64,000 nucleotides of DNA from an uncultured bacterium (GTDB lineage Bacteria > Zixibacteria > MSB-5A5 > UBA10806). How positions within the stretch are numbered: position 1 is the stretch's first letter; each line of letters begins with the position of its first letter. The notes under the pieces are model-generated. The model was not told the origin of the DNA. It made no database searches and worked only from the letters and a program-made list of their open reading frames with translations. The position numbers were made by a program, and so were the translations under genes. Below, piece after piece: positions 1 to 64,000 of this stretch. The stretch spans positions 76,962-140,961 of the forward strand of contig CBEUCH010000009.1 of assembly GCA_965541585.1 (NCBI GenBank). Reading direction: 5' to 3'.

Positions 1-1593
1 TTCCGATTGGCGTATCTCGGCCATCATTTCAAAGATGCACTTCTTAATCTCGAAAGGGAGAAAGGCAAAAGACTTCTTGAAGAAATTGTTTTTTCTACCA
101 ACTGGCTCGATGATCATATTGATCCGGAGATGCTGTTGGGCTTACGGAGGCTCTTTAAGGATTATCTGTCACAGCATTCCGACCAGGAAATGCTCTCGGA
201 TATCTACGAACTTTTTAAAAAGGTTGGCACTCCCGATAGCGTGATGGATCAGATTTTCGATCGATCCTCGGTTTTGAAATTGCGCACCTTTCAGGAATCG
301 GAGATGATAGTCAATACGCTGAAATATGCTGATCCTTCCCAGGTCGATCCGGCGGATTTGAGAAAAACGCTATTCAAGCTGGCATCCGCCGGGCAAAAGG
401 ATTATCTGAACGATCTATTGGATCAGCTCATCCGATCTCTCTCCAGCGCCACGAACGAGCTTCGTCAGAAGGCCCTGCACCTGGTGGGGACTGCGGGCGA
501 GGTTCTCGTAAAAGGTGGCTTCTATGACGATTTTAATTCCCTTTGCAGGGAGGCCATCAGGCTGGCTCTGTTGCCGACCGAAACGTTGGAACCGGTGGAG
601 CTAACAGCGGAGTTCGCCTGGCACGCCATAAAAGAAAAGCGGTGGCAGGAATTGAAGTTTTTGGTTCGAACTCTAAAGGGTATTAGAGATGATCATTCTC
701 ATCCGAAGAGCAAAAGGAACATAGCGGCCAGGAAGTTGATAGAGATCAGTGAATCCAATCAATTAGCCGATATAGTCTCGGATATGATGGAGAATGTCTT
801 GTCCGGGGATACCGGAGCGTTCTTTGAAGCTCTGGGAGATCTGGGATCGAAAGATATCATCAGAATGCTTGCCGATAAGATTGCTCATCCCGACATAAAT
901 ATTAGATCGCGCGTGATAAAGCTCTTGGCTAGCATGAGGGATCAATCGGCGGAGGTCCTCTCTGAATTGCTCGGCGAATGGGTGGGCAAATACGATGGAA
1001 GCGCAATCGATGATCAGGACTGGTATTATCTTAGAAATATCCTCCGAATATTAAGGAGTGTTCAGGCCGAGGAAGCTTTTCCGTATCTGGAAATAATGAG
1101 CGGATGGCCCGAATTCCGGTTGAAACTGGAAATTATAAAAACTCTCGAGGGCATGCCTGCTGAGGACGCGGGTAAGCTTTATGAAAAGCTCTCAGGCGAT
1201 CAGGATCTTGAGATCAAGAAAGCGGCGGTTGTGGCCATGGGGCTTACCGGCCATCCTGATATGATAATGAGACTCCTGGTAATATTCCGGCGGGAACCGG
1301 ACCTCCGGGTCTATTCCGTTGCCTCTATAGGGCGAATCGGCGGCCCGCATGCCCGCGATAAGCTGATAGACATGTTCGAGGATGACCAGTTTTTCACTAA
1401 TCTCAGTCTCTCAAAACGTGAGACAGAACAGGTAAGGATTGCCATCCTGAAAGCGCTGTCTCGGATCGGGGATGAGGCCGCTTTGACGAAGCTCGAAGAA
1501 TATTCACGAATGAGTTTCAGTAAATCATTATTTAAAAAAGACTTGCTATCCAATACGGCAAAGCTCATTCTCGATTCCAAAAGCAAGACATAG
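1..1593 (+). CDS. HEAT/armadillo-repeat protein, 5' end truncated by window edge
   Basis: Frame open from base 1. All-helical Leu-rich sequence with HEAT-like units (e.g. DINIRSRVIKLLASM, DLEIKKAAVVAMGLTG, VRIAILKALSRIGD). Confidence 0.7.
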   Translation, partial: FRLAYLGHHFKDALLNLEREKGKRLLEEIVFSTNWLDDHIDPEMLLGLRRLFKDYLSQHSDQEMLSDIYELFKKVGTPDSVMDQIFDRSSVLKLRTFQESEMIVNTLKYADPSQVDPADLRKTLFKLASAGQKDYLNDLLDQLIRSLSSATNELRQKALHLVGTAGEVLVKGGFYDDFNSLCREAIRLALLPTETLEPVELTAEFAWHAIKEKRWQELKFLVRTLKGIRDDHSHPKSKRNIAARKLIEISESNQLADIVSDMMENVLSGDTGAFFEALGDLGSKDIIRMLADKIAHPDINIRSRVIKLLASMRDQSAEVLSELLGEWVGKYDGSAIDDQDWYYLRNILRILRSVQAEEAFPYLEIMSGWPEFRLKLEIIKTLEGMPAEDAGKLYEKLSGDQDLEIKKAAVVAMGLTGHPDMIMRLLVIFRREPDLRVYSVASIGRIGGPHARDKLIDMFEDDQFFTNLSLSKRETEQVRIAILKALSRIGDEAALTKLEEYSRMSFSKSLFKKDLLSNTAKLILDSKSKT

Positions 1594-1643
1594 CCAAAAT
1601 GGCATAAGGGCGCCATAATGACATATAACCCTGCCATTAGGGC
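1593..1643 (+). promoter_or_regulatory. Three imperfect palindromes, putative enhancer-binding-protein sites
   Basis: GCCAAAATGGC (1593), GCCATAATGAC (1612) and GCCATTAGGGC (1633), spaced 19 and 21 bp, about 90-140 bp upstream of a -24/-12-like element. Confidence 0.5.
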
Positions 1644-1732
1644 AGTATCTTCCCAGTGGTCAAATCCCCCATTAACCTGAAATGAAATATAACATCATAC
1701 AATATAATATGTTACAGTGATCCATAATTGAT

Positions 1733-1748
1733 TGGCACGAGTTTTGAA
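1733..1748 (+). promoter_or_regulatory. Sigma-54-like -24/-12 promoter for hsp20-dnaK
   Basis: TGGCACG-AGTT-TTGAA versus consensus TGGCACG-N4-TTGC(A/T). GG-N10 spacing is correct, with one mismatch at -12. Confidence 0.55.
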
Positions 1749-1796
1749 CATCAATCGGCCGGTGTTAGCTTAAAGGCAAAGAAAAGGAGGAATGAA

Positions 1797-2177
1797 ATGA
1801 TAGGGTTTCATTACAAACCAGCGTTGGCCAGCTTTCTTCAAAGGAATAGCGACCGCCCGCGCCCGAACGTCGATATCATAGAGAACGCCGATAATTATCT
1901 TTTCAGTTTTGAAATTCCCGGCGCTATGAAAGAAGACGTCAAAATCTGGCTTGAGGATGATATTCTCACTGTTTCCGGCGAGAAGAAAGAGGAGCTTGCA
2001 GAAGGAGAAGCCAAACTTCTCTCCGAGCGGAATTTCGGCAAATTCGAGATGTCATTCAGGCTGACCGGCAGCATAGATGGGGCCAGGATAAAGGCCGAGT
2101 TCCAAAACGGATTGCTGAAAGTCATCGTTCCCAAGGCGGCAGAGGCAAAGCCGAAAGAGATCGCCATCCGGGATTGA
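1797..2177 (+). CDS. Hsp20/alpha-crystallin small heat-shock protein
   Basis: P-x-VDIIE, EIPG, LTVSGEK, ER-x-FGKF and A-x-F-x-NGLL-x-V-x-VPK motifs. ATG at 1797 follows AAGGAGG. Confidence 0.93.
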   Translation: MIGFHYKPALASFLQRNSDRPRPNVDIIENADNYLFSFEIPGAMKEDVKIWLEDDILTVSGEKKEELAEGEAKLLSERNFGKFEMSFRLTGSIDGARIKAEFQNGLLKVIVPKAAEAKPKEIAIRD

Positions 2178-2206
2178 TAGGCATTCCGGGAGCGGGGGAA
2201 CAACTC

Positions 2207-2268
2207 CGTGTCCCACCCGGGTTCTCGATTTTACAAAAGCGGTGATTAAGGGACCCGGATGGGACACG
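2207..2268 (+). other. Long intergenic stem-loop
   Basis: CGTGTCCCACCCGGGTTCT pairs with GGGACCCGGATGGGACACG (19-bp arms, 1 mismatch, G-U pairs). Confidence 0.6.
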
Positions 2269-2315
2269 TTAGGTTCTGCCGTAAGGAAGATGCATCGAAT
2301 GATGGGAGAAATAGA

Positions 2316-2498
2316 ATGCTTCTAACGCTTGCAATAATACCTCTTGCGCTCGGTCTGATAGTAGTAATCATGGCCGCTATCAGGAAGTTGAGGCCGGAAC
2401 CGGCGATGGAAGATATAGATACCGAGCTCGGGCCAACTCGACTGAACGCTGTCATTCGATCCGACTCCGAAGGCGAAAAAGTTTCTTTGAAGAATTAA
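2316..2498 (+). CDS. Small single-pass membrane protein (hypothetical)
   Basis: GGGAG before ATG 2316, followed by a hydrophobic N-terminus (MLLTLAIIPLALGLIVVIMAAI) and RKLR. Confidence 0.45.
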   Translation: MLLTLAIIPLALGLIVVIMAAIRKLRPEPAMEDIDTELGPTRLNAVIRSDSEGEKVSLKN

Positions 2499-2525
2499 TG
2501 ATAATAATAAGGAGGTTCTAAAATA

Positions 2526-4430
2526 ATGTCCAAAGTAATAGGCATTGATCTGGGCACCACCAATTCTTGCGTGGCTGTAATTGAGGCCGGAGATCCGATC
2601 ATCATACCGAATTCCGAGGGTTCTCGCACAACGCCCTCGGTAGTAGCCGTCAATAAAACCGGAGAAAGGCTCGTCGGCCAGGTGGCCAAGCGCCAGGCCG
2701 TTGCCAACCCCACCGATACGATCTTCTCGGTCAAGCGGTTCATGGGAAGAGCCTATGATGAGGTTACAAGCGAGATTGCCAATTTCCCGTATAAGGTCAA
2801 AACCGGGAAGAATAATATCGTCAATATTGAGATGAGTGGCAAAGATTATTCTCCCCCTGAGATTTCGGCAATGGTTTTGCAAAAGATGAAACAGACTGCG
2901 GAAGATTATCTGGGCCATAAGGTGACCAAGGCGGTAATTACGGTTCCTGCTTATTTCAACGATTCACAGCGCAAGGCCACGAAGGATGCCGGGCAGATAG
3001 CCGGGCTGGAGGTATTGCGGATCATCAACGAACCCACGGCTGCGGCTCTGGCATACGGACTCGAGAAGAAAAAAGACGAGAAAATCGCAGTCTATGATCT
3101 TGGCGGTGGGACTTTCGATATCTCCATTCTGGAAATGGGCGATGGCGTATTCGAGGTGCGCTCCACCAACGGAGATACTCATCTCGGTGGTGACGACTTT
3201 GACAAGAGGATTATCGATTGGCTGGTGGCAGAGTTTAAGAAATCCGATGGCATTGATTTATCGAAAGATCCCATGGCGATTCAGCGCTTGAGGGAGGCCG
3301 CGGAAAAAGCCAAAATGGAGCTTTCGAGCACAACGGAGACCACCATAAACCTACCCTTTGTCACCGCAGATTCGAACGGCCCCAGGCATCTGAATCTCTC
3401 TCTTACCAGGGCCAAATTCGAACAGCTTGTCGATGATCTTATCGAGAGAACAATCGAACCATGCAGAAAGGCGTTGGCCGATGCCAAGCTTGCATCCTCG
3501 GACATCGATGAGGTAATTCTGGTCGGAGGGATGACCAGGATGCCGATGGTGCAGGAGACCGTAAAGAGCTTTTTCGGCAGGGAGCCACATAAGGGTGTCA
3601 ACCCCGATGAGGTAGTCGCCATAGGAGCAGCGATCCAGGGTGGGGTGCTGGCCGGCCATGTGAAAGACGTTCTGCTTCTCGACGTTACGCCGCTGTCATT
3701 GGGTATCGAAACGCTTGGAGGAGTCTTTACCAGATTGATCGAACGCAATACTACTATCCCGACCAAGAAATCGGAAATCTTCTCCACCGCCGCTGATAAC
3801 CAGATATCTGTAGAGATTCATGTCCTCCAGGGGGAACGGGACATGGCACTTCACAACAAGACAATCGGGCGTTTTCATATGGACGGTATGCTGCCTGCCC
3901 CGCGCGGGATGCCGCAGATCGAAGTTGAATTCGATATCGATGCCAACGGTATCATGAATGTCTCTGCCACGGATAAGGCCACCGGCAAGGAGCAGTCCAT
4001 CCGGATCGAGGCCACCTCAGGATTAACTGAGCAGGATATTGACAAGATGGTCAAGGATGCTGCGGCGCATGCTTCCGAGGATAAGACTAATCGCGAAGAG
4101 GCCGAATTGAAAAACCGTGCGGATCAGGAAATCTATCAAACCGAGAAGCAGCTGAACGAGTTCGAGGATAAAATCGATTCGGGAACAAAAGCGAGGGTCG
4201 AAGCAGCTCTCGATCGCTTAAAAGAGGCTGTGAAAAAGGAGAATATCGAGGAGATGAAATCTGCCTCCGAGGCCCTGACAGCGGTCTGGCATGAGGTCTC
4301 GGCGAAACTGTATCAAAAGCAAACATCGTCGACCCAGGGGGAGCATATGGACGCGGAATCCGGCCCTGCTCAGAACTCCGGCAAGGACGATCAGGATGCC
4401 GTTGACGCCGATTTCGAAGTGGTGAAATAA
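2526..4430 (+). CDS. dnaK: Chaperone DnaK (Hsp70)
   Basis: [32 protein letters not shown] and C-terminal DADFEVVK motifs. AAGGAGG RBS. Confidence 0.99.
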
Positions 4431-4581
4431 AAAAGCGATACCAGGTGTTCCCGGTAGATTATCCGGGTAAGATCGAAAATGTAAAAGCTCCGGAAAAATG
4501 ATGGTAAGCATCTATGGTGAAATCTCTCGTCAAAATCGTTTCTGCCATGGAGAGTTGAGGGGGAAAAGTGATGTTGGAATG

Positions 4582-4624
4582 AAACGGCCCGGCATATTCA
4601 AAGAGGCGGGGCCGTTTTTATTTT
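4582..4624 (+). terminator. Probable intrinsic terminator after dnaK
   Basis: AAACGGCCC...GGGCCGTTT inverted repeat followed by a T-rich tail. The loop is unusually long. Confidence 0.45.
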
Positions 4625-4633
4625 CCCGAGAAG

Positions 4634-4662
4634 TTGACACAAAATAGCATTTGGAATAGATT
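4634..4662 (+). promoter_or_regulatory. Sigma-70 promoter directly abutting dnaJ start
   Basis: TTGACA-17 nt-TAGATT, ending 8 nt before ATG 4671. No SD sequence. Confidence 0.6.
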
Positions 4663-4670
4663 TCAATAGA

Positions 4671-5792
4671 ATGAAAGATTTCTACAAAATACTCGGTGTA
4701 TCTGAAACCGCGTCGGAGGGGGATATTAAACGGGCCTATCGCGGGCTGGCTAAAAAGCATCATCCCGACGCCAATCCGGGAGATAAACAGGCCGAGGCAA
4801 GATTCAAAGAGGTCTCGGAGGCGAATGAAGTTCTATCGGATGAAAATAAAAGAGCGCAGTTCGACCAGATGCGAAGATATGGGGGCGGCTTCGAAGGTGC
4901 GCGGCCCGGTGCCGGTTTCGGTGGCGGGGTCCGTTTCGAGGACCTGTCGTCTGTTTTCGGTAAATCGGGAGGTTTTGGATCGTTTGCGGATATTTTTTCG
5001 TCCATATTCGGGGATAACCTCCGTAATTCCGGATCTGGTTTCGGGCGAACCCGTGGCCCCGGGAAGGGCGATGATCTTTACACGGATATAAAAATACCGT
5101 TTTCAACGGCTGTCAACGGTGGAAAAGTAAAGGTCCGGCTCAATGTAAACGAACAGTGCTCGGACTGTAAAGGCACCGGATCGAGGCCCGGTTCGTCTCA
5201 GAGAATCTGTCCCGACTGCCAGGGCCGCGGAGTGGTTAGTTTTACGCAGGGTAATTTCGCCGTCTCGCGTCCCTGCCCGCGCTGTCTTGGCAGGGGCCGG
5301 ATATCCGGCGAGGCCTGCTCCGGTTGCGCCGGTACAGGCTCGGTATCGAAACGTCGCGAATTATCCGTCAGGATTCCGTCGGGAATGGAATCGGGCAAAA
5401 AGATTCGTTTGCGAGGATTGGGAAATCCCGGAATCAACGGCGGCCCCCCGGGTGATCTCTACCTCCGGATCGATGTGACATCGCATCCGTTCTTCTTCAG
5501 GCGGGGTCTTGATATCCATTGCCGTATACCTCTAAGTATCGAACAGGCAGTAAACGGATCGAGAATTCGCGTTAGAACGCTATCCGGGAAGAAGGCCGAA
5601 CTCAAGATCCCGCCCGGCACTAAAGCGGGCGCAAAGTTCAGGCTGAAAGGCCTTGGCCTCGTCTTGAGAGAGCGTAAGGGAGATCAGATTGTAGAGATTG
5701 ATATAAAAGAGACTGAGGATATGACTGATGAAGACAAGAGAAGTTCTTATAAGGCGACTCAGGGAGCCGGCACAGGAGACAAGGGAAGCTGA
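4671..5792 (+). CDS. dnaJ: Chaperone DnaJ
   Basis: J domain with HPD, G/F-rich region, four CxxCxGxG repeats and C-terminal GDLY domain. Confidence 0.96.
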   Translation: MKDFYKILGVSETASEGDIKRAYRGLAKKHHPDANPGDKQAEARFKEVSEANEVLSDENKRAQFDQMRRYGGGFEGARPGAGFGGGVRFEDLSSVFGKSGGFGSFADIFSSIFGDNLRNSGSGFGRTRGPGKGDDLYTDIKIPFSTAVNGGKVKVRLNVNEQCSDCKGTGSRPGSSQRICPDCQGRGVVSFTQGNFAVSRPCPRCLGRGRISGEACSGCAGTGSVSKRRELSVRIPSGMESGKKIRLRGLGNPGINGGPPGDLYLRIDVTSHPFFFRRGLDIHCRIPLSIEQAVNGSRIRVRTLSGKKAELKIPPGTKAGAKFRLKGLGLVLRERKGDQIVEIDIKETEDMTDEDKRSSYKATQGAGTGDKGS

Positions 5793-5964
5793 TCGGTAAT
5801 GCGAACAGAAAAAAGATCCGGTGACAAAATAGTGATTGCCGCCGATGAAAACGGTTTGACATTTGATATCGATAGATTATCTTCAAAGAAATGGTTCTTT
5901 AAGAATTGAGGCTTTTGAATAATCCTGGCGTCTGATGATAATTGAGATTGTCAAGGAGGCAATT

Positions 5965-6342
5965 TTGAGGCTGACAATATTAGCTCTTACGGTAACTTTA
6001 CTTTTCTTGAGTTGTAGTGAAAAAGTCCCCGCGGAGAATGAGCTATTTTCGCGCGCGCAGGAAGCTGAAGCAGCTCAGGAATTCAACCAGGCTCTCCAAG
6101 CTTATGATACGATAATCGAAAAATATCCCGATAGCCCGAACCGATATAAGGCGATCTTCATGAAGGGTTATATCCACACCGAATACTTAAAAGATAAGAC
6201 CAGGGCTCTTGAAGTGTTTGATCAATTGCTGGCGGAATACCCCGACTGTGATCTGGCCGATGATGCCCGGGTCATGCGCGAAATTGCAGAAAAGGGCACC
6301 GACCTGATGTCGGTTTTCGAGGATTCGGTAAAAGCGGAATAA
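5965..6342 (+). CDS. TPR-containing lipoprotein (BamD/YbgF-like fold)
   Basis: TTG after AAGGAGG, lipobox FLSC, and TPR-like helices ending YPDS/YPDC. Confidence 0.7.
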   Translation: MRLTILALTVTLLFLSCSEKVPAENELFSRAQEAEAAQEFNQALQAYDTIIEKYPDSPNRYKAIFMKGYIHTEYLKDKTRALEVFDQLLAEYPDCDLADDARVMREIAEKGTDLMSVFEDSVKAE

Positions 6343-6565
6343 AACCGTCTCTCGTTCTGGAGCATATTGAATCTACAGCCATGTGGCTGGCCCCGAGCTG
6401 TAGATAATTGTTGACAACATTGTATATTATATATTAAATTTATACTTAGGTAAGGAGAGTAGTTTACCTAAGACAACGTTGGCTTATTTGTAGATCGTCA
6501 TAATTCTAAAGCTTGGGGAACGCTCCTTTTAAATGTCATAAGAGGCTCTTTTCCGGAGGTGAAAT

Positions 6566-8938
6566 ATGAGGACTTTAATTGTTCTTAGTTTGGTTATGGC
6601 TCTAACAGCGGTAAATGCGATAGCTTTTGAGCCGATATTCGAAGCCCGGTTGGATTTTCCTGCAGGCGAGGGGCAATACTCGCTAACTGTCGGTGATTTT
6701 AACGCAGACGGTTTCGAGGATGTGGCCGTGGTAAATAATTATTATGACAACGTATCGGTTTTTATAAACAAGGGCGACGGAGACTTCGAACCTGAAATAG
6801 TATACGATGTAGGTGACCGTCCCTGGTCTGTTTGCGCGGCCGATCTGGATGGCGACGATGATTCCGATCTGGCTGTCGCCAGCTACGGTTCCGATGATGT
6901 TTCCGTGCTCATCAGCAACGGCGACGGGACATTTCAGCCAGCCGTTGCATATCAGGCGGGCGGCGGTTCGAGCTCAGTTGTTGCCGCAGACTTCGATGCT
7001 GATGGCTTTAACGACCTGGCGGTGGCCAATATAGATGTGCGTACCATGTCGATTTTTCTCAATAACGGAGATGGAACCTTCCAGGAAGCCGTTGGCTACG
7101 ATGTCTCTGACGCAGTCGGGGGGTTGGCCGTGACCGATATTGATGAAGATGGCGATATCGATCTGGCCGTGGCCTCGATTTCCGGTCAGTCCCTTTATGT
7201 TATCAAAAACAATGGCGACGGGACCTTTGCACAGCCGCAAGGTTATTATCTGGGAGGATGGATGACATTTGTGGCGGCTGCTGATTTCAACGGCGACGGC
7301 TTCGACGATCTGGCTGTAAATCTATACGATGACGATCTGATCTCGGTTCTCCTGAACAACGGCAACGGGGAGTTTCCAGAACATGTCGAATATGAAACCG
7401 GCGACACCCCACGTTTTTTATTAGCGGATGATCTGGACGAAGACGATGATTACGACTTGCTGGTCAGTAATGATGATGATATATCCATGTTCACCAATGA
7501 CGGAAACGGTGCTTTCTCGGGGCCGCATTATTTCAACCTGGATAGAGGCGCACGCAGATTCGCTGTCGTTGACGTTGACGGAGATGGCCTCAAGGAATTA
7601 GTGACTAACGGCGTATCCGTCTACAGGAATAAAGGAGATCTTTCTTTCATGGCAGGGACTTATCTCGAGACCGGGTATAGTCCCTGGTCTCTTTCGGCCG
7701 GCGATCTTGATGGTGACGGGGATAATGACGTGGCCGTCGTACATGCTGGGGCAGAGGATCTCGGCATTTATATCAATAACGGAGACCGGACATTTCTTCC
7801 TGCCCAGTTCTACGACATAGACTGCATTTCCTTTACCGTTCTTATCTCAGATTTAGACGGAGACAGCCATAATGATCTGGTAACGGGGAACTTATTAACT
7901 TGCGACGTCCTTGTTTTATCCAACAACGGCGACGGTACATTTCAGGCGCCGGTTGCGTATGGTGGCCAATACTGTGCTAATTCAATATCTGGCGGAGATT
8001 TCGACGGCGATAATGATGTTGATCTGGCTCTTGCGAATATATGGGCAAATGGCCAGATCGCGGTATTGCGTAACAATGGCGACGGGAGCTTCCAGCAGGA
8101 GGAGTACTACCCTTGTGGAGATGGTCCAATGTCCATTGTGGCCTCGGACTTCAATGATGATACCCATGATGATCTGGCTACGGCAAACGCCTTTTCGGAC
8201 GATATCTCGGTTCTCCTGAATAACGGTGACGGGACTTTTCAACCGCCGGTCAATTATCCGGCGGGCGACAGCGCCTGGGCGGTAACCGCCGGAGATTTTA
8301 ATGATGATGACCATAATGATCTGGCTGTGGCCAACGCCGGTTCGGAAAATGTTTCTGTTTTTATTAATAATGGAGATGGCACTTTTCAAATGGAGGTTTC
8401 CTATCGGGTGGGAGATTCTCCTTTTTCCGTTATCGCGGCTGATTTCGATAGCGATGGTGATCTGGATATTAGCACAGCTAACAAGGCGGGCAATGTCTCT
8501 GTTTTGCTTAATGACGGAAGTGGTTTCTTCGAGCCGACCTCCAAATACGGTGTGGGCATCGAGCCTCATTCAATTTTCGCCGCCGATCTCGATCATCGTG
8601 GAGGTTTGGATCTTGTGACGGCGAATTCCGGTTCCGGCGACATTTGTGTCTTGTTCAGTATCGTTGCTGGAGCTTGCGTCTATATTCCGGGTGATTGCAA
8701 CCATAACTCGGTACCGGTAGAGCTGGTGGACGTTATCGCCATGGTATCAATGTATAGGGGCACGTTATCGCCGGAGTATACGTGCGAGTGCGCAAATTGG
8801 GGTGTCGATTTCGCCCCTGAAGCCGACCCCGACGGAAACTGCGTCGCACTTGAGCTTTCCGACGTCGTTACCCAGATTGCGGCCTATAGAGGCAATGCTA
8901 CTCCCTCGGGATGCCCTGATTGCCCAGGACTGCCTTAG
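6566..8938 (+). CDS. Secreted FG-GAP/VCBS repeat protein with C-terminal dockerin-like Cys-rich domain
   Basis: Signal peptide and about 13 D(F/L)xxDGxxDLAV...NxGDGTF repeats. The C-terminus has a duplicated GDCNHN..ELVDVIAM..YRG / ADPDGN..ELSDVVT..YRG motif. Confidence 0.88.
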   Translation: MRTLIVLSLVMALTAVNAIAFEPIFEARLDFPAGEGQYSLTVGDFNADGFEDVAVVNNYYDNVSVFINKGDGDFEPEIVYDVGDRPWSVCAADLDGDDDSDLAVASYGSDDVSVLISNGDGTFQPAVAYQAGGGSSSVVAADFDADGFNDLAVANIDVRTMSIFLNNGDGTFQEAVGYDVSDAVGGLAVTDIDEDGDIDLAVASISGQSLYVIKNNGDGTFAQPQGYYLGGWMTFVAAADFNGDGFDDLAVNLYDDDLISVLLNNGNGEFPEHVEYETGDTPRFLLADDLDEDDDYDLLVSNDDDISMFTNDGNGAFSGPHYFNLDRGARRFAVVDVDGDGLKELVTNGVSVYRNKGDLSFMAGTYLETGYSPWSLSAGDLDGDGDNDVAVVHAGAEDLGIYINNGDRTFLPAQFYDIDCISFTVLISDLDGDSHNDLVTGNLLTCDVLVLSNNGDGTFQAPVAYGGQYCANSISGGDFDGDNDVDLALANIWANGQIAVLRNNGDGSFQQEEYYPCGDGPMSIVASDFNDDTHDDLATANAFSDDISVLLNNGDGTFQPPVNYPAGDSAWAVTAGDFNDDDHNDLAVANAGSENVSVFINNGDGTFQMEVSYRVGDSPFSVIAADFDSDGDLDISTANKAGNVSVLLNDGSGFFEPTSKYGVGIEPHSIFAADLDHRGGLDLVTANSGSGDICVLFSIVAGACVYIPGDCNHNSVPVELVDVIAMVSMYRGTLSPEYTCECANWGVDFAPEADPDGNCVALELSDVVTQIAAYRGNATPSGCPDCPGLP

Positions 8939-9344
8939 ATTACCCAACTTCATCGATTGGTGTATGGAGAAGGCGGCCGGCAGTAGAAATCCCGGAAGCT
9001 GCTGGCCGTTAGAGAGAGCCTCGAGCCACGGATTTCGCACCTGAAAAAAGCTTGACAGAAGACCAAAATGCCTATATTTTAATATAGGTTTTGAGACTGC
9101 GCGCCTTGAGTAAGTCTTCTTGCGCAGTAGTATTACAATATCTGCAGATATGGGGTCTATTCCGTTCGCAGGTAAGGATATTGCTAATAATCCATAAAAC
9201 CAATTAACCGGGAGGTGACTCGCAGACATTAAAGTAGTGCAGCCTGTATCTTTAGGAATAAGAACAATGATTATGGATACGCGGCTGCTGAGTTAGTTGG
9301 ACACTGAGGGATTTCAAAGACGGATTTGAGGAGAGAGAAGTATT

Positions 9345-11396
9345 ATGAAAAAACATCTTTTATGGATGCTAATCCTTTCGCTGCTCTGTATATGGACAGT
9401 TGCCGGGGCAGATACGCCTGGTAACCAGGCGCCTCCTGATGAGATCGAGAAGGAAAAACTCTATGAGCAGCAAAAGCTTGCGTTAGAGACAGAACCGGCA
9501 GAAGAGGAAGCCAGGCGGGTGGCCGAAAAGATAAGGCTGACCGAGGAAATGAATCTGACGCCCGAGCAGGCGGAAGCCCTTAAAGAAAGCCGATTTCTCG
9601 AGGCCAATCCCGGCTACAAGGATGAACTCGATGATCCGCCCACCATTCTGGTTCAGGGGGACGTTTGCTCAGATCCTTTCATAATTCCCGAGAGCTTTCC
9701 GTATTCTCATAGCGACAATACCTGTGATTATACCAATCAGTGCGATATCGCATTCTCGGACAACAGCGATGTCATTTATCAGTTGGATATAACCACTACG
9801 ATCGACTTAACGGTCTCTTTGTGCGGATCCTCGTATGATACCAAATTAGCCATATATACTCCCACCTGCTGTTCCGGCGATCAGGATTATTGGCAATACA
9901 ACGATGATTTCTGCAGCCTGCAGTCGGAAATCACCGCTACATTTACTCCGGCCACCTACTATATCGTGGTCGACGGGTTCGGTACCAATTGCGGGGCCTA
10001 CACTCTGAATATTACCGAATACGTGATACCCACCGGCCGTTGCTGCTATGGCGATCCGTATAATCCGGACTGCGTTGACAACATAATCGAGGCTGACTGC
10101 ACCACTCAGTATTCTGGAGTATGGACCGAGGGGCTGGATTGCGGAACACCATGCCCTGTACCAACCGACTGCAGCAACGCCATCCAGGTTATTCTGCCGC
10201 CGCCACCCTTGACCTGGCCTTACGTTGATGCCAATCAAACAACGTGTGGCAGAGGCCACAGCTACGATGATGCCACCTGCCTCGAGCCTTACTACGATAA
10301 TGGTGAGGACATAATCTATGAGATAACGGTCACGGAAGAAGTAACCGTTGGCATTTATCTTACCTCCAATACGACCTGGACAGGTATGGCAATTGGCACC
10401 TCCTGTCCTCCGGGACCCGGCTGTCTGGCCCTGTCAAAGAGCTCCGGTAGTGATGAAACGATTGAAGGTCTTACACTTGCCACCGGCACATACTACCTCA
10501 TGATAGATACCTGGTCATCGCCGGACTGTATTGATAACTACACTCTAACTATCGATGAATACGTATTACCCACCGGTCGTTGTTGCTATGGCGATCCGTA
10601 TAATCCGGACTGCGTCGACAACGTAACCGAGGATGATTGCCTCGCTGGGTATTCCGGAACCTGGACTGAGGGACTGGATTGTGGTACTCCTTGCCCGATT
10701 CCGCCGGCCAACGACGATTGCGAGAACGCCGAACTGGTTGCGGTGCCCTCCTCCACGCAGGGTAATACCGACCTTGCAAATGGAGAGACACTCCCGTTCT
10801 GCGGCACCAGCGATGGCGCGCCAGGGGTCTGGTATAGAGTTATCGGCACCGGAAACACCATGACCGCCACGACATGCAATCCCTATACCGACTTTGATAC
10901 TAAGCTCAGAGTGTTCTGCCATACTTGCGAAGATCCTTACTGCGTTGGCGGTAATGACGATACGTCTGGTGCCCCGCCCGAGTGCGATCTTAACGGTTTG
11001 AACCGCAAGTCTACAGTGGTCTGGTGCTCCGAAGTCGGCACCGAGTACCTGATTCAGGTTTTTGGATTCTCATCCTATACAGGCAATTTCCAACTGGATG
11101 TCTTCGACGATGGAACACCATGCCAGGATCCGCCCTTATGTGCTCCCCCGACCGGCGCCTGCTGTGTAGATATGGTCTGCGTTGAGACCAACACCTTTGA
11201 GGAATGTTCTGTCCTTGGTGGTTTCTGGTACGAAGGGGAAGACTGCACAACTTTCGAATGCCCGGAGCCTCCGAACATCCCCACGCTTTCCGAATGGGGT
11301 ATGATTATCTTTACACTGCTCTTGCTGACAGCCGGCACCATCGCTGTCATTCGGAGACGTAATACCGTTTCTGCAAAAGAGGCTGCCCGAAGCTGA
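9345..11396 (+). CDS. Cys-rich secreted surface protein with IPTL-CTERM sorting signal
   Basis: Signal peptide, repeated beta-sandwich modules (DTKL..., YYIVVDG) and TGxCC modules. C-terminus is IPTLSEWG, a TM helix and RRR. Confidence 0.88.
   Translation: MKKHLLWMLILSLLCIWTVAGADTPGNQAPPDEIEKEKLYEQQKLALETEPAEEEARRVAEKIRLTEEMNLTPEQAEALKESRFLEANPGYKDELDDPPTILVQGDVCSDPFIIPESFPYSHSDNTCDYTNQCDIAFSDNSDVIYQLDITTTIDLTVSLCGSSYDTKLAIYTPTCCSGDQDYWQYNDDFCSLQSEITATFTPATYYIVVDGFGTNCGAYTLNITEYVIPTGRCCYGDPYNPDCVDNIIEADCTTQYSGVWTEGLDCGTPCPVPTDCSNAIQVILPPPPLTWPYVDANQTTCGRGHSYDDATCLEPYYDNGEDIIYEITVTEEVTVGIYLTSNTTWTGMAIGTSCPPGPGCLALSKSSGSDETIEGLTLATGTYYLMIDTWSSPDCIDNYTLTIDEYVLPTGRCCYGDPYNPDCVDNVTEDDCLAGYSGTWTEGLDCGTPCPIPPANDDCENAELVAVPSSTQGNTDLANGETLPFCGTSDGAPGVWYRVIGTGNTMTATTCNPYTDFDTKLRVFCHTCEDPYCVGGNDDTSGAPPECDLNGLNRKSTVVWCSEVGTEYLIQVFGFSSYTGNFQLDVFDDGTPCQDPPLCAPPTGACCVDMVCVETNTFEECSVLGGFWYEGEDCTTFECPEPPNIPTLSEWGMIIFTLLLLTAGTIAVIRRRNTVSAKEAARS
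10017..10696 (+). repeat. Intragenic direct repeat (~140 bp, copies at 10017 and 10557)
   Basis: EYVxPTGRCCYGDPYNPDCVDN...WTEGLDCGTPCP occurs twice, 540 nt apart, with high DNA identity. Confidence 0.9.
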
Positions 11397-11421
11397 TCTC
11401 GCTTTTGACAATCTCGCTTTC

Positions 11422-11448
11422 AAAAAGCGGCCGCAAGGCCGCTTTTTT
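11422..11448 (+). terminator. Intrinsic (bidirectional-type) terminator
   Basis: AAAAAGCGGCC-GCAA-GGCCGCTTTTTT. Confidence 0.9.
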
Positions 11449-11499
11449 ATTGACTATATCGCATATTCGTAATAGAGTTAGCTGCTGATTGGAGGGATA

Positions 11500-11937
11500 G
11501 TGAAAGCAGTCCTGCAGCGGGTCGCCGAGGCCTCCGTGGAGGTCTCAGGGGAGATGATTGCTTCTACAGGTCGCGGGCTCTTGCTTTTGATTGGAGCCGA
11601 TCAGGGGGATTCCGAGAAGAATGCCGATTCTCTGGCCGACCGTTGCCTGGGATTGCGGATCTTCGAGGACGATGAGGGTAAGATGAACCGCTCCCTGGTC
11701 GATACCGGCGGTGATCTATTGGCCGTAAGCCAGTTTACGCTATCGGCGGATCTCTCTAAAGGCAGAAGGCCGAGTTTCACCTCCGCCATGAAGCCGCCCG
11801 AAGCGGAAAAGCTCTTCGACTATTTCGTGAAAAGGCTGATGGAAAGTGGATTGAATGTAAAAACGGGACGATTCGGGGCCAGGATGAAGGTACGGCTTAT
11901 AAATGACGGACCGGTTACGTTCGTCCTGGAAGGATGA
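11500..11937 (+). CDS. dtd: D-aminoacyl-tRNA deacylase
   Basis: QRV, SQFTL, GRRPSF and NDGPVT motifs. Confidence 0.97.
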   Translation: MKAVLQRVAEASVEVSGEMIASTGRGLLLLIGADQGDSEKNADSLADRCLGLRIFEDDEGKMNRSLVDTGGDLLAVSQFTLSADLSKGRRPSFTSAMKPPEAEKLFDYFVKRLMESGLNVKTGRFGARMKVRLINDGPVTFVLEG

Positions 11938-11952
11938 CCGAACTTTAGGGAG

Positions 11953-12546
11953 ATGAATACAATTACGGCCATGAAAATAGTCTTGGCGTCGGGTTCACCG
12001 CGAAGGGAAAAACTTCTTTCTGAAATGGGTTACGAATTCGAGATTGTGGCTCCGGTCGTTTCCGAGAAGAATATCCCCGGGGAGGCGCCTGAGGATCACG
12101 TTCAGAGGCTATCGCGGCTGAAGGGTGGATCTGTTGCCCGGCAATTCCCGGACAGCCTCGTGGTGGGAGCGGATACCGTGGTCGTTTTAGAAAGCAGCAT
12201 TCTCGGTAAACCGGAATCGAAGTCGGAGGCGAGATCGATGCTTGAGCTGCTTTCAGGTAAGACCCATACCGTCTATACAGGCTTATCCATGATGGTTTTG
12301 ACGAAAGATATAACCACGTCGGATTACGATTCGACGAGAGTGACATTCAACAAACTCGATCCGGAGCAGATTAAACGCTATGTGGACTCAGGGGAGCCGC
12401 TGGATAAGGCGGGGGCTTATGGCATCCAGGGGATGGGCTCGTTTTTGGTCGATAGTTACGAAGGTGAACTCGATACCGTGATCGGTTTTCCATCGAAGCT
12501 TTTTGAGAGGATGTATAAAGAGGTTCTGACTTGTCCAGAGCTCTAG
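11953..12546 (+). CDS. maf: Maf family nucleoside triphosphate pyrophosphatase
   Basis: LASGSPRR, GADTVV, LGKP and DKAGAYGIQ motifs. Confidence 0.95.
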   Translation: MNTITAMKIVLASGSPRREKLLSEMGYEFEIVAPVVSEKNIPGEAPEDHVQRLSRLKGGSVARQFPDSLVVGADTVVVLESSILGKPESKSEARSMLELLSGKTHTVYTGLSMMVLTKDITTSDYDSTRVTFNKLDPEQIKRYVDSGEPLDKAGAYGIQGMGSFLVDSYEGELDTVIGFPSKLFERMYKEVLTCPEL

Positions 12547-13283
12547 GCGACAAACTTCGTGAAGGCAGAGAGGCCAAAGGGTTGAATATTGAGCAACTTG
12601 CGGCCCTCACGAGATTAAATCAGCAATTTATTGTAGCTTTAGAGAGCGGGCGTCGCGACCTGCTGCCGGGGCAGGTCTATTTGAAGCCGTTTACCAAAAT
12701 CTGTGCCGAGGCTCTGGATCTTGACCTGAAAGAACTTTATGGATTAATCGATGACGAGAATGGAGAAAAGGTAAACGATGAAATCCCGGCGGCGACTATC
12801 TCCGAATCCAAGCGAGGTTTGGATTATAGACTTCCGCTTGTCATTGTAATCGGCCTTATGATCATCGCGTTGATCTATCTAACTGTCAGCTTCCGGCAGG
12901 GCCGATTCCCCGATTCGGGGGATACAGATATTGTTCCGGCAGAAAGCCATCAACCGAGACGAGATGTCGAATGGAGCAGGCCCTGGGAGCGTCCGGCAGC
13001 CTGGGAAAGCCCCGGCCTTAATCAAAGATTGCGAATCGAGGCATCCGACTTAGTGTGGATCAGTGTTGTTGCCGACGGCGATACGGCATATGTGGGATTT
13101 CTAAATCCCGCCACGGCCAAAACCTTTACCGCCAGAGAGGGATTTACCCTGAGTCTCGGGAGAAACGACTGCGTCATTGGATACTTCAATGGTGAAAAAG
13201 TAGCCAGAATCGGCTCCAGTATCAGAGGTCTATTTAACTACCGTCTGGGAGTCACAGGGGAAAGGCAAGATCTTGAGCGTTAA
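12531..13283 (+). CDS. RodZ-like HTH membrane protein (HTH + TM + DUF4115-like domain)
   Basis: LGDKLREGREAKGL..ALESG..LP..VY HTH, a central TM helix, and C-terminal W-I-S-V-x-ADG. Confidence 0.78.
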   Translation: MSRALGDKLREGREAKGLNIEQLAALTRLNQQFIVALESGRRDLLPGQVYLKPFTKICAEALDLDLKELYGLIDDENGEKVNDEIPAATISESKRGLDYRLPLVIVIGLMIIALIYLTVSFRQGRFPDSGDTDIVPAESHQPRRDVEWSRPWERPAAWESPGLNQRLRIEASDLVWISVVADGDTAYVGFLNPATAKTFTAREGFTLSLGRNDCVIGYFNGEKVARIGSSIRGLFNYRLGVTGERQDLER

Positions 13284-13824
13284 GATCCGCGGTATCGTAC
13301 AGAGATTCGCCGGCCTGAAAGACGCTTTTACACACAGGCCGGATCCGGTTAATTTTAGCGATCTTTCAGGCAATTTCAGGGCTTGCCTTGTCTGTATGCC
13401 TGCCAGACTGGAGCTTATCAGGGCGGCCTCAGATATTCTTCCTGAGATTGCAGAGATCTTTCCAAATAGAGACATCAGGATTCTGCTGACATCGAATGTA
13501 GATCCCCAATCGCATGATATTATTAAGAAATTCATAGTCATAAAACCGCTATCGTATGATCTCGATGCTTTTTCGTTGCCGAAAAGGGAATTCATACAAC
13601 GTGTTTCGGCGGGCGGTTTGGCGGTTTCGGTGGATCTGGATATATATCCCAATTTTTTCAACGCTGTGGTTTCGCTCCGGTCCGGGGCGATAGTCAGGAC
13701 TGCATTTGACAAAGGAGTTGGACTCCCCTATTATAATTTAATTGTCGGCATTCCTGCGGCGGAGGCGGCTCCGAAGGTCTCGTGCCGCGCCATGGCTGAC
13801 ATTCTCGGCAATTTTAGATTGTAA
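13273..13824 (+). CDS. Hypothetical protein (weak resemblance to N-terminal lobe of GT9 heptosyltransferases)
   Basis: Overlaps or abuts neighbouring genes in the operon. Contains FP-x-x-x-I-x-I-L and VDL...SGA-x-VR patterns. Confidence 0.5.
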   Translation: MSVKIRGIVQRFAGLKDAFTHRPDPVNFSDLSGNFRACLVCMPARLELIRAASDILPEIAEIFPNRDIRILLTSNVDPQSHDIIKKFIVIKPLSYDLDAFSLPKREFIQRVSAGGLAVSVDLDIYPNFFNAVVSLRSGAIVRTAFDKGVGLPYYNLIVGIPAAEAAPKVSCRAMADILGNFRL

Positions 13825-13835
13825 AGGAGACGATC

Positions 13836-16800
13836 GTGTTACTTTCGCGCCTTGAAATTTCCGGATTCAAGTCCTTTCCGAACAGGACTATCATAGACTT
13901 CGACGGCGGTATAACAGGCGTAGTTGGGCCGAACGGATGCGGCAAATCCAACATTCTCGATTCCATAAGATGGGTGCTCGGGGAACAGCGCACGAGTATT
14001 TTGAGAAGTTCGCGAATGGAAGAGGTGATATTCAGCGGTACGTCTCAGTTGAAGCCCATAGGAATGGCCGAGGTTACTCTTTTCATAAAGAACAATCGCG
14101 GTCTTCTGCCGATCGAATATGACGACCTCAACATTACCAGAAGACTTTACCGCTCGGGGGAATCCGAATACCTGCTCAACAAAAATCAATGCCGCTTGAA
14201 AGATATTGTGGAGCTATTTCTCGATACCGGAATAGGACCGCACGCCTACAGCGTTATACAGCAAGGGATGGTCGATGCTATTCTATCCGACAGGACGGAG
14301 GATCGCAGATCATTATTTGAGGAAGCCGCCGGTGTCACCAGATACAAACATCGCAAGAAGGAAGCGGAAAACAAACTTGTGGCCACCGAGGCCGACCTTC
14401 TGCGGCTCGGAGATATTATCGCCGAAATAGAGAAACAGGTTATTCTGCTGCGGCGCCAGGCCAAGAGGGCGCAGAGGTATTCCGGACAGAAGGAGCTCTT
14501 AAAAGATATCGAATGCACCCTGGCAGCCGCCCGGCTTTTCAGTTCGCAGGAGCGGTACAAAGAGTTGCTTGATAGAAAAAAGAGTCTGCAGATCGATCTC
14601 GAAGTTTACAATGCAGAAATAAAAAAATATGAATTCAATCTTCAGGAAATTAAGCTCAAGGTAACCGATCATGAGACTCAGGCCTCCGAATACAGGCAGA
14701 CTGAATCGGATGCGACAATCAAATCCGCTCGTATTGAGAGCGAGATCACACTTAACAAACAGCGTGCGGAAACATCATCGAATGAAATCCAGAAATGCAA
14801 GGCCGAGATCAACGCCCTGGAAAACCGTATACAAGCGCTGGAGAATGGGATATCGGAAAACCGGCGTCGGCTGAACGATATCGATACTCAAAAGAAATCT
14901 TCAGAAGAGGATAATGAGACGATAGAGGCTAAGCTGGAGGGACTTTCGAAGGAGTCGACGGAAGCGGAGTCTGCCCTCGAGAAACAGAGAACCGACCACT
15001 CCGGAATTACAGAGAGGATATCGGGTATCAAGGCCGAGGCCGAATCTCTGATAGAAGTGAAAGATGGTCTCGAACAAAAGATTGTACAGCTCCAGAAGGA
15101 TGTCAGCGGGTACGATAAATTTCGTGATGAAAACCGCCGCGATATTGTAGATCTCGAGGAGAAAAACCGGGGAATTATCAGGAAGGTCGATAGCACGAAA
15201 GCATCCCGAGATTCGAAATCAAAGGAGATTGCCGATATCGAGGAATCACTGACCCGCTTGAAAGATAGACTCTCCGCGCAAAAATCTGAATCTTCGGCAT
15301 TGCAAGCAAGAGATGAACTTCTGGGGCAACTTATAGAATCGGGTGAGGGTTATTCCGGTGGAGCGAAAGCTCTTCTCTCGTGGTCCGAAAAGCCCGCCGG
15401 CATGTTCTTGCCTCTGGCTGAAGCTCTCGAGGTGCCGCCGGATTATCGGGTGCCGTTAACTGCGGCCCTGGGTCAGATGGGCGAGGTTATCCCGGTAGGA
15501 AGCTACTTGGACGCGGAATCTGCTATTGAGTATTTGAATTCCAGCGCGGGAGGCCGGGCTACTTTTCTCGTCCTGGAGGGATTGAATGAATCAAAGTCCG
15601 GTGATGATAGACCCGATGGTGCTGACGGATTCCTGGGGTATCTCGACGATCTTGTTGATTATCCTGAAGAGTATCGCCCGGCTGTGAAGCTGCTTTTGAA
15701 CCGTGTTGCCCTTTTCGAGTCAAGAGGTTCGGCATCCAACGCAGGTGGCCCCTGGCAATATCTAACCAGAGTCACCCTCGACGGTACCGTTTACCTGCCC
15801 TCGGGTTTTGTCTCGGGTGGCAAGACGATTCCAACCGTTCTCGGCAGGAAGCAAGATTCAGACTCCATCAAGGCAAAACTCAAGATAATCTCCACCGAAA
15901 TCGATTCGACCGAAGCCGAACTGAACCACAATCTCGGGGTTCTGGAAAAACTGAAAGCGGAATTCCAGAATATCCAGAGGGACATCGATAGTCTGGAAGA
16001 TGATCGCGGCAAAGTCGAGACTGAATTTGGCCAGTTCAAATTCGATTTCAGGGAAAAGGAGAATCGATACAAAGCGGCCATTGATGAGGTGGAGAAGTTA
16101 AATAAGGAGATCATCTATTACAGTGAGAAACTGGATAAACTCGATACCGAGCTGGGAGAATATGAATCAAGATCTGCAGAAAGCGTTGAAACCCTGGCCC
16201 GGATGACCGATCATGCCGGGAACCTAAGAAATTCGGTTAAGGAAATTGAGGTCCGCCTGACAACGGCCAGGATTAAAAATGTAGAGCTTGATGGTAAGAC
16301 GGCAAAATTGAATTCCGAAATCAAGCACGGCCTCGAATTAAGCTCGGAAGCCACGAAAATGATTGCGACCAATCGCGATAATATAGCCGGAGCAGAACAG
16401 GCTATATCGGAATCCCGGACGAAAAATGAAAAATTAAAACAATCGCTCGAGAGCTGTTTCGATGATCGAAACAGGCTAAAAGAAAAAATCAATGTGGTAG
16501 ATGGCTCTATTTCGGAGCTGATGTCCGATTTGAAACAACTCGAGAGTAAACTTGCCGGCAAGCGCCCGGAGAGGGAACAACAAACCTCCGCGCTGCATCA
16601 GTTCGATATGGAAATCATGGAATTTGATTCCACGCGAAAATCGGCAATGGAGCGCCTCAAGCTGGAGTTCGGCGTAACCTCAATAGAATCGGCGCCGCTG
16701 CCAGATGGCATCACTGTCGAATCGCAGATGGAGAAAAGCGAATCGATTCGCAACTCTCTCCAAAGGATGGAACCTGTCAATCTCATGGCCGCCGAGGATT

Positions 16801-17384
16801 ACGAACGAGAAAACGATCGGCTGGAATTCCTCCTCCGTCAACGCGAGGATCTGCTTGAAGCAAAAACATCTTTGAAGCAGGCCATTACGCGCATCAATAC
16901 GACGGCGGAGAAACGTTTCAACGGAACCTTCGAGAAAATCAACGAGAATTTTCGGGATGTATTCGTTTCGCTCTTCGAGGGGGGAGAGGCCGGAGTAGAG
17001 TTGGAGGATCCTCTGGACCCGCTCGAAAGCCCGATAAAAATATGGGCACGTCCACGCGGCAAAAAAATGCTTTCGGTAACCCAGCTTTCCGGAGGAGAGA
17101 GAGCTCTAACCGCTATATCATTGTTATTTGCAATCTATCTGGTAAAGCCCAGCCCGTTCTGCATTCTCGATGAAGTCGATGCGCCCCTCGATGATGCCAA
17201 CCTGATGCGTTTTCTGAAGCTGATCAAGGAGTACGCCGAGGGCACTCAATTTATCATAATCACCCATAATAAGTTGACCATGGAGGCCTCTGATATCCTC
17301 TACGGAGTTACCATGCAATCCCCCGGAGTTTCAAAAGTAGTGGCTGTCAAATTCAGGGGCAACGGAGATGGTGACGAAGGATAA
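13836..17384 (+). CDS. smc: Chromosome segregation protein SMC
   Basis: GFKSF, Walker A GPNGCGKSN, coiled coils, hinge, LSGGE signature and LDEVDAPLD. Confidence 0.98.
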   Translation: MLLSRLEISGFKSFPNRTIIDFDGGITGVVGPNGCGKSNILDSIRWVLGEQRTSILRSSRMEEVIFSGTSQLKPIGMAEVTLFIKNNRGLLPIEYDDLNITRRLYRSGESEYLLNKNQCRLKDIVELFLDTGIGPHAYSVIQQGMVDAILSDRTEDRRSLFEEAAGVTRYKHRKKEAENKLVATEADLLRLGDIIAEIEKQVILLRRQAKRAQRYSGQKELLKDIECTLAAARLFSSQERYKELLDRKKSLQIDLEVYNAEIKKYEFNLQEIKLKVTDHETQASEYRQTESDATIKSARIESEITLNKQRAETSSNEIQKCKAEINALENRIQALENGISENRRRLNDIDTQKKSSEEDNETIEAKLEGLSKESTEAESALEKQRTDHSGITERISGIKAEAESLIEVKDGLEQKIVQLQKDVSGYDKFRDENRRDIVDLEEKNRGIIRKVDSTKASRDSKSKEIADIEESLTRLKDRLSAQKSESSALQARDELLGQLIESGEGYSGGAKALLSWSEKPAGMFLPLAEALEVPPDYRVPLTAALGQMGEVIPVGSYLDAESAIEYLNSSAGGRATFLVLEGLNESKSGDDRPDGADGFLGYLDDLVDYPEEYRPAVKLLLNRVALFESRGSASNAGGPWQYLTRVTLDGTVYLPSGFVSGGKTIPTVLGRKQDSDSIKAKLKIISTEIDSTEAELNHNLGVLEKLKAEFQNIQRDIDSLEDDRGKVETEFGQFKFDFREKENRYKAAIDEVEKLNKEIIYYSEKLDKLDTELGEYESRSAESVETLARMTDHAGNLRNSVKEIEVRLTTARIKNVELDGKTAKLNSEIKHGLELSSEATKMIATNRDNIAGAEQAISESRTKNEKLKQSLESCFDDRNRLKEKINVVDGSISELMSDLKQLESKLAGKRPEREQQTSALHQFDMEIMEFDSTRKSAMERLKLEFGVTSIESAPLPDGITVESQMEKSESIRNSLQRMEPVNLMAAEDYERENDRLEFLLRQREDLLEAKTSLKQAITRINTTAEKRFNGTFEKINENFRDVFVSLFEGGEAGVELEDPLDPLESPIKIWARPRGKKMLSVTQLSGGERALTAISLLFAIYLVKPSPFCILDEVDAPLDDANLMRFLKLIKEYAEGTQFIIITHNKLTMEASDILYGVTMQSPGVSKVVAVKFRGNGDGDEG

Positions 17385-18294
17385 GAGGGTGCTTAAGAGA
17401 TTCGCTGCCGGCCTGAAAAAAACCAGAAATGCCATCGCCAATAATTTTCCGGGTTTTGTAGGTCTGCCGGGAGAGAATGAAACTCTCGATAGAGAGACTC
17501 TGGGGGAATTAGAAGAGGCCTTGATCCTGGCCGATATCGGCGCCATAGCGGCGGCCGAGATTATTGATGACCTGGTAAAGAACTATACCGGCAAGGCGCC
17601 TCAAAATGTGCTGGCGAGAATAATCGCTGATCGGTTCAACACAAATGCTGACGAAGAATTATCTTTGACCGCGAAGCCGCAGGTCATTCTGGTTGTCGGG
17701 GTCAACGGTTCCGGAAAGACCACCACTATTGCGAAGATTGCGGACACGGCTATAAAATCCGGCGGCAGGGTAATCATGGCGGCGGCCGATACGTTCAGAG
17801 CGGCGGCAGGTGAACAACTCGAACACTGGGCCGAAACGGTGGGCGCGGAGATTGTCCGGCAGGCCGAACGGTCAGATCCTGCCGCTGTGGCCTTCGATGC
17901 CGTCAAAGCGGGGATCGCTCGCAACTACGATCTTGTCCTGGTCGATACCGCCGGAAGACTCCAGACCAAGACCAATCTCATGGAAGAACTCAAAAAAATA
18001 AAAAGGGTGATCAATAAGGCCATGGAGGGAGCGCCGCACCAGATCCTGATGGTTATGGATGCCACCACAGGCCAGAATGGCCTTTCGCAGATAAGCATTT
18101 TTGATGAAGCGATTGGATTGACTGGAATCGCAATTGCCAAGCTCGACGGCACGGCAAAGGGAGGAGTGCTGGTTGCCGCTGTCGAGAAATTCAAAGTACC
18201 CATAAAGTATGTCGGGGTCGGAGAGAAACCGGAGGATTTGATCGAATTCGATCCGGTGGCTTTCGCCGAGGCCCTGGTAGGTATCGATGAATAG
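17368..18294 (+). CDS. ftsY: Signal recognition particle receptor FtsY
   Basis: GVNGSGKTTT, DTFRAAA, DTAGR and KLDGTAKGG motifs. Follows smc. Confidence 0.97.
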   Translation: MVTKDKRVLKRFAAGLKKTRNAIANNFPGFVGLPGENETLDRETLGELEEALILADIGAIAAAEIIDDLVKNYTGKAPQNVLARIIADRFNTNADEELSLTAKPQVILVVGVNGSGKTTTIAKIADTAIKSGGRVIMAAADTFRAAAGEQLEHWAETVGAEIVRQAERSDPAAVAFDAVKAGIARNYDLVLVDTAGRLQTKTNLMEELKKIKRVINKAMEGAPHQILMVMDATTGQNGLSQISIFDEAIGLTGIAIAKLDGTAKGGVLVAAVEKFKVPIKYVGVGEKPEDLIEFDPVAFAEALVGIDE

Positions 18295-18694
18295 GTTACA
18301 CCACATGGATATCCGCACGGATAGACGAAATCAATTTCTCGATATAAGCGACATGGTTCGGGATCTGGTAAGTCAATCAGGCGTGGCGGAAGGCTCGGCA
18401 GTGATTTTTGTTCCTCATACGACTGCCGCCGTGACCGTAAACGAAAACGCCGATCCTGCAGTCCAATCCGATATATTGGACCACCTCGAGAAATTAATCC
18501 CCGGAAGCGAACAATTCCGCCATTCCGAGGGAAACTCCGATTCGCATATCAAGGCCAGTCTTATTGGCTCAAGGGTGTCCATTTTCATCTCAGGGGGGAA
18601 AATTGTTCTGGGAACCTGGCAGGGGATATATTTCTGCGAATTCGATGGCCCCCGCTCAAGAAAACTGATTGTTAAGATAATTCCCGATAAATAG
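18287..18694 (+). CDS. yjbQ: YjbQ/UPF0047 family protein
   Basis: PHTTA, NENADP, H-x-EGNSDSHIK and LGTWQGIYFCEFDGPR motifs. Confidence 0.93.
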   Translation: MNRLHHMDIRTDRRNQFLDISDMVRDLVSQSGVAEGSAVIFVPHTTAAVTVNENADPAVQSDILDHLEKLIPGSEQFRHSEGNSDSHIKASLIGSRVSIFISGGKIVLGTWQGIYFCEFDGPRSRKLIVKIIPDK

Positions 18695-18699
18695 AAATT
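18644..18699 (+). repeat. Left copy of 56-bp direct repeat (3' end of yjbQ)
   Basis: 50/56 identical to 21672-21727 by manual alignment. Confidence 0.9.
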
Positions 18700-18965
18700 A
18701 GCGGAAATGGAATGGATAACACACGATCTTTCACCCCCATATCCAAAGGGACGATGATTTCCCTTTTTAGGATTTTCGAGAAGATTGAGATAGATATGAG
18801 GGTATGTGGACAGGTAGGTCTTTGTAGTTTAGAGATAAAGCTACCAGCGTATATAAGTCAAGTTGGTTGATTTTTTTGTTGCATTATGGACTAAACAGGG
18901 CTATGTTTTATACGATGAATTGACACAGTTTATTGTGCCATTGTTACCGGAAAGATTATCGTTAA

Positions 18966-21659
18966 ATGAATCAGAGAGAGTTTGAAGGCAACACCCGTTC
19001 ATTCGTTCCCATATCCAACGGGACCATAATCTTCCACTACAAGGTCATTAAGAAGATCGGCGCCGGTGGCATGGGCGAAGTGTATCTGGCCGAAGACACC
19101 AGGCTTGATCGTAAGGTCGCACTCAAATTTTTACCGCTCCATCTATGTCCGGATGAAGATTACCACATACGATTCAAAAGGGAAGCCCAAGCCGTTGCTA
19201 AATTAAATCACCCTAATATAATTACAGTCTATGAGGTTTCAGAATATCAAGGACGCCCATTCTTCGCGATGGAGTTGGTCGAGGGTCAATCATTACGAGA
19301 ATTATCCTCAAGTAAAGGATTAAGCTGCGAGAGAATTATTGAACTTGCCATTCAGATATGCGATGGTCTAAGCGCCGCTCATGAGAAAGAAATAGTTCAT
19401 CGAGATATTAAACCGTCCAACATCGTTATCGACGCTTATGGCCGTCCTAAAATTCTTGATTTTGGTTTGGCGGCAATTCGGGGCCGTGAACAAATTACCA
19501 AGACCGGATCTACTCTGGGTACAATAAGATACATGTCACCAGAGCAGGTAGAGGGAAGAAAAGTTGACAGTAGGTCAGACCTGTTTTCACTCGGTACCGT
19601 TCTTTATGAAATGATCGCTGGCCGCACCCCATTTGAGCGCGACAATGAGGCCGCCACCCTAAAGTCCATTGGTCAAGACAATCCTGAGCCGCTGGGAAGG
19701 TACAAGTCCGATATACCTGATGAACTTCAACGCACAGTTTCCAAGTTGCTTGAAAAAGATCCGTCAATGAGATATCAGAGCGCCGCAGGTGTTATTAGTG
19801 ATTTGAAACCACTTATTGCATCGACCAGGAGCTCCATGACTTTACCCTCGACCAAACAGAAGAACAGATGGCCTCTTGCGGTCGGTGGGCTGGTAATTAT
19901 CGTAGGTTTACTGGTAGCAGGTGTAAAATACTGGCCCGACGGTGATACTGGGCATCCCGGTGCGCCAACTCAAGGGCGGATAATGTTGGCAGTACTTCCA
20001 TTTGAAAACCTGGGAGCGCCGGAGGATGAATACTTCGCCGATGGAATCACTGATGAAATCACCTCAAGAGTCGCGGTTCTTAATGGTCTCGGCGTAATTG
20101 CGAGGACGAGTATCTTGCAATACAAGGGCACAAAAAAGCGAATTGCGGAAATTGGCTCTGAACTGAATGTTGACTACATTCTTGAGGGGACGATTCGCTG
20201 GGACAAGTCGGGCAATATCGACAGAGTCCGTATCACACCGCAATTGATCCGGGTGTCGGATGAAACGCATCTCTGGGTGGACAATATTCAAAAAGACCTC
20301 TCGCAGATTTTTGAAGTGCAAGAAGAAATTGCCACGAGTATCGCCGGAGCGCTAAACGTAGCCTTAATAACCGGAGAGCGAGAGACGCTTGTTTATCGAC
20401 CGACCGAAAACCTCGAAGCCTATGACTATTATCTTAGAGCGAGAAACTATGGCGACCATGACGATTTTCTCGCGGCGATTGAATTGCTCGATAAGGCCAC
20501 CGAGCTGGACTCGACTTTTGCATTGGCCTTCGCCTTGAAATCTCAATCACATTCAAATTATGCCTTTGGAGAGGAATTGGGCGCTTCAGAGCATTCCGGG
20601 CCGGCGCGACTCGCTTATCAAAGGGCTTTTGAAATTCAACCTGACTTGGCTGAGGCACATCTGGCCCGCGGGACTTATTTGAATTTAATTGAAAGAGATT
20701 ACTCGAGCGCTCTCGAAGAATTTGAACTTGCTCAGCAAGGACAAGTTGACGAAGCGCAGGTTCTAAATGCAATCTCAATAGTCAAGATGCGACAGGGCAA
20801 ATGGCATGAGGCAATAGCTATCGCCAGGCAGGTCAACAAGCTTGACCCTCGATCATTTCGGGCTGGGTTAGTGGCGATCCAGGCAAACTTGTTCGTTCAT
20901 CAGTACGACGAGGCACTGGAAGCCGTTGAGCGAGCAATCTCTTTAGCTCCTGACGAAGTTGGAATCTATTCCATAAAAGCACAGATTCAGATTAACATGG
21001 GAGCGGATGTCGAGCAGATTCAAGAGACCCTTTCCGAATGGTCACGCCGTACCACTTTAGAGGGATGGGCATTCGAGTCAGAAGGACCGATGTTTTTCGG
21101 ACTCTTTCGCTTATGGAATCAGTCGATTGACGTGGATGCAAAGATCTCTGTTATGAAGTCAAGATTACATGACTATCAGAATCCAGATCAGTATTTCTAC
21201 ACGGGGCTTCTGTATCAACTTAAGGGGGACGAAGTTTCTTCGTACGTCTATCTGGATTCGGCGTGTATCCTGATCAAAAATCGTGTCGCGAAGGCCCGGG
21301 GCGACACTACCGGTCGATTTGAAAATTTCGATCTGGATCACAGCATTTATAATTTTCTTGCGCTGGCTTATTCACAGACAAATAGACATAAGCTCGCTAT
21401 TGATCACGCACAGTTGGCCATGGAAACCATGACTACCGATGACTGCCACTGGTGAGGACCTGGTTCGGTCATGGTCATGGCCTATGTTCAGTTGAATGCC
21501 GGGAATATTGATGTGGCGCTTGATTATCTGGAAGAGGTCTTGTCTATTCCGTCTTCCTATTCGACGGCCTGGGTTGAGCTGGACCCTCTATGGGCGCCGG
21601 CACGCAATCACGTTCGCTACGAAGAAATAATCTTGAAGTACAAGGGTATTTCCTTCTGA
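18966..21659 (+). CDS. Ser/Thr protein kinase-TM-TolB-like-TPR protein with in-frame TGA (candidate selenocysteine, 897 aa if read through)
   Basis: Intact kinase motifs (GAGGMG, VALK, HRDIKPSN, DFG, MSPEQ), a TM helix, LAVLPFEN domain and TPRs. TGA at 21453-21455 is followed in frame by GPGSV and ORF 21471-21659, which encodes the family-type terminus (LEEVLSIPS..LDPLWAPARNHVRY). Confidence 0.85.
21456..21482 (+). promoter_or_regulatory. Putative bacterial SECIS element
   Basis: 11-nt spacer after TGA, then GGTCAT-GGTC-ATGGCC (6-bp stem including one G-U, loop starting with G). Confidence 0.65.
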
Positions 21660-21671
21660 AGAGAAAGTTGT

Positions 21672-21727
21672 GATGGGCCCCGCTCGAAAAAACTGATTGT
21701 TAAGATAATTACCGATAATTAGGAATT
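21672..21727 (+). repeat. Right copy of 56-bp direct repeat (orphan yjbQ 3' end)
   Basis: Translates DGPRSKKLIVKIITDN* versus yjbQ DGPRSRKLIVKIIPDK*. Confidence 0.9.
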
Positions 21728-21856
21728 GCCCAGCCTGCTCCGGCGCTCCGGGAAATAGATCCCCTAACTTAAAGCGGACATATTCGCTATTAATAGGAAC
21801 AATTCGCACTTGAGTTGCAGTTAAGTTAATCAGAATTGACAACGGGGAGTGCAACA

Positions 21857-22906
21857 ATGAGAAAGCAGCTTTTGATCCTAAATCTAATCGCCTTGTTTGC
21901 AAGCGGTTGTGGCGATGATTCAACCGCGCCGGGGCAGGGTGTAATTGTAGATGATGAGATTTACTCCGGCGGGGTGCCGCGCGACGGGATACCAGCCTTG
22001 AACGATCCGGTATTCATAGAGGCAAATCAGGCCATATATTTATCCAGTGCGGATCTTGTCCTGGGCGTAGTCATCGAGGGTGAAGCCAGGGCTTACCCTA
22101 TCAACATCATGAATTATCATGAGATCGTCAACGATCACTTTCAGAGTCGCCCGGTCTGTGTCACCTATTGTCCCTTGACCGGTTCAGGGGTGGTATTCGC
22201 AAGTGTCCTGGACGGGCGGGAGGTTTCTTATGGAGTCTCCGGGCTTCTATTCAGGAATAATCTGATCCCATACGACAGAACCTCGTCCAGCCTCTATTCG
22301 CAGATGTATGTCAGCGGTATCAGAGGAGACTACCGCGATTTCGATTGGCTATTGTATCCCTCTCTGCGATGCACATGGGGATTCTGGAAGAATCATTACC
22401 CGGATACGAAGGTAATGTCTCCGAATACCGGCCATTCCCGGGACTACACCTCGAGTCCTTATGGCAATTATTCTGTGACTTACTCGACACTTTTCCCGGT
22501 CAGGTTTCCGGATAGCAGATACCATCCCAAGCATCTGACTCTGGGAGTGCAATTCGGTGGTCAGGCCATGGCGTTCCCATCGACCGAGCTTTTCAATGAG
22601 AAAGTGGTGAATATCGAACTTGCCGGTATGCCCCTGGTGATTGTCTATGACTCCAACGGCCGGTATATGGGCGTTTATTCACGTCTGGTGAGCGGCGACA
22701 TTCTGAGTTTCTCGTTGATCAGAAACAATAGTTCTAAGACGACAATGACCGACGATCAAACTGGCTCTACCTGGTCGGCTACGGGGCTGGCGACTGACGG
22801 CTCATTAGCGGGGGAGAAGCTGGAACAACTCCCGTTCTATACAGCCTACTGGTTCGCCTGGCACGATTTCTACCCGGAGACCGGGGTTTACACCGCCGAA
22901 GAATGA
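21857..22906 (+). CDS. DUF3179 family lipoprotein
   Basis: Lipobox ASGC. Motifs GG-x-PRDGIPAL, ARAYP, HEIVND, TYCPLTGS, GVSGLL, YDR and YWFAWHDFYP. Confidence 0.88.
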   Translation: MRKQLLILNLIALFASGCGDDSTAPGQGVIVDDEIYSGGVPRDGIPALNDPVFIEANQAIYLSSADLVLGVVIEGEARAYPINIMNYHEIVNDHFQSRPVCVTYCPLTGSGVVFASVLDGREVSYGVSGLLFRNNLIPYDRTSSSLYSQMYVSGIRGDYRDFDWLLYPSLRCTWGFWKNHYPDTKVMSPNTGHSRDYTSSPYGNYSVTYSTLFPVRFPDSRYHPKHLTLGVQFGGQAMAFPSTELFNEKVVNIELAGMPLVIVYDSNGRYMGVYSRLVSGDILSFSLIRNNSSKTTMTDDQTGSTWSATGLATDGSLAGEKLEQLPFYTAYWFAWHDFYPETGVYTAEE

Positions 22907-22954
22907 TGTGAGACACCCGGCGGCCGGTGCCGGATTTTTGCATACAGACATCCC

Positions 22955-22983
22955 TTGACTGGAAAAACCGAAGACGGTATAGT
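22955..22983 (+). promoter_or_regulatory. Sigma-70 promoter
   Basis: TTGACT-17 nt-TATAGT. Confidence 0.65.
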
Positions 22984-23032
22984 ATATATAGAGACTTTTG
23001 TAATGGAACCAGGCGGAAAAAGAGAGGTGGGC

Positions 23033-23239
23033 ATGTTCTGGCTCAGGATGGCGGGCGGTATTCTGATGGCAACCGGCGCCGGAATCTTGGGATACTATAT
23101 CGTCGATATCGTTCAGCTCGGTTTTTCTCACATGAGCGGATGGTATATCGAGAGATTACGGCCTTTCATGACGGTCGGTGCTGTTCTGATCGTTATCGGA
23201 ATATTAGCCTACAAAGAGGGAAACAGGCGCACCGATTAA
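23033..23239 (+). CDS. Small two-TM membrane protein (hypothetical)
   Basis: GAGGTG RBS, upstream promoter and two hydrophobic segments. Confidence 0.65.
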   Translation: MFWLRMAGGILMATGAGILGYYIVDIVQLGFSHMSGWYIERLRPFMTVGAVLIVIGILAYKEGNRRTD

Positions 23240-23375
23240 AGTAACCCGTCTGAGCGTTTGAACGCGTTAGTCTGCATGGCAAAAAGACCGGCCTACTTCC
23301 TTGATCGGATGCGAATATCGGCCTTTCAAAGTGCGGTATATATCCGGGACAGTTGACGGAAGTTGATCTTGTAGA

Positions 23376-23606
23376 TTAATTGCCACCTGCTTTCAACAGA
23401 TTCATTATTTGATCCAGAGGGCAATCACCGGATAATGCCATATACGTCCCGCAAATCGGGAAAAACAAGGCGATAATAAAAATCCAGATGGCCAGGATCC
23501 GCCCGAATTTACTGACAGTTCCTTCTGCTCTGGCAGAAGAGAACAGTACAAAATAGCCAACTGTCGCCCAGAAGGTTGCCGGAATTAAAGAGAAAAAGAA
23601 ACACAT
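23376..23606 (-). CDS. Small two-TM membrane protein (hypothetical)
   Basis: AAGGAGG RBS on the minus strand and two hydrophobic helices. Confidence 0.7.
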   Translation of the reverse strand: MCFFFSLIPATFWATVGYFVLFSSARAEGTVSKFGRILAIWIFIIALFFPICGTYMALSGDCPLDQIMNLLKAGGN

Positions 23607-23764
23607 CTGTAACGCCTCCTTTTTTCAACACCAGAAAAAAAATCGAGCCGATTCGAATAAAGGGCCTTTCGCCTATATTTGCAACCCGATTTTATAGTGG
23701 CATGCTTATTTTTGCAGGAGCAAGTCCGTCGGGCCGGCAAGGCATTATTTGCGAATTCAAATTC

Positions 23765-24334
23765 TCAGATAAAAAAGCTCAAGCCGCCAGCTATCTCCAA
23801 TGACGATTTTAGGCTAAGCTCATCCCCGAAGAAGCTACGATATGCAATCTGCATCCTCACCGCTGCATGCTTGCGGAAAAAGTGACGAATACCTCCCTGA
23901 AATCCCACATATCCCTCTGTATCTGTATCACCATTGGAGAGAGAGAGAACTCCCAAAAGGACGCTTGCGAAAGGGGACGTCCTGGCATCCGATTCTCCGA
24001 AAGCAGCCCCTATTCCACCCTCAGTGTTAAAGACTCTGAAATCACCGCCATCGCTTACGTTAAACAAAGAAAAACCGAAGTCGAACACGATCAGCGATTT
24101 CGTCCAAACCGACATCCGCAGCATGGACGTCATCGGGAAAGCGCTTGAACCACCCGGGATCGTTAAATAAGACTCGGTGTTATCTCCTCCAAAATAACCT
24201 TCGAAGGTTAATACGTTGAGACCCCCGAGCAAGGCAAACTCTACGCTGCCGCCATCAGGTCTCTGGGCAAGCGTATTTGATGTAAAAGTCAGAATCGTTA
24301 GAATAGTAAGAGCTAAAGTAATCGTAAATCTCAT
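23765..24334 (-). CDS. Outer-membrane beta-barrel protein (8-strand type)
   Basis: Signal peptide, alternating amphipathic strands and aromatic C-terminus (GGLSFFI). GAGGAG RBS. Confidence 0.75.
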   Translation of the reverse strand: MRFTITLALTILTILTFTSNTLAQRPDGGSVEFALLGGLNVLTFEGYFGGDNTESYLTIPGGSSAFPMTSMLRMSVWTKSLIVFDFGFSLFNVSDGGDFRVFNTEGGIGAAFGESDARTSPFASVLLGVLSLSNGDTDTEGYVGFQGGIRHFFRKHAAVRMQIAYRSFFGDELSLKSSLEIAGGLSFFI

Positions 24335-24615
24335 ACCTTCTCCTCAGTTTCTAAGTGCTCATAATTTCATCATTCATGTGCGCTGAATAAAGACTCTCAT
24401 GCCGCTATCGGGCCTATCCGTTCCCGTAGGTAGCCATGCACATAACAGAAAACTTTCCTCAATCCACATCATATTCAACGATGAGACTTACTCCTTCTAT
24501 TCAGTTTTAGAGCTTCGCAAGGGAAAATCGCGTTTACGCAAATATGGGAACTTTTGCCTATATTAGCAACCTGATTTTCCGGCAGGCGCAATGAAGATAA
24601 TTTCCCTCAACCGGC

Positions 24616-24643
24616 TTGACTTCCCTGATCGATCCCATATATT
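24616..24643 (+). promoter_or_regulatory. Sigma-70 promoter of rib operon
   Basis: TTGACT-16 nt-TATATT immediately before the riboswitch. Confidence 0.65.
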
Positions 24644-24648
24644 ACCCC

Positions 24649-24767
24649 TGTCTTCGGGGCGAGGCGAAAATCCTCGACCGGCGGTGAGAGCCCGCGAGTC
24701 CCGCAAAAGTGGGATTGAGCCGGTGGAATTCCGGTGCCGACGGTGAAAGTCCGGATGGGAGAAGACA
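24649..24767 (+). ncRNA. FMN riboswitch (RFN element)
   Basis: TCTTCGGGGC-GAGGCGAAAATCCTCGACCGGCGGT...AGCCCGCGAG...GAGCCGGTGGAATTCCGGTGCCGACGGTGAAAGTCCGGATGGGAGAAGA matches the RFN consensus. Lies upstream of rib genes. Confidence 0.97.
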
Positions 24768-24795
24768 ACTGATGGTGATGATATACCATCTGTAT

Positions 24796-24817
24796 CCCCC
24801 GAAGTCGGGGTTTTTTT
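24796..24817 (+). terminator. Riboswitch expression-platform terminator
   Basis: CCCCGA-AG-TCGGGG followed by TTTTTTT, overlapping the ribD start region. Confidence 0.8.
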
Positions 24818-24818
24818 G

Positions 24819-25892
24819 TTGGCCGACTTTGAAAAATTAATGGCAGAAGCCTTTGAACTGGCGGAGAAAGGGCTGGGGTATACTAGTCCCAATCCCGCTG
24901 TTGGCGCCATGCTCTTCAAACGCGATCGGATTATTGCCAAAGGCTACCACAGGCGCGCCGGCCTGCCTCATGCTGAAATAGAGGTTATCAGGACAGCCGA
25001 TAAGAATGCCCGCGGCTCAACTCTAATAGTTACTCTCGAACCCTGTCCACATCACGGTAAAACTCCGCCCTGTACCGATGCGATTATCGCTGCTGGTATA
25101 AAAAAAGTCGTGGGGCCCATAACTGATAAGAATCCTCAAGTTTGCGGCAGGGGATATCGAAAGCTTCGCCAGGCAGGTATCGAGGTGGTAAGCGGCGTTC
25201 TGAAAAAGCAGGCCCGGAGATTTTACGAGCCTTATTTTAAATTCATCACCACCGGCCTGCCATTCGTGACACTGAAATTCGCTCAGAGTATCGATGGCAG
25301 GATCGCTACCCGAAATGGCAATTCACGCTGGATATCCTCGCCGGAATCGCTTAAACTATCACATAAGATAAGGGCTGTAACCGACTCTGTGTTAATCGGT
25401 AATGAAACTCTTGGTATGGACAATCCACAGCTTACCACCAGACTTGCGAAAGGCCCCAATCCTATCAGGATTTTGCTTTCCGCCTCCGGACGAGTAGCCA
25501 GACGACGAACCATGTTTACCAACGGGGCGGCGCCAACATATGTCGCCACTGCAACGAATTCGAATTTGAAGCAAAGCGGAAATTTGAAAATCATCAGGGT
25601 CAAAAATTCGAAATCCGGCCTTGATTTGAAAGACCTTCTGTCGAAGCTCGGCAAGATGGGCATAGTCACTCTTCTGGTCGAGGGCGGATCGCAGGTATTG
25701 ACATCGTTTATCAAACAAAGGATGGCGGATAGGGTTATGGTCTTTATCGCTCCCATCATGATAGGCGACGGTGTCCCGGCTATCGGGAACCTGGGGGTGG
25801 CGAACATTAAAGATTCTATAGCTCTGGGTGAAATGGAATGGTTCAAATCGGGACCAGATCTGTTCGTAAGCGGGCGACCGATTTGGGGATAA
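24819..25892 (+). CDS. ribD: Riboflavin biosynthesis deaminase/reductase RibD (start 24816/24819 uncertain)
   Basis: PNP-x-VG, HAE, TLEPCxHxGKTPPC, SIDGRIA, DNP-x-LT-x-R and VEGG motifs. Confidence 0.96.
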   Translation: MADFEKLMAEAFELAEKGLGYTSPNPAVGAMLFKRDRIIAKGYHRRAGLPHAEIEVIRTADKNARGSTLIVTLEPCPHHGKTPPCTDAIIAAGIKKVVGPITDKNPQVCGRGYRKLRQAGIEVVSGVLKKQARRFYEPYFKFITTGLPFVTLKFAQSIDGRIATRNGNSRWISSPESLKLSHKIRAVTDSVLIGNETLGMDNPQLTTRLAKGPNPIRILLSASGRVARRRTMFTNGAAPTYVATATNSNLKQSGNLKIIRVKNSKSGLDLKDLLSKLGKMGIVTLLVEGGSQVLTSFIKQRMADRVMVFIAPIMIGDGVPAIGNLGVANIKDSIALGEMEWFKSGPDLFVSGRPIWG

Positions 25893-25893
25893 G

Positions 25894-26529
25894 ATGTTCA
25901 CCGGTATAATACAGGAAATCGGACGGGTGAAATCGATTGCCGGGAGAGGCGGCAATCGGGCTATCGCCGTGGATTCAAGCAAACTGATCAGCAAACTCGA
26001 TATCGGTTTTTCCATCGCGATCAATGGCGTCTGCCTGACCGTGACGGAGCTTTCCGGGGAAAAATTCATAGTCGAGGCCATCGGGGAGACTCTTAAACGC
26101 ACCAATCTCGGCCAATTAGGCACTGGTTCTCCTGTAAACATGGAAGTGCCATTACGGCCGGATGACTTACTTCATGGCCATCTGGTACAGGGGCATATCG
26201 ATTGTACGGGAATTATCTCCCGAATCTCCCGGGCTGACGGAAGTGTGATCTTTGCCATAGACTATCCCGCTGAATACGGAAAGTTCCTGATCGAAAAAGG
26301 TTCCATAGCGGTCGACGGGATCAGCCTGACAACAGTGGAATTGTCAGACAGCCATTTCACTGTTGCGTTGATACCTCATACGATAGAAAACACCAATTTT
26401 AAATACAGGAGGTCGGGCGAAACTGTAAATCTGGAGTTCGATATGATAGCCAAGTATGTCGAGAGAATGGTTATGCCCGGGAATAGAAAATTAACGGTAA
26501 ACTTTTTAAAGGAGCATGGATTCGGTTGA
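25894..26529 (+). CDS. ribE: Riboflavin synthase alpha chain
   Basis: MFTGII N-terminus, NGVCLTV, GHLVQGHID and DGISLT motifs. Confidence 0.97.
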   Translation: MFTGIIQEIGRVKSIAGRGGNRAIAVDSSKLISKLDIGFSIAINGVCLTVTELSGEKFIVEAIGETLKRTNLGQLGTGSPVNMEVPLRPDDLLHGHLVQGHIDCTGIISRISRADGSVIFAIDYPAEYGKFLIEKGSIAVDGISLTTVELSDSHFTVALIPHTIENTNFKYRRSGETVNLEFDMIAKYVERMVMPGNRKLTVNFLKEHGFG

Positions 26530-26555
26530 GATTTTTTAACCGGCCATGAGAATAA

Positions 26556-27788
26556 ATGTCTGAACTTTCTACCATCGAAGAAGCAATTGAGTGGATAAAG
26601 CAGGGCCGCATCGTGATCGTAGTGGATGATGAAAACCGCGAAAACGAAGGCGATCTGGTCCTGGCGGCGGAATTCATCACTCCCGAAAAGGTGAATTTCC
26701 TTACGAAGTATGCCCGCGGTTTGATTTGTGTGCCCATGCCCGGGGAGCGATTGGAGGAACTCAAGCTGACCCCCATGGTGCAATTCAACACCGCGCTGCA
26801 CGGGACGAGATTCACGGTTTCGGTTGATGCAGTGAAGAACACGACCACCGGCATTTCGGCTCAGGACCGAGCAATGACGATAGAGACCCTGGCCGACGAC
26901 GGTGCGCAACCCGAGGATCTGGGGCGACCGGGCCATATATTTCCGATCGAGGCCAGACCGGGGGGAGTTCTCTCCCGCGCCGGCCATACCGAAGCCACCG
27001 TTGATCTCTGTCGCCTGGCCGGGCTTAAACCGTATGGCGTCCTCTCCGAAATACTCGACGATGACGGTAAGATGGCTCGTTTGCCTCTGCTTTTGCAGAT
27101 GGCCGGAGATATGGATCTGAAAATCATAAGCGTCGAGGATCTCATAAAATACCGTCGTCGAAATGAGAAGCTGGTTAAGATGGTCACCACGGTCGATCTG
27201 CCTACCGAACATGGGAAGTTCAAATTGCATCTATACAAGAGTTCCATTGATGACCACCATCATCTGGCTCTGGAGAAGGGCGATGTCCGGGGCAAGCAGG
27301 ATGTTATGGTCAGGGTGCACTCGTCCTGTCTCACCGGTGATGTCTTCGGATCATGCCGGTGCGATTGTGGCGAGCAGCTTACCGCCTCCATGGAATTGAT
27401 CGACAATGAGGGATTGGGTGTAGTGTTATATATGCGGCAGGAGGGCAGAGGCATCGGTCTGGCCAAGAAAATACTGGCATACAAACTTCAGGATGAAGGA
27501 CGAGATACCGTCGAGGCCAACGTCGAACTTGGATTTCCGGCGGATCTGAGAGATTACGGAGTGGGGGCGCAGATTCTCGCCGATCTCGGCCTGACAACGA
27601 TTCGGCTTCTCACAAATAACCCCAGGAAGGTGGTAGGACTGCAAGCCTTTGATCTAAAGGTTACGGGACGTATACCGTTACAGACGACACCGAACAAGCA
27701 TAATGTCCGCTACCTTGAAACCAAACGGGATAAGCTGGGACACCTGATAGATAGCACCAGCGCAGAGGATTTAAAGGAATGCAAATAA
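26556..27788 (+). CDS. ribBA: Bifunctional DHBP synthase / GTP cyclohydrolase II
   Basis: DDENRENEGD, RAGHTEA, RVHSSCLTGD..CRCDC, QEGRGIGL and TNNPRK motifs. Confidence 0.98.
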   Translation: MSELSTIEEAIEWIKQGRIVIVVDDENRENEGDLVLAAEFITPEKVNFLTKYARGLICVPMPGERLEELKLTPMVQFNTALHGTRFTVSVDAVKNTTTGISAQDRAMTIETLADDGAQPEDLGRPGHIFPIEARPGGVLSRAGHTEATVDLCRLAGLKPYGVLSEILDDDGKMARLPLLLQMAGDMDLKIISVEDLIKYRRRNEKLVKMVTTVDLPTEHGKFKLHLYKSSIDDHHHLALEKGDVRGKQDVMVRVHSSCLTGDVFGSCRCDCGEQLTASMELIDNEGLGVVLYMRQEGRGIGLAKKILAYKLQDEGRDTVEANVELGFPADLRDYGVGAQILADLGLTTIRLLTNNPRKVVGLQAFDLKVTGRIPLQTTPNKHNVRYLETKRDKLGHLIDSTSAEDLKECK

Positions 27789-27798
27789 GGAGTAAGAA

Positions 27799-28263
27799 AT
27801 GACCAAAGAGATTCACGGAGAGCTGAACGCAACAGGGAAGAAGTTTGCTATCCTTGTTTCGCGATTCAACGATTTTCTTACGGCAAGAATCAAGGACGGC
27901 GCTATTGATTGCCTTGTAAGGCATGGGGCTTCCGACAACGATATCGCCGTGGTCTGGGTACCCGGATCTTTCGAGTTGCCCCCTGTGGCCGCACGGTTGG
28001 CTGAGAATGGCCAATATGATGCCATCATTTGCCTGGGGGCCTTGATCCGCGGCCAGACTCCTCATTTCGATTATATAGCATCTGAGGTGGCCAAGGGGAT
28101 CGGGAGAATTGGTCTTGAAAAAAACATCCCGGTAATCTTCGGTGTGGTCACCGCAGATACGCTGGAACAGGCCATCGAAAGGGCCGGTGCCAAGCAAGGG
28201 AATAAGGGATTTCAGGCGGCGTTATCCGCTATAGAGATGATCGATCTTTACGGCAGGCTTTGA
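27799..28263 (+). CDS. ribH: 6,7-dimethyl-8-ribityllumazine synthase
   Basis: [22 protein letters not shown] and QAIERAG-x-K-x-GNKG motifs. Confidence 0.98.
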
Positions 28264-28667
28264 TGGGCAAAAGAAGAGACGCAAGGGAGACGGTTTTAGA
28301 AGCTCTTTATTGCTATGAGATAAGGGACGCCTCGAGCATTGATGGGATTTTCGAATATTGCAGGGAGACCCATCAGCTGGATGATGAATCCGCCGAGTTC
28401 GCAAGAAATCTCTTTACGAAAACCGTGGAGAATCTGAGTGAGCTTGACAAGAAAATAGCGGCCCACACAACGAACTGGGATCTTGATCGGCTGGCGACCA
28501 TCGATAAGAATGTACTTCGACTTGGACTGGCAGAGCTGTTTTATTTCCCTGATATCCCCAAGAAAGTTTCTATCGACGAGGCCATTGAGCTGGCCAAAAC
28601 ATACGGCACCGCCGAGTCAGGCCGGTTTGTCAACGGCGTACTCGACGCACTGATTAAGGATCTATAG
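28260..28667 (+). CDS. nusB: Transcription antitermination factor NusB
   Basis: RRDARE, W-x-[15 protein letters not shown] and FVNGVLD motifs. Follows ribH. Confidence 0.96.
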
Positions 28668-28834
28668 TCTATCTTATATTGACAGAATCATCCGGTTTAT
28701 AGTAGGTTAGACGCACAAAGCACCCGGGGCAGGTGCCTTTTTCAAATATGACGATTGGCCTGATCTAAATAAGGAAGAGCCGGGACGGGAAAATATGCTG
28801 AACTCAATTGACTTTTGTCGAATATAATATCAGG

Positions 28835-31444
28835 ATGAAGTTATATAAGGACAAATATTTCTTAAGCTTATCGATATCAGCAACTCTAATCAGCCTCATC
28901 ATCTACTGGATAACCAAGGCTCCGACCTTCTCTTTCTGGGATTGCGGTGAGTTCATAGCCGCATCATATATTATGGGTGTGCCTCATCCGCCAGGCTATC
29001 CTTTATATATAATTCTGGGGCGGTTTATATCTTTGCTCCCCCTTTCCCCGGATATTGCTGTTCGTGTGAATCTGCTCTCGGTGTTCGGTGCTACGGCATC
29101 GGTATTAGTGGCTTATTGGCTCATCCTGAGAGCTACCTTGGGATGGGGAGAGAATGTTCCGGGAGGTTTGAGAAAGATCGGGGCTGGTATCGGGGCTCTG
29201 GCCGGGTCTATCATAATGGGATTCTCGTACACCTTCTGGTCCAGCGCCGTGGAGGCCGAGGTTTACACCCTATCGATGTTCCTGATGCTTCTGGCAAATT
29301 ACCTGGCCTTCAAATGGGGACACGATACTCGAAGCAAAGGACGCGACCGCTCAATTCTTTTGATTTCCTATCTCATGTGGTTATCGCTTGGCATACATAT
29401 GACTACCTTTATTCTGATGCTGCCGATAGTTGCATATATGGCTTATAAGGATTACGTTGAAAGCGGATTTCGACGCTGGCCAGTATGGGCCGTGATGGCG
29501 ATATTTATCCTGTATGCCGTGCCTCTCCATGTTGAAATTCTACGACTTTTCGGCATAGACCTGACAAGATATGAACTCGAATCATTCATATTGATTTTTG
29601 TAACGGCCCTGGTTATCGCCTCACTGGTAGCCCTGATTAAGAATATAAGAAAATCCAGAAGCGCGCATGTCTGGACCCTGGCTGCAACGACCATGATCTT
29701 CGCCGCCATAGGATACTCTACCGTAGTTTATATTCCTATCAGGGCATCCCAGAATCCAGGTATCAACGAGAATAACCCATCGAACTGGAACCGCTATAAA
29801 GGCTTTCTCGAGCGCAAGCAATATGGTCAGGAATCGATGATCCGACGGATGCTGAAGAGACGGGGAAGCTGGACCAACCAACTGGTATCCGATCCCAGGT
29901 TTGGATTATGGGCGAATTTCTCTTTTCAGTATGCCTCTCCGGACACAAGGATCGCCCTCTTTGATACGAATAAACGTGGTGATGGAGGAGTCGGGACCGA
30001 ATTCAGCCTTGCGCTGCCCATGCTCTTCGTGATTATCGGCTTGTATGGAATATATGAAATCTTAAGGCGCGCACCGCCCGAGGGGATCTTCCTCTTTACG
30101 ACACTGATGATATGTACTATCGGGCTGGCAATTTATATGAATTTCTCCGATGGTTCCTATAATACCGCTATCGCCCCCGCAGCCGAGGTGCGCAACAGAG
30201 ACTATTTCTACACGCCGGGATTTATGTATTTCGCTGTGATGATCGGGATCGGTATGGTGTATCTTCTCCAATGGCTTGGCGGTAAAACCAGGTTGCCCGG
30301 CACAGTTGGGTATTTCATGCGTGCGATCTTCACGCTGGCCCTGATTACAGCAATTATACTATCGGCGCAGACGGTTCGCGCCAACTTCGAGCAAAACGAC
30401 AGGCGCGGCAATTTTCTTCCCTGGGATTACGCAAACAATATACTGAATTCATGCGATTCCGATGCAATCCTTTTTACCAACGGTGATAACGATACTTTTC
30501 CGCTATGGTGCCTGCAGGAGGTCGATAGCATCCGGACGGATGTTAGAATCGTGAACTTAAGTCTGTTGAACACTTCCTGGTATATCAATCAATTAAAAAA
30601 TCAAATGGATATCCCTATCACCCTGCGCGACGGTGAGATCGATAGTCTTCAAGCGTTCCTTCTTCCCGACCGTGAAGGTTTGTGGCGGGTACAGGATCAG
30701 ATGATCCAGCATATCGTGACCAATATCCAAAGGGACGGCTGGAAAGTACCCGTTTATTTTGCCATTACGGTTCCTTCCCGGAACAGGCTCGGTCTGGACG
30801 ATCACCTGGTCATGGAGGGAATGACTTATCGCATAACCGAATCGTCCGGCGTTAACCGCGTGGATACCGGTATCGGGTATAAGATTTTTGCGGCAGCGGA
30901 ACACTTCAGGGGTATAGACGATCCCTCCGTGGGGAAAGATGAAAATGATCGGCGGATGGTTGTAAACTATATCGTGGCGATGCTGCAGGTGGCAGACGCA
31001 TACCAGAAGGAGGGCCATATAGATTCGGCAACCTATATAGCCGAGATGGCTGTTGAATTACAAGCCCAGATCAATTTCTGGCAGGCCAAGGCGTATCTTG
31101 CCATAATATATGCCGCAGACCGCAGGTTTGACAAAGTAGCAGATCTTGCCCGGGACTCTTCCGAAGGTGAGAAGATTTTCCTGGCTGCCTCGCAGGACCT
31201 TATCAAGAATTCAGAGTATTCTGCTGCTGCCGGGCTGCTGGAGCTAACCTTGAGGGAATACCCTTCGTCGTTCACGGCCCTTAACAACCTGGCCGCTATA
31301 TACTACCAGAACGGCGATACTGTCGCGATCGATACCCTGATAGCGAAATTTCGTGCGGATAACATAAATGATCTTAACCTGTTAATGACGCTGGATCAAT
31401 TGGCTGATCGGCTGAATAAGCTTCCGCCATTGCTTAAGAGGTAG
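28835..31444 (+). CDS. DUF2723 / TMEM260-like GT-C glycosyltransferase with C-terminal TPR
   Basis: FWDCGEF, HPPGYPLY, AVEAEVY, EVRNRDYFY, FTNGDNDTFPLW and RTDVRIVNLSLL motifs, with many TM helices. Confidence 0.9.
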   Translation: MKLYKDKYFLSLSISATLISLIIYWITKAPTFSFWDCGEFIAASYIMGVPHPPGYPLYIILGRFISLLPLSPDIAVRVNLLSVFGATASVLVAYWLILRATLGWGENVPGGLRKIGAGIGALAGSIIMGFSYTFWSSAVEAEVYTLSMFLMLLANYLAFKWGHDTRSKGRDRSILLISYLMWLSLGIHMTTFILMLPIVAYMAYKDYVESGFRRWPVWAVMAIFILYAVPLHVEILRLFGIDLTRYELESFILIFVTALVIASLVALIKNIRKSRSAHVWTLAATTMIFAAIGYSTVVYIPIRASQNPGINENNPSNWNRYKGFLERKQYGQESMIRRMLKRRGSWTNQLVSDPRFGLWANFSFQYASPDTRIALFDTNKRGDGGVGTEFSLALPMLFVIIGLYGIYEILRRAPPEGIFLFTTLMICTIGLAIYMNFSDGSYNTAIAPAAEVRNRDYFYTPGFMYFAVMIGIGMVYLLQWLGGKTRLPGTVGYFMRAIFTLALITAIILSAQTVRANFEQNDRRGNFLPWDYANNILNSCDSDAILFTNGDNDTFPLWCLQEVDSIRTDVRIVNLSLLNTSWYINQLKNQMDIPITLRDGEIDSLQAFLLPDREGLWRVQDQMIQHIVTNIQRDGWKVPVYFAITVPSRNRLGLDDHLVMEGMTYRITESSGVNRVDTGIGYKIFAAAEHFRGIDDPSVGKDENDRRMVVNYIVAMLQVADAYQKEGHIDSATYIAEMAVELQAQINFWQAKAYLAIIYAADRRFDKVADLARDSSEGEKIFLAASQDLIKNSEYSAAAGLLELTLREYPSSFTALNNLAAIYYQNGDTVAIDTLIAKFRADNINDLNLLMTLDQLADRLNKLPPLLKR

Positions 31445-31446
31445 AT

Positions 31447-32559
31447 TTGAGAATACTGGCGTTAAACTGGCAGGATTTGAAGAACCCTCAGTCCGGGGGA
31501 GCCGAGGTTCACTTAGAGGAGATCTTAAAAAGGCTGGTTCGATCGGGACACCAGGTTGATCTCTTATGCAGCAATTATCCGGGCGGGTCGAAAACAGACG
31601 TTACCTCCGGCATAAAAATCAATCGACACGGGTCACGCTATAATTTCAACTGGGTTGCTCCCTTCGTCATGAGAAAGCTCATAAAAGCGAATAGATATGA
31701 TGTGGTCGTGGAAGATATCAATAAAATCCCGTTCTATTCGCCTGTTTATCAAAAGCTGCCCACGCTCATCGTCATCCCGCATCTTTTCGCAGACGCCGTT
31801 TTCAAGGAGATCAATTTTCTTCTGGGCACTTATATATATTTATCAGAGAAACTGGTCGCCAGAGTTTACAGGAAGAATAGTTTCATGGTGATCTCTAATT
31901 CTACTGCCGCAGAACTGGAGAAGCGCGGCGTGCCCCGTGAGAGTATCCACGTGGTTGAATGCGGTGTCGACAAAGAGGTCTATCGATTCGACCCGGAGGT
32001 GCACAAATTCGAGGTTCCGACCCTCCTGTATGTTGGCCGGTTGAAGAAATATAAGTCGGTGGAGACGGTGATCGAGGCAATGCCCGCGATACGCGGTTCA
32101 GTTCCCGCGGCCCGGCTGATCGTCATAGGCGCCGGCGATCACAGGTCGATCCTCGAGCATCGAGTCTCGGCTCTCGGTTTACGGGATGCCGTCGAGTTCA
32201 AGGGATACATTCCGGAAACGGAGAAGGTGTCGTATCTCCGGCGCGCTCACATTTCCGTGTATCCATCCTTGAAGGAAGGCTGGGGATTGACCAATATTGA
32301 GGCCAATGCCTGCGGGACGGCGGTTCTCGCTGCCAGGGTACCGGGCCTTCAGGATTCTGTTGATGAAGGAAATTCCGGGCTACTTTTTGAATATGGCGAT
32401 GTCGGTCAAATCTCCGAACTGGCGATTAAGTTACTCACCGATGAAGCACATAGAAGGGCTATCGAAATGGGAGGGCTTCGCTGGGCTGCCAACTTTTCCT
32501 GGGATAAGGCTGCCCGGGATACAGAGGAAATCCTGAGAAGGATCGCTGTAGAACGGTGA
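31447..32559 (+). CDS. Glycosyltransferase family 4
   Basis: GGAE, VGRL-x-x-x-K and EGWGL-x-x-IEA (ExF/WGx3E) motifs. Confidence 0.92.
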   Translation: MRILALNWQDLKNPQSGGAEVHLEEILKRLVRSGHQVDLLCSNYPGGSKTDVTSGIKINRHGSRYNFNWVAPFVMRKLIKANRYDVVVEDINKIPFYSPVYQKLPTLIVIPHLFADAVFKEINFLLGTYIYLSEKLVARVYRKNSFMVISNSTAAELEKRGVPRESIHVVECGVDKEVYRFDPEVHKFEVPTLLYVGRLKKYKSVETVIEAMPAIRGSVPAARLIVIGAGDHRSILEHRVSALGLRDAVEFKGYIPETEKVSYLRRAHISVYPSLKEGWGLTNIEANACGTAVLAARVPGLQDSVDEGNSGLLFEYGDVGQISELAIKLLTDEAHRRAIEMGGLRWAANFSWDKAARDTEEILRRIAVER

Positions 32560-33656
32560 AAAAGCGGATCAACGTTATAATCGGCATTCTAATCAGTGCG
32601 GTATTCGTCTATCTTGCCTTCAGAAGGGTCGAGCTCACGGAGGTTATGTATTCTGTTCGGCATGTCAATTACCTCTGGGTGATTCCCAACGCGGTTTCAG
32701 TCGTGTTGATGATGGTAATTCGTGCCGAGAGATGGAGGCATATTCTCAAGCCGATACGTAAATATGAAATGAAGCAACTATTCCCGCCGGTCATGATCGG
32801 TTTTATGGCGAACAACGTTCTCCCCATTCGATTGGGCGAGGTTGTCAGAGCGTATTCCCTGGGAGCGAAAACAGGCGAATCGAAATCATCCATATTCGCA
32901 ACCGTAGTAATAGAGCGCATTTTCGACAGCCTCTCGTTGATGGTCTTGTTCTGGCTGGTGATTCTTTTTATTCCGCTTCCAGACATCGTGAGGAAATTGG
33001 GAATCGCTACGCTCATACTCAACCTGGTGCTCATAGCCTTTTTAATCATCCTCAAGAAGAAGGGTAAATCGCTGGTCGGTTGGATAACCGGTCATGCTCA
33101 GTTTTTGCCGTCTGGCCTGGCAGAAAAAATCGATCATATATTTCGCAAGTTCGCAGAGGGCTTGAACATAGTCGAGAAGTACAAGTCGCTGGGATTCATA
33201 GCGGCCTGGTCGTTATTTCTCTGGGTGGCGACCGGTCTTTCGAATTATTTCGTATTCATGGCTTTCGGATTCTATCCCGATATTGCGGCTTCGTTTATCC
33301 TTCTTCTCCTTGTGGCTGCCGGAGTCATGCTGCCATCAGCCCCGGGTTTCGTTGGAGTCTTCCAGGCGGCTGTCATAGGTGCATTTGCGCTGTTGAACAA
33401 CCTGAATATGATCGGCTATCAGTTGACACTGGAGAAAATCCAGATGATGTCTCTGACCGTACCTGCATTCTTGGAAGCTCCCATTCCGGCCTTCGGGTCC
33501 TATTGCGGGACGCTTGGCCTGTTCGGAATATCTAAAGGGGAGGCTCTTTCTTTTTCGATAATCTTATGGCTTTGCCAGTATATACCGGTTACACTGATCG
33601 GCCTGTATTATCTTAAGCGCCAGCATCTATCGCTAAGGATATCAAATGATGGATGA
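32556..33656 (+). CDS. Lysylphosphatidylglycerol-synthase-TM / AglD2-like flippase family membrane protein
   Basis: RAERW, GFMANNVLP-x-RLGE-x-x-R, ERIFD and LPSAPG-x-VG motifs. Confidence 0.87.
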   Translation: MKKRINVIIGILISAVFVYLAFRRVELTEVMYSVRHVNYLWVIPNAVSVVLMMVIRAERWRHILKPIRKYEMKQLFPPVMIGFMANNVLPIRLGEVVRAYSLGAKTGESKSSIFATVVIERIFDSLSLMVLFWLVILFIPLPDIVRKLGIATLILNLVLIAFLIILKKKGKSLVGWITGHAQFLPSGLAEKIDHIFRKFAEGLNIVEKYKSLGFIAAWSLFLWVATGLSNYFVFMAFGFYPDIAASFILLLLVAAGVMLPSAPGFVGVFQAAVIGAFALLNNLNMIGYQLTLEKIQMMSLTVPAFLEAPIPAFGSYCGTLGLFGISKGEALSFSIILWLCQYIPVTLIGLYYLKRQHLSLRISNDG

Positions 33657-33873
33657 AAAAAGAAGCTCATGCAGCGGATCGAAGCAATATGGGCGGCCAT
33701 TGAAAACAGCGGCATCGATAAATGTTTATTATGGTTTATTCGGTTCTGCCATGATCCGGATTACGTCTTGTGCGAATTAGACGATAATGCTATTATGGAA
33801 TAGATGAAGAACTGAAAGCCAGAGATCCGGAAGGAAGGACTATTGCAAAATCTAAATCAGGCGGTCTTGAATT

Positions 33874-35109
33874 ATGAAGAGCGAAGATAAGCTTTATGGC
33901 AGAAGAAGGGTGAAGAAACAAAGACCGATCGTTACCCCCAAAGAGATTGAGGAAACGCCGGTCGGCGATGCCCCTTCACCTGCTGAGAAGGATAAAGTCC
34001 CATCCATCGAGTCACCTGCGGCGGGCGAGACGACCCGCTCCGACGGTGTGGCGGGGCCAGCGAGAAAACAAGCGCTAATGCCGCGAAGGGAACCATCGCC
34101 CAGGAGACAACCCTCGAGACCTCAACCGCGGCGAGATTACAGACGGGATCAGAATTCTCCGAGGGCAAAAGAGGCGGGATCAAGAAAAAAACCGTACAGC
34201 AAACCTCGCATACGAGTGAGTATCGTTATCCCCGCTTACGACGAACAGGATAACATAAAACCTCTTCTGGAACAATTCGACGAGGTCATAAGGAGATCAG
34301 GGAAGGACTGGGAAGTTATCCTGGTCAATGATGGCTCTACGGATAAGACGGCGGAAAGGGCCAGGGACGCTTCTTTCAGGTACCGCTGGCTTAATGTTGT
34401 TAGCCATTCCAGGAATAGGGGATTGACTGCCGCTCTATACACCGGATTCAAAGCCGCTAAAGGCACTATATTTGTCTTCTACCCGTCTGATATGCAATAT
34501 CATGCCCAGGATATACCCAGGATGATTGCAAGAATTGACCGCGGCGCGGACCTGGTGACAGGCTGGAAACAAGGAAAATATCGAAAGCGGATTGTATCCT
34601 ATATTTATAACAAACTCTGCCGGGTCCTCTTTGGCCTTAAGGTGCATGATTTGAATTCGGTTAAAGCATTCAAAAAAGAGGTGGTGAATGATCTCTCTCT
34701 ACGGAGAGACTGGCACCGGTATATGGTCGTTATGGCCGCCGAGGCCGGCTTCGTAATAGAAGAGGCAAAGGTCACGCTCTACCCGCGTAAATATGGGAAA
34801 AGCAAATTCGGGTCGGCCAGAATCCTGGGCGGGCTTCTGGATCTTTTCTCGGTGAAGTTTCAGATTTCCTTTATGAAAAGACCGCTAAGGTTTTTCGGCA
34901 CCTGGGGTTTCGTCTTCGGGTTTGCCGGACTTGTTACAGGCCTGGTGGCTGTGTATCTCCGGTTTTTCACCACTCATGGCTCGAGGACATTATTATACCT
35001 GGTTATCCTCCTGACCCTGTCGGGCCTGATGCTTTTTGCCATCGGCTTTCTGGCCGAGGTGATGGTCGGTTTAAGGGACGAGATTGAGTCGTTGAAATCG
35101 AAAAAGTAA
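33874..35109 (+). CDS. GT2 polyprenol-phosphate glycosyltransferase (GtrB/ArnC-like) with long basic N-terminal extension
   Basis: IVIPAYDE, VNDGSTD, RNRG and R-x-YGKSKF motifs, plus two C-terminal TM helices. Confidence 0.85.
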   Translation: MKSEDKLYGRRRVKKQRPIVTPKEIEETPVGDAPSPAEKDKVPSIESPAAGETTRSDGVAGPARKQALMPRREPSPRRQPSRPQPRRDYRRDQNSPRAKEAGSRKKPYSKPRIRVSIVIPAYDEQDNIKPLLEQFDEVIRRSGKDWEVILVNDGSTDKTAERARDASFRYRWLNVVSHSRNRGLTAALYTGFKAAKGTIFVFYPSDMQYHAQDIPRMIARIDRGADLVTGWKQGKYRKRIVSYIYNKLCRVLFGLKVHDLNSVKAFKKEVVNDLSLRRDWHRYMVVMAAEAGFVIEEAKVTLYPRKYGKSKFGSARILGGLLDLFSVKFQISFMKRPLRFFGTWGFVFGFAGLVTGLVAVYLRFFTTHGSRTLLYLVILLTLSGLMLFAIGFLAEVMVGLRDEIESLKSKK

Positions 35110-35137
35110 ACCTCCTATGGAATACCCCTGATAGAAG

Positions 35138-37522
35138 ATGAACGCCAGAGACATAATCAGACGATATTGGCCATATTTTTATTTTGTGCTTCTTACCGTC
35201 GCAGTATTCGCTGAATTTATATTTTCCGATAAGATGCTCTTTGGTTCCGATACAGTCGAGGCCGGATTATTTTTCCGCGGATTTTATGCCGAATTCGTAA
35301 AATCCTATCACAGGATTCCGTTATGGAATCCTTATATCTTCGGGGGTCTGCCCTTCGTAGATGCCATGCACGGTGATACGTTTTATCCGCTGGCGATTTT
35401 ACAGTTCATAATGCCTCTGCACAAGGCCCTGGGTTATAAGCTCGTTCTGGCAGTCCTGATGGCAGGCATTTTTGCCTACCTTTACTTAAGAGAAATGAAA
35501 ATGTCCGTCTGGGCCGCAGTCTTCGGGGCTACCGCATACATGATATCGGGATTCATGGTATCGCTGGTTTATGCGGGCCACGACGGCAGGATGTACGTCA
35601 GCGGCATACTGCCACTGCTTCTATATACTCTGGAGATAGGTTTCCGGCGACGGCGGTTTCTTTGGTGGTGGCCATTTTCGGCGGCTTTCGGGCTTTTGAT
35701 TCTGGCCAATCACCCTCAGTTCTCCTACTTTGCCATGTGGTGTGTGGGCGCCTATTTCGTTCTTAAACTCGTTTTCTTATACCGCGAGTCCGGGAAAATC
35801 AGTTCAGTATTAATCCCCGGCTTTGGATTCATCGCTTCCATGCTTTTTGGCATTGCATTGGGCCTGATTCAGATCTGGCCGGCGCAGGATTACGTCCGCA
35901 AATATTCGCCCCGCTCAGGTGAGGGCAGAGGTTACCAGTATTCTGCCTCATGGTCGCTGCATGCCGAGGAGGCCATCTCCCAGGTGGTTCCCGGGTTTGC
36001 CGGGTTAAGCAATCTGCAGAATCATCCGCCGCTAACCCGTGAACATACTTACTGGGGAAAAAACTATTTCAAAATCAACAGCGAATACGCCGGCATGGTG
36101 GCACTGTTTTTGGGACTGGCCGGTCTGTTCCTCTACAAAGATAGATATTCATATTTCTTTCTGGGGACAGCCATTTTCGCGCTGCTATACGCGCTCGGCG
36201 ATTCGGGTTTGATATTCAGACTTTTCTATCATGTCGTGCCTTTCGTCAAGCAATTCCGAGCGCCTTCCACCATAATGTTCTTATTCAGTTTTTCTATTGC
36301 ATATCTGGCAGCAAGAACCATTGATACACTTCAAAAGACGAAGAAAACTCCTCGTGCCGCTAAGATCTTTCGCTGGCTTTTAATCCTTGCGGGAGTCTAC
36401 CTTCTTTCGGGCCTGATTTTCATCCGGGCAGGATCGGGAATTATGAAGATTTACACATCGATATTCTATTCGAATATGGAGACCGGTCAGTGGAATAGCC
36501 TGCAGGCCAATCTATCGAATATCTCGTCAGGATTGATCATTGGCGCCCTGCTTATCGGGGCCGTAGCGGTGACCTTCTGGGCATCTCTTAGAAAAAAAGT
36601 TCATTTCGGAGTTATGGCCTCGGCTTTGCTGGTCCTGGTGATGATAGATAGCTGGATCATGGAGGATATGAAATTTATCAGGTCAGTTGACCACAAACCC
36701 TATTTTGCCACGCCGGCCGGGATACCGTTCTTGCAGGAGCAAGATGGGCCTTTCAGATCATTTGTGCTACCCGGCACAATGCCCAATCAGAACAGCCTGG
36801 CGATGTTCGGTCTCCAACAGGTGGCCGGGTATCATGGCAATCAGCTTCGATGGTATAACCAATTTCTCGGCGATAGATTCGCGAATCTTCTCGGGAATCC
36901 TTCCGGGCTGGCCCTGGCAAATACCAGGTATATTATGATACGACAGGAGGTAAACCATCCCAATCTGGAGAAGGTGAATAGCGTCGGTGGAATCAATATC
37001 TATCAGAATAATTTCGTTATCCCTCGCGCCAGAATCGTGTATGACTACATTGTGGTTCCCGATCCGGATTCAGCTCTATCTCTAATCCTCGAGCCGGATT
37101 TTGATGTTGTCAAAAGAATTGTCATCGACCGACGGCCCTCAGGCGAAATCAAGGCCCCGGATTCGACACAGGATGATTTCGTACAGATTCTCGATTCACC
37201 ACCCGATCGCATAAGGGTCAAAGCGCATCTCTCGGTACCCGGTTTCCTGGCGCTTCAGGATAACTGGTATCCATACTGGAAGGCATTTGAGGGCGATATC
37301 GAATATCCTGTTTATAGATCGGATTTCACCTTTATGGCCGTCGAGCTTCCCGCCGGAGAGCATTTATTGGAGTTCAGAGTTGAAAATCCTAATTACATAT
37401 ATGCCAGGATGGTGTCTGAGATCTCCTGGATTATATTGATTATCGGTATTACAGCGGGTCTTATATCAAAATCCGTTCGTCGGCGGAGGGGAGATTCGAA
37501 ACCGGCTCCTTCCGGCAAATAA
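35138..37522 (+). CDS. YfhO-family GT-C membrane protein
   Basis: PLWNPYIFGG-x-PF, HPQ, FRAP, multi-TM core and C-terminal WYP-x-WKA..ELPAGEH soluble domain. Confidence 0.85.
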   Translation: MNARDIIRRYWPYFYFVLLTVAVFAEFIFSDKMLFGSDTVEAGLFFRGFYAEFVKSYHRIPLWNPYIFGGLPFVDAMHGDTFYPLAILQFIMPLHKALGYKLVLAVLMAGIFAYLYLREMKMSVWAAVFGATAYMISGFMVSLVYAGHDGRMYVSGILPLLLYTLEIGFRRRRFLWWWPFSAAFGLLILANHPQFSYFAMWCVGAYFVLKLVFLYRESGKISSVLIPGFGFIASMLFGIALGLIQIWPAQDYVRKYSPRSGEGRGYQYSASWSLHAEEAISQVVPGFAGLSNLQNHPPLTREHTYWGKNYFKINSEYAGMVALFLGLAGLFLYKDRYSYFFLGTAIFALLYALGDSGLIFRLFYHVVPFVKQFRAPSTIMFLFSFSIAYLAARTIDTLQKTKKTPRAAKIFRWLLILAGVYLLSGLIFIRAGSGIMKIYTSIFYSNMETGQWNSLQANLSNISSGLIIGALLIGAVAVTFWASLRKKVHFGVMASALLVLVMIDSWIMEDMKFIRSVDHKPYFATPAGIPFLQEQDGPFRSFVLPGTMPNQNSLAMFGLQQVAGYHGNQLRWYNQFLGDRFANLLGNPSGLALANTRYIMIRQEVNHPNLEKVNSVGGINIYQNNFVIPRARIVYDYIVVPDPDSALSLILEPDFDVVKRIVIDRRPSGEIKAPDSTQDDFVQILDSPPDRIRVKAHLSVPGFLALQDNWYPYWKAFEGDIEYPVYRSDFTFMAVELPAGEHLLEFRVENPNYIYARMVSEISWIILIIGITAGLISKSVRRRRGDSKPAPSGK

Positions 37523-37546
37523 GCCGGTCAGAATGGTATTTCGAGG

Positions 37547-38410
37547 ATGCCTTTTCGATATCAGATTAGCAACATAATTGTAAGCTATAACTGCCTCGAA
37601 TCATTAAAGACCTGCGTCGCATCGCTGGAGGATCAAAAGGGCGTGGAATCGGAGATGATTGTCATTGATAACGGCTCGAACGATGACACCGACGCTTTTT
37701 TGAAAGAACAAGAATTCAGGACGATATTGTCTCAAAAAAATCTAGGTTATGGCGCGGCGGTTAACCAGGCTGCAAAGAATGCTGAAGGCAAGTATCTTTT
37801 CATTTTGAATCCCGATACTGAATTGCCTCCGACTGCACTCGATACAATATACAGGTATGCTGAAGATAATCCCGATGTTGGTCTCGTGTCCCCCTGTTTG
37901 CGTTATCCGGACGGCCGTTTACAATTATCGGCGCGCAAATCTCCGAGACGTCGAGATTTCCTTCTGGGGCGAGGTTCCCCGCCATTTCTGCTCGGCCTGA
38001 CGGGGGAGAAGGAGGCCGGCTATATAGCCCTCGATGGTGACGAACCCGTGGATGTTCCGGCAGTATCGGCCACCGCCCTTTTCGTAAGATCCGAGTTGTT
38101 CCAGAAAATCGGGGGGTTCGATGAACGATTCTTTTTATATCTGGAGGATCTCGATCTCTGCCGCAGGGTCGGGAATATGGGATTCAAAGTAGTTCTTCTG
38201 CCGTCAGTGAAGGTGTTACATTCATGGCGAAAATCTTCCGGCAAGCGACCGTATTTCTCGTCCTTCCATCACCATATTTCAGTTTTCAAATATTTCAGAA
38301 AGCACTACCCGGATCAGTGGCTGTCTAACCTTATGCTTCTTTCCGCCCTGGTTGCGGGCTTGGTAATAAGCTCCTTCATAATAACCCTCAGCAGGAGGAA
38401 GCGGAAGTGA
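37547..38410 (+). CDS. GT2 glycosyltransferase (WbbL-like)
   Basis: IVSYN, IDNGSND, NLGYG-x-AVN, LNPD and GGFDERFFLYLEDLDLC motifs. Confidence 0.9.
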   Translation: MPFRYQISNIIVSYNCLESLKTCVASLEDQKGVESEMIVIDNGSNDDTDAFLKEQEFRTILSQKNLGYGAAVNQAAKNAEGKYLFILNPDTELPPTALDTIYRYAEDNPDVGLVSPCLRYPDGRLQLSARKSPRRRDFLLGRGSPPFLLGLTGEKEAGYIALDGDEPVDVPAVSATALFVRSELFQKIGGFDERFFLYLEDLDLCRRVGNMGFKVVLLPSVKVLHSWRKSSGKRPYFSSFHHHISVFKYFRKHYPDQWLSNLMLLSALVAGLVISSFIITLSRRKRK

Positions 38411-39456
38411 ACTGGAGAATTCCGGCCTACGTATTGGTGGCATCCCTTTCGGCCTACCTTACCTACCTGCTCGTTCCCCTGATAAAATCATATTGCCACA
38501 AGAGAAACTTTCTGGACCACCCGGGCCCAAGGAAGATACACTCGAATCCGATTCCACGACTCGGCGGAGTGGCTCTCGTTATCTCTTTCACTCTGGCAGT
38601 ATGGCTCGGCTTCGTCGCCAGCCCGGGACTATGGTATGAAAACTGGATTGGTATATCCGGAATCCTCGCCGGGGGGATAGTGATTTTTCTGCTGGGATTG
38701 AAAGATGATTTTAAGGAAGTTCCGCCTATCCAGAAGCTGCTCGTGCAGATCCTGGCGGCTTTGATTCCCGTTCTATGTGGAATCAGGCCGGAATTCTTGA
38801 ATATACCTTATTTCAAGGTCGTGCCTCTGGGACTCTGGAGCATACCCATAAGCGTCCTGTGGATAGTGGCGATAACCAACACCTTCAATCTTCTCGATGG
38901 GCTGGATGGCCTGGCTGCCGGTATTGGTGCGATCTCGGCCTTTACTTTTGTCATTCTGAGCATCGTTCTTAACCTCCCTCTGGCGTCGCTTCTGGCCGCC
39001 GGCATTCTGGGCGTTACCTTAGGCTTTCTGCGTTTCAATTATTTTCCAGCCCAGATTTTCATGGGCGATTCCGGCTCCCTTTTTATCGGATATATACTGG
39101 GGGTAGTATCCCTGTATTGGCCCAAGAGTTACGCCTCATTGGTGATGTTTGTTCCTATCCTGGCGTTAGGGCTTCCGATAATCGAGGTGGTAACGACTAC
39201 TATCCGACGGTTGGCGACCGGCAGGAAAATCTACGTCGCCGATCGGCGTCACCTCTTCCATTACCTGATGGAGCAAGGGTTATCACATCGAAGCGTGGTC
39301 TGGTTTTTTTATTTGATAAGTTTTCAATTCTCAATCATGGCGGTGGGCTTCGTCATAGGCAAGGTTAATATAATTCTTGTATTGGAAGGTGTATTTATTA
39401 TATTTATTGCCATATTTCTCTCCCGGAAAATACGGGCTGGAGGCGGGAATGGATGA
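38407..39456 (+). CDS. Polyprenyl-phosphate HexNAc-1-P transferase (WecA/TagO, MraY family)
   Basis: RKIH..PRLGG, DD, NTFNLLDGLDGL, PAQIFMGDSGS and DRRHLFH motifs. Confidence 0.92.
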   Translation: MNWRIPAYVLVASLSAYLTYLLVPLIKSYCHKRNFLDHPGPRKIHSNPIPRLGGVALVISFTLAVWLGFVASPGLWYENWIGISGILAGGIVIFLLGLKDDFKEVPPIQKLLVQILAALIPVLCGIRPEFLNIPYFKVVPLGLWSIPISVLWIVAITNTFNLLDGLDGLAAGIGAISAFTFVILSIVLNLPLASLLAAGILGVTLGFLRFNYFPAQIFMGDSGSLFIGYILGVVSLYWPKSYASLVMFVPILALGLPIIEVVTTTIRRLATGRKIYVADRRHLFHYLMEQGLSHRSVVWFFYLISFQFSIMAVGFVIGKVNIILVLEGVFIIFIAIFLSRKIRAGGGNG

Positions 39457-40432
39457 AAAATACTATCTCGAGTTTGAAAAACCGATTATCGAGCTCGACC
39501 GAAAAATACAACAGATGAGAGATCTTACCTCGACCGGCGACCGCGATCTCGAGGAGCAAATTCGTGTACTGGAGAAGAAAAGGAGCAAGATTCAATCGGA
39601 TGTCCATTCGAGGCTGTCCAGATGGCAGAGGATTCAACTGGCCAGGCATCCCTTGAGGCCATATACTCTTGATCTGATTGCTCTGATTTTCGACGACTTC
39701 GTTGAATTGCACGGCGATCGCTATTTCGCTGATGATAAGGCCCTTGTTGGCGGTTTCGCAATGCTGCAGAATATTCCTGTCATGATAGTCGGCCAGCAGA
39801 AGGGCAGAGACGTGAAACAAAGACAATTCCGCAACTTCGGCATGTGCCATCCGGAGGGTTATCGCAAGGCTCTACGTCTATTTAAACTGGCTGAAAAATT
39901 TGACAAGCCTATAATTATTTTCATAGATACACCGGGCGCTTTCCCCGGCATAGGCGCCGAAGAAAGGGGGCAGGCGGAGGCCATCGCCAGGAATATCAGG
40001 GAAATGTCGGTCATCGAGGTCCCCATCATTATCGCTATAATTGGCGAGGGCGCTTCCGGCGGGGCGCTCGGCATCGGTGTGGGCGATACCGTGTTGATGC
40101 TTGAGAATTCCTGGTATTCGGTAATTTCGCCCGAAGGTTGCGCCGCAATCCTGTGGAAGAATATGAACGATCCCAAGCAGGCTGAACAAAACAAAACCCA
40201 GGCCGCCGATGCTTTAAAACCCACCTCCGAAGATCTGATTGCTCTGGGCGTCGTTGATGGAATTATACCTGAACCTCTTGGTGGCGCGCACAGGGATTAT
40301 TCCGCCACGGCAAGGGCCTTGAAGCAAGAACTGATTCTCGAATTGGAAAAACTTATGCGTAAAGACAGGGAGACTCTGCTGGCGGAGCGGCTGAACAAAT
40401 TCAGGTCCCTGGGGGTTGTAAAGCGAGATTAG
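39449..40432 (+). CDS. accA: Acetyl-CoA carboxylase carboxyltransferase alpha
   Basis: LEFEKPI, ARHPLRP, PEGYRKA, AEERGQ, GEGASGGA and ISPEGCAAILW motifs. ATG 39449 follows GGAGG. Confidence 0.98.
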   Translation: MDEKYYLEFEKPIIELDRKIQQMRDLTSTGDRDLEEQIRVLEKKRSKIQSDVHSRLSRWQRIQLARHPLRPYTLDLIALIFDDFVELHGDRYFADDKALVGGFAMLQNIPVMIVGQQKGRDVKQRQFRNFGMCHPEGYRKALRLFKLAEKFDKPIIIFIDTPGAFPGIGAEERGQAEAIARNIREMSVIEVPIIIAIIGEGASGGALGIGVGDTVLMLENSWYSVISPEGCAAILWKNMNDPKQAEQNKTQAADALKPTSEDLIALGVVDGIIPEPLGGAHRDYSATARALKQELILELEKLMRKDRETLLAERLNKFRSLGVVKRD

Positions 40433-40444
40433 TGGAGGTTGCCA

Positions 40445-40609
40445 ATGCTTTCTGAAAAACTCCTTGAAATATTAGCCTGTCCCAGGTGTAAGGGGGATTT
40501 GAATTATGATCGGGATAACGATAAGTTGATTTGCGAAAATTGCAGATTGCGCTACAGGATCGAAGATGATATTCCGATTATGTTGATTGATGAAGCTGAG
40601 AAGTTTTAA
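40445..40609 (+). CDS. Trm112/YcaR family small zinc-ribbon protein (not in ORF track)
   Basis: MLSEKLLEILACPRCKGDL...LICENCRLRYRIEDDIPIMLIDEAEKF, 54 aa, with GGAGG RBS. Confidence 0.92.
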   Translation: MLSEKLLEILACPRCKGDLNYDRDNDKLICENCRLRYRIEDDIPIMLIDEAEKF

Positions 40610-40620
40610 CTGGAGGCTTA

Positions 40621-41076
40621 ATGATAAAGCTGTCGAGATTTTGTGAAGATGATGTCATATCGTTCAATCTGAAAGGCGAATCCAAGGATGAGATAATAGC
40701 CGAGCTTGTGGATTTGGCCGCCAACTCGCAGATGGTGAAAAACAAAGAAGATCTCTTAAAAGCGGTGCTGGATCGTGAGAAACTGGTAACCACCGGAGTT
40801 GGCTATCATGTTGCCTTTCCTCACGCCAAGACCCGCGCCGTGAAAGGAATTGTAATAGCCTTCGGCCGCAAGAATGAGGGAGTGGACTTCGATGCCATGG
40901 ACAGAAAAACAGTATATCTGTTTTTCCTGATTGCCGCTCCGGAGGACGCCATCGGCGCTCATCTTAACGTCATGGCAAAGCTCTCGTACCTGATGAAAAG
41001 CGAGAAAAACCGACAGAAGCTCATGAAGGCCAAATATAAGGAGGACCTCATAGAGGTTCTTGATTCTAACGATTAG
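40621..41076 (+). CDS. PTS EIIA (Ntr/fructose-type) domain protein
   Basis: RE-x-x-x-TTG-x-G, VAFPHAK (phospho-His) and GVDFDAMD motifs. Confidence 0.92.
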   Translation: MIKLSRFCEDDVISFNLKGESKDEIIAELVDLAANSQMVKNKEDLLKAVLDREKLVTTGVGYHVAFPHAKTRAVKGIVIAFGRKNEGVDFDAMDRKTVYLFFLIAAPEDAIGAHLNVMAKLSYLMKSEKNRQKLMKAKYKEDLIEVLDSND

Positions 41077-41874
41077 ATGTGGATTTCATTGAGGGGGATA
41101 TTAAGAAGTCCTCACTTCAAGCCGGTATCGATCGTGATAATCATCTCGATTGTCATGATCGTCATGCCGCTGCGGTTCAAAACAACTCTTTCCAGGCTGG
41201 GAGCGGTATCGGTCCTTCTCCCGCTTATAGAGATCGATAAATATCTCCTGAGAATAGATAATACCTTTGAAATAAATAGACATCTCAATCGAAAACTCGA
41301 TTCGCTATCAGTGCAGATATCTTCGCTGATAGAGTACAGGTATGAAAACGAACGGCTCAGAACGATGCTGGGCTTCGACCTGAATCTCCCGTATTACCTC
41401 GTTCCGGCAGAAATTCTCGCAGTATCGCCTACCAGCAGGTTTAAATCAGTTCTTATCGATGCCGGTACGGAGAGAAGGGTAGATATTAATATGCCGGTCA
41501 TCTCGCCGTCCGGAATCATTGGCAAGACAGTGGCCGTGGATAAAAGAGCCTCTACTGTTCAGCTTCTACTGGATCCGAACTGCAAGGTTGCCGCCCGGGT
41601 CCAGAAAAGCCGGGCCTCTGGAATAGTCAGCTATCTGGGAGGGCCATATCTTTCCCTGACGAATATCCCGGTCGACCAGCAGGTTTCTGCAGGCGATGCA
41701 GTCATTTCGTCCGGTTTAGGTGGAATATTCCCGCAGGGGCTGTTCATCGGGACGGTGGTTAAATCTGAAGGAAGAGAGGGGGAGTTGTTCCTTGACATCC
41801 TCATCAAGCCGGGCGCTGATTTCTCCATTCTGGAGGAGGTTTTCGTCATAGTCTCCTCCATGGAAAGCCAATAA
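41077..41874 (+). CDS. mreC: Rod shape-determining protein MreC
   Basis: N-terminal TM helix, ENERLR-x-ML and SSGLGGIFP-x-GL-x-IG motifs. Confidence 0.94.
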   Translation: MWISLRGILRSPHFKPVSIVIIISIVMIVMPLRFKTTLSRLGAVSVLLPLIEIDKYLLRIDNTFEINRHLNRKLDSLSVQISSLIEYRYENERLRTMLGFDLNLPYYLVPAEILAVSPTSRFKSVLIDAGTERRVDINMPVISPSGIIGKTVAVDKRASTVQLLLDPNCKVAARVQKSRASGIVSYLGGPYLSLTNIPVDQQVSAGDAVISSGLGGIFPQGLFIGTVVKSEGREGELFLDILIKPGADFSILEEVFVIVSSMESQ

Positions 41875-42359
41875 TGCCTAATTTTTATTTATTCGCCAGC
41901 TGGTTTTTTATTATCTTCTGCCAGGTAGTGATAGCGCCCCGTCTGGCTATTGGCGAAATATACCCCGATATCCTTCTGGCAACCGCTGCTTTTATAGGAA
42001 TGAGAAGTGGGTGGAAAATGGGATTATGGTTCGGTTTCGCCACCGGATTGACCATCGGTTTGCTTGATCCCCGCAACCTGGGATGGATAACTCTGCTGGT
42101 CTCGTTAGCGGGTCTCGGGGCTGGAACGATTAGAGAGAAGATCTATGTCGAAAACAGCTTTTATCAGACCGTAATGGTGCTGGCCATTGTCTTCGTTTAT
42201 CAGATCCTCTTTCACTTCGTAAGCTGGCCGGGCTACTTTTTTGACAACCTTCTGGGATCCTTATCCGAATCGTTCCTGACAGCGGTTTATTCGGCCTTAA
42301 TAGGCGGTCTTGGTCTGCTGTTGTTAAGGCAACGGTATCGCTTGAAGGAGCTTCTATGA
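41874..42359 (+). CDS. mreD: Rod shape-determining protein MreD
   Basis: Hydrophobic with PD-I-LL and GF-x-x-GL motifs. Located between mreC and mrdA. Confidence 0.85.
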   Translation: MPNFYLFASWFFIIFCQVVIAPRLAIGEIYPDILLATAAFIGMRSGWKMGLWFGFATGLTIGLLDPRNLGWITLLVSLAGLGAGTIREKIYVENSFYQTVMVLAIVFVYQILFHFVSWPGYFFDNLLGSLSESFLTAVYSALIGGLGLLLLRQRYRLKELL

Positions 42360-44173
42360 TCGCAGATAGCCAAGAAAGACGCAGATCGAACTATTATGTT
42401 CTCCTGGCCGGAATAATTATATCCGTGCTATTTATCGTGGTCAAGCTATTCGGCATGCAGCTCTTCTCAGGCGGCTTTTATAGAAAAGCCTCAGAGCAAA
42501 ACGGGGTGCGCATGGTTCCGATTCAGGCTCCTCGCGGAATAATAACCGACCTTCACGGGACCGTGCTCGTAAAGAATCGTCCCTCTTACTCAATCTATCT
42601 GGTTCCCTACGAAGTGAATAGCATCGATTCTGCGTCAATCAATCTCGGCCGGGTGCTGAATCGGGAGCCGGAAGAGATAAAAGCCCGGATCAAATTGGGC
42701 TGGCAGGGCCGCTTTCAACCGATCCGACTAAAACGCGATCTCCAGTTCGAGACCGTTTGCTATATCGAGGAGCATGCGTTGGAGTTCCCGGGCATAATTT
42801 TTCAGGTCGAACCGACTAGGTTATATCCTGAGGATAATTCTGGCTCTCATATCTGGGGCTACGTCGGCGAAGCAACGGAAGATGATCTTGCCAATGATGA
42901 TATCGGGAGTTATTCCCTGGGAAACGTTATCGGCAAAGAAGGACTTGAAAAACAATATGAGCGTTACCTGCGGGGGCAGGACGGCTTAAAATATCTGGAG
43001 GTCACCGCCGGAGGAAGGATCCTCGGTGAGCTACCCGACAAGGAGAGAATCAGCCCCGTAAGAGGATCTGCACTTGAGCTGGAGATCGACTGGGAGCTGC
43101 AAGAGATAGCTGAACGAGAGCTGGCCCTTTACGGTTCAGGCGCCGTGATTGCAATCGATCCCCGCAATGGCGGAGTACGAGTATTGGCATCGGCTCCCAA
43201 TTTCGATGCCAATCTGTTTTCCGGCGTGATATCCAGGGAAGTCTGGGAAGCCGTTTCATCGGATTCCCTTCACCCTCTATTCAACAGAAGTATAAAGGGG
43301 ACCTACCCGCCGGGGTCCACGATGAAACCGTTCACCGCCGCCGCCGGACTCGAAAATGATATTATAACAGTGGAAAGCGTTTTCGATGCCTGTCGAGGAG
43401 CGAAGAAATTTGGCAATAGAGTATTCAGATGCTGGCGTCCCGGAGGTCATGGAAAGCTTAACATCGTCGGTGCCATAATACAGTCCTGCGACGTCTATTT
43501 TTATCAGCTCGGTGTGGAATCAGGGCTGGATTTCTGGAGTTTAATGGCGCAGGATTGCAGATTCGGGGTGACAACGGGAGTTGATCTTCCGGGTGAGCTC
43601 ACGGGGCTGGTTCCCTCAGAGGATTATTTCGATTCGAGATATGGGGTGGATGGCTGGACGAGATATCTGATCTTGAACCTTGCCATCGGGCAAGGAGAGC
43701 TTCTTGTAACGCCGATACAGATGGCAGTGCTGTTCGCCGCGCTGGGAAACGATGGCATTGTTTACAAACCGAGGATCGTCTCCAGGATCATCTCCCCTGA
43801 GAGTGATTCTCTGAAAATCGAGCCGGAGATAACGGGTCAGTTGCCTATAAGCGAGGAAAATATGGACATCCTTCATCAGGGACTCCTCGGTGTCGTCGCT
43901 GGCGAACACGGAACAGCGCGCTCTGTCGCATCTATCGGCGTATCGGTTGCTGGAAAGACGGGGACGGCTCAAAACCCGCACGGTGACGACCACTCCTGGT
44001 TTGTTTGTTATGCGCCGGCCGAAGCTCCGGAAATCGTCGTGGCTGTGGTGGTCGAAAACGCCGGTCACGGTAGCACCGTCGCGGCTCCGCTGGCTAAAAA
44101 AATCTTGGAAAAATATTTCGAGAATGCGCCGGTGGCTTCAGACCCTCGAGATACTTTGAATGCCCGGCCATGA
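42356..44173 (+). CDS. mrdA: Penicillin-binding protein 2
   Basis: APRG, YPPGSTMK (SxxK), SCD (SxN-like) and KTGTAQ motifs. Confidence 0.95.
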   Translation: MIADSQERRRSNYYVLLAGIIISVLFIVVKLFGMQLFSGGFYRKASEQNGVRMVPIQAPRGIITDLHGTVLVKNRPSYSIYLVPYEVNSIDSASINLGRVLNREPEEIKARIKLGWQGRFQPIRLKRDLQFETVCYIEEHALEFPGIIFQVEPTRLYPEDNSGSHIWGYVGEATEDDLANDDIGSYSLGNVIGKEGLEKQYERYLRGQDGLKYLEVTAGGRILGELPDKERISPVRGSALELEIDWELQEIAERELALYGSGAVIAIDPRNGGVRVLASAPNFDANLFSGVISREVWEAVSSDSLHPLFNRSIKGTYPPGSTMKPFTAAAGLENDIITVESVFDACRGAKKFGNRVFRCWRPGGHGKLNIVGAIIQSCDVYFYQLGVESGLDFWSLMAQDCRFGVTTGVDLPGELTGLVPSEDYFDSRYGVDGWTRYLILNLAIGQGELLVTPIQMAVLFAALGNDGIVYKPRIVSRIISPESDSLKIEPEITGQLPISEENMDILHQGLLGVVAGEHGTARSVASIGVSVAGKTGTAQNPHGDDHSWFVCYAPAEAPEIVVAVVVENAGHGSTVAAPLAKKILEKYFENAPVASDPRDTLNARP

Positions 44174-45375
44174 ATAAGACTTTCGATCTCAGAATATTTA
44201 TTCCGGCCTTCATCTTGAGCCTTATAGGAATCCTGCTTGTCTACGCCGCCACATACTATTCACCGTTGCCGGATGTAAAAGCCCTCTACCAGAAACAATT
44301 AATATGGTTCGGGGCAGGGCTGGTTGTCTGCATCGCTATTTTTCTTATTCCTTTAAAGATCCACGAGGCCTTCGCATACGTTTATTACTTTCTGGCGATA
44401 TTGCTGCTCGTTATCTTGCTGGCCTCCTCGAGAGGATCGACATCCCGATGGTTTCATCTCGGGCCGTTCAATATCCAGCCGGCAGAATTAGCTAAGCTGG
44501 CCGTGGTGCTGGCTCTCTCCAGGTTCCTGGGATTCGGCAAGGCCCGGCTGGAGGAATTCAAATGGGTCATTATTATGCTTGCGATTATTGCCGTGCCCGC
44601 AGGGTTAATTATCCTGCAGCCTGATCTCGGTAGTTCCCTGGTATTTTTCACTCTGTTCTTCGCCTTGATCCTGTGGTCCGGAATGCCACTGAACAGGTTA
44701 TTTCTGATAGTGACTCCGGTCCTGAGTATCATCTTTGCTTTTCATTGGCTTTCCTGGGCGGTTTTTTTCTTCGTTATCCTGATACTGATTTTTCTCTCCC
44801 GTCTCCGTATCTGGCAGGGAGTATTTTTCTTTTTTGCCAATCTTTCAATTGGAATGGTTACCCCTTTGATATGGAATAATCTGCACGGGTATCAGAAGAT
44901 GCGAATCATAACGTTTCTTGATCCCGGCCAGGATCCGCGTGGCGCCGGCTACCAGATTATACAGTCGAAAATAGCTGTCGGGGCCGGCGGATTGTTCGGC
45001 CAGGGATTTCTGCAGGGAACCCAGACCAAGCTCAATTTTCTCCCTGAGCGGCATACCGATTTCATATTCTCCGTTCTTGCGGAACAATTCGGTTTCATCG
45101 GCTGTATGATCGTGCTAATTTTATTTGTTTTGCTTTTCTACAGGGGATTTGCCGTGGCCTTGAAGGCTCGCAACCAGTTCTACAGCTTTGCCGCCTGTGG
45201 ACTCACCGCAATTTTGCTCTTCCAGGCCCTGGTCAATATCGGCATGTCCCTGGGCCTTATGCCGGTGACGGGCCTGCCGCTTCCATTTTTGAGTTACGGC
45301 GGATCGTCGCTTATATTCTTCTGGGCGGCCATCGGCTTCTTACTGGCGTTTAACAGAGATTGGCAGGAGTACTGA
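44170..45375 (+). CDS. rodA: Rod shape-determining SEDS protein RodA
   Basis: QPAELAK, QPDLG, GYQIIQS, LPERHTDFIF and LPFLSYGGSS motifs. Confidence 0.96.
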   Translation: MNKTFDLRIFIPAFILSLIGILLVYAATYYSPLPDVKALYQKQLIWFGAGLVVCIAIFLIPLKIHEAFAYVYYFLAILLLVILLASSRGSTSRWFHLGPFNIQPAELAKLAVVLALSRFLGFGKARLEEFKWVIIMLAIIAVPAGLIILQPDLGSSLVFFTLFFALILWSGMPLNRLFLIVTPVLSIIFAFHWLSWAVFFFVILILIFLSRLRIWQGVFFFFANLSIGMVTPLIWNNLHGYQKMRIITFLDPGQDPRGAGYQIIQSKIAVGAGGLFGQGFLQGTQTKLNFLPERHTDFIFSVLAEQFGFIGCMIVLILFVLLFYRGFAVALKARNQFYSFAACGLTAILLFQALVNIGMSLGLMPVTGLPLPFLSYGGSSLIFFWAAIGFLLAFNRDWQEY

Positions 45376-46211
45376 TGTATCCTGAACTCCTCGAATTCTT
45401 GGGGATAAGTTTTATCCGTTCCTATGGCGTAATGCTGGCAATTGGATTTCTGATCGGCATTATCTGGGCCAGAGGGCGGGCCGTCAAAACAGGCATTCCA
45501 CCGGAACATGTTATCGACTTGTCCTTTGTTGTGCTTATCTCATCTATTGTCGGTTCACGGTTGTTTTACGTGATCTATCATCTCGATGAGTTCGCCGATA
45601 ATCTCTTTGATATAGTCAATCCGTTTCAGGGAGGATCGGTCGGAATATCCGGATTATCCATGATGGGGGGAGTAGTTCTGGCGTTGATATCGGCCTACTT
45701 ATTCTTCGTCATCAGGCGCCTGCGGCCGTGGGGTATTCTTGACGCCATGATGCCTATGTTTGCCCTGGGAATAGGAATTGCCCGGATCGGATGTTTCTTA
45801 AACGGATGCTGCTATGGCCTGCCGGCTCATGGCCATCTCGGGGTGATATTTCCTCCGAACTGCGCCGCCGGATTTCATTTCCCTGATACGCCTCTCATAC
45901 CCGTTCAACTTTACTCGTCGCTGGCCGGTATCGCCATATTGCTGATCGTCCTCGGGAGCGAAAAATTCAAGAAGTTCGACGGCCACTCGTTCTGGCTTAC
46001 GATCGCTCTATATTCTGTATGGCGTTTTGTGATCGACTTTTTCAGATATTACGAGGATTCCATGGTAGTCGCCATAATAGGCGATCAGCAATTCTCACTC
46101 AATCAGGCTCTTTCGCTTTTCTTATTCGTTGGTTCAATCACAGCTTATCTGGTAATGTATTCCCGAGGAAGAAGCAAAACCGGGGTTTTACATAATGAGC
46201 GTTCTTCATAA
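45375..46211 (+). CDS. lgt: Prolipoprotein diacylglyceryl transferase
   Basis: SYG, GSRLFY, RIGCFLNGCCYG, P-x-QLY and RF-x-IDFFR motifs. ATG overlaps the rodA stop. Confidence 0.9.
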   Translation: MYPELLEFLGISFIRSYGVMLAIGFLIGIIWARGRAVKTGIPPEHVIDLSFVVLISSIVGSRLFYVIYHLDEFADNLFDIVNPFQGGSVGISGLSMMGGVVLALISAYLFFVIRRLRPWGILDAMMPMFALGIGIARIGCFLNGCCYGLPAHGHLGVIFPPNCAAGFHFPDTPLIPVQLYSSLAGIAILLIVLGSEKFKKFDGHSFWLTIALYSVWRFVIDFFRYYEDSMVVAIIGDQQFSLNQALSLFLFVGSITAYLVMYSRGRSKTGVLHNERSS

Positions 46212-46941
46212 AACCTCCGAGTTTGCCAGGTCTCTCTACAACGATCTCAAGGAATTCCTTTCACCCTCGTTTTGTCTTGGCTGTAACGGCGACATCCTCT
46301 CTGATGATCCGCTTCTGTGTGAATCCTGTATCGAAACTCTAAAGAAAACAAATGCGGGGGAGGGTCCGATCTGTCCTTTCTGCGGTCGCCCGGATGGAAT
46401 CGGCGATCGCTGCCGCTTTTGCAGGAAACAAGAAAAAATCAAATTATTTTTTTCGGGAGTATATGATGGGCTGTTGAAGGATTGCCTGGTGCAATTCAAA
46501 TTCAACGGTGCAATTGATCTCGGTTGCCGCCTGGCAGAAATGGCGGTTGACTCTCTTCATCAAAGGATCTCCGGCAACCATTATGATATGGTCGTCCCCG
46601 TTCCTCTTCATAGATCGCGGCGTCGCGAACGCGGTTTCAACCAATCTGAAATACTGGCCCGTCGCCTTGCCGACCTTCTTCATTTAGAATTGAATACGGA
46701 GATTCTCAAACGCATAAGGCCGACCCAACAGCAGGCCATGCTTGAAGAAAGCGAGAGATGGGAGAATGTCAGGGGTGCGTTCGGGTTGGCTGATATGGGT
46801 GAAGCATCTCTATCGGGAAAAGCGATTCTCCTGGTTGATGATATCGTTACTACAGGCGCCACGATTTGTGAAGCGGCGAAACCTTTGCAGGCCGGAAATC
46901 CGTCGCTGGTGGACGTCTTCTGCCTGGGATACGCAAGATGA
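46195..46941 (+). CDS. comF: ComF family amidophosphoribosyltransferase-like protein
   Basis: Double zinc ribbon, VPVPLH, RGFNQS and LVDDIVTTGAT motifs. Confidence 0.92.
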   Translation: MSVLHKTSEFARSLYNDLKEFLSPSFCLGCNGDILSDDPLLCESCIETLKKTNAGEGPICPFCGRPDGIGDRCRFCRKQEKIKLFFSGVYDGLLKDCLVQFKFNGAIDLGCRLAEMAVDSLHQRISGNHYDMVVPVPLHRSRRRERGFNQSEILARRLADLLHLELNTEILKRIRPTQQQAMLEESERWENVRGAFGLADMGEASLSGKAILLVDDIVTTGATICEAAKPLQAGNPSLVDVFCLGYAR

Positions 46942-47372
46942 CAGAAAGACCGAAATTTAAGATCGTCGAGGATACAACCTCGGCGGATTTTGTCTTCGAG
47001 GCCTACGGCGTCAGCATCAACGAATTATTCGCCAATTGTGCCCTGGCCTGCTTTTTCGCCATGACCGATACGGCCGGCGTCGACCCGGTTACAAGCTTTG
47101 ACGTGGAAGTAAAAGGGGAAACCATCGAAGATCTTTTATATAACTTCATGGCCGAAATCATATTCATAAAGGATGCTGAGAAAGTCTTTCTCTCGCAATT
47201 CGATATAGATATTTCGCTCAACAATACCATATTGAAAGCGGTTGTCAGGGGTGAAGGGATCGATTATAATAAACATACGATAAAGACCGATGTGAAAGCG
47301 GTCACTTATCATGATCTTCATGTACGGGCCGAAAAGGAGGGCTATTCGGCTCGCATGATTCTGGATCTTTAG
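46938..47372 (+). CDS. Archease
   Basis: T-S-AD N-terminal motif, ELF-x-N-x-A-x-A, and KAVTYH..ILDL C-terminus. Directly upstream of rtcB. Confidence 0.9.
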   Translation: MTERPKFKIVEDTTSADFVFEAYGVSINELFANCALACFFAMTDTAGVDPVTSFDVEVKGETIEDLLYNFMAEIIFIKDAEKVFLSQFDIDISLNNTILKAVVRGEGIDYNKHTIKTDVKAVTYHDLHVRAEKEGYSARMILDL

Positions 47373-47380
47373 GAGATGAC

Positions 47381-48826
47381 GTGAAACCAAATAAGGTCGC
47401 CGAGAATATCTGGGAGATTTTACCGGATTATAAACAGGGCATGCGAGTGCCCGCCAGATTCATCGCCTCCGAAAAACTGATGCAGGAGATGGATGAGGGG
47501 GTCATAAATCAAATTACCAATGTCGCCTGCCTGCCGGGAATCAGCCGACATGCCTGGTGTATGCCGGATGGTCACTGGGGCTATGGTTTTCCCATAGGAG
47601 GGGTGGCGGCCTTCGACCGGGATGAGGGCATTATTTCTCCGGGAGGCATCGGATTCGATATAAACTGCGGCGTCCGAATGATAAAAACCGATTTGACCGA
47701 AGAGGAAGTACGGCCGAGACTCAAAGAGCTGCTTGATACACTTTATTCAACGGTTCCCGCTGGTGTCGGTAAAAGTGGGTCTATAAGGCTCGGCAAGGCC
47801 GGATTTAAAGAAGTACTGACGGAGGGCGCTTCCTGGTGTTTGAAGAACGGATATGCCTACGAGGCCGACATCGACCATATAGAACAACGAGGAAAATTGC
47901 CGGGCGCCGATCCGTCGGCCGTTTCCGATAAAGCGTTCAAGAGAGGAATCGATCAGGTGGGAACTCTTGGTTCGGGCAACCATTATCTCGAAATACAAAG
48001 CGTCACATTCGAGAACGATTGTGATCAGGAGACAGCGAGATTGCTCGGTATCGAAAGCTCCGGTCAAGTGGTAGTCATGGTACACTGCGGCTCCAGAGGA
48101 TTCGGTCATCAGATAGGCACCGACTACCTCCAGAGTTTTGGAGCCGCTATGAAGAAATACGGAATTAAGACCAACGATCGAGAACTGGCATGCGCCCCGA
48201 TAAATTCTCCTGAGGGAAAAGCTTATTTCGGCGCCATGGCGTGCGCCGCTAATTCAGCATTTGTCAATAGACAGGTTATCACCCATGGCATAAGGCAGAG
48301 TTTCGCCAGTGTATTCGGCAAACCGGCGGATCGTATGGGCATAAACCTCATATACGACGTTGCGCATAATATCGCGAAGTTCGAGACTTACAATATAAAC
48401 GGAAAGCCAACAGAGCTACTCGTGCACCGTAAAGGAGCGACGCGAGCATATGGCCCCGGCAATAGCAATCTGGTTGGCGTTTTCAAAACCACCGGCCAGC
48501 CGGTCCTGGTCGGCGGCTCTATGCAGACCGGCTCCTACCTTCTGGTGGGCACCAGGAAAGCCGAGGAACTTACTTTCGGATCCACGCTGCATGGCGCCGG
48601 GCGGGTGATGTCCCGGGCGGCCGCCAGGAAGAAGGTCCGCGGCACCGATCTGCAGCAGAGAATGGAACAGGACGGTATACTGGTTCGAACCGCCTCGTTT
48701 TCAGGTTTGGCGGAGGAGGCCGGTTTCGCATATAAGAACGTCTCCGAGGTGGTCGATGTGGTTCATGCCGTCGGCATCTCGAGAAAAGTAGCGCGGCTCA
48801 TCCCCATGGCAAATATTAAGGGATAA
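47381..48826 (+). CDS. rtcB: RNA ligase RtcB (archaeal/eukaryotic-like long form)
   Basis: MPDGHWGYGFPIG, GFDINCG, GSGNHY, HCGSRG, HNIA, HRKGA and HGAGR motifs. Confidence 0.97.
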   Translation: MKPNKVAENIWEILPDYKQGMRVPARFIASEKLMQEMDEGVINQITNVACLPGISRHAWCMPDGHWGYGFPIGGVAAFDRDEGIISPGGIGFDINCGVRMIKTDLTEEEVRPRLKELLDTLYSTVPAGVGKSGSIRLGKAGFKEVLTEGASWCLKNGYAYEADIDHIEQRGKLPGADPSAVSDKAFKRGIDQVGTLGSGNHYLEIQSVTFENDCDQETARLLGIESSGQVVVMVHCGSRGFGHQIGTDYLQSFGAAMKKYGIKTNDRELACAPINSPEGKAYFGAMACAANSAFVNRQVITHGIRQSFASVFGKPADRMGINLIYDVAHNIAKFETYNINGKPTELLVHRKGATRAYGPGNSNLVGVFKTTGQPVLVGGSMQTGSYLLVGTRKAEELTFGSTLHGAGRVMSRAAARKKVRGTDLQQRMEQDGILVRTASFSGLAEEAGFAYKNVSEVVDVVHAVGISRKVARLIPMANIKG

Positions 48827-48996
48827 AATAGCCTTTCTCACGCCAATCTCTATGGATTTTTGACCGCATTAATAATACCATATCTACTAATCTCGCTCAA
48901 AAAAGGCGATGATCAGGGTTCCCTCAATCGGAACTGCGTCATCCTTTATGTTCTCCATTGGTTTTGAGCTATAGTCAGCCTTCGGTATAAAAATTC

Positions 48997-49026
48997 TTGA
49001 CTATCTAATTAAGGCGGAGATATAAT
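48997..49026 (+). promoter_or_regulatory. Sigma-70 promoter of glycolytic operon
   Basis: TTGACT-18 nt-TATAAT. Confidence 0.7.
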
Positions 49027-49074
49027 AAACTTTCTTGGGAATGCTGTTTTGAGGGTGTGGAGATTAGCTCAATT

Positions 49075-50034
49075 ATGAACAGGATCGGTCTGTTAACGTC
49101 GGGTGGAGATGCCCCGGGCATGAATCCCTGTATCAGGGCGGTAGTCTATGAGGCTGAAAAGAGCGGGACTAAAATTGTGGCTTTCAGAAGAGGCTACGCC
49201 GGGATTCTCGACAATGATTGTTTCGTGATGGAGGTAAAAGATACCAGCGGCATCATTCAACGCGGGGGGACAGTTCTGCGATCATCCCGTTGCGAGGAGT
49301 TTAAATACGAGGAGGCACAGAAGGAGGCCATAAAGGTCTTGATAGAAAATGGCTGCGACGGTCTCATTACCATAGGTGGTGACGGCACCTTAAGAGGCGC
49401 GGCCGCTATTGCCGATCGGGGAGTAAGCGTGGTTGGCGTGCCAGCGACCATCGATAATGACATTTTTGGAACCGATATGACATTGGGAACCGATACGGCT
49501 CTGAACAACATCGTGGAAGTTATAGATAAGATAAAGGACACGGCATCATCACACGAAAGAACCTTCATCATCGAGGTGATGGGGCGGGGCTCCGGATATC
49601 TGGCGCTCGTTTCCGCCATCGCCACCGGAGCCGAGGCCGCCCTGATACCCGAGGTGGAATTCGATCTGGAAAAGATTGCAAAACGCCTCCTTGAGAGGTA
49701 TAAAAGGAATAAGGCGGCTAATATAATTGTTGTGGCGGAGGGTGCTTCCACGGCTTATCAAATAGGGCGCAAATTATCTAAAATTGCTCGTATCGAGTCG
49801 AAAATCACTGTACTGGGGCATCTACAGCGGGGGGGCTCGCCATCCCCATTCGACAGACTGCTCGGGACAAGACTCGGCTCGGCGGCCGTTTCGGAACTGT
49901 TGCAGAATAAATCCAATTGCATGGTCGGCCTGGTTAAGGGAAAGGTCGAGACAACACCGCTCGATGATGTGCTCAAGAAAAGAAAACCGCTTAATGAGAA
50001 ATTCATACGGCTTGCAGAAATGCTGGGGAATTAG
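49075..50034 (+). CDS. pfkA: 6-phosphofructokinase, ATP-type
   Basis: TSGGDAPGMN, GGDGT, PATIDND, EVMGR and GHLQRGG motifs. Confidence 0.93.
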   Translation: MNRIGLLTSGGDAPGMNPCIRAVVYEAEKSGTKIVAFRRGYAGILDNDCFVMEVKDTSGIIQRGGTVLRSSRCEEFKYEEAQKEAIKVLIENGCDGLITIGGDGTLRGAAAIADRGVSVVGVPATIDNDIFGTDMTLGTDTALNNIVEVIDKIKDTASSHERTFIIEVMGRGSGYLALVSAIATGAEAALIPEVEFDLEKIAKRLLERYKRNKAANIIVVAEGASTAYQIGRKLSKIARIESKITVLGHLQRGGSPSPFDRLLGTRLGSAAVSELLQNKSNCMVGLVKGKVETTPLDDVLKKRKPLNEKFIRLAEMLGN

Positions 50035-50048
50035 TATGGAGCGCTATA

Positions 50049-51098
50049 ATGCCTGAGAGGATCGGCTTATTAACCGGAGGTGGAGATTGTCCGGGTCTGA
50101 ACGCTGTAATCAGAGCCATAGTCAGGAAGTCGGTGGATATATACAATTACAGGGTTGTCGGTTTTATCGGCGGCTGGCGCGGTATCCTGGAAATGGAATA
50201 CGCAACGCTAAACAGAAACAAAATATCCGGAATCCTCCACCGGGGCGGAACTATCATCAAGACCTCTCGTACCAATCCATTTAGAGAAGAAGATGGAGTA
50301 AAGCGCATCAAGGAGAATTTCGAGAAATTGAAGCTCAGCGCTTTAATTGCCATAGGCGGCGAGGACACGATGGGTGTGGCAAAAGCCCTTGATGAAGGAG
50401 GAATTCCGATAGTGGGAGTGCCAAAGACAATCGATAACGATCTTTCCGGCACTGATTATACTTTCGGATACGATACCGCGATAAATGTCGCCATGGAGGC
50501 CATAGACCGTGTGCACACCACCGCCGAATCGCATAACCGCGTAATGGTCGTCGAAGTCATGGGGCGTCATACCGGGTGGATCGCTCTGGGAGCGGGACTG
50601 GCGGGCGGCGCTGATGTCATCTTAATCCCCGAAAAGCCGTTCGATATCGAAAGAGTCTGCGAGATTATCACCATGCGCCATGGCAAGGGACGGGATTTTT
50701 CTATAGTCGTGGTTGCAGAGGGCGCGAAATTTAAAACCGAATCGAGCGGGGAAGAAAGGATGATCCTTCGAAGAAAGGAAAAGGATGCCTTCGGACATGT
50801 ATATCTTGGAGGTATCGGCAATGTCCTGGCCGAAGAAATAGAAAAAAGAACCGGTTTCGAATCGAGGGTTGTCATACTCGGCCATATCCAGCGCGGCGGA
50901 TCACCCACGGCCTTCGACCGTATTCTGGCGACCCGTTATGGTATAGCAGCTATCGATATGGTCCATAAAAAAGATTTCGGAAAAATGGCGGCCTTGAAGG
51001 GGACGGATATTGTGGCCATCCCGATATCGGAGGCTGTTAAGGGAATAAAACAGGTATCTGAAGACCTGTATCAGGTTGCCGAAACATTTTTCGGTTGA
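50049..51098 (+). CDS. 6-phosphofructokinase, group III (probably PPi-dependent)
   Basis: TGGGDCPGLN, GGEDT, PKTIDND, EVMGRHTGWIA and DAFGH motifs. Confidence 0.9.
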   Translation: MPERIGLLTGGGDCPGLNAVIRAIVRKSVDIYNYRVVGFIGGWRGILEMEYATLNRNKISGILHRGGTIIKTSRTNPFREEDGVKRIKENFEKLKLSALIAIGGEDTMGVAKALDEGGIPIVGVPKTIDNDLSGTDYTFGYDTAINVAMEAIDRVHTTAESHNRVMVVEVMGRHTGWIALGAGLAGGADVILIPEKPFDIERVCEIITMRHGKGRDFSIVVVAEGAKFKTESSGEERMILRRKEKDAFGHVYLGGIGNVLAEEIEKRTGFESRVVILGHIQRGGSPTAFDRILATRYGIAAIDMVHKKDFGKMAALKGTDIVAIPISEAVKGIKQVSEDLYQVAETFFG

Positions 51099-51101
51099 TG
51101 A

Positions 51102-52115
<1,014 letters not shown>

Positions 52116-52172
52116 GCGGTAGGATCGTCAGGCCGATTGGATAAAACTGATTTTTTATCCGGGGAGGGGATT

Positions 52173-54425
52173 ATGGCCCGGAAGACAATTTTATTTCTGG
52201 CAGCATTCACCTTGCTTCTTTGTGCAAGTTGTTCGGATGATGCTAACCCGGTTCAGCAGATCAACGGTTTCATTAGTGGGCGGGTTACGGCGGACGGCGT
52301 GGGTCTGGCAGGCGTCACCATTACAGTATCGGCTTATACTTATAGCGGCGGAGGATCGCCAAAACCACAGAGCCAATTGACTGTGGCGGAAACTGCAGCA
52401 GATGGCGATTATCGAATAGAACTGCTCCCCGGACAGTATAAGGTTGAATATGATAAGATCCTGGATGGTATACTCCTCCATACCGCCCGCTACCCCGTTG
52501 CTGTATTGCCTGCTTCGGAGGTTGTCGTAAATGTCGATCTCAAGGATCCGATTCCTGCAAATCTCCTTGCGGTGGACGATGATGCGGCGGTCCTGTTGAC
52601 CTGGGAACGTGGCTACGACGCCAATTATTATCGCATATACCGTTCTATTCTTGGACAGGATGACTTTCAAATTATAGCTGCAACGCCGATGTGGAGCGGT
52701 AGGATACGTTGGGTTGATTTTCCCCCGGAAGTCGAGACCTATGTTTATAGAGTCACCGGAGTGGCAAATGACATCGAATCCGATCCTTCAAATGAAGCTG
52801 AGGTAGTATTCACGGCTACAATCAACCCTCCTTCGGGTCTCCAGGCATCAGACCAGATCACTCACATCGCCCTAAACTGGACGGAAAAATCCAGCGCCGC
52901 CTATTATAAGATCTATCGCGCAGTTTCCACGCCGGAATCATGGCAGGTTCTGGATTCTACATCGCAGTTTTCATATTCTGATGTTCCGGAAACCTACGAG
53001 ACATATTATTACTACGTGACGGCAGTTTCTGCTCTGGCTACCGAATCAGCACCTTCTTCATCCGAAATGGTGGAATATGACGGCCGCTATGATCCACCGT
53101 CGGGATTGACTTTGATAGATCGCGGCTCGAACTTGTACCTGACATGGCTGTCAGGGAATAATGCCGGATATTACAAAATCTACCGCTCCATTGAACCGGA
53201 TACCGACTTTGTCGCAATCGATAGCACGTCGTCTCTCCACTATGAGGATTTCCCGACTATCCATCAATATTATTACTATCGAGTCACCGTCGTTGGGCCG
53301 AACGGGCTCGAATCGGAACCCTCATCCATAGTGGGGGCAAATTACGACGGGCGGCTCGATTCGCCTGACCAGGTGCTTGCCACCGACATGGGACTATATG
53401 TGGAGATCAGTTGGAGTGAAGTTCTGTGGACGGGCGCCTACGTTATCTATAGATCTGATGATGGCCAGACCTACCATCAGATAGCCCGTCTTTCGGCCGG
53501 TTATTTGGATTACGACGACATTCCTCCGGCGGCGGGGAATTATTCATATAAGGTTTCCACCGAAACAGTTGACGGGGTGGAAGGTCCGTTGTCCTCGGCT
53601 GCCAGCGTTTTCTTCAGCGACAACCTGACGCGCCCTGAAAATGTGGTTGCGGAAAATTTCGGCACCTTTGTTGTAGTCTCCTGGGATAGCGTGCCCGACG
53701 CCGATGGATATACAGTCTACCGATCGCCATCGGGAGGGGGTGGCTATGTCGAAATCGGCTCGACGACTCTGAGCAGCTATGAAGATATCCCTCAATCCGC
53801 CGGCGATTATTTCTACAAGGTCAGGGCCACCGATGATCTCGGGAATGAGTCGCCGTTCAGCTTCTATGCTTATACCCTTTTCACAGCCATACCCCTGCCT
53901 CCGCATGATGTTCAAGCTCTTGATTACCTGTACAGGATTCAGCTAAATTGGGATAGTGAAGATCCTGATTACTATTTCATAGTTTATCGGGCCAATAGCT
54001 CTATCGGCGAATATATCCCGGTTGATACTGTCGAGACGATGTATGCAGATGATTGGCCATCGATTGCCGGGCATTACTATTACAAGATTCAGGCTCTGTC
54101 AGCACCCGATATTGAATCTGATCTATCTGATCATGTTCATGTCTATTTCTCGGGGATTCTCGAAATGCCTTCGGGACTGACCGGCGAAGATGCCGGAAAT
54201 TACGTGCAGTTAGACTGGCAGAATGTTACGGGAGCATCAGAATACGATGTTTACAGGGGGACGAGCCCGGAAAATCTGGAGATTAATCAAACGGTATATG
54301 ATACCGGCGCCACAGATGCACCCGATACGGCGGAAACCTACTATTATGCCGTAACCGCCAAGACGCGGGGAGGGCTGGAATCGCCGAGGTCCGCCCCCGT
54401 CATTGTTGATTTCGATCCCCAGTAA
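52173..54425 (+). CDS. Lipoprotein with carboxypeptidase-regulatory-like domain and ~7 fibronectin type III repeats
   Basis: Lipobox CASC after GGAGG. Repeating L-x-W...Y-x-IYRS...Y-x-D...YYY-x-V...ES-x-PS units. Confidence 0.85.
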   Translation: MARKTILFLAAFTLLLCASCSDDANPVQQINGFISGRVTADGVGLAGVTITVSAYTYSGGGSPKPQSQLTVAETAADGDYRIELLPGQYKVEYDKILDGILLHTARYPVAVLPASEVVVNVDLKDPIPANLLAVDDDAAVLLTWERGYDANYYRIYRSILGQDDFQIIAATPMWSGRIRWVDFPPEVETYVYRVTGVANDIESDPSNEAEVVFTATINPPSGLQASDQITHIALNWTEKSSAAYYKIYRAVSTPESWQVLDSTSQFSYSDVPETYETYYYYVTAVSALATESAPSSSEMVEYDGRYDPPSGLTLIDRGSNLYLTWLSGNNAGYYKIYRSIEPDTDFVAIDSTSSLHYEDFPTIHQYYYYRVTVVGPNGLESEPSSIVGANYDGRLDSPDQVLATDMGLYVEISWSEVLWTGAYVIYRSDDGQTYHQIARLSAGYLDYDDIPPAAGNYSYKVSTETVDGVEGPLSSAASVFFSDNLTRPENVVAENFGTFVVVSWDSVPDADGYTVYRSPSGGGGYVEIGSTTLSSYEDIPQSAGDYFYKVRATDDLGNESPFSFYAYTLFTAIPLPPHDVQALDYLYRIQLNWDSEDPDYYFIVYRANSSIGEYIPVDTVETMYADDWPSIAGHYYYKIQALSAPDIESDLSDHVHVYFSGILEMPSGLTGEDAGNYVQLDWQNVTGASEYDVYRGTSPENLEINQTVYDTGATDAPDTAETYYYAVTAKTRGGLESPRSAPVIVDFDPQ

Positions 54426-54452
54426 TATCTTCTCATGCTGTAAGGAGGATGA

Positions 54453-55661
54453 GTGGAGAAATTGACCATAGACGATGTAGACCTTGCAGGCAAAAAAGTC
54501 TTAACGAGAGTCGATTTTAACGTACCGCTTGAAAACGGGAAGGTTGCGGATGATACTCGCATAACGGCCGCAATACCGACTATACATAAAATAATTGCAT
54601 CGGATGCCAGGGCCATACTGATGTCACATCTCGGTCGCCCGAAGGGGGAGATCAAGCCGAATCTCAGTCTGAAGCCGGTCGCGGAGAGGTTATCGCAGCT
54701 TATGGGGCGAAAGGTGTATTTCTCTGAGGATTGCGTCGGCAGGGCCGCCAAAAAGAGCATAGCCGGGCTTCTGGAAGGTGAAATAATCCTGCTGGAAAAT
54801 CTAAGATTTCATGGAGAGGAAGAAAAAAACGATCCCGACTTCGCACGTGCTCTTGCTGATTTAGGCGATGTTTACATAAACGACGCCTTCGGCACGGCCC
54901 ATAGGGCGCATGCCTCGACGGAGGGCATCACCCGTTTTATCGATCCATCGGCGGCCGGTTATCTTATGAAAAAGGAGCTCGATTATCTCGGTATGGCGCT
55001 CGAGGATCCCCCAAGGCCCTTTGTAGCCATTCTGGGGGGCGCCAAGATTTCCGGCAAAATAGACGTCATCTCAAACCTGCTTGATAAAGTAGACGATCTT
55101 TTGATCGGCGGCGGCATGGCATTCACTTTCTTCAAAGCCAAGGGATATGAAATTGGTGATTCGCTTCTGGATGAAAATAAGATAAGAGAAGCCGGTAACA
55201 TCATGATGCTGGCAGAGCAACGTAAGGTCAATCTTGTGCTGCCGATTGATATCGTTGTGACTCCTGATCCCGGAGTCGATCCACCTTTATCGGAGACAGT
55301 AGTGGCTGCAGGTATGGGGAAAGATATGGTAGGGGTGGATATCGGTCCACGAACTATCGAACGTTTCAAAAGCATAATTGAGTCTACAGGGACCGTTTTC
55401 TGGAATGGCCCCATGGGGATATTTGAGAAAACGCCCTTCGCCACCGGGACATTCGAACTCGCCAGGACCCTGGCGGAGGCGACTGATAAGGGATGCATTT
55501 CTATCGTCGGCGGTGGAGATTCGGCATCGGCGGTAACCAGAGCAGGCCTGACTGAACGAATGTCGCATGTCTCCACGGGTGGTGGGGCATCCCTGGAATT
55601 CCTCGAAGGCAAAACCCTGCCCGGAGTTGCGGCATTAACTGACAGGAGAAGTGAAAAATGA
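54453..55661 (+). CDS. pgk: Phosphoglycerate kinase
   Basis: RVDFNVP, SHLGRP, LENLRF, DAFGTAHRAHAS and STGGGASLEFLEG motifs. Confidence 0.99.
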   Translation: MEKLTIDDVDLAGKKVLTRVDFNVPLENGKVADDTRITAAIPTIHKIIASDARAILMSHLGRPKGEIKPNLSLKPVAERLSQLMGRKVYFSEDCVGRAAKKSIAGLLEGEIILLENLRFHGEEEKNDPDFARALADLGDVYINDAFGTAHRAHASTEGITRFIDPSAAGYLMKKELDYLGMALEDPPRPFVAILGGAKISGKIDVISNLLDKVDDLLIGGGMAFTFFKAKGYEIGDSLLDENKIREAGNIMMLAEQRKVNLVLPIDIVVTPDPGVDPPLSETVVAAGMGKDMVGVDIGPRTIERFKSIIESTGTVFWNGPMGIFEKTPFATGTFELARTLAEATDKGCISIVGGGDSASAVTRAGLTERMSHVSTGGGASLEFLEGKTLPGVAALTDRRSEK

Positions 55662-56407
55662 GACGTCCGCTCATCGCTGGAAATTGGAAAATGTTCACCG
55701 ATCCGTCGTCAGCAATGAAGCTGGCCGGTGAGCTAAAGAAGGAATTCAAAAACTGCGCCTGGGCGGACGTTGTTGTCTGCCCCCCGTTTACTTCATTTCA
55801 CGCGGTCGTAGAATCCCTCGAAGATAGCAATATAGAAATAGGCGGGCAGAATATTCATTGGGAAAGCGAGGGCGCTTTTACCGGGGGGATCTCCGCCGCC
55901 ATGCTATTGAATTCCGGTTGTAAATGGGTAATCATCGGCCACTCCGAGATGCGCACCTATTTCTCCGAAACGGATAAGCAGGTGTTGTCGAAAGTCAGAT
56001 CCGCTCTGGCCGCCGGTCTGAAGCCGATCGTATGCGTCGGGGAGACCCTCGAACAGAGAGAAAGCGGTATTACCGAAAAGACCGTGGAAGCCCAGCTTGT
56101 CGGCGGCGTAGGCGATATCGATGATATCAGCCGTTTGACAATGGCCTACGAGCCGGTATGGGCTATCGGCACCGGCAGGAACGCTACTCCGCAGCAGGCC
56201 GAGGAGGTTCATCGATTCATGAGAAGATTGATCGCCGATCGCTGGGGCGCAAGGGTGGCGGAATCAATTCGGATTCTCTATGGTGGCTCGGTTAAACCCG
56301 AAAATGCAGGTTCGCTGGGGCAAGAGGAGAATATCGACGGTTTCCTTGTCGGCGGCGCCAGCTTGAAGGCCGCTTCCTTCCTGCGCATAGCTGAATCTTT
56401 GAAATAA
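55658..56407 (+). CDS. tpiA: Triosephosphate isomerase
   Basis: AGNWKM, GHSE, AYEPVWAIGTG, YGGSV and LVGGASL motifs. Confidence 0.98.
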   Translation: MRRPLIAGNWKMFTDPSSAMKLAGELKKEFKNCAWADVVVCPPFTSFHAVVESLEDSNIEIGGQNIHWESEGAFTGGISAAMLLNSGCKWVIIGHSEMRTYFSETDKQVLSKVRSALAAGLKPIVCVGETLEQRESGITEKTVEAQLVGGVGDIDDISRLTMAYEPVWAIGTGRNATPQQAEEVHRFMRRLIADRWGARVAESIRILYGGSVKPENAGSLGQEENIDGFLVGGASLKAASFLRIAESLK

Positions 56408-56480
56408 CCACTTGACATATTTCCGCTTTCAAGTATTTTTGGCCGTTGTCGAAAAAGAGTATGGAGGTTTAGATTAGAAT

Positions 56481-56897
56481 ATGAATGTTTTTTACCCTTT
56501 CTTGCTTGTGATTCATATCCTGTTTGCGCTGTCTCTGATAGTTGCAGTTCTTATGCAGTCTTCCAAGGGTGAGGGTCTGGCCGGAGCTTTTGGCGGCGGC
56601 GGAGGCCTCTCCGGCGCCGTATTCGGGGGCAGGGGAGCAGCTACATTTCTTTCAAAAGCAACGTCATTTATCGCCATCGCTTTCATGCTGACCAGTCTCA
56701 CTCTATTTGTATCGCTGGGGATAACAAGCGGCGGTGGCGAGGAATCCGGCGTTGTCAGGGATCTGCAGGAGGGCCCGGGCGATCTGGCGCCATCGGGCCA
56801 ACCGAGCACAGTGCCGGGTGAGATTCCGGCCGGCGAAGAGGCAGGCCCGGGAGACTTATTCCAGCTGCCACCGACGCAGGATACTTCCGGGCGTTAA
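56481..56897 (+). CDS. secG: Preprotein translocase subunit SecG
   Basis: VLMQSSKG-x-GL-x-GAFGG..FLSKAT. Conserved tpiA-secG-tRNA-Leu synteny. Confidence 0.95.
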   Translation: MNVFYPFLLVIHILFALSLIVAVLMQSSKGEGLAGAFGGGGGLSGAVFGGRGAATFLSKATSFIAIAFMLTSLTLFVSLGITSGGGEESGVVRDLQEGPGDLAPSGQPSTVPGEIPAGEEAGPGDLFQLPPTQDTSGR

Positions 56898-56930
56898 AGA
56901 ATCCTCAGAGATATTAGCCGGGGAAAATCT

Positions 56931-57012
56931 GCGGAAGTGGTGGAATCGGTAGACACGCCATCTTGAGGGGGTGGTGCCGAAAGGTGTGGGGGTTCAAATC
57001 CCCCCTTCCGCA
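56931..57012 (+). tRNA. tRNA-Leu(GAG), CCA not encoded
   Basis: GCGGAAG/CTTCCGC acceptor stem, anticodon arm CCATC-TTGAGGG-GGTGG, long variable arm and GTTCAAATC T-loop. Followed by CTA. Confidence 0.96.
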
Positions 57013-57030
57013 CTAAATATGCTAAGAATG

Positions 57031-57054
57031 GCCATCGTATTAGATGGCTTTTTT
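57031..57054 (+). terminator. Intrinsic terminator after tRNA
   Basis: GCCATC-GTATTA-GATGGC-TTTTTT. Confidence 0.8.
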
Positions 57055-57141
57055 AATTAGCACCAGGCAGGTCGGATGCCGATCGAGGCGGCGATCAACA
57101 GGACTGCTCGAATCGTAATGAAAACGGCCGATCGAAAGAAT

Positions 57142-58416
57142 ATGCGAATAACTATTCTTACAATGGGCTCTCGTGGCGACGTTGAACCGTATGTTGCGCT
57201 CGGGGAAGGCCTGCGCGATACCGGTCAAGTCGTAAGTATTGCCACGCACGATAGTTTCAAGGATCTTGTTGTTGATAAGGGAATGGAGCATTTCCCGGTC
57301 GAGGGTAATCCGCAGGAACTGCTGGAACAGGAGGCGGGCAGGCGATGGCTCGAAACGGGTCAGAGAATGAATCCCTTTACGTTCGTGAAGCGGATGATGG
57401 ACGCCGCCGGCCCCATTATTCGCGGGATGCTCGACGATTATATTAAGGCATGCCAGGAAACGGACCTCATCATAACATCCACTCTATCTGCGCTGGCGGC
57501 CATTTCTTTAGGGGAGAAGCTTAAAGTCAGGGTCCTGGCCGCATATCTTCAGCATGTTCATAATACCAGGTTATATCCGGGATTGATGTCGGTGCCGAAG
57601 CCTAGACTTGGCGGTTTGTACAACCTCTTAACATACCCGCTGGGCTCGGTGATCTACTGGCAGATGTTAAGGCCTCATATTAACAGGTGGCGACGAGAAT
57701 CGCTGAAGCTGCCGGGCCTCTCATTAAAGGGTCCTTTCAGTAAATTGGCGAGACAACGGTATAAGTGTCTTTACGGTTTCAGCCCAACTGTCGTCCCCCG
57801 GGCTCCCGAATGGGGCGATAACATTTATATAACCGGTTACTGGTTTCTGGAGAAGTCATCCGAATGGCAGCCGCCCAGCGACTTGCTCGAATTCCTGGAG
57901 TCGGGGGAGCCGCCGGTGTTTGTGGGATTCTCCAGCATGACCAACCGCGAACCCGAGACAGTTACTCGCATAATAATAGAAGCGTTGGAGAAAGCCGGGC
58001 AGCGAGGCATTATCGGAATCGGTTGGGGTGGTCTCGGCGATATCGATATTCCCGATAATATTTTCAGGATAGATTCCGCTCCCTTCGATTGGTTGTTTCC
58101 CCGCATGGCCGCCGTCGTCCATCACGGAGGCGCCGGCACCACCGCCACCGGCCTGCGCGCCGGGGTACCGTCGATTGTGGTGCCGTTTTTCGCCGACCAG
58201 TTCTTCTGGGGCTGGAGGGTCTCCGAACTGGGTGCGGGGCCGCAATCGATCCCCCGAAAAAAGCTGACAGCCGAACGCCTGGCCGCCGCCATCAAAGAAG
58301 CGGTTGGAAACAACGACATGCGTCGTCGGGCCGCTGATATAGGCGAACGCATACGCTCTGAAAACGGCATCGCCAACGCCGTGACGATGATTGATATGTT
58401 CTTGACGGAGCCGTAG
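57142..58416 (+). CDS. GT1/GT28-like glycosyltransferase (sterol 3-beta-glucosyltransferase-like)
   Basis: GSRGDVEPYVALG, ITGYWF, HHGGAGTTA-x-GLRAG-x-P and PFFADQFFWG motifs. Confidence 0.88.
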   Translation: MRITILTMGSRGDVEPYVALGEGLRDTGQVVSIATHDSFKDLVVDKGMEHFPVEGNPQELLEQEAGRRWLETGQRMNPFTFVKRMMDAAGPIIRGMLDDYIKACQETDLIITSTLSALAAISLGEKLKVRVLAAYLQHVHNTRLYPGLMSVPKPRLGGLYNLLTYPLGSVIYWQMLRPHINRWRRESLKLPGLSLKGPFSKLARQRYKCLYGFSPTVVPRAPEWGDNIYITGYWFLEKSSEWQPPSDLLEFLESGEPPVFVGFSSMTNREPETVTRIIIEALEKAGQRGIIGIGWGGLGDIDIPDNIFRIDSAPFDWLFPRMAAVVHHGGAGTTATGLRAGVPSIVVPFFADQFFWGWRVSELGAGPQSIPRKKLTAERLAAAIKEAVGNNDMRRRAADIGERIRSENGIANAVTMIDMFLTEP

Positions 58417-58463
58417 GTCGGATTTATCGACATCTAAACGAGGCAAAACCGGACACCCGAGTT
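58413..58463 (+). repeat. REP-like element copy 1 (degenerate), supplies the GT stop codon
   Basis: GTAGGTCGGATTT...AAACCGGACACC. 39/51 identical to the copy at 61579. Confidence 0.7.
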
Positions 58464-58587
58464 CAGCGAATTGCGTGTCTCAACTTGTCCATACGGATCT
58501 GTAAGATTGTGATCGTAACATAGCGCCCCGGACGGTCATAATAGATTATGACACGCGGCGCGACATCCGGGCAAAGAAGTAGGAGAA

Positions 58588-58640
58588 GTAGGTCGGGTTC
58601 CGATCCCGCTAAGCGGGAGAGAAATCCGACACCTGGAGCT
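58588..58640 (+). repeat. REP-like element copy 2
   Basis: GTAG-GTCGGGTT...AATCCGAC-ACCTGG, with internal hairpin TCCCGC-TAA-GCGGGA. Confidence 0.72.
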
Positions 58641-58922
58641 TAAAATTCGAGAGATATTTCTTTATTGTCGGTTTAAGGTGTCGAAAATATTTGTAAGGCC
58701 CGAAACAATGATAAGTAGAGTAGAATAAACAGATAAGGCTGAGAGAACAGACCGATTATTAAGCTCAAAGAAATAGCCAGAATCTCTATGGGAAAATATT
58801 CCCTCCTGGCTCCGGGATACGTGGCTTTTTCAGCAAGAGGCGGAGCATCAGAGCCAAACCTGGTGTTTTTTCTCAAACTGGATCATATCATTCACAATCA
58901 ATTATTTCAACATTCTTAGACC

Positions 58923-60362
58923 ATGCTCTTTAATTCCCTGCCATTCATCATCTTCCTTCCCCTCGTATTCGCCCTTTACTGGTTATTACAAAGAAGACAT
59001 GTCAATTTCCAGAACTGCCTTCTGCTTGCCGCCAGCTATGTGTTCTACGGATGGTGGGATTACCGCTTCCTCTCGCTGATTTTTATCAGTTCCCTGGTGG
59101 ACTTTCTCGTCGGTCTGGCATTGAATCGCGAGGAACGAAGCGGGTACCGGAAGCTGTTACTCATCCTGAGCCTGACTGTGAATCTGGGGATTCTGGGATT
59201 CTTCAAGTATTATGGATTCTTCGTCGAATCGTTCGCCGATCTCGTACAAGCCCTGGGTTTGCAGCCGAATATTTCGACCCTGCGTATTATTCTCCCGATA
59301 GGTATCAGTTTCTACACATTCCAGACCCTGAGTTACTCAATTGATCTTTATCGCCGGCAGATCCAAGCGACCAGAGATCCGATCAGCTTCTTCGCGTTCG
59401 TAAGCTTTTTCCCCCAATTAGTCGCCGGGCCGATCGAACGCGCAAAGAACCTGCTGCCCCAGTTCCAGATGAAACGTAGGTTCGATATCGAACATGCGAA
59501 GGATGGCATGCGTCAGATGCTATGGGGAATTCTGAAGAAAGTGGTCGTGGCAGACAACCTCGCACCTCACGTCGATGAGATCTACGCCAATTACAATTCT
59601 ATGGATGGGGTCGCATTGTTTATCGGAACCTTTTTATTCGCTTTCCAGATTTACTGCGATTTCTCCGGCTATTCCGATATCGCGATCGGAACCGCTCGTC
59701 TATTCGGTTTCAGGTTGATGCGGAATTTCGCCTTCCCTTATTTTTCCCGGGATATCGCCGAGTTCTGGCGGCGGTGGCACATTTCGCTTTCCTCGTGGTT
59801 CCGCGATTACGTCTATATTCCTATGGGGGGCAGTCTTTCAAGCAAGATGCAACGAATACGGAATATCGTCATCACTTTCATGGTGAGCGGCCTCTGGCAC
59901 GGGGCCAACTGGACCTTCATCGTGTGGGGGCTTCTACACGGGCTATATTATATACCATTTATGCTGATGGGTTGGCACAAAAAGCATGCCGGCGAGGTAG
60001 CGGAAGGCAGACTGTTTCCAGGCATAAGAGAAATCGTCTGCATACTTATTACATTCATGATGGTGTTTTTTGCTTGGATCTTTTTCCGGGCGGAAACGAT
60101 CACCGATGCGCTGCGCTACATCGTCCAGATGCTCGGAGGTCCTCTGTTTGGAAGAGGCATTTGGCACGGGCAGTATATCAGCTCGATCATTTATGTCCTC
60201 GCTCTCGCGCTCATTGAATGGATTCAGCGCGACAGGCAGCATGGCCTCGAGATAGATCGCTTGCCTATTGTGGCACGGTGGCCCATCTACGTTGCAACAT
60301 GTCTCTTAGTGATCGAACTTGGGAACTTCGGTGCGGTGGAGTTTATTTACTTTCAATTCTAA
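58923..60362 (+). CDS. MBOAT O-acyltransferase (AlgI/DltB family)
   Basis: MLFNS, LPIGISFYTFQ, FFPQLVAGPIER, DFSGYSD, FWRRWHISLS and SGLWHGA motifs, ending FIYFQF. Confidence 0.95.
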   Translation: MLFNSLPFIIFLPLVFALYWLLQRRHVNFQNCLLLAASYVFYGWWDYRFLSLIFISSLVDFLVGLALNREERSGYRKLLLILSLTVNLGILGFFKYYGFFVESFADLVQALGLQPNISTLRIILPIGISFYTFQTLSYSIDLYRRQIQATRDPISFFAFVSFFPQLVAGPIERAKNLLPQFQMKRRFDIEHAKDGMRQMLWGILKKVVVADNLAPHVDEIYANYNSMDGVALFIGTFLFAFQIYCDFSGYSDIAIGTARLFGFRLMRNFAFPYFSRDIAEFWRRWHISLSSWFRDYVYIPMGGSLSSKMQRIRNIVITFMVSGLWHGANWTFIVWGLLHGLYYIPFMLMGWHKKHAGEVAEGRLFPGIREIVCILITFMMVFFAWIFFRAETITDALRYIVQMLGGPLFGRGIWHGQYISSIIYVLALALIEWIQRDRQHGLEIDRLPIVARWPIYVATCLLVIELGNFGAVEFIYFQF

Positions 60363-60410
60363 TTGCCGGGACATATTAAAGTGGCTTACCGTCGAAACCA
60401 GTGTTCGGAG

Positions 60411-61418
60411 ATGAAAAGGACAATGATCACCTTCCTTAGGAAAATACTCATGTGTGGCTTGTTGGTCGTATTGTGCCACGTGGCATTAGTTTTCCTGGTG
60501 ACCAACGCTGGCGTGGAAGCGAAGTTTTACTTTATGATACATACGAATATAATGGTAGGACTCGCCGAGCGAGGCGACAACTCGCTTTTAAGGTTCAGGG
60601 AAATTCATGACTACCACGACGTAGATATTCTTTTCATCGGGTCATCGCACACTTACCGCGCTTTCGATCCCAGATTTTTCGATCGGTATGATCTTTCGAC
60701 TTTCAACATGGGATCTAATAACCAAAGTCCTCTGAACTCGTATTTCCTTCTCAGACCACACATTGATCGATTGAATCCAAAGTTGATAATTTTTGAAGTT
60801 TATTGGGAACCGTTCAAGACCGATGGCCTGGAATCGTTCCTGGAGCTGTGCGATAACCTGCCATTGACCAGTGACATCTGGCAGATGGCTTTGGCGACGA
60901 GGAATATCAGGGCGATAAACGCTATCCTTGCAAGATTGCTTGAGATCGGCAGGGAGCCTATTGAGTCCATGGCGCCCAGAATGCCCATCCATGACACATA
61001 TATCTCAAGAGGCTTTGTAGAAAAGGACATGGGCTTCGAAGTAGAGAGATCCGTGTGGCCCCACAGAATTGATATCGATTGGCGGCAATTCCGTTACCTC
61101 GAGAAGATTCTCGCGATGGCCAGAGCAAGAGGCATTGCCGTACTACTTGTAGTTCAGCCTGTGCCACGCGAAACACTGAATTCTATTACAAACCTGCGCG
61201 AGGTTAAGGAGCAATTTTCATCCTTTGCCAAAAAGAACGGAGTTATGTACGCAGATTTTAACGAATTAATGTCTATGGATAGCAAAAACGATTTTTACGA
61301 CGACGATCACCTGAACCAGACTGGTGTAGAAAAATTTAACGTAAGGCTCTACGATGAGTTACAGAAACGAAATCTCCTCCGTTTCATGGACACCGTCGAC
61401 ACTACACCGAGCCCATGA
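60411..61418 (+). CDS. SGNH-like membrane-anchored acyltransferase partner (AlgJ/DltD-like); start uncertain (60363-60423)
   Basis: N-terminal TM helix, IGSSH (block I Ser) and DDDHLN (DxxH). Directly follows the MBOAT gene. Confidence 0.75.
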   Translation: MKRTMITFLRKILMCGLLVVLCHVALVFLVTNAGVEAKFYFMIHTNIMVGLAERGDNSLLRFREIHDYHDVDILFIGSSHTYRAFDPRFFDRYDLSTFNMGSNNQSPLNSYFLLRPHIDRLNPKLIIFEVYWEPFKTDGLESFLELCDNLPLTSDIWQMALATRNIRAINAILARLLEIGREPIESMAPRMPIHDTYISRGFVEKDMGFEVERSVWPHRIDIDWRQFRYLEKILAMARARGIAVLLVVQPVPRETLNSITNLREVKEQFSSFAKKNGVMYADFNELMSMDSKNDFYDDDHLNQTGVEKFNVRLYDELQKRNLLRFMDTVDTTPSP

Positions 61419-61576
61419 AGAAAGGCCGCCAGGTTCAGACATTGGTAAACGAAGAGACGATTGAAGGCTCTCATAACGTTACATTCGACGGCACAGCTTT
61501 TCCCGGCGGTATCTATTTCTATCGCATAGAGGCGGAGGATTTTACGGACACGAAGATTCTCATCCTGTTGAAATAG
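61415..61576 (+). pseudogene. Orphan C-terminal half of a T9SS type A / FlgD-like sorting domain
   Basis: GRQVQTLVNEETIEGSHNVTFDGTAFPGGIYFYRIEAEDFTDTKILILLK*. No upstream NPFN half and no passenger domain. Confidence 0.75.
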
Positions 61577-61578
61577 CC

Positions 61579-61629
61579 GCAGGTCGGATTTAACGAATTC
61601 AAAACGATGCGAAATCCGACACCTGGGCT
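61579..61629 (+). repeat. REP-like element copy 3
   Basis: GCAG-GTCGGATTT...AAATCCGAC-ACCTGG, a perfect 9-bp inverted repeat. Confidence 0.72.
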
Positions 61630-62136
61630 ACCGTTTTATTATCTCAAGGATGTGATAATCATTTTCCTCTTGACTATCCGATAAAGAAACTCCATTTTAA
61701 ATTCTGCATACGTTAGAGTTCTGTCTACTCGACTTCTTTTTAGTTAAATGCATGAAGCCACCTCTTCAAGTGGCTATGTTGCTCGTTGAAAGACACTAAT
61801 TCAATCCCCGTGAATGGGGGACTTGACTTCACCGTAACCATGTGGAGTACATTGAAAATCGGCAAAAAAATACGCGAAAGGCGGAAAAAGGACTTGACAG
61901 ACCCATTAACTCCATATATATTCGGATTCCTACAAATTAATTCTCTTGCAGATAACGAGCCTTCACAAGGAAATCAGGCTTGTTATTTTAAATAAATAAA
62001 TAAAAAGGTAAGATCGACGGCAGGGAGATAATGATCGAGGAAATTTCTAACAGGGCACCGTTACTGGCGGATGGAGGGTACGCCATACACGAATATAAAC
62101 AGGCTTGATACTAATAAAGAAAGAGAGAGGAGGATT

Positions 62137-62211
62137 ATGAAAGCTTGTGGCTGTAACTATTATAGCCGGGTCAAGATGCTTTTAATTAACCTTTGGGAGA
62201 ATTGTTTATGA
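62137..62211 (+). CDS. Possible 24-aa upstream ORF (MKACGCNYYSRVKMLLINLWENCL)
   Basis: Strong GAGGAGG RBS. Its stop overlaps the next ATG (ATGA). Confidence 0.35.
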   Translation: MKACGCNYYSRVKMLLINLWENCL

Positions 62212-64000
62212 AAATAGAAAAACCAGGCGGGATGTGTAAAATCCTGCCAAAGATCGCGTTGTTGACTATGATGATGCTTCTGGCATCAGGCCTTACCATC
62301 GGGATAGATGCGGCGCCTGGCCCAGGCTCCGGATCAATCAGTTACAATGTTTACGGCTACCGCGCTAACGAGGGAGGCGGTGGTGCTATCAGCACTCCCT
62401 GGACCAAGGGCAACCTGGGGAACACCTGGGCCGAGGGGGAGTGGGTTCCGTACCAGTTTGTAATCAGCAATCCATCCGGTGGCGCCTTTGACGATTACGA
62501 CTCGCTCATCATTTCTTATGATTTCACACGCCCCCACGGCTCTTCCGACTACTACCGCTTTGTTGACCTCGTTCGCGGGATTCAGGTCGGCACGGTTCAG
62601 CGAAACGATGACCAGGGATGGGTTAAGGCTGACGGCAGCGCCTTTCCCGACGGGACCAGAGGGCAAATTGAGACAGCGCAAAACGATCCTGATGAGTATG
62701 AGTGGACAGGCTTTACCCTTCTTAATCTGCCAAACAGCCAGGTCAACCGCAAGCTCGACGGAGGCCTCGATGTGCCTCACGGTGAGGATCGGCACATGTT
62801 TTACATTAAAAGAACCGATCTTCCGCCTGCGCTTCAGGATGCTCCCACAATTGTCATTTATTTCCAGTTGCATGAATCCAGAACATTCGTCTGGGCCAAC
62901 AGCCTCCAGGATCAGTATAACTTCGGTTCACCGACCAACGACTGGGGAGGTTATTTATACAACACCGACGGCTGGCCGGCTGACTCCGTTCTGGGTGCTG
63001 GATACGTTCCCGGGTCTTCAGGGCATTTACACCTGGAAAACGTAAGCGGGAGCAAGGACGTTCCGATCCCAATTCCCGAACGTATTCCGGGTGCGGTCGC
63101 CGGCTTGAAGTTCCTGGATGCCGATGGCGACAGCCTGTATGGTGGTGGTGACTCCCCGTTATCAGGCTGGGAAATAACGGTCAGTGGCGAAGTCGAGGGC
63201 ATAGTGTTCTCGACGTCAACGCTTACTGACGAATTCGGAAACTACGCTTTCCCGAGCCTGACGGCCGGTACCTGGACGGTCAGCGAGAACGAAGAGCGCA
63301 GCGTACCGGCTGAAGGTGGGTACATCCAAACCTATACGAATCCTTTCTCGGCTTCAGTTGGCGTTGGGACACCGACAGCAATCGCTGAGCCGGGCCAGGG
63401 CCCCTGGGGATGGTCGGTCGGTCTGACGATAGACATTGATAGCCAGGAGGACATGAACTTCGGCAACAAACTTTGTGAGATTCTTTGCACGGATCCGCCC
63501 GATGTCACGATTGAATGCACCGACAGCACGGATCCTTCCAATACAGGCTGGCCTACAGTGGAATACAACTGTGCGCCCGTTGATACCAGCTACAGCGATG
63601 AAGTTTCCGGAAGTTGTCCTACTACAATTACCAGAACCTGGACGTTCACCGACGCGGTCGGTAATACTTCCATCTGCGATCAGATCATAACCGTTCAAGA
63701 TTCTACCGATCCTGTCATCACCTGTCCGGCAGACATAACTTTCGAGTGCGAGATGGGTGACGCCGGTACGGCCACAGCCACCGACAACTGCGATTCTGAT
63801 CCGGATATTTCCTTTACGGATAACATCATAAACGAGTTCTGTCCGACGGTGATCGAGCGCACCTGGACCGCTACCGACAGCTGCGGAAATACCGACAGCT
63901 GCGTGCAGACCATCACCATTCAGGACACAACCGATCCGGTTCTCACCTGTCCGCCCGATATAGCATTTGAGTGCGAGATAGGCGATGCCGGCACGGCTAC
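62208..64000 (+). CDS. Large secreted surface protein: novel N-domain, SdrD-B-like domain, Cys-rich HYR-like repeats; truncated by window end (not in ORF track)
   Basis: Manual translation is open from ATG 62208 to the window end. Contains a signal peptide, GLKFLDADGD..LSGWEI..TDEFGNYAFPSL, and repeats of P-x-x-TCP-x-DI-x-FEC..ATATDNC..I-x-RTWTATD-x-CGN..C-x-Q-x-IT-x-QD. Confidence 0.88.
   Translation, partial: MKIEKPGGMCKILPKIALLTMMMLLASGLTIGIDAAPGPGSGSISYNVYGYRANEGGGGAISTPWTKGNLGNTWAEGEWVPYQFVISNPSGGAFDDYDSLIISYDFTRPHGSSDYYRFVDLVRGIQVGTVQRNDDQGWVKADGSAFPDGTRGQIETAQNDPDEYEWTGFTLLNLPNSQVNRKLDGGLDVPHGEDRHMFYIKRTDLPPALQDAPTIVIYFQLHESRTFVWANSLQDQYNFGSPTNDWGGYLYNTDGWPADSVLGAGYVPGSSGHLHLENVSGSKDVPIPIPERIPGAVAGLKFLDADGDSLYGGGDSPLSGWEITVSGEVEGIVFSTSTLTDEFGNYAFPSLTAGTWTVSENEERSVPAEGGYIQTYTNPFSASVGVGTPTAIAEPGQGPWGWSVGLTIDIDSQEDMNFGNKLCEILCTDPPDVTIECTDSTDPSNTGWPTVEYNCAPVDTSYSDEVSGSCPTTITRTWTFTDAVGNTSICDQIITVQDSTDPVITCPADITFECEMGDAGTATATDNCDSDPDISFTDNIINEFCPTVIERTWTATDSCGNTDSCVQTITIQDTTDPVLTCPPDIAFECEIGDAGTA

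Follow-up and report, generated by a model that had tools for sequence, protein, structure and literature searches.

A candidate family of selenocysteine-containing receptor kinases with a small hairpin behind an in-frame UGA in Zixibacteria

Results

A gene at positions 18966–21659 of the window, by which we mean the whole stretch of 64,000 nucleotides analysed here, most probably encodes a single selenoprotein of 897 residues, in which the UGA at 21453–21455 is predicted from the sequence to be translated as selenocysteine (Sec) under the direction of SelB and a downstream hairpin; we give this reading a probability of about 0.88. The gene almost certainly represents a family of selenium-containing signalling receptors that has been shortened by gene callers and is not in the selenoprotein inventories that we checked. 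The original prediction had already taken this TGA for a Sec codon, and the evidence below supports it; of the refuting conditions named with that prediction, none that could be tested held.

A kinase gene divided by one in-frame TGA

The gene lies on the + strand, as do all features described here, and comprises 897 codons in a frame that is open throughout except at codon 830. There, TGC (Cys827, 21444–21446), CAC (21447–21449) and TGG (21450–21452) lead up to TGA (21453–21455; U830 if read as Sec), followed by GGA CCT GGT TCG GTC ATG, so that the translation reads D-D-C-H-W-*-G-P-G-S-V-M. As proposed, the TGA stands exactly three codons past a Cys codon, and reading through it yields an 897-residue protein, which ends at a further TGA (21657–21659). 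The ORF list cuts the gene into two pieces of the same frame, at 18966–21455 (829 aa) and 21471–21659 (62 aa); sequence, translation and ORF list thus agree with the original description of a same-frame split made by a TGA plus five sense codons.

The adjoining downstream gene (DUF3179, 21836–22906) also ends in TGA, after which comes an in-frame Cys. We considered this gene as a second Sec candidate and took its TGA to be a real stop, because the Pfam profile is complete (1–292 of 292). The neighbourhood of the kinase gene consists of housekeeping genes only and therefore offers no functional clue. No public sequencing run contained more than 0.08 of the sampled words of the stretch, and no RNA run was among the matches, a result that bears neither on the assembly nor on expression.

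The TGA and its upstream cysteine recur at the same column

When 285 genomes of the phylum were searched in six frames, 47 of the 150 matches listed contained exactly one TGA; 45 of these 47 and one further paralogue were examined, with the flagged matches in G069 and G073 left out. One locus that had been flagged with one TGA (L090, in G163) has no CxxU motif and so is not of the Sec type. At least 45 distinct loci in at least 36 of the 285 genomes carry the TGA at the same column, within the motif C-[HFT]-[WLP]-U and mostly as CHWUGP, and a single genome holds up to four verified Sec-type copies. All 45 loci use TGA at the motif column, whereas their genes end in a mixture of stops (TGA 22, TAG 13, TAA 9); the upstream Cys is encoded by TGC in 37 loci and by TGT in 8. 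In an alignment of 43 tails (~30% identity), no column is invariant apart from the Cys (column C58), the Sec and two Met. Counting genomes and metagenomes together, the TGA motif recurs in 86 distinct contexts, and the Cys is present in all 84 contexts in which it is visible. The original expectation that homologues would conserve both the TGA at this column and the Cys upstream was therefore borne out, and recurrence of the same TGA in the same motif on this scale is far beyond chance.

These observations bear directly on whether the codon arose in this one genome by nonsense mutation, pseudogene decay or faulty assembly. A single in-frame stop is just what such an event looks like, yet its recurrence with the same motif across these loci, genomes and metagenomes, together with an intact tail under purifying selection (see below), leaves this explanation a negligible probability; an assembly error is ruled out by the presence of the same codon in 45 independent loci.

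The frame past the TGA is a constrained protein end

The 67 codons after the Sec codon (21456–21656) encode the last tetratricopeptide repeat (TPR) and its cap. In relatives the corresponding tail is open for 63–74 codons (at least 63 in 44 of 45 loci), and dN/dS over codons +11 to +60 ranged from 0.024 to 0.277 (0.02–0.28 when rounded) in 14 chosen close pairs, which bears out the purifying selection anticipated past the TGA. The tail also matches the curated TPR end-of-group domain NF047558 (residues 844–889, 21495–21632; 40.7 bits against a cut-off of 32), in keeping with the original view of these 67 residues as a normal C-terminus. In the 11-nt spacer between the UGA and the hairpin (21456–21466), Gly-Pro is kept as amino acids while its codons vary synonymously, the Pro codon (+2) being CCG in 23 cases, CCT in 13, CCA in 6 and CCC in 2.

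Such a frame could be explained by any read-through mechanism, including a Sec-independent one in which a near-cognate or suppressor tRNA (for example for Trp or Cys) decodes the TGA, or in which TGA is a sense codon in this organism. We regard this as highly improbable. This very gene terminates in TGA, as do 22 of 44 Sec-type relatives and the complete DUF3179 gene next door; the codon's use as a terminal stop in the two genes of the window means that it is no general sense codon here. The simpler solution, a Cys or Trp codon, never occurs at the column in 45 loci, and the codon is followed by a hairpin with bSECIS spacing and a GG loop in a genome that possesses the Sec machinery.

A small hairpin is conserved 11 nt downstream

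The hairpin, GGUCAU-GGUC-AUGGCC (21467–21482), has 6 bp and a 4-nt loop, encodes V-M-V-M-A, and starts exactly 11 nt past the UGA, which places the loop 17 nt from that codon. Among 264 alignment cells 99.2% are paired, and the loop GG is invariant. Pair 1–16 occurs as GC 38, AU 3, UA 2 and GU 1, and is paired in all 86 distinct genome and metagenome contexts; pair 3–14 occurs as UG 39, CG 3 and UA 2. The compensatory changes fall at codon wobble positions, RNAalifold returns the same hairpin, and none of 500 shuffles reached its covariation score, a score that draws on 2 of the 6 pairs and on sequences related to one another. In 14 of 14 close pairs the hairpin codons show zero differences. 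The hairpin's conservation and that of the V-M-V-M-A peptide, which the RNA forces on the protein, are partly confounded.

The bSECIS model, as set out in the part of PMC13188914 that describes it, has a loop of 3–9 nt, an upper stem of 4–16 bp, G at the first two loop positions, 16–37 nt from UGA to loop and an energy cut-off of −7.5 kcal/mol. Against the model in that form, four of five features are found here (loop of 4 nt, stem of 6 bp, loop GG, spacing of 17 nt), and the bare 16-nt hairpin, at −5.2 kcal/mol, is weaker than the cut-off. The 68 nt after the UGA reach −14.6 kcal/mol by way of an unconserved outer helix. Compared with shuffled sequences, neither these 68 nt nor the 121 nt past the UGA fold more stably (z = +1.40 and +0.34, respectively). 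Within the region after the UGA, the small hairpin is the only conserved fold.

The same few nucleotides could in principle serve another purpose. If the TGA were a real stop, the gene would be split into an 829-residue kinase ending in CHW and a separate tail peptide of ~62 residues, which would re-initiate at one of the conserved AUGs (M-V-M-A...), with ribosomes binding at the GAGGA overlapping the stop; the products might then come together again. This arrangement fits the ATG-started 62-aa ORF at 21471–21659, the conservation of GAGGA and of two AUGs past the TGA, and the fact that gene callers yield exactly such a truncation. Even so, we judge it quite improbable. The Gly-Pro codons stand between the UGA and the first AUG, and they vary synonymously with the amino acids kept; GP or AP follows the motif column in paralogues that lack the TGA, too. 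A plain stop would also leave unexplained that TGA is used in every locus when the ordinary stops of the same genes are mixed, that the wobble positions beside the AUGs covary as a base pair and that the Cys three codons upstream is invariant, all with the Sec machinery present.

The genome encodes the selenocysteine machinery

That machinery, for which the original prediction had called for a search, is complete for selA, selB, selC and selD. The tRNA-Sec was found with 75.6 bits against a gathering score of 47, and ARAGORN likewise reports a tRNA-SeC with anticodon tca; selA matched with 374.5 bits, the selB winged-helix domain with 58.4 bits, and selD, itself with one in-frame TGA, with 349 bits. 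All four lie on one contig of this genome (C11). Of the 36 genomes with a Sec-type kinase, 34 contain SelA, the misses being genomes of 86% (G128) and 78% (G129) completeness. SelA is also present in 271 of the 285 genomes of the phylum, so a test for co-occurrence of kinase and machinery has little power.

A receptor kinase with a predicted C-x-x-U motif in a TPR array

The protein begins with a Hanks-type kinase domain (residues 25–271, 19038–19778; PF00069, 179.9 bits versus 31.7). Its translation contains GAGGMGEV, VALK, HRDIKPSN, DFG and SPE, which we take to be the kinase catalytic motifs, and together with the PF00069 match these bear out the claim that the catalytic motifs are intact. 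The kinase domain is also present in 7 of 7 other diverse full-length members. The PASTA kinase model PknB/Stk1 (NF033483) gave 317.9 bits against a cut-off of 450, with only the kinase part (residues 25–292) matching. A single hydrophobic segment, read from the translation at about W302–W323 (19869–19934) and preceded by KQKNR, would cross the membrane. A kinase needs ATP, and the positive-inside rule orients transmembrane helices; on these grounds the kinase is probably cytoplasmic and the remainder of the protein extracytoplasmic.

On the putative outer side, a predicted structural model (pLDDT 90, pTM 0.90) together with Foldseek indicates two parts. The first is an alpha/beta domain (residues 339–462, 19980–20351), with strands and helices at model residues 7–130, that resembles the periplasmic domain of CadC and has no Pfam match at E ≤ 0.01. 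The second is an all-helical TPR superhelix (residues 469–892, 20370–21641) that spans the TGA; TPR structures head the Foldseek list, and Pfam TPR families match between residues 549 and 821 (TPR_2, 43.3 bits versus 27). In the model, Cys827 and Sec830 (C-H-W-U-G-P) sit in a loop between two TPR helices (model residues 490–498), immediately ahead of the last TPR's first helix. The motif, which lies in a loop of an all-helical array, is not set in a thioredoxin fold, and no Pfam thioredoxin family was matched. A kinase, one transmembrane helix and a CxxU predicted to lie on the opposite side thus make up the architecture as it had been proposed. Of the label "kinase/TolB-like/TPR" that had been attached to the C-terminus, kinase and TPR stand, whereas the TolB-like part does not, there being no Pfam match and the nearest solved fold in our search being the periplasmic sensor domain of CadC.

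Paralogues without the TGA, and the search for a Cys form

Paralogues from the same phylum that lack the TGA have the same length, the same kinase/TM/alpha-beta/TPR architecture and the same C-terminal end, 59–72 codons beyond the column, at 30–40% identity. They differ from the Sec type at the motif, where they read P-V-S-K-D-A-x-x-G-P, with Asp for Cys, Ala for His and a variable residue for Sec, and in having L-A-x-I-Y in place of V-M-V-M-A. In a quick tree, one branch (SH-aLRT 99.9) separates 22 Sec-type rows from 27 TGA-less paralogues. N573 is a residue specific to the Sec type.

The Cys form (CHWC) that the original prediction had envisaged at the TGA column failed to appear among the best 150 full-length relatives: of the 183 domain instances from these, the best 150 of 40,439 profile matches, not one carries Cys in both columns. 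According to the review PMC13188914, in the part dealing with them, Cys homologues exist for nearly all selenoproteins, and the prediction pipelines described there are built on Cys/Sec pairs. Such pipelines would miss the present family because its Cys form is missing, and this may explain its absence from Table 1 of that review.

Discussion

The great majority of known bacterial selenoproteins are enzymes of redox chemistry or proteins that handle metals. In the protein predicted here, the hairpin GGUCAU-GGUC-AUGGCC, 11 nt past the UGA, would recruit SelB with Sec-tRNA(Sec), and the ribosome would insert selenocysteine at 21453–21455 and continue to the true stop at 21657–21659. The product would be a membrane receptor: a Hanks-type Ser/Thr kinase in the cytoplasm, a single transmembrane helix and, beyond the membrane, a sensor that combines a CadC-like domain with a TPR array. 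When selenium is absent, cells would instead make a form that lacks the cap and the last TPR, so that selenium supply may gate the protein.

What the Cys/Sec pair might do is suggested by the position of the motif and by analogy. It could form a reversible selenylsulfide or bind a soft metal or metalloid, changing the end of the TPR array and modulating kinase signalling, an idea to which we give somewhat less than even odds. More tentative still, and in our estimate rather doubtful as a whole, is the wider picture of a selenium-based receptor in which a selenol or selenylsulfide at the tip of the outer TPR array would itself sense redox state or a soft metal or metalloid and selenium supply would gate the full-length form, and which arose once, had no Cys counterpart and spread by duplication, its SECIS dictating V-M-V-M-A. 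If true, a phosphorylation pathway would receive its input through selenium chemistry, by way of Sec in a sensor that faces outward, and there would be a testable example of Sec away from any catalytic centre.

The reading matters for annotation as well: all 8 database proteins of the subfamily that were fetched, of 12 matches, stop at ...C[H/Y]W and thereby lose the last TPR and its cap. Table 1 of PMC13188914, a listing of prokaryotic selenoprotein families from 2026, includes neither a kinase nor a TPR protein, and the BSepDB supplement, mainly its Table S1, has no "kinase" entry, which is a weak negative.

Among known systems, the closest parallel for the decoding signal is provided by selenoprotein genes with a SECIS inside the ORF, of which E. 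coli fdhF is the prototype: there, too, a small hairpin comes directly behind an in-frame UGA, and in fdhF its distance from the UGA is 11 nt and its loop is GGUC. According to PMC11431864, the minimal element in E. coli consists of an upper stem-loop of 17 nt to which SelB binds. The present case differs in that the bare hairpin has little stability (−5.2 kcal/mol), we found neither a conserved lower stem nor a Cys form, and the UGA lies in the gene of a signalling receptor rather than of an oxidoreductase. A minimal hairpin at a fixed 11-nt spacing over the V-M-V-M-A codons would make a clean natural case of an RNA signal constraining a protein.

At the motif itself, the likeness is to thioredoxin-fold selenoproteins with CxxU or UxxC, in which Cys and Sec likewise stand three residues apart at a helix N-terminus; W-U-G-P is reminiscent of the thioredoxin motif W-C-G-P-C, although here the motif sits in an inter-repeat loop of a TPR array without a thioredoxin fold. 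An envelope receptor with CxxU in Table 1 of PMC13188914 is likewise no classical redox enzyme; compared by its table row alone, it is unrelated in fold and function.

For the sensor half, the comparison is with CadC of E. coli, on whose periplasmic domain the alpha/beta and helical extracytoplasmic half of the model superposes (3ly8, Foldseek rank 47, TMt 0.67, TMq 0.40, rmsd 4.6 Å over 305 columns, 12% identity). CadC is ToxR-like with a DNA-binding output, whereas the output here would be a kinase, and the likeness is therefore one of fold only; moreover, the CxxU lies in the distal TPR, outside the CadC-aligned part, and involves Sec. In CadC, as reported in an excerpt of PMC3096576, a periplasmic Cys208–Cys272 disulfide, which forms at pH 7.6 but fails to form at pH 5.8, sets activity, and by analogy it is a precedent for a thiol switch in a sensor of this kind.

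A single conserved TGA interrupts the kinase gene

The receptor Ser/Thr kinase gene at 18966-21659 (+) comprises an upstream ORF of 829 codons (18966-21455, +) and a downstream ORF of 62 codons (21471-21659, +) in the same frame. The original prediction of one frame split by a single TGA in D-D-C-H-W-stop-G-P was borne out by sequence and translation: the TGA at 21453-21455 lies within TGC CAC TGG TGA GGA CCT (21444-21461, +), and read-through extends the product to 897 residues, up to the TGA at 21657-21659. Within the first piece lie a protein kinase domain (PF00069, residues 25-271; 179.9 bits against a cut-off of 31.7) and, in the stretch from residue 549 to 821, TPR matches; the translation has a single hydrophobic segment (about W302-W323) behind KQKNR. 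The proposed order of domains, with the kinase before a transmembrane segment and CxxU after it, thus holds in the window gene, and the two would lie on opposite sides of the membrane. Past the TGA, residues 844-889 score 40.7 bits (cut-off 32) with the curated NCBIfam domain TPR_END_plus. The kinase domain is also present in every one of a diverse set of seven full-length proteins of the Sec type (lengths 881-892, U at 813-823), Sec type meaning relatives in the phylum with the same TGA in a C-x-x-U motif.

Using the 147-residue C-terminal region as query, we found exactly one TGA in 47 of the 150 matches listed from a six-frame search of 285 phylum genomes. We examined 45 of these, leaving out genomes G069 and G073, and 44 have the TGA at the window gene's column; locus L090, with one TGA, was rejected as Sec-type because none falls at the motif column. 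The window's own genome contributes one further paralogue, which makes at least 45 distinct TGA loci in 36 genomes and 8 of 20 scored taxonomic families. Ordinary stops should drift among TGA, TAG and TAA, and the terminal stops of these genes are mixed (TGA 22, TAG 13, TAA 9), but the codon at the Sec column is TGA in 45/45 loci.

The motif mostly reads C-H-W-U-G-P, a few loci having F in place of H, L in place of W or S in place of G. Paralogues of the same architecture without a TGA (32 sequences) read P-V-S-K-D-A-x-x-G-P, with Cys at neither column. Only Cys, Sec and two Met are invariant across 43 aligned Sec-type tails (~30% identity), so that the upstream Cys, like the TGA, proved conserved across homologues as proposed. 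An exact-pattern scan picked up 37 occurrences among species genomes and 56 among metagenome contigs (86 distinct contexts), and Cys, which is outside the scan pattern, occurs in 84/84 contexts with upstream sequence visible. The 12 closest database proteins cover just 62-66% of the query region, and all eight retrieved end in ...CHW (seven) or ...CYW (one); with annotated ends stopping at the motif, public gene calls confirm the conserved TGA.

A SECIS-like hairpin follows the UGA

The 16-nt hairpin GGUCAU-GGUC-AUGGCC (21467-21482, +) follows the UGA after an 11-nt spacer. The SECIS of E. coli has the same 11-nt spacing and the same GGUC loop. Its minimal form, to which SelB binds, is an upper stem-loop of 17 nt (PMC11431864). 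Compared with the consensus bacterial model given in a 2026 review (PMC13188914), the geometry agrees: an apical loop of 4 nt (consensus 3-9), an upper stem of 6 bp (4-16), GG in the first two loop positions (at least one G) and 17 nt from UGA to loop (16-37). Agreement in minimum free energy is unclear, with -5.2 kcal/mol for the bare hairpin against -7.5 or lower in the model; a larger window fold (-14.6) depends on a non-conserved outer helix and is no better than shuffles.

Across 44 aligned sequences, 99.2% of 264 hairpin cells are paired, the covariation score is reached by 0/500 shuffles, slid registers pair 2-64%, and RNAalifold independently predicts the same hairpin. Pair 1-16 is GC in 38, AU in 3, UA in 2 and GU in 1, and pair 3-14 is UG in 39, CG in 3 and UA in 2. 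Since pair 1-16 joins two codon wobble positions, the protein does not account for its covariation; in the 86 pattern-selected contexts it is GC 73, AU 6, UA 4 and GU 3, and never unpaired. The GG at the first two loop positions is invariant, and the five hairpin codons show no difference in 14/14 pairs, even where dS elsewhere is 0.2-2.7. The encoded V-M-V-M-A is specific to the Sec type, TGA-less paralogues being varied there.

A relaxed hairpin motif occurs three times in the window's genome, in two Sec-type kinases and once without a UGA nearby. The third match, AGCCATGGTCATGGCA (contig C1 near 219150, +), encodes ...W-I-A-M-V-M-A-H..., has no UGA among the 20 in-frame codons ahead of it and is probably a chance match.

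The tail is probably translated and is under purifying selection

The frame stays open for 63-74 codons after the TGA in 44/45 loci (the L015 contig ends after 64), the exception being L042, whose TAG 35 codons after the Sec codon may reflect a sequencing error or decay of this copy. TGA-less paralogues extend 59-72 codons beyond the same column. The expected purifying selection past the TGA was found in 14 hand-chosen close pairs, with dN/dS of 0.024-0.277 for codons +11 to +60, much like the 0.026-0.354 of the 60 upstream codons. Such a tail could in principle also be made by re-initiation at an AUG downstream of the UGA, and the hairpin does encode conserved Met. Gly-Pro, however, is encoded directly after the TGA, ahead of any AUG, in 43/45 loci, with the Pro third position free (CCG 23, CCT 13, CCA 6, CCC 2), which favours uninterrupted translation across the UGA over re-initiation; TGA-less paralogues, too, often have GP or AP at those columns.

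The genome encodes the Sec machinery

The search for selA, selB, selC and selD that had been proposed found all four clustered on contig C11 of the same assembly: selC at 66866-66957 (75.6 bits against a gathering score of 47; tRNA-SeC, anticodon tca, by ARAGORN), selD at 72796-73734 (349 bits), selA at 74067-75131 (374.5 bits) and selB, by its specific winged-helix domain, at about 76892-77032 (58.4 bits). The organism is thus equipped to decode UGA as Sec. Within selD itself there is one in-frame TGA, which is its Sec codon (C11:72826; ...A-A-C-A-G-U-A-S-K...). Two hairpins come after it, and the apical part of the second also reads GGUC. SelA is found in 271/285 phylum genomes, so Sec use is the rule in the lineage and co-occurrence with the machinery is a weak test. 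The sole tRNA in the window is tRNA-Leu (anticodon gag; 56931-57013, +).

Recoding signal, coding tail, machinery and architecture are all shown, and SelB would insert Sec at this site. We put the probability that the UGA of the window gene encodes Sec at about 0.9.

A patchily distributed family

The second Sec-type paralogue of the window's genome (locus L045:946-2649, on the minus strand of contig C25, with its hairpin near 24103) has an intact kinase and reads S-E-C-T-P-U-H-S-V-E-G-T-A-M-V-M-A at the motif. Its hairpin, GGCCAUGGUCAUGGCC, stands 17 nt from the UGA, against 11 in the window gene, and the frame runs 70 codons to its stop. Over the last 147 residues, the closest relatives of the window kinase are L047 (G236, family f14; 73% identity) and L048 (G151, family f9; 64%), both from taxonomic families other than the window genome's; among the matches listed, those from the 12 remaining genomes of its own family all lack the TGA, a patchy pattern suggestive of transfer or differential loss. 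Genome G151 (contigs C26, C27) has at least four Sec-type paralogues, and the type has therefore expanded by duplication; L042 and L015, both Sec-type, stand in tandem on contig C41 of G036, and L104 looks frameshifted past the hairpin. Directly downstream of the window kinase, a DUF3179 gene (21836-22906, +) ends in TGA followed by an in-frame Cys (...E-E-stop-C-E-T-P-G-G...); we set this aside as a further Sec codon because the match spans the whole Pfam profile (1-292 of 292), and the TGA is probably a real stop.

In a quick maximum-likelihood tree, with motif columns included in the alignment, one branch (SH-aLRT 99.9) separates 22 Sec-type from 27 TGA-less rows, consistent with one origin of the Sec type. 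Away from the motif, the strongest type-specific difference in these sequences is at residue 573 (codon 20682-20684), Asn in 86% of the 22 Sec-type proteins and Tyr in 24/27 TGA-less paralogues.

A conserved Cys form (CHWC), also sought under the original prediction, did not emerge: a profile of Sec-type tails, run against 1.84 billion representatives, had 40,439 hits with E <= 0.001, and among the top 150, all of which cross the Sec column unbroken, 0/183 domain instances have Cys at both motif columns. The family would thereby escape prediction methods based on Cys/Sec pairs. Known and predicted prokaryotic selenoprotein families are tabulated in the 2026 review (PMC13188914, Table 1); term searches of its text turned up no TPR protein, PSTK as the sole kinase, and neither PF00069, PF07714, PF13181, PF07719 nor NF047558. 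In the main text of the BSepDB paper, which covers 111 families, PSTK is again the one kinase named, no NCBIfam selenoprotein model matches the window protein, and we found no literature combining selenocysteine, Hanks-type and kinase. Sec-type receptor Ser/Thr kinases are very probably a genuine, widespread and systematically mis-annotated selenoprotein family.

A possible sensor with precedent in CadC

In the confident AlphaFold2 model of residues 333-897 (pLDDT 90.0, pTM 0.90; 49-row alignment), an alpha/beta domain leads into a purely helical repeat array. Helices 476-489 and 499-512 flank the loop (490-498) that contains Cys827 and Sec830 (model residues 495 and 498), and Sec comes directly ahead of the second helix (block pLDDT 95). 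In the proposed redox or metal sensor, the C-terminal part would face outward, and the pair could switch reversibly as a selenylsulfide or bind a soft metal or metalloid; either might reshape the far end of the TPR array and thereby alter kinase output. Lack of selenium would yield a product missing the last TPR and cap, for which a regulatory role is speculation.

The placement of the pair resembles that of redox-active CxxC/CxxU motifs, which sit at helix N-termini. Foldseek matches of the model are TPR superhelices, with the CadC periplasmic sensor domain (3ly8) at rank 47 (TMt 0.67, rmsd 4.6 Å, 305 columns). CadC, a sensor of comparable fold, is a precedent for thiol switching in the periplasm (PMC3096576).

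Follow-up and report, generated by a model that had tools for sequence, protein, structure and literature searches.

In the SECIS hairpin of E. coli fdhF, SelB recognises the G and the U of the apical loop. The K-12 record places this hairpin in the coding region directly 3' of the Sec UGA (codon 140). It begins 11 nt after the UGA, has six stem pairs with a bulged U in the 5' arm, and carries a GGUC tetraloop that starts 18 nt after the UGA. A more general description, the bSECIS model, is given in the 2026 prokaryotic selenoprotein inventory (PMC13188914, legend of Fig. 2). According to this model the element lies in the coding region right after an in-frame UGA and coding continues beyond it. 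The apical loop has 3-9 nt, the upper stem 4-16 bp, and a G occupies loop position 1 or 2, usually followed by G or U. The allowed spacing is 16-37 nt and the minimum free energy should be at or below -7.5 kcal/mol. Table 1 of the same source includes CxxU as a recognised selenoprotein redox motif, with AhpD-like, SelW-like and GrdA proteins as examples.

The window, by which we mean the whole 64,000-nt stretch of DNA that was analysed, comes from an uncultured bacterium of the lineage labelled Zixibacteria. It contains a gene for a transmembrane protein kinase that is interrupted by a single in-frame UGA. The features that matter here are the following:

18966..21659, + strand, whole gene read through the UGA (897-residue protein, predicted selenocysteine at residue 830)
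19038..19778, + strand, Hanks-type protein kinase domain (aa 25-271; PF00069, Pfam Pkinase, 179.7 bits, E 9.6e-53)
19869..19931, + strand, single predicted transmembrane helix (about aa 302-322, with K, K and R just before it)
21444..21461, + strand, C-H-W-U-G-P codons, i.e. the CxxU motif and a conserved Gly-Pro (motif in 44 distinct homologues)
21453..21455, + strand, in-frame UGA, read here as selenocysteine 830 (TGA in 44/44 homologues of the same type)
21456..21466, + strand, 11-nt spacer GGACCTGGTTC (in the alignment, first five bases GGACC nearly invariant, last six free to vary)
21467..21482, + strand, putative SECIS hairpin (5' arm GGTCAT 21467-21472, loop GGTC 21473-21476, 3' arm ATGGCC 21477-21482)
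21495..21632, + strand, TPR end-of-group domain coded beyond the UGA (aa 844-889; NCBIfam NF047558)
21657..21659, + strand, true stop codon of the gene (TGA)

The protein begins with a Ser/Thr kinase at its N terminus, which is followed by one membrane helix and a long TPR region. The Pkinase catalytic domain places it among the Hanks-type Ser/Thr protein kinases; NCBIfam kinase models match too, but under their equivalog cut-offs, and several TPR families of Pfam also match the 897-residue protein. The top Kyte-Doolittle windows of 19 residues begin at aa 301-305. By the positive-inside rule, the kinase would lie inside and the TPR region outside, so that the C-terminal TPR domain is probably extracytoplasmic. 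The AF2 model of this C-terminal region is a TPR superhelix scaffold (pLDDT 88.3); among PDB entries it matches consensus TPR and PEX5 best.

The open reading frame 18966-21455 shares its frame with the TGA, and the frame then stays open to 21659, adding 67 in-frame codons. There is no other stop and no frameshift within the 897 codons. The NF047558 match scores 40.6 bits (cut-off 32), and paralogues, homologues without TGA and 140 full-length representatives are all continuous through the region beyond the UGA. The reading frame is therefore real past this codon.

The hairpin described in the initial annotation is present in the sequence at the coordinates given there, as are the 11-nt spacer, the stem of five Watson-Crick pairs and one U.G, and the GGUC loop. 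Its comparison with fdhF also stands, since both hairpins begin 11 nt after the UGA and both display GGUC. The two elements share their position in the coding region directly 3' of the UGA and the number of stem pairs, and the tetraloop starts 17 nt after the UGA in the kinase gene instead of 18. The bulged U was correctly said to be absent: it is missing in 43 of the 44 kinase homologues and appears only in an alternative register in one of them (L020, see below). Hence, the kinase element would work like the fdhF element without being a copy of it. Other differences are the U.G pair in the stem, the lack of a conserved lower helix back to the UGA, the nature of the host (a kinase, not a molybdoenzyme) and the encoded peptide, V-M-V-M-A instead of the fdhF residues.

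The kinase element fits the bSECIS model as given in PMC13188914 in loop size (4 nt), stem length (6 bp), GG at loop positions 1-2, spacing (17 nt) and placement, with coding continuing after the UGA. In energy the result depends on what is folded: the bare hairpin has -5.2 kcal/mol against the -7.5 threshold of the same source, whereas a 43-nt context reaches -8.3 kcal/mol, via a 4-bp lower helix that is not conserved, and the hairpin of a paralogue (see below) reaches -7.9 kcal/mol. Minimum-free-energy folds of 76-nt and 43-nt stretches include the hairpin, with z-scores against dinucleotide shuffles of -0.49 and +0.75, respectively, neither of which is significant. Model-compliant hairpins at or below -5 kcal/mol follow 56 of the 718 ordinary TGA stops of the genome's long ORFs (about 8%), and 21 of the 718 are followed by one at or below -7.5 kcal/mol. 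Judged on this single sequence, the hairpin is no more than chance would provide and is weak evidence. Rfam, scanned in E-value mode, has nothing relevant in 21300-21700; its sole match there is a chance one to mir-132 (E 5.7). The competing GACC/GGUC pairing that had been pointed out in the spacer is real, and is the preferred fold in a 50-nt context. Comparison of homologues does not support it, as four sequences alter GGA without a compensating change.

The case for the element is comparative. A six-frame search of the 285 genomes of the class, after which the loci were fetched, yields 44 distinct TGA-bearing homologues in 36 genomes and 8 of the 20 families of the class. Three regex matches (L044, L056, L062) proved spurious and do not enter this count, and flags reading '1 TGA' or '1 TAG' in G269, G082 and G237 are the natural ends of proteins without Sec. 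A pattern scan with TGYCAYTGGTGAGGNCC is unspecific, the hairpin being found in 2 of the 120 matches listed (L142, L193). Other organisms thus keep the TGA of this gene in place in their homologues, as the comparative definition of a selenoprotein asks. All six stem pairs are in register in 43 of these 44 homologues and in none of the 22 homologues without TGA. Altogether, 99.2% of the 264 pair cells of the 44 homologues are paired, and RNAalifold on its own selects the same helix. The loop is GGUC in 40 homologues, GGGC in three and, in the alternative register of L020, GUU in one; L020 keeps the TGA and forms CCAG-GUU-CUGG. The initial annotation had named loss of the hairpin in homologues that keep the TGA as the observation that would speak against it; the opposite is found.

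The covariation that it proposed to look for exists, and is seen at the closing pair, which is GC in 38 homologues, AU in three, UA in two and GU in one, and is never unpaired. Rows inspected by eye suggest double changes in perhaps three lineages. Pair 26-37 is UG in 39, CG in three and UA in two. The observed covariation score was reached by none of 500 shuffles, a control that overstates the significance because the sequences are related; helices slid along the alignment are paired in 2-64% of cells. On this comparative record, the conservation of the hairpin is far beyond chance. Support for Sec decoding at the RNA level, as first proposed, therefore stands across homologues and is weak on the single sequence. 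The suggestion that the RNA accounts for the odd V-M-V-M-A peptide is likewise borne out. These residues are fixed in the TGA homologues and variable in those without TGA, and the two Val codons within the hairpin are GUC in 41/41 and 40/41 cases against a genome usage of 30%. The Pro codon, by contrast, uses all four bases.

The same bases could be read otherwise. If the UGA were a true stop, the purine-rich GAGGA directly behind it would be a Shine-Dalgarno sequence, and translational coupling would restart synthesis at one of the two AUGs of the hairpin, yielding a separate TPR end piece of 62-64 residues; in that case the conserved bases would serve as ribosome-binding site and start codons. 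Indeed, UGAGGACC is nearly invariant, the Gly codon of the spacer is GGA in 40 of 43 sequences (24% genome usage), and GAGGA is followed by in-frame AUGs at distances of 12 and 18 nt. Gene callers predict a 62-aa ORF at 21471-21659 and similar fragments elsewhere (P0039, P0137), and a distant paralogue on contig C25 has GAGGG 7 nt upstream of its first AUG. However, L020 has no AUG at either position and still keeps the TGA and the hairpin. A start site would not need the closing pair to covary at two synonymous third positions, nor the third bases of the Val codons to be fixed as C, and homologues without TGA are single polypeptides. The stop itself is also uniform. All 44 homologues of the present type have TGA there, as do both CxPU-type homologues (2/2), hence 46/46 and never TAA or TAG, although these are about equally common in the genome (among 1980 long ORFs, TGA ends 718, TAA 683 and TAG 579). 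In all 46 TGA forms a Cys lies three residues ahead of it, whereas the full-length forms lack Cys at the U column and just two have one nearby, in a different register. A split gene thus seems very improbable. The 718 ORFs terminated by TGA also rule out an alternative genetic code in which TGA would specify Trp or Gly.

The motif reads C-[HF]-[WL]-U-[GS]-P over the 44 homologues, the TGA always occupying the same site. Both TGC/TGT and CAC/CAT are used synonymously, which indicates selection on the amino acids. In the AF2 model, U230 closes the loop that precedes helix 231-244. As in the CxxU selenoproteins described in PMC13188914, a Cys stands three residues ahead of the putative Sec, and the lineage is rich in selenoproteins; unlike them, the motif is set in a TPR superhelix attached to a Hanks-type kinase and not in a thioredoxin-like or other redox fold. 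Cys replaces U in none of the 140 full-length representatives and in none of the 22 class homologues without TGA. The absence of a Cys-for-Sec homologue is atypical, being unusual among selenoproteins, and counts against the assignment.

The paralogue on contig C25 provides a second case in the same genome. Its C-terminal region is only 23% identical, and its motif is C-T-P-U with a TGA. It has the same hairpin with C-G replacing U.G (-7.9 kcal/mol), after a 17-nt spacer, the loop being 23 nt from the UGA, which also falls within the spacing of the bSECIS model as described in PMC13188914. Both strands of the 3.52-Mb genome together hold just two copies of the 16-mer GGYCATGGTCATGGCC, each directly 3' of the in-frame TGA of one of these two kinase paralogues. 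An orthologue of the C25 gene in genome G140 retains TGA, spacer and hairpin, while in the G007 orthologue the Cys, the TGA and the hairpin are all gone in a single deletion.

The genome has complete Sec machinery. The tRNA-Sec (75.6 bits, anticodon tca), selA (459.9 bits), selB (341.6 bits) and selD (349 bits) are all on contig C11, and selD itself carries an in-frame TGA and is Sec-containing. Since 264 of the 285 class genomes have selA, co-occurrence with the Sec trait is not a discriminating criterion. Other putative selenoprotein genes (DUF3179, Prx-like, AhpD-like and Trx-like) were identified by local sequence motifs, the DUF3179 gene by likeness to a Pfam-confirmed neighbour; a codon-score screen for read-through TGAs proved noisy, missing selD and both kinases, and gives leads only. 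The SECIS elements of these genes are simple stem-loops located 17-33 nt from the UGA. In selD, CCAG-GUC-CUGG lies within an 8-bp stem; the DUF3179 gene likewise combines a stem of 8 bp with GUC in the loop. The loop is GUU in the Prx-like and AhpD-like genes and GGUCU in the gene for a small CxxU protein. Resemblance to the genome's own elements, on which the hairpin was proposed to be judged, is found: the kinase element shares with them a stem-loop soon after the UGA and the G-U-[C/U] loop motif. It differs in having a stem of 6 bp instead of 7-8 and a tetraloop instead of a triloop. The L020 hairpin, CCAG-GUU-CUGG, resembles that of selD.

A stem-loop that follows a stop codon can favour read-through. 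It is thus conceivable that the conserved hairpin promotes read-through or pausing at the UGA without Sec, either by near-cognate Trp or Cys or by tuned termination, to produce isoforms of 829 and 897 residues. The modest stability of the hairpin would suit this, as would the lack, among the 140 full-length representatives, of a Cys homologue pointing to a thiol-like role. Against it stand the dedicated Sec system of the genome, the agreement of loop motif and spacing with E. coli fdhF as well as with the remaining SECIS elements of the genome, and the recognised standing of CxxU as a selenoprotein redox motif (Table 1, PMC13188914). Should selenium limitation lead to such isoforms in part, this would be compatible with a SECIS element and would not exclude it. 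We give read-through of this kind very little chance of being the explanation. The single-sequence statistics could also be invoked for a chance hairpin beside a lesion in a pseudogene or beside a misassembly. In practice the comparative data refute this, since TGA and hairpin recur in 44 distinct homologues of 36 genomes and in the distant paralogue; the 897 uninterrupted codons speak against it too, and its probability is negligible.

It appears very probable, from the comparative data, that the hairpin at 21467-21482 is a functional bacterial SECIS element. When the ribosome arrives at UGA 21453-21455, SelB carrying Sec-tRNA(Sec) would bind the GGUC apical loop 17 nt downstream and bring selenocysteine instead of termination. 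The product would be an 897-residue transmembrane Ser/Thr kinase with C-H-W-U at a helix start in its C-terminal TPR domain, where the CxxU pair may act as a redox or ligand-sensing switch. A wider reading, which we put forward tentatively and consider somewhat less probable than its opposite, is that this is the first protein-kinase selenoprotein: a transmembrane Hanks-type Ser/Thr kinase with a probably extracytoplasmic TPR sensor, in which Cys-x-x-Sec at the helix start forms a selenium-based redox (or chalcogen or metal) switch gating signalling. A D-A-x-x loop would have given rise to the motif de novo, there being no ancestor with cysteine, and the motif would have spread within a lineage labelled Zixibacteria that is rich in selenoproteins, where a genome often holds several copies. 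As the UGA precedes the last TPR unit, this reading implies that the proportion of full-length and truncated kinase could be set by selenium supply itself.

Term searches find no kinase or TPR selenoprotein family in the 2026 inventory (PMC13188914), its Table 1 included; nor do the deep-Sep and BSepDB papers yield one in their searchable text and supplements. The kinase and its dozens of relatives would thus be a selenoprotein family missing from current inventories. Public gene calls terminate these kinases at the UGA, and the database annotation of all 11 close relatives ends there. A family without Cys homologues would also not be found by methods that rely on Cys/Sec pairs. The RNA element itself would be an ordinary bacterial SECIS close to that of E. 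coli fdhF, compact enough to be a candidate for reporters, and may offer a clean natural case in which RNA structure dictates peptide. Its value is in what a SECIS certifies about the host gene, which is a signalling kinase on a TPR scaffold and not a redox enzyme. On this reading, the family would show that selenoproteomes can include sensors.

The kinase ORF at 18966-21455 (829 codons) ends at an in-frame TGA, beyond which the frame remains open for 67 codons further. The hairpin downstream of this TGA is very probably a working SECIS, and it has the architecture first described for it, namely five Watson-Crick pairs and one U.G pair around a GGUC tetraloop.

Elements around the UGA of the kinase gene in the window
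21453-21455, + strand: in-frame TGA (window sequence)
directly after the TGA, + strand: spacer of 11 bases, GGACCTGGTTC (window sequence)
21467-21472, + strand: 5' arm of the hairpin, GGTCAT (window sequence)
21473-21476, + strand: apical loop, GGTC (window sequence)
21477-21482, + strand: 3' arm of the hairpin, ATGGCC (window sequence)
21657-21659, + strand: second TGA, end of the extended frame (ORF reading)

RNAfold places the hairpin within the minimum-free-energy structure of both a 76-nt and a 43-nt stretch; the fold energies of these stretches are no better than those of dinucleotide shuffles (z -0.49 and +0.75, respectively). The bare hairpin has -5.2 kcal/mol. The published bSECIS constraints were also applied to the ordinary TGA stops that end 718 long ORFs of the same genome (G000). 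Of these stops, 56 are followed by a compliant hairpin with an energy of -5 kcal/mol or lower, and 21 by one with -7.5 kcal/mol or lower. Since 56 of 718 ordinary stops match it, the hairpin observation on its own is a mere lead. The RNA-level support for Sec claimed in the initial annotation is thus weak on the window sequence alone; it is the comparison across homologues that provides it.

Homologues were sought by a six-frame search of 285 genomes of the class with a 297-residue protein query, which is blind to RNA structure. Nearly all top-scoring matches contain one in-frame TGA. The loci examined were 30 from this search and 24 fetched additionally; three regex false positives were left out of the count, and one locus (L084) was rejected because its flagged TGA is the natural gene end. 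There are at least 44 distinct TGA-bearing homologues (window included) in at least 36 genomes and at least 8 of the 20 families, all lower bounds since 86 weaker matches lie outside the list. In all 44, the TGA lies within the consensus C-[HF]-[WL]-U-[GS]-P-x-x-[VA]-M-[VG]-M-[AT].

The hairpin is conserved where the TGA is kept: 43 of the 44 make six of six pairs in the same register. None of 22 homologues lacking the TGA does so, their mode being three of six. Judged from these sequences, hairpin and TGA are linked. In the alignment of the 44 (A1), standard pairs fill 99.2% of 264 cells. The closing pair joins the third positions of the Ala codon and of the codon preceding the first Val; it is GC in 38, AU in three, UA in two and GU in one, and is never unpaired. 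The third pair is UG in 39, CG in three and UA in two. Neither the observed covariation score nor the percentage paired was attained in any of 500 column shuffles, pairing falls to 2-64% when the 3' partners are shifted by one to three columns, and RNAalifold, unprompted, selects the same helix. Double changes of the closing pair are found in at least three groups, by row inspection rather than a tree-based count: an f9 group (L043, L052), whose relative L045 has the G.U intermediate; L080; and two copies in genome G276.

Codon usage adds to this picture. GUC is used in 41 of 41 first Val codons and in 40 of 41 second ones among the 44, against a genome usage of 30%. The odd V-M-V-M-A peptide is therefore held at the RNA level, as had been surmised. 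All four Pro codons occur in the spacer, and both synonymous codons occur for Cys and for His, so that C-H-W is kept at the protein level. GGACC directly 3' of the UGA (window 21456-21460; A1 columns 13-17) is nearly invariant, and the Gly codon after the UGA is GGA in 40 of 43 (24% genome usage). A competing GACC/GGUC pairing in the spacer had been noted as a caveat. GGACC is indeed complementary to the hairpin GGUC, but four variants show no compensating change. Its conservation may reflect an influence of the 3' sequence context on how the UGA is decoded.

The sole TGA form without six pairs in register, L020, reads GGUCCAGGUUCUGGCC. Although both of its AUG codons are lost, it can still fold as GG-(bulged U)-CCAG / GUU / CUGG-CC, very like the selD element of G000, CCAG-GUC-CUGG.

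A tblastn search of G000 with the C-terminal 297 residues detected three paralogues. One of them (G000:C25, about 23929-26500, - strand; L210, L211) is a Sec-type kinase with only 23% identity in the C-terminal region and an in-frame TGA in S-E-C-T-P-U-H-S. It carries GGCCAUGGUCAUGGCC 17 nt past the TGA, identical to the window hairpin in 15 of 16 bases; the sole difference is C-G in place of U.G. The pattern GGYCATGGTCATGGCC has no occurrence besides these two on both strands of G000. This paralogue gives the first independent support for the hairpin. Its G140 orthologue (65% identity) keeps the TGA, the 17-nt spacer and the hairpin, while in the G007 orthologue (62% identity) one short deletion removed Cys, TGA and hairpin together. 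In the remaining two paralogues, the corresponding place lacks TGA, Cys and hairpin alike.

As an RNA element, the window hairpin very probably belongs to a known SECIS type. The bSECIS model, as given in the legend of Fig. 2 of PMC13188914, specifies a loop of 3-9 nt, a stem of 4-16 bp, a G at loop position one or two, a UGA-to-loop distance of 16-37 nt and an MFE of -7.5 kcal/mol or lower. The window element has a 4-nt loop beginning with GG, a 6-bp stem and a distance of 17 nt, all within this description. However, the bare hairpin at -5.2 falls short of the energy threshold; the only folds that attain it are the one that includes an unconserved lower helix (-8.3) and that of the paralogue hairpin (-7.9). 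In the public record of E. coli K-12 fdhF the hairpin likewise starts 11 nt past the UGA and has a GGUC loop; its bulged U is absent from the window hairpin, as first reported. The element also resembles the genome's own, other selenoprotein genes of G000 having stem-loops 17-33 nt past the UGA.

Probable selenoprotein genes and related loci of G000
selD: GUC loop
G000:C12:5353-6420, - strand: DUF3179 paralogue, TGA (W-U-P-L-C) at the Cys position of the window copy; 8-bp hairpin with GUC loop, 13 nt past the TGA
window 21836-22906, + strand: DUF3179 gene directly downstream of the kinase, Cys in T-Y-C-P-L (PF11376, E 2.2e-89)
G000:C16:77276-79459, - strand: likely Prx-like thiol:disulfide oxidoreductase domain of a large secreted protein, W-U-P-V-C; hairpin 3' of the UGA, GUU loop
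G000:C19:264-803, - strand: likely AhpD-like selenoprotein gene, Q-C-H-Y-U; hairpin 3' of the UGA, GUU loop
G000:C19:15850-17097, + strand: likely thioredoxin-like and TPR selenoprotein, G-U-E-Y-C; hairpin 3' of the UGA, CGUGA loop
G000:C9:46440-46772, outside the window, + strand: small 111-codon frame, TGA in P-C-F-I-U-A-G; GCUCC-GGUCU-GGAGC hairpin 13 nt past the TGA, loop from 18 nt past the UGA

The last of these may be another CxxU selenoprotein. DUF3179 is already a listed selenoprotein family in PMC13188914. The TGA at about 11934-11936 of the window (G000:C9:88896-88898), with coding-like frames on both sides, is no Sec site; by sequence judgement only, it terminates a D-tyrosyl-tRNA deacylase-like gene, with a Maf-like gene next in the same frame.

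The genome (3.52 Mb, 98% complete) has a tRNA-Sec gene (75.6 bits; anticodon tca by ARAGORN), a selD with its own in-frame TGA, and selA and selB near each other on contig C11. We infer that Sec is inserted at the kinase UGA. Because selA is present in 264 of the 285 genomes, co-occurrence with the Sec trait is uninformative either way. One selA match (G164:C64:9741-11075) is flagged with an in-frame TGA.

In the most serious rival reading, translation truly stops at the UGA and then re-initiates; GAGGA and two AUGs lie after the UGA. Public gene calls are of this form: the kinase, about 829 residues long, stops at C-H-W, and some records add a second ORF (57-62 residues) beginning at an AUG within the hairpin. 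Database proteins P0002-P0012, P0013-P0019, P0039 and P0137 come from genes split in this way. However, L020 has no AUG, and a start site needs neither a covarying closing pair nor fixed GUC third bases. The stop is TGA in 46 of 46 cases, though G000 uses TAA and TAG about as often, and all 46 TGA forms have Cys at -3. Moreover, the element resembles other SECIS elements of the genome. Cys is absent from the U column in all aligned full-length forms, two of which have a nearby Cys in another register. Read-through without Sec, judged by sequence, is an unlikely alternative and an unnecessary assumption given the full Sec system. A reassigned code is ruled out because TGA is otherwise a normal stop, ending 718 of 1980 long ORFs (TAA 683, TAG 579), and the comparative data exclude chance, a pseudogene or an assembly error.

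With the UGA read through as Sec, the protein has 897 residues.

Features of the kinase protein
aa 25-271: Hanks-type protein kinase domain (PF00069, E 9.6e-53)
about aa 302-322: single strongly hydrophobic segment, preceded by K, K and R
aa 844-889: 'TPR end-of-group domain', encoded 3' of the UGA (NCBIfam NF047558, 40.6 bits, cut-off 32)

The remainder is a long TPR region. By the positive-inside rule the kinase domain would lie inside the membrane and the TPR region outside, and the protein may have a sensing role. The C-terminal 297 residues were modelled with AlphaFold2 from a 31-sequence alignment. The model is all helical (pLDDT 88.3, pTM 0.87); its closest PDB matches are generic TPR superhelices, e.g. 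consensus TPR and PEX5. The Sec position (model residue 230) ends loop 222-230, directly before helix 231-244, in the peptide D-D-C-H-W-U-G-P, a CxxU arrangement. The helical model and the NF047558 match place the UGA inside a real, continuous domain.

A word-indexed search of 5.8 billion proteins with residues 740-897 gave 11 proteins of about 555-831 residues, named 'non-specific serine/threonine protein kinase' or hypothetical, all of which cover pre-UGA sequence only. In a full HMMER scan, 1.84 billion cluster representatives yielded 1076 matches at E <= 0.001, the best 149 of which were aligned. Seven terminate at C-H-W, two are post-UGA fragments beginning M-V-M-A or M-A, and 140 are full-length with the consensus P-V-S-K-D-A-x-x-G-P. 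Cys is absent from the Sec column in all 140 of these. From the sequences, C-H-W-U therefore appears to have taken the place of a D-A-x-x loop, not of a Cys.

Genome G140 has at least five Sec-type kinases (L040, L066, L068, L069, L212), including a pair separated by about 2 kb on C27, and G036:C41 has at least two in tandem (L037, L020). Among the matches listed, the window's own family (13 genomes) has a Sec-type kinase in G000 only, and its nearest relatives belong to other families, in G225 (67% identity) and G140 (56%). This distribution hints at transfer or repeated loss. Motif and hairpin also occur in public records labelled 'Candidatus Zixiibacteriota bacterium' and 'uncultured Ignavibacteriales bacterium', and a database protein with 68% identity is labelled 'candidate division Zixibacteria bacterium'.

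Literature searches for selenoproteins or selenocysteine in Zixibacteria or Ignavibacteria returned nothing relevant, nor did those that combined selenocysteine with protein kinases and tetratricopeptide repeats. By text search, no kinase or TPR selenoprotein is named in the main text of the 2026 review PMC13188914, which calls its Table 1 the most comprehensive inventory, in the text and four supplements of the deep-Sep paper PMC12013277, or in the text and one supplement of the BSepDB paper PMC13326102; the sole match in the searched text of the three is the tRNA kinase PSTK. 'A histidine kinase' stands among unverified bSECISearch candidates from Deltaproteobacteria in a passage of PMC8318568. 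Judged by these text searches, the kinase family marked by the hairpin appears to be unlisted, and it is unusual among selenoproteins.
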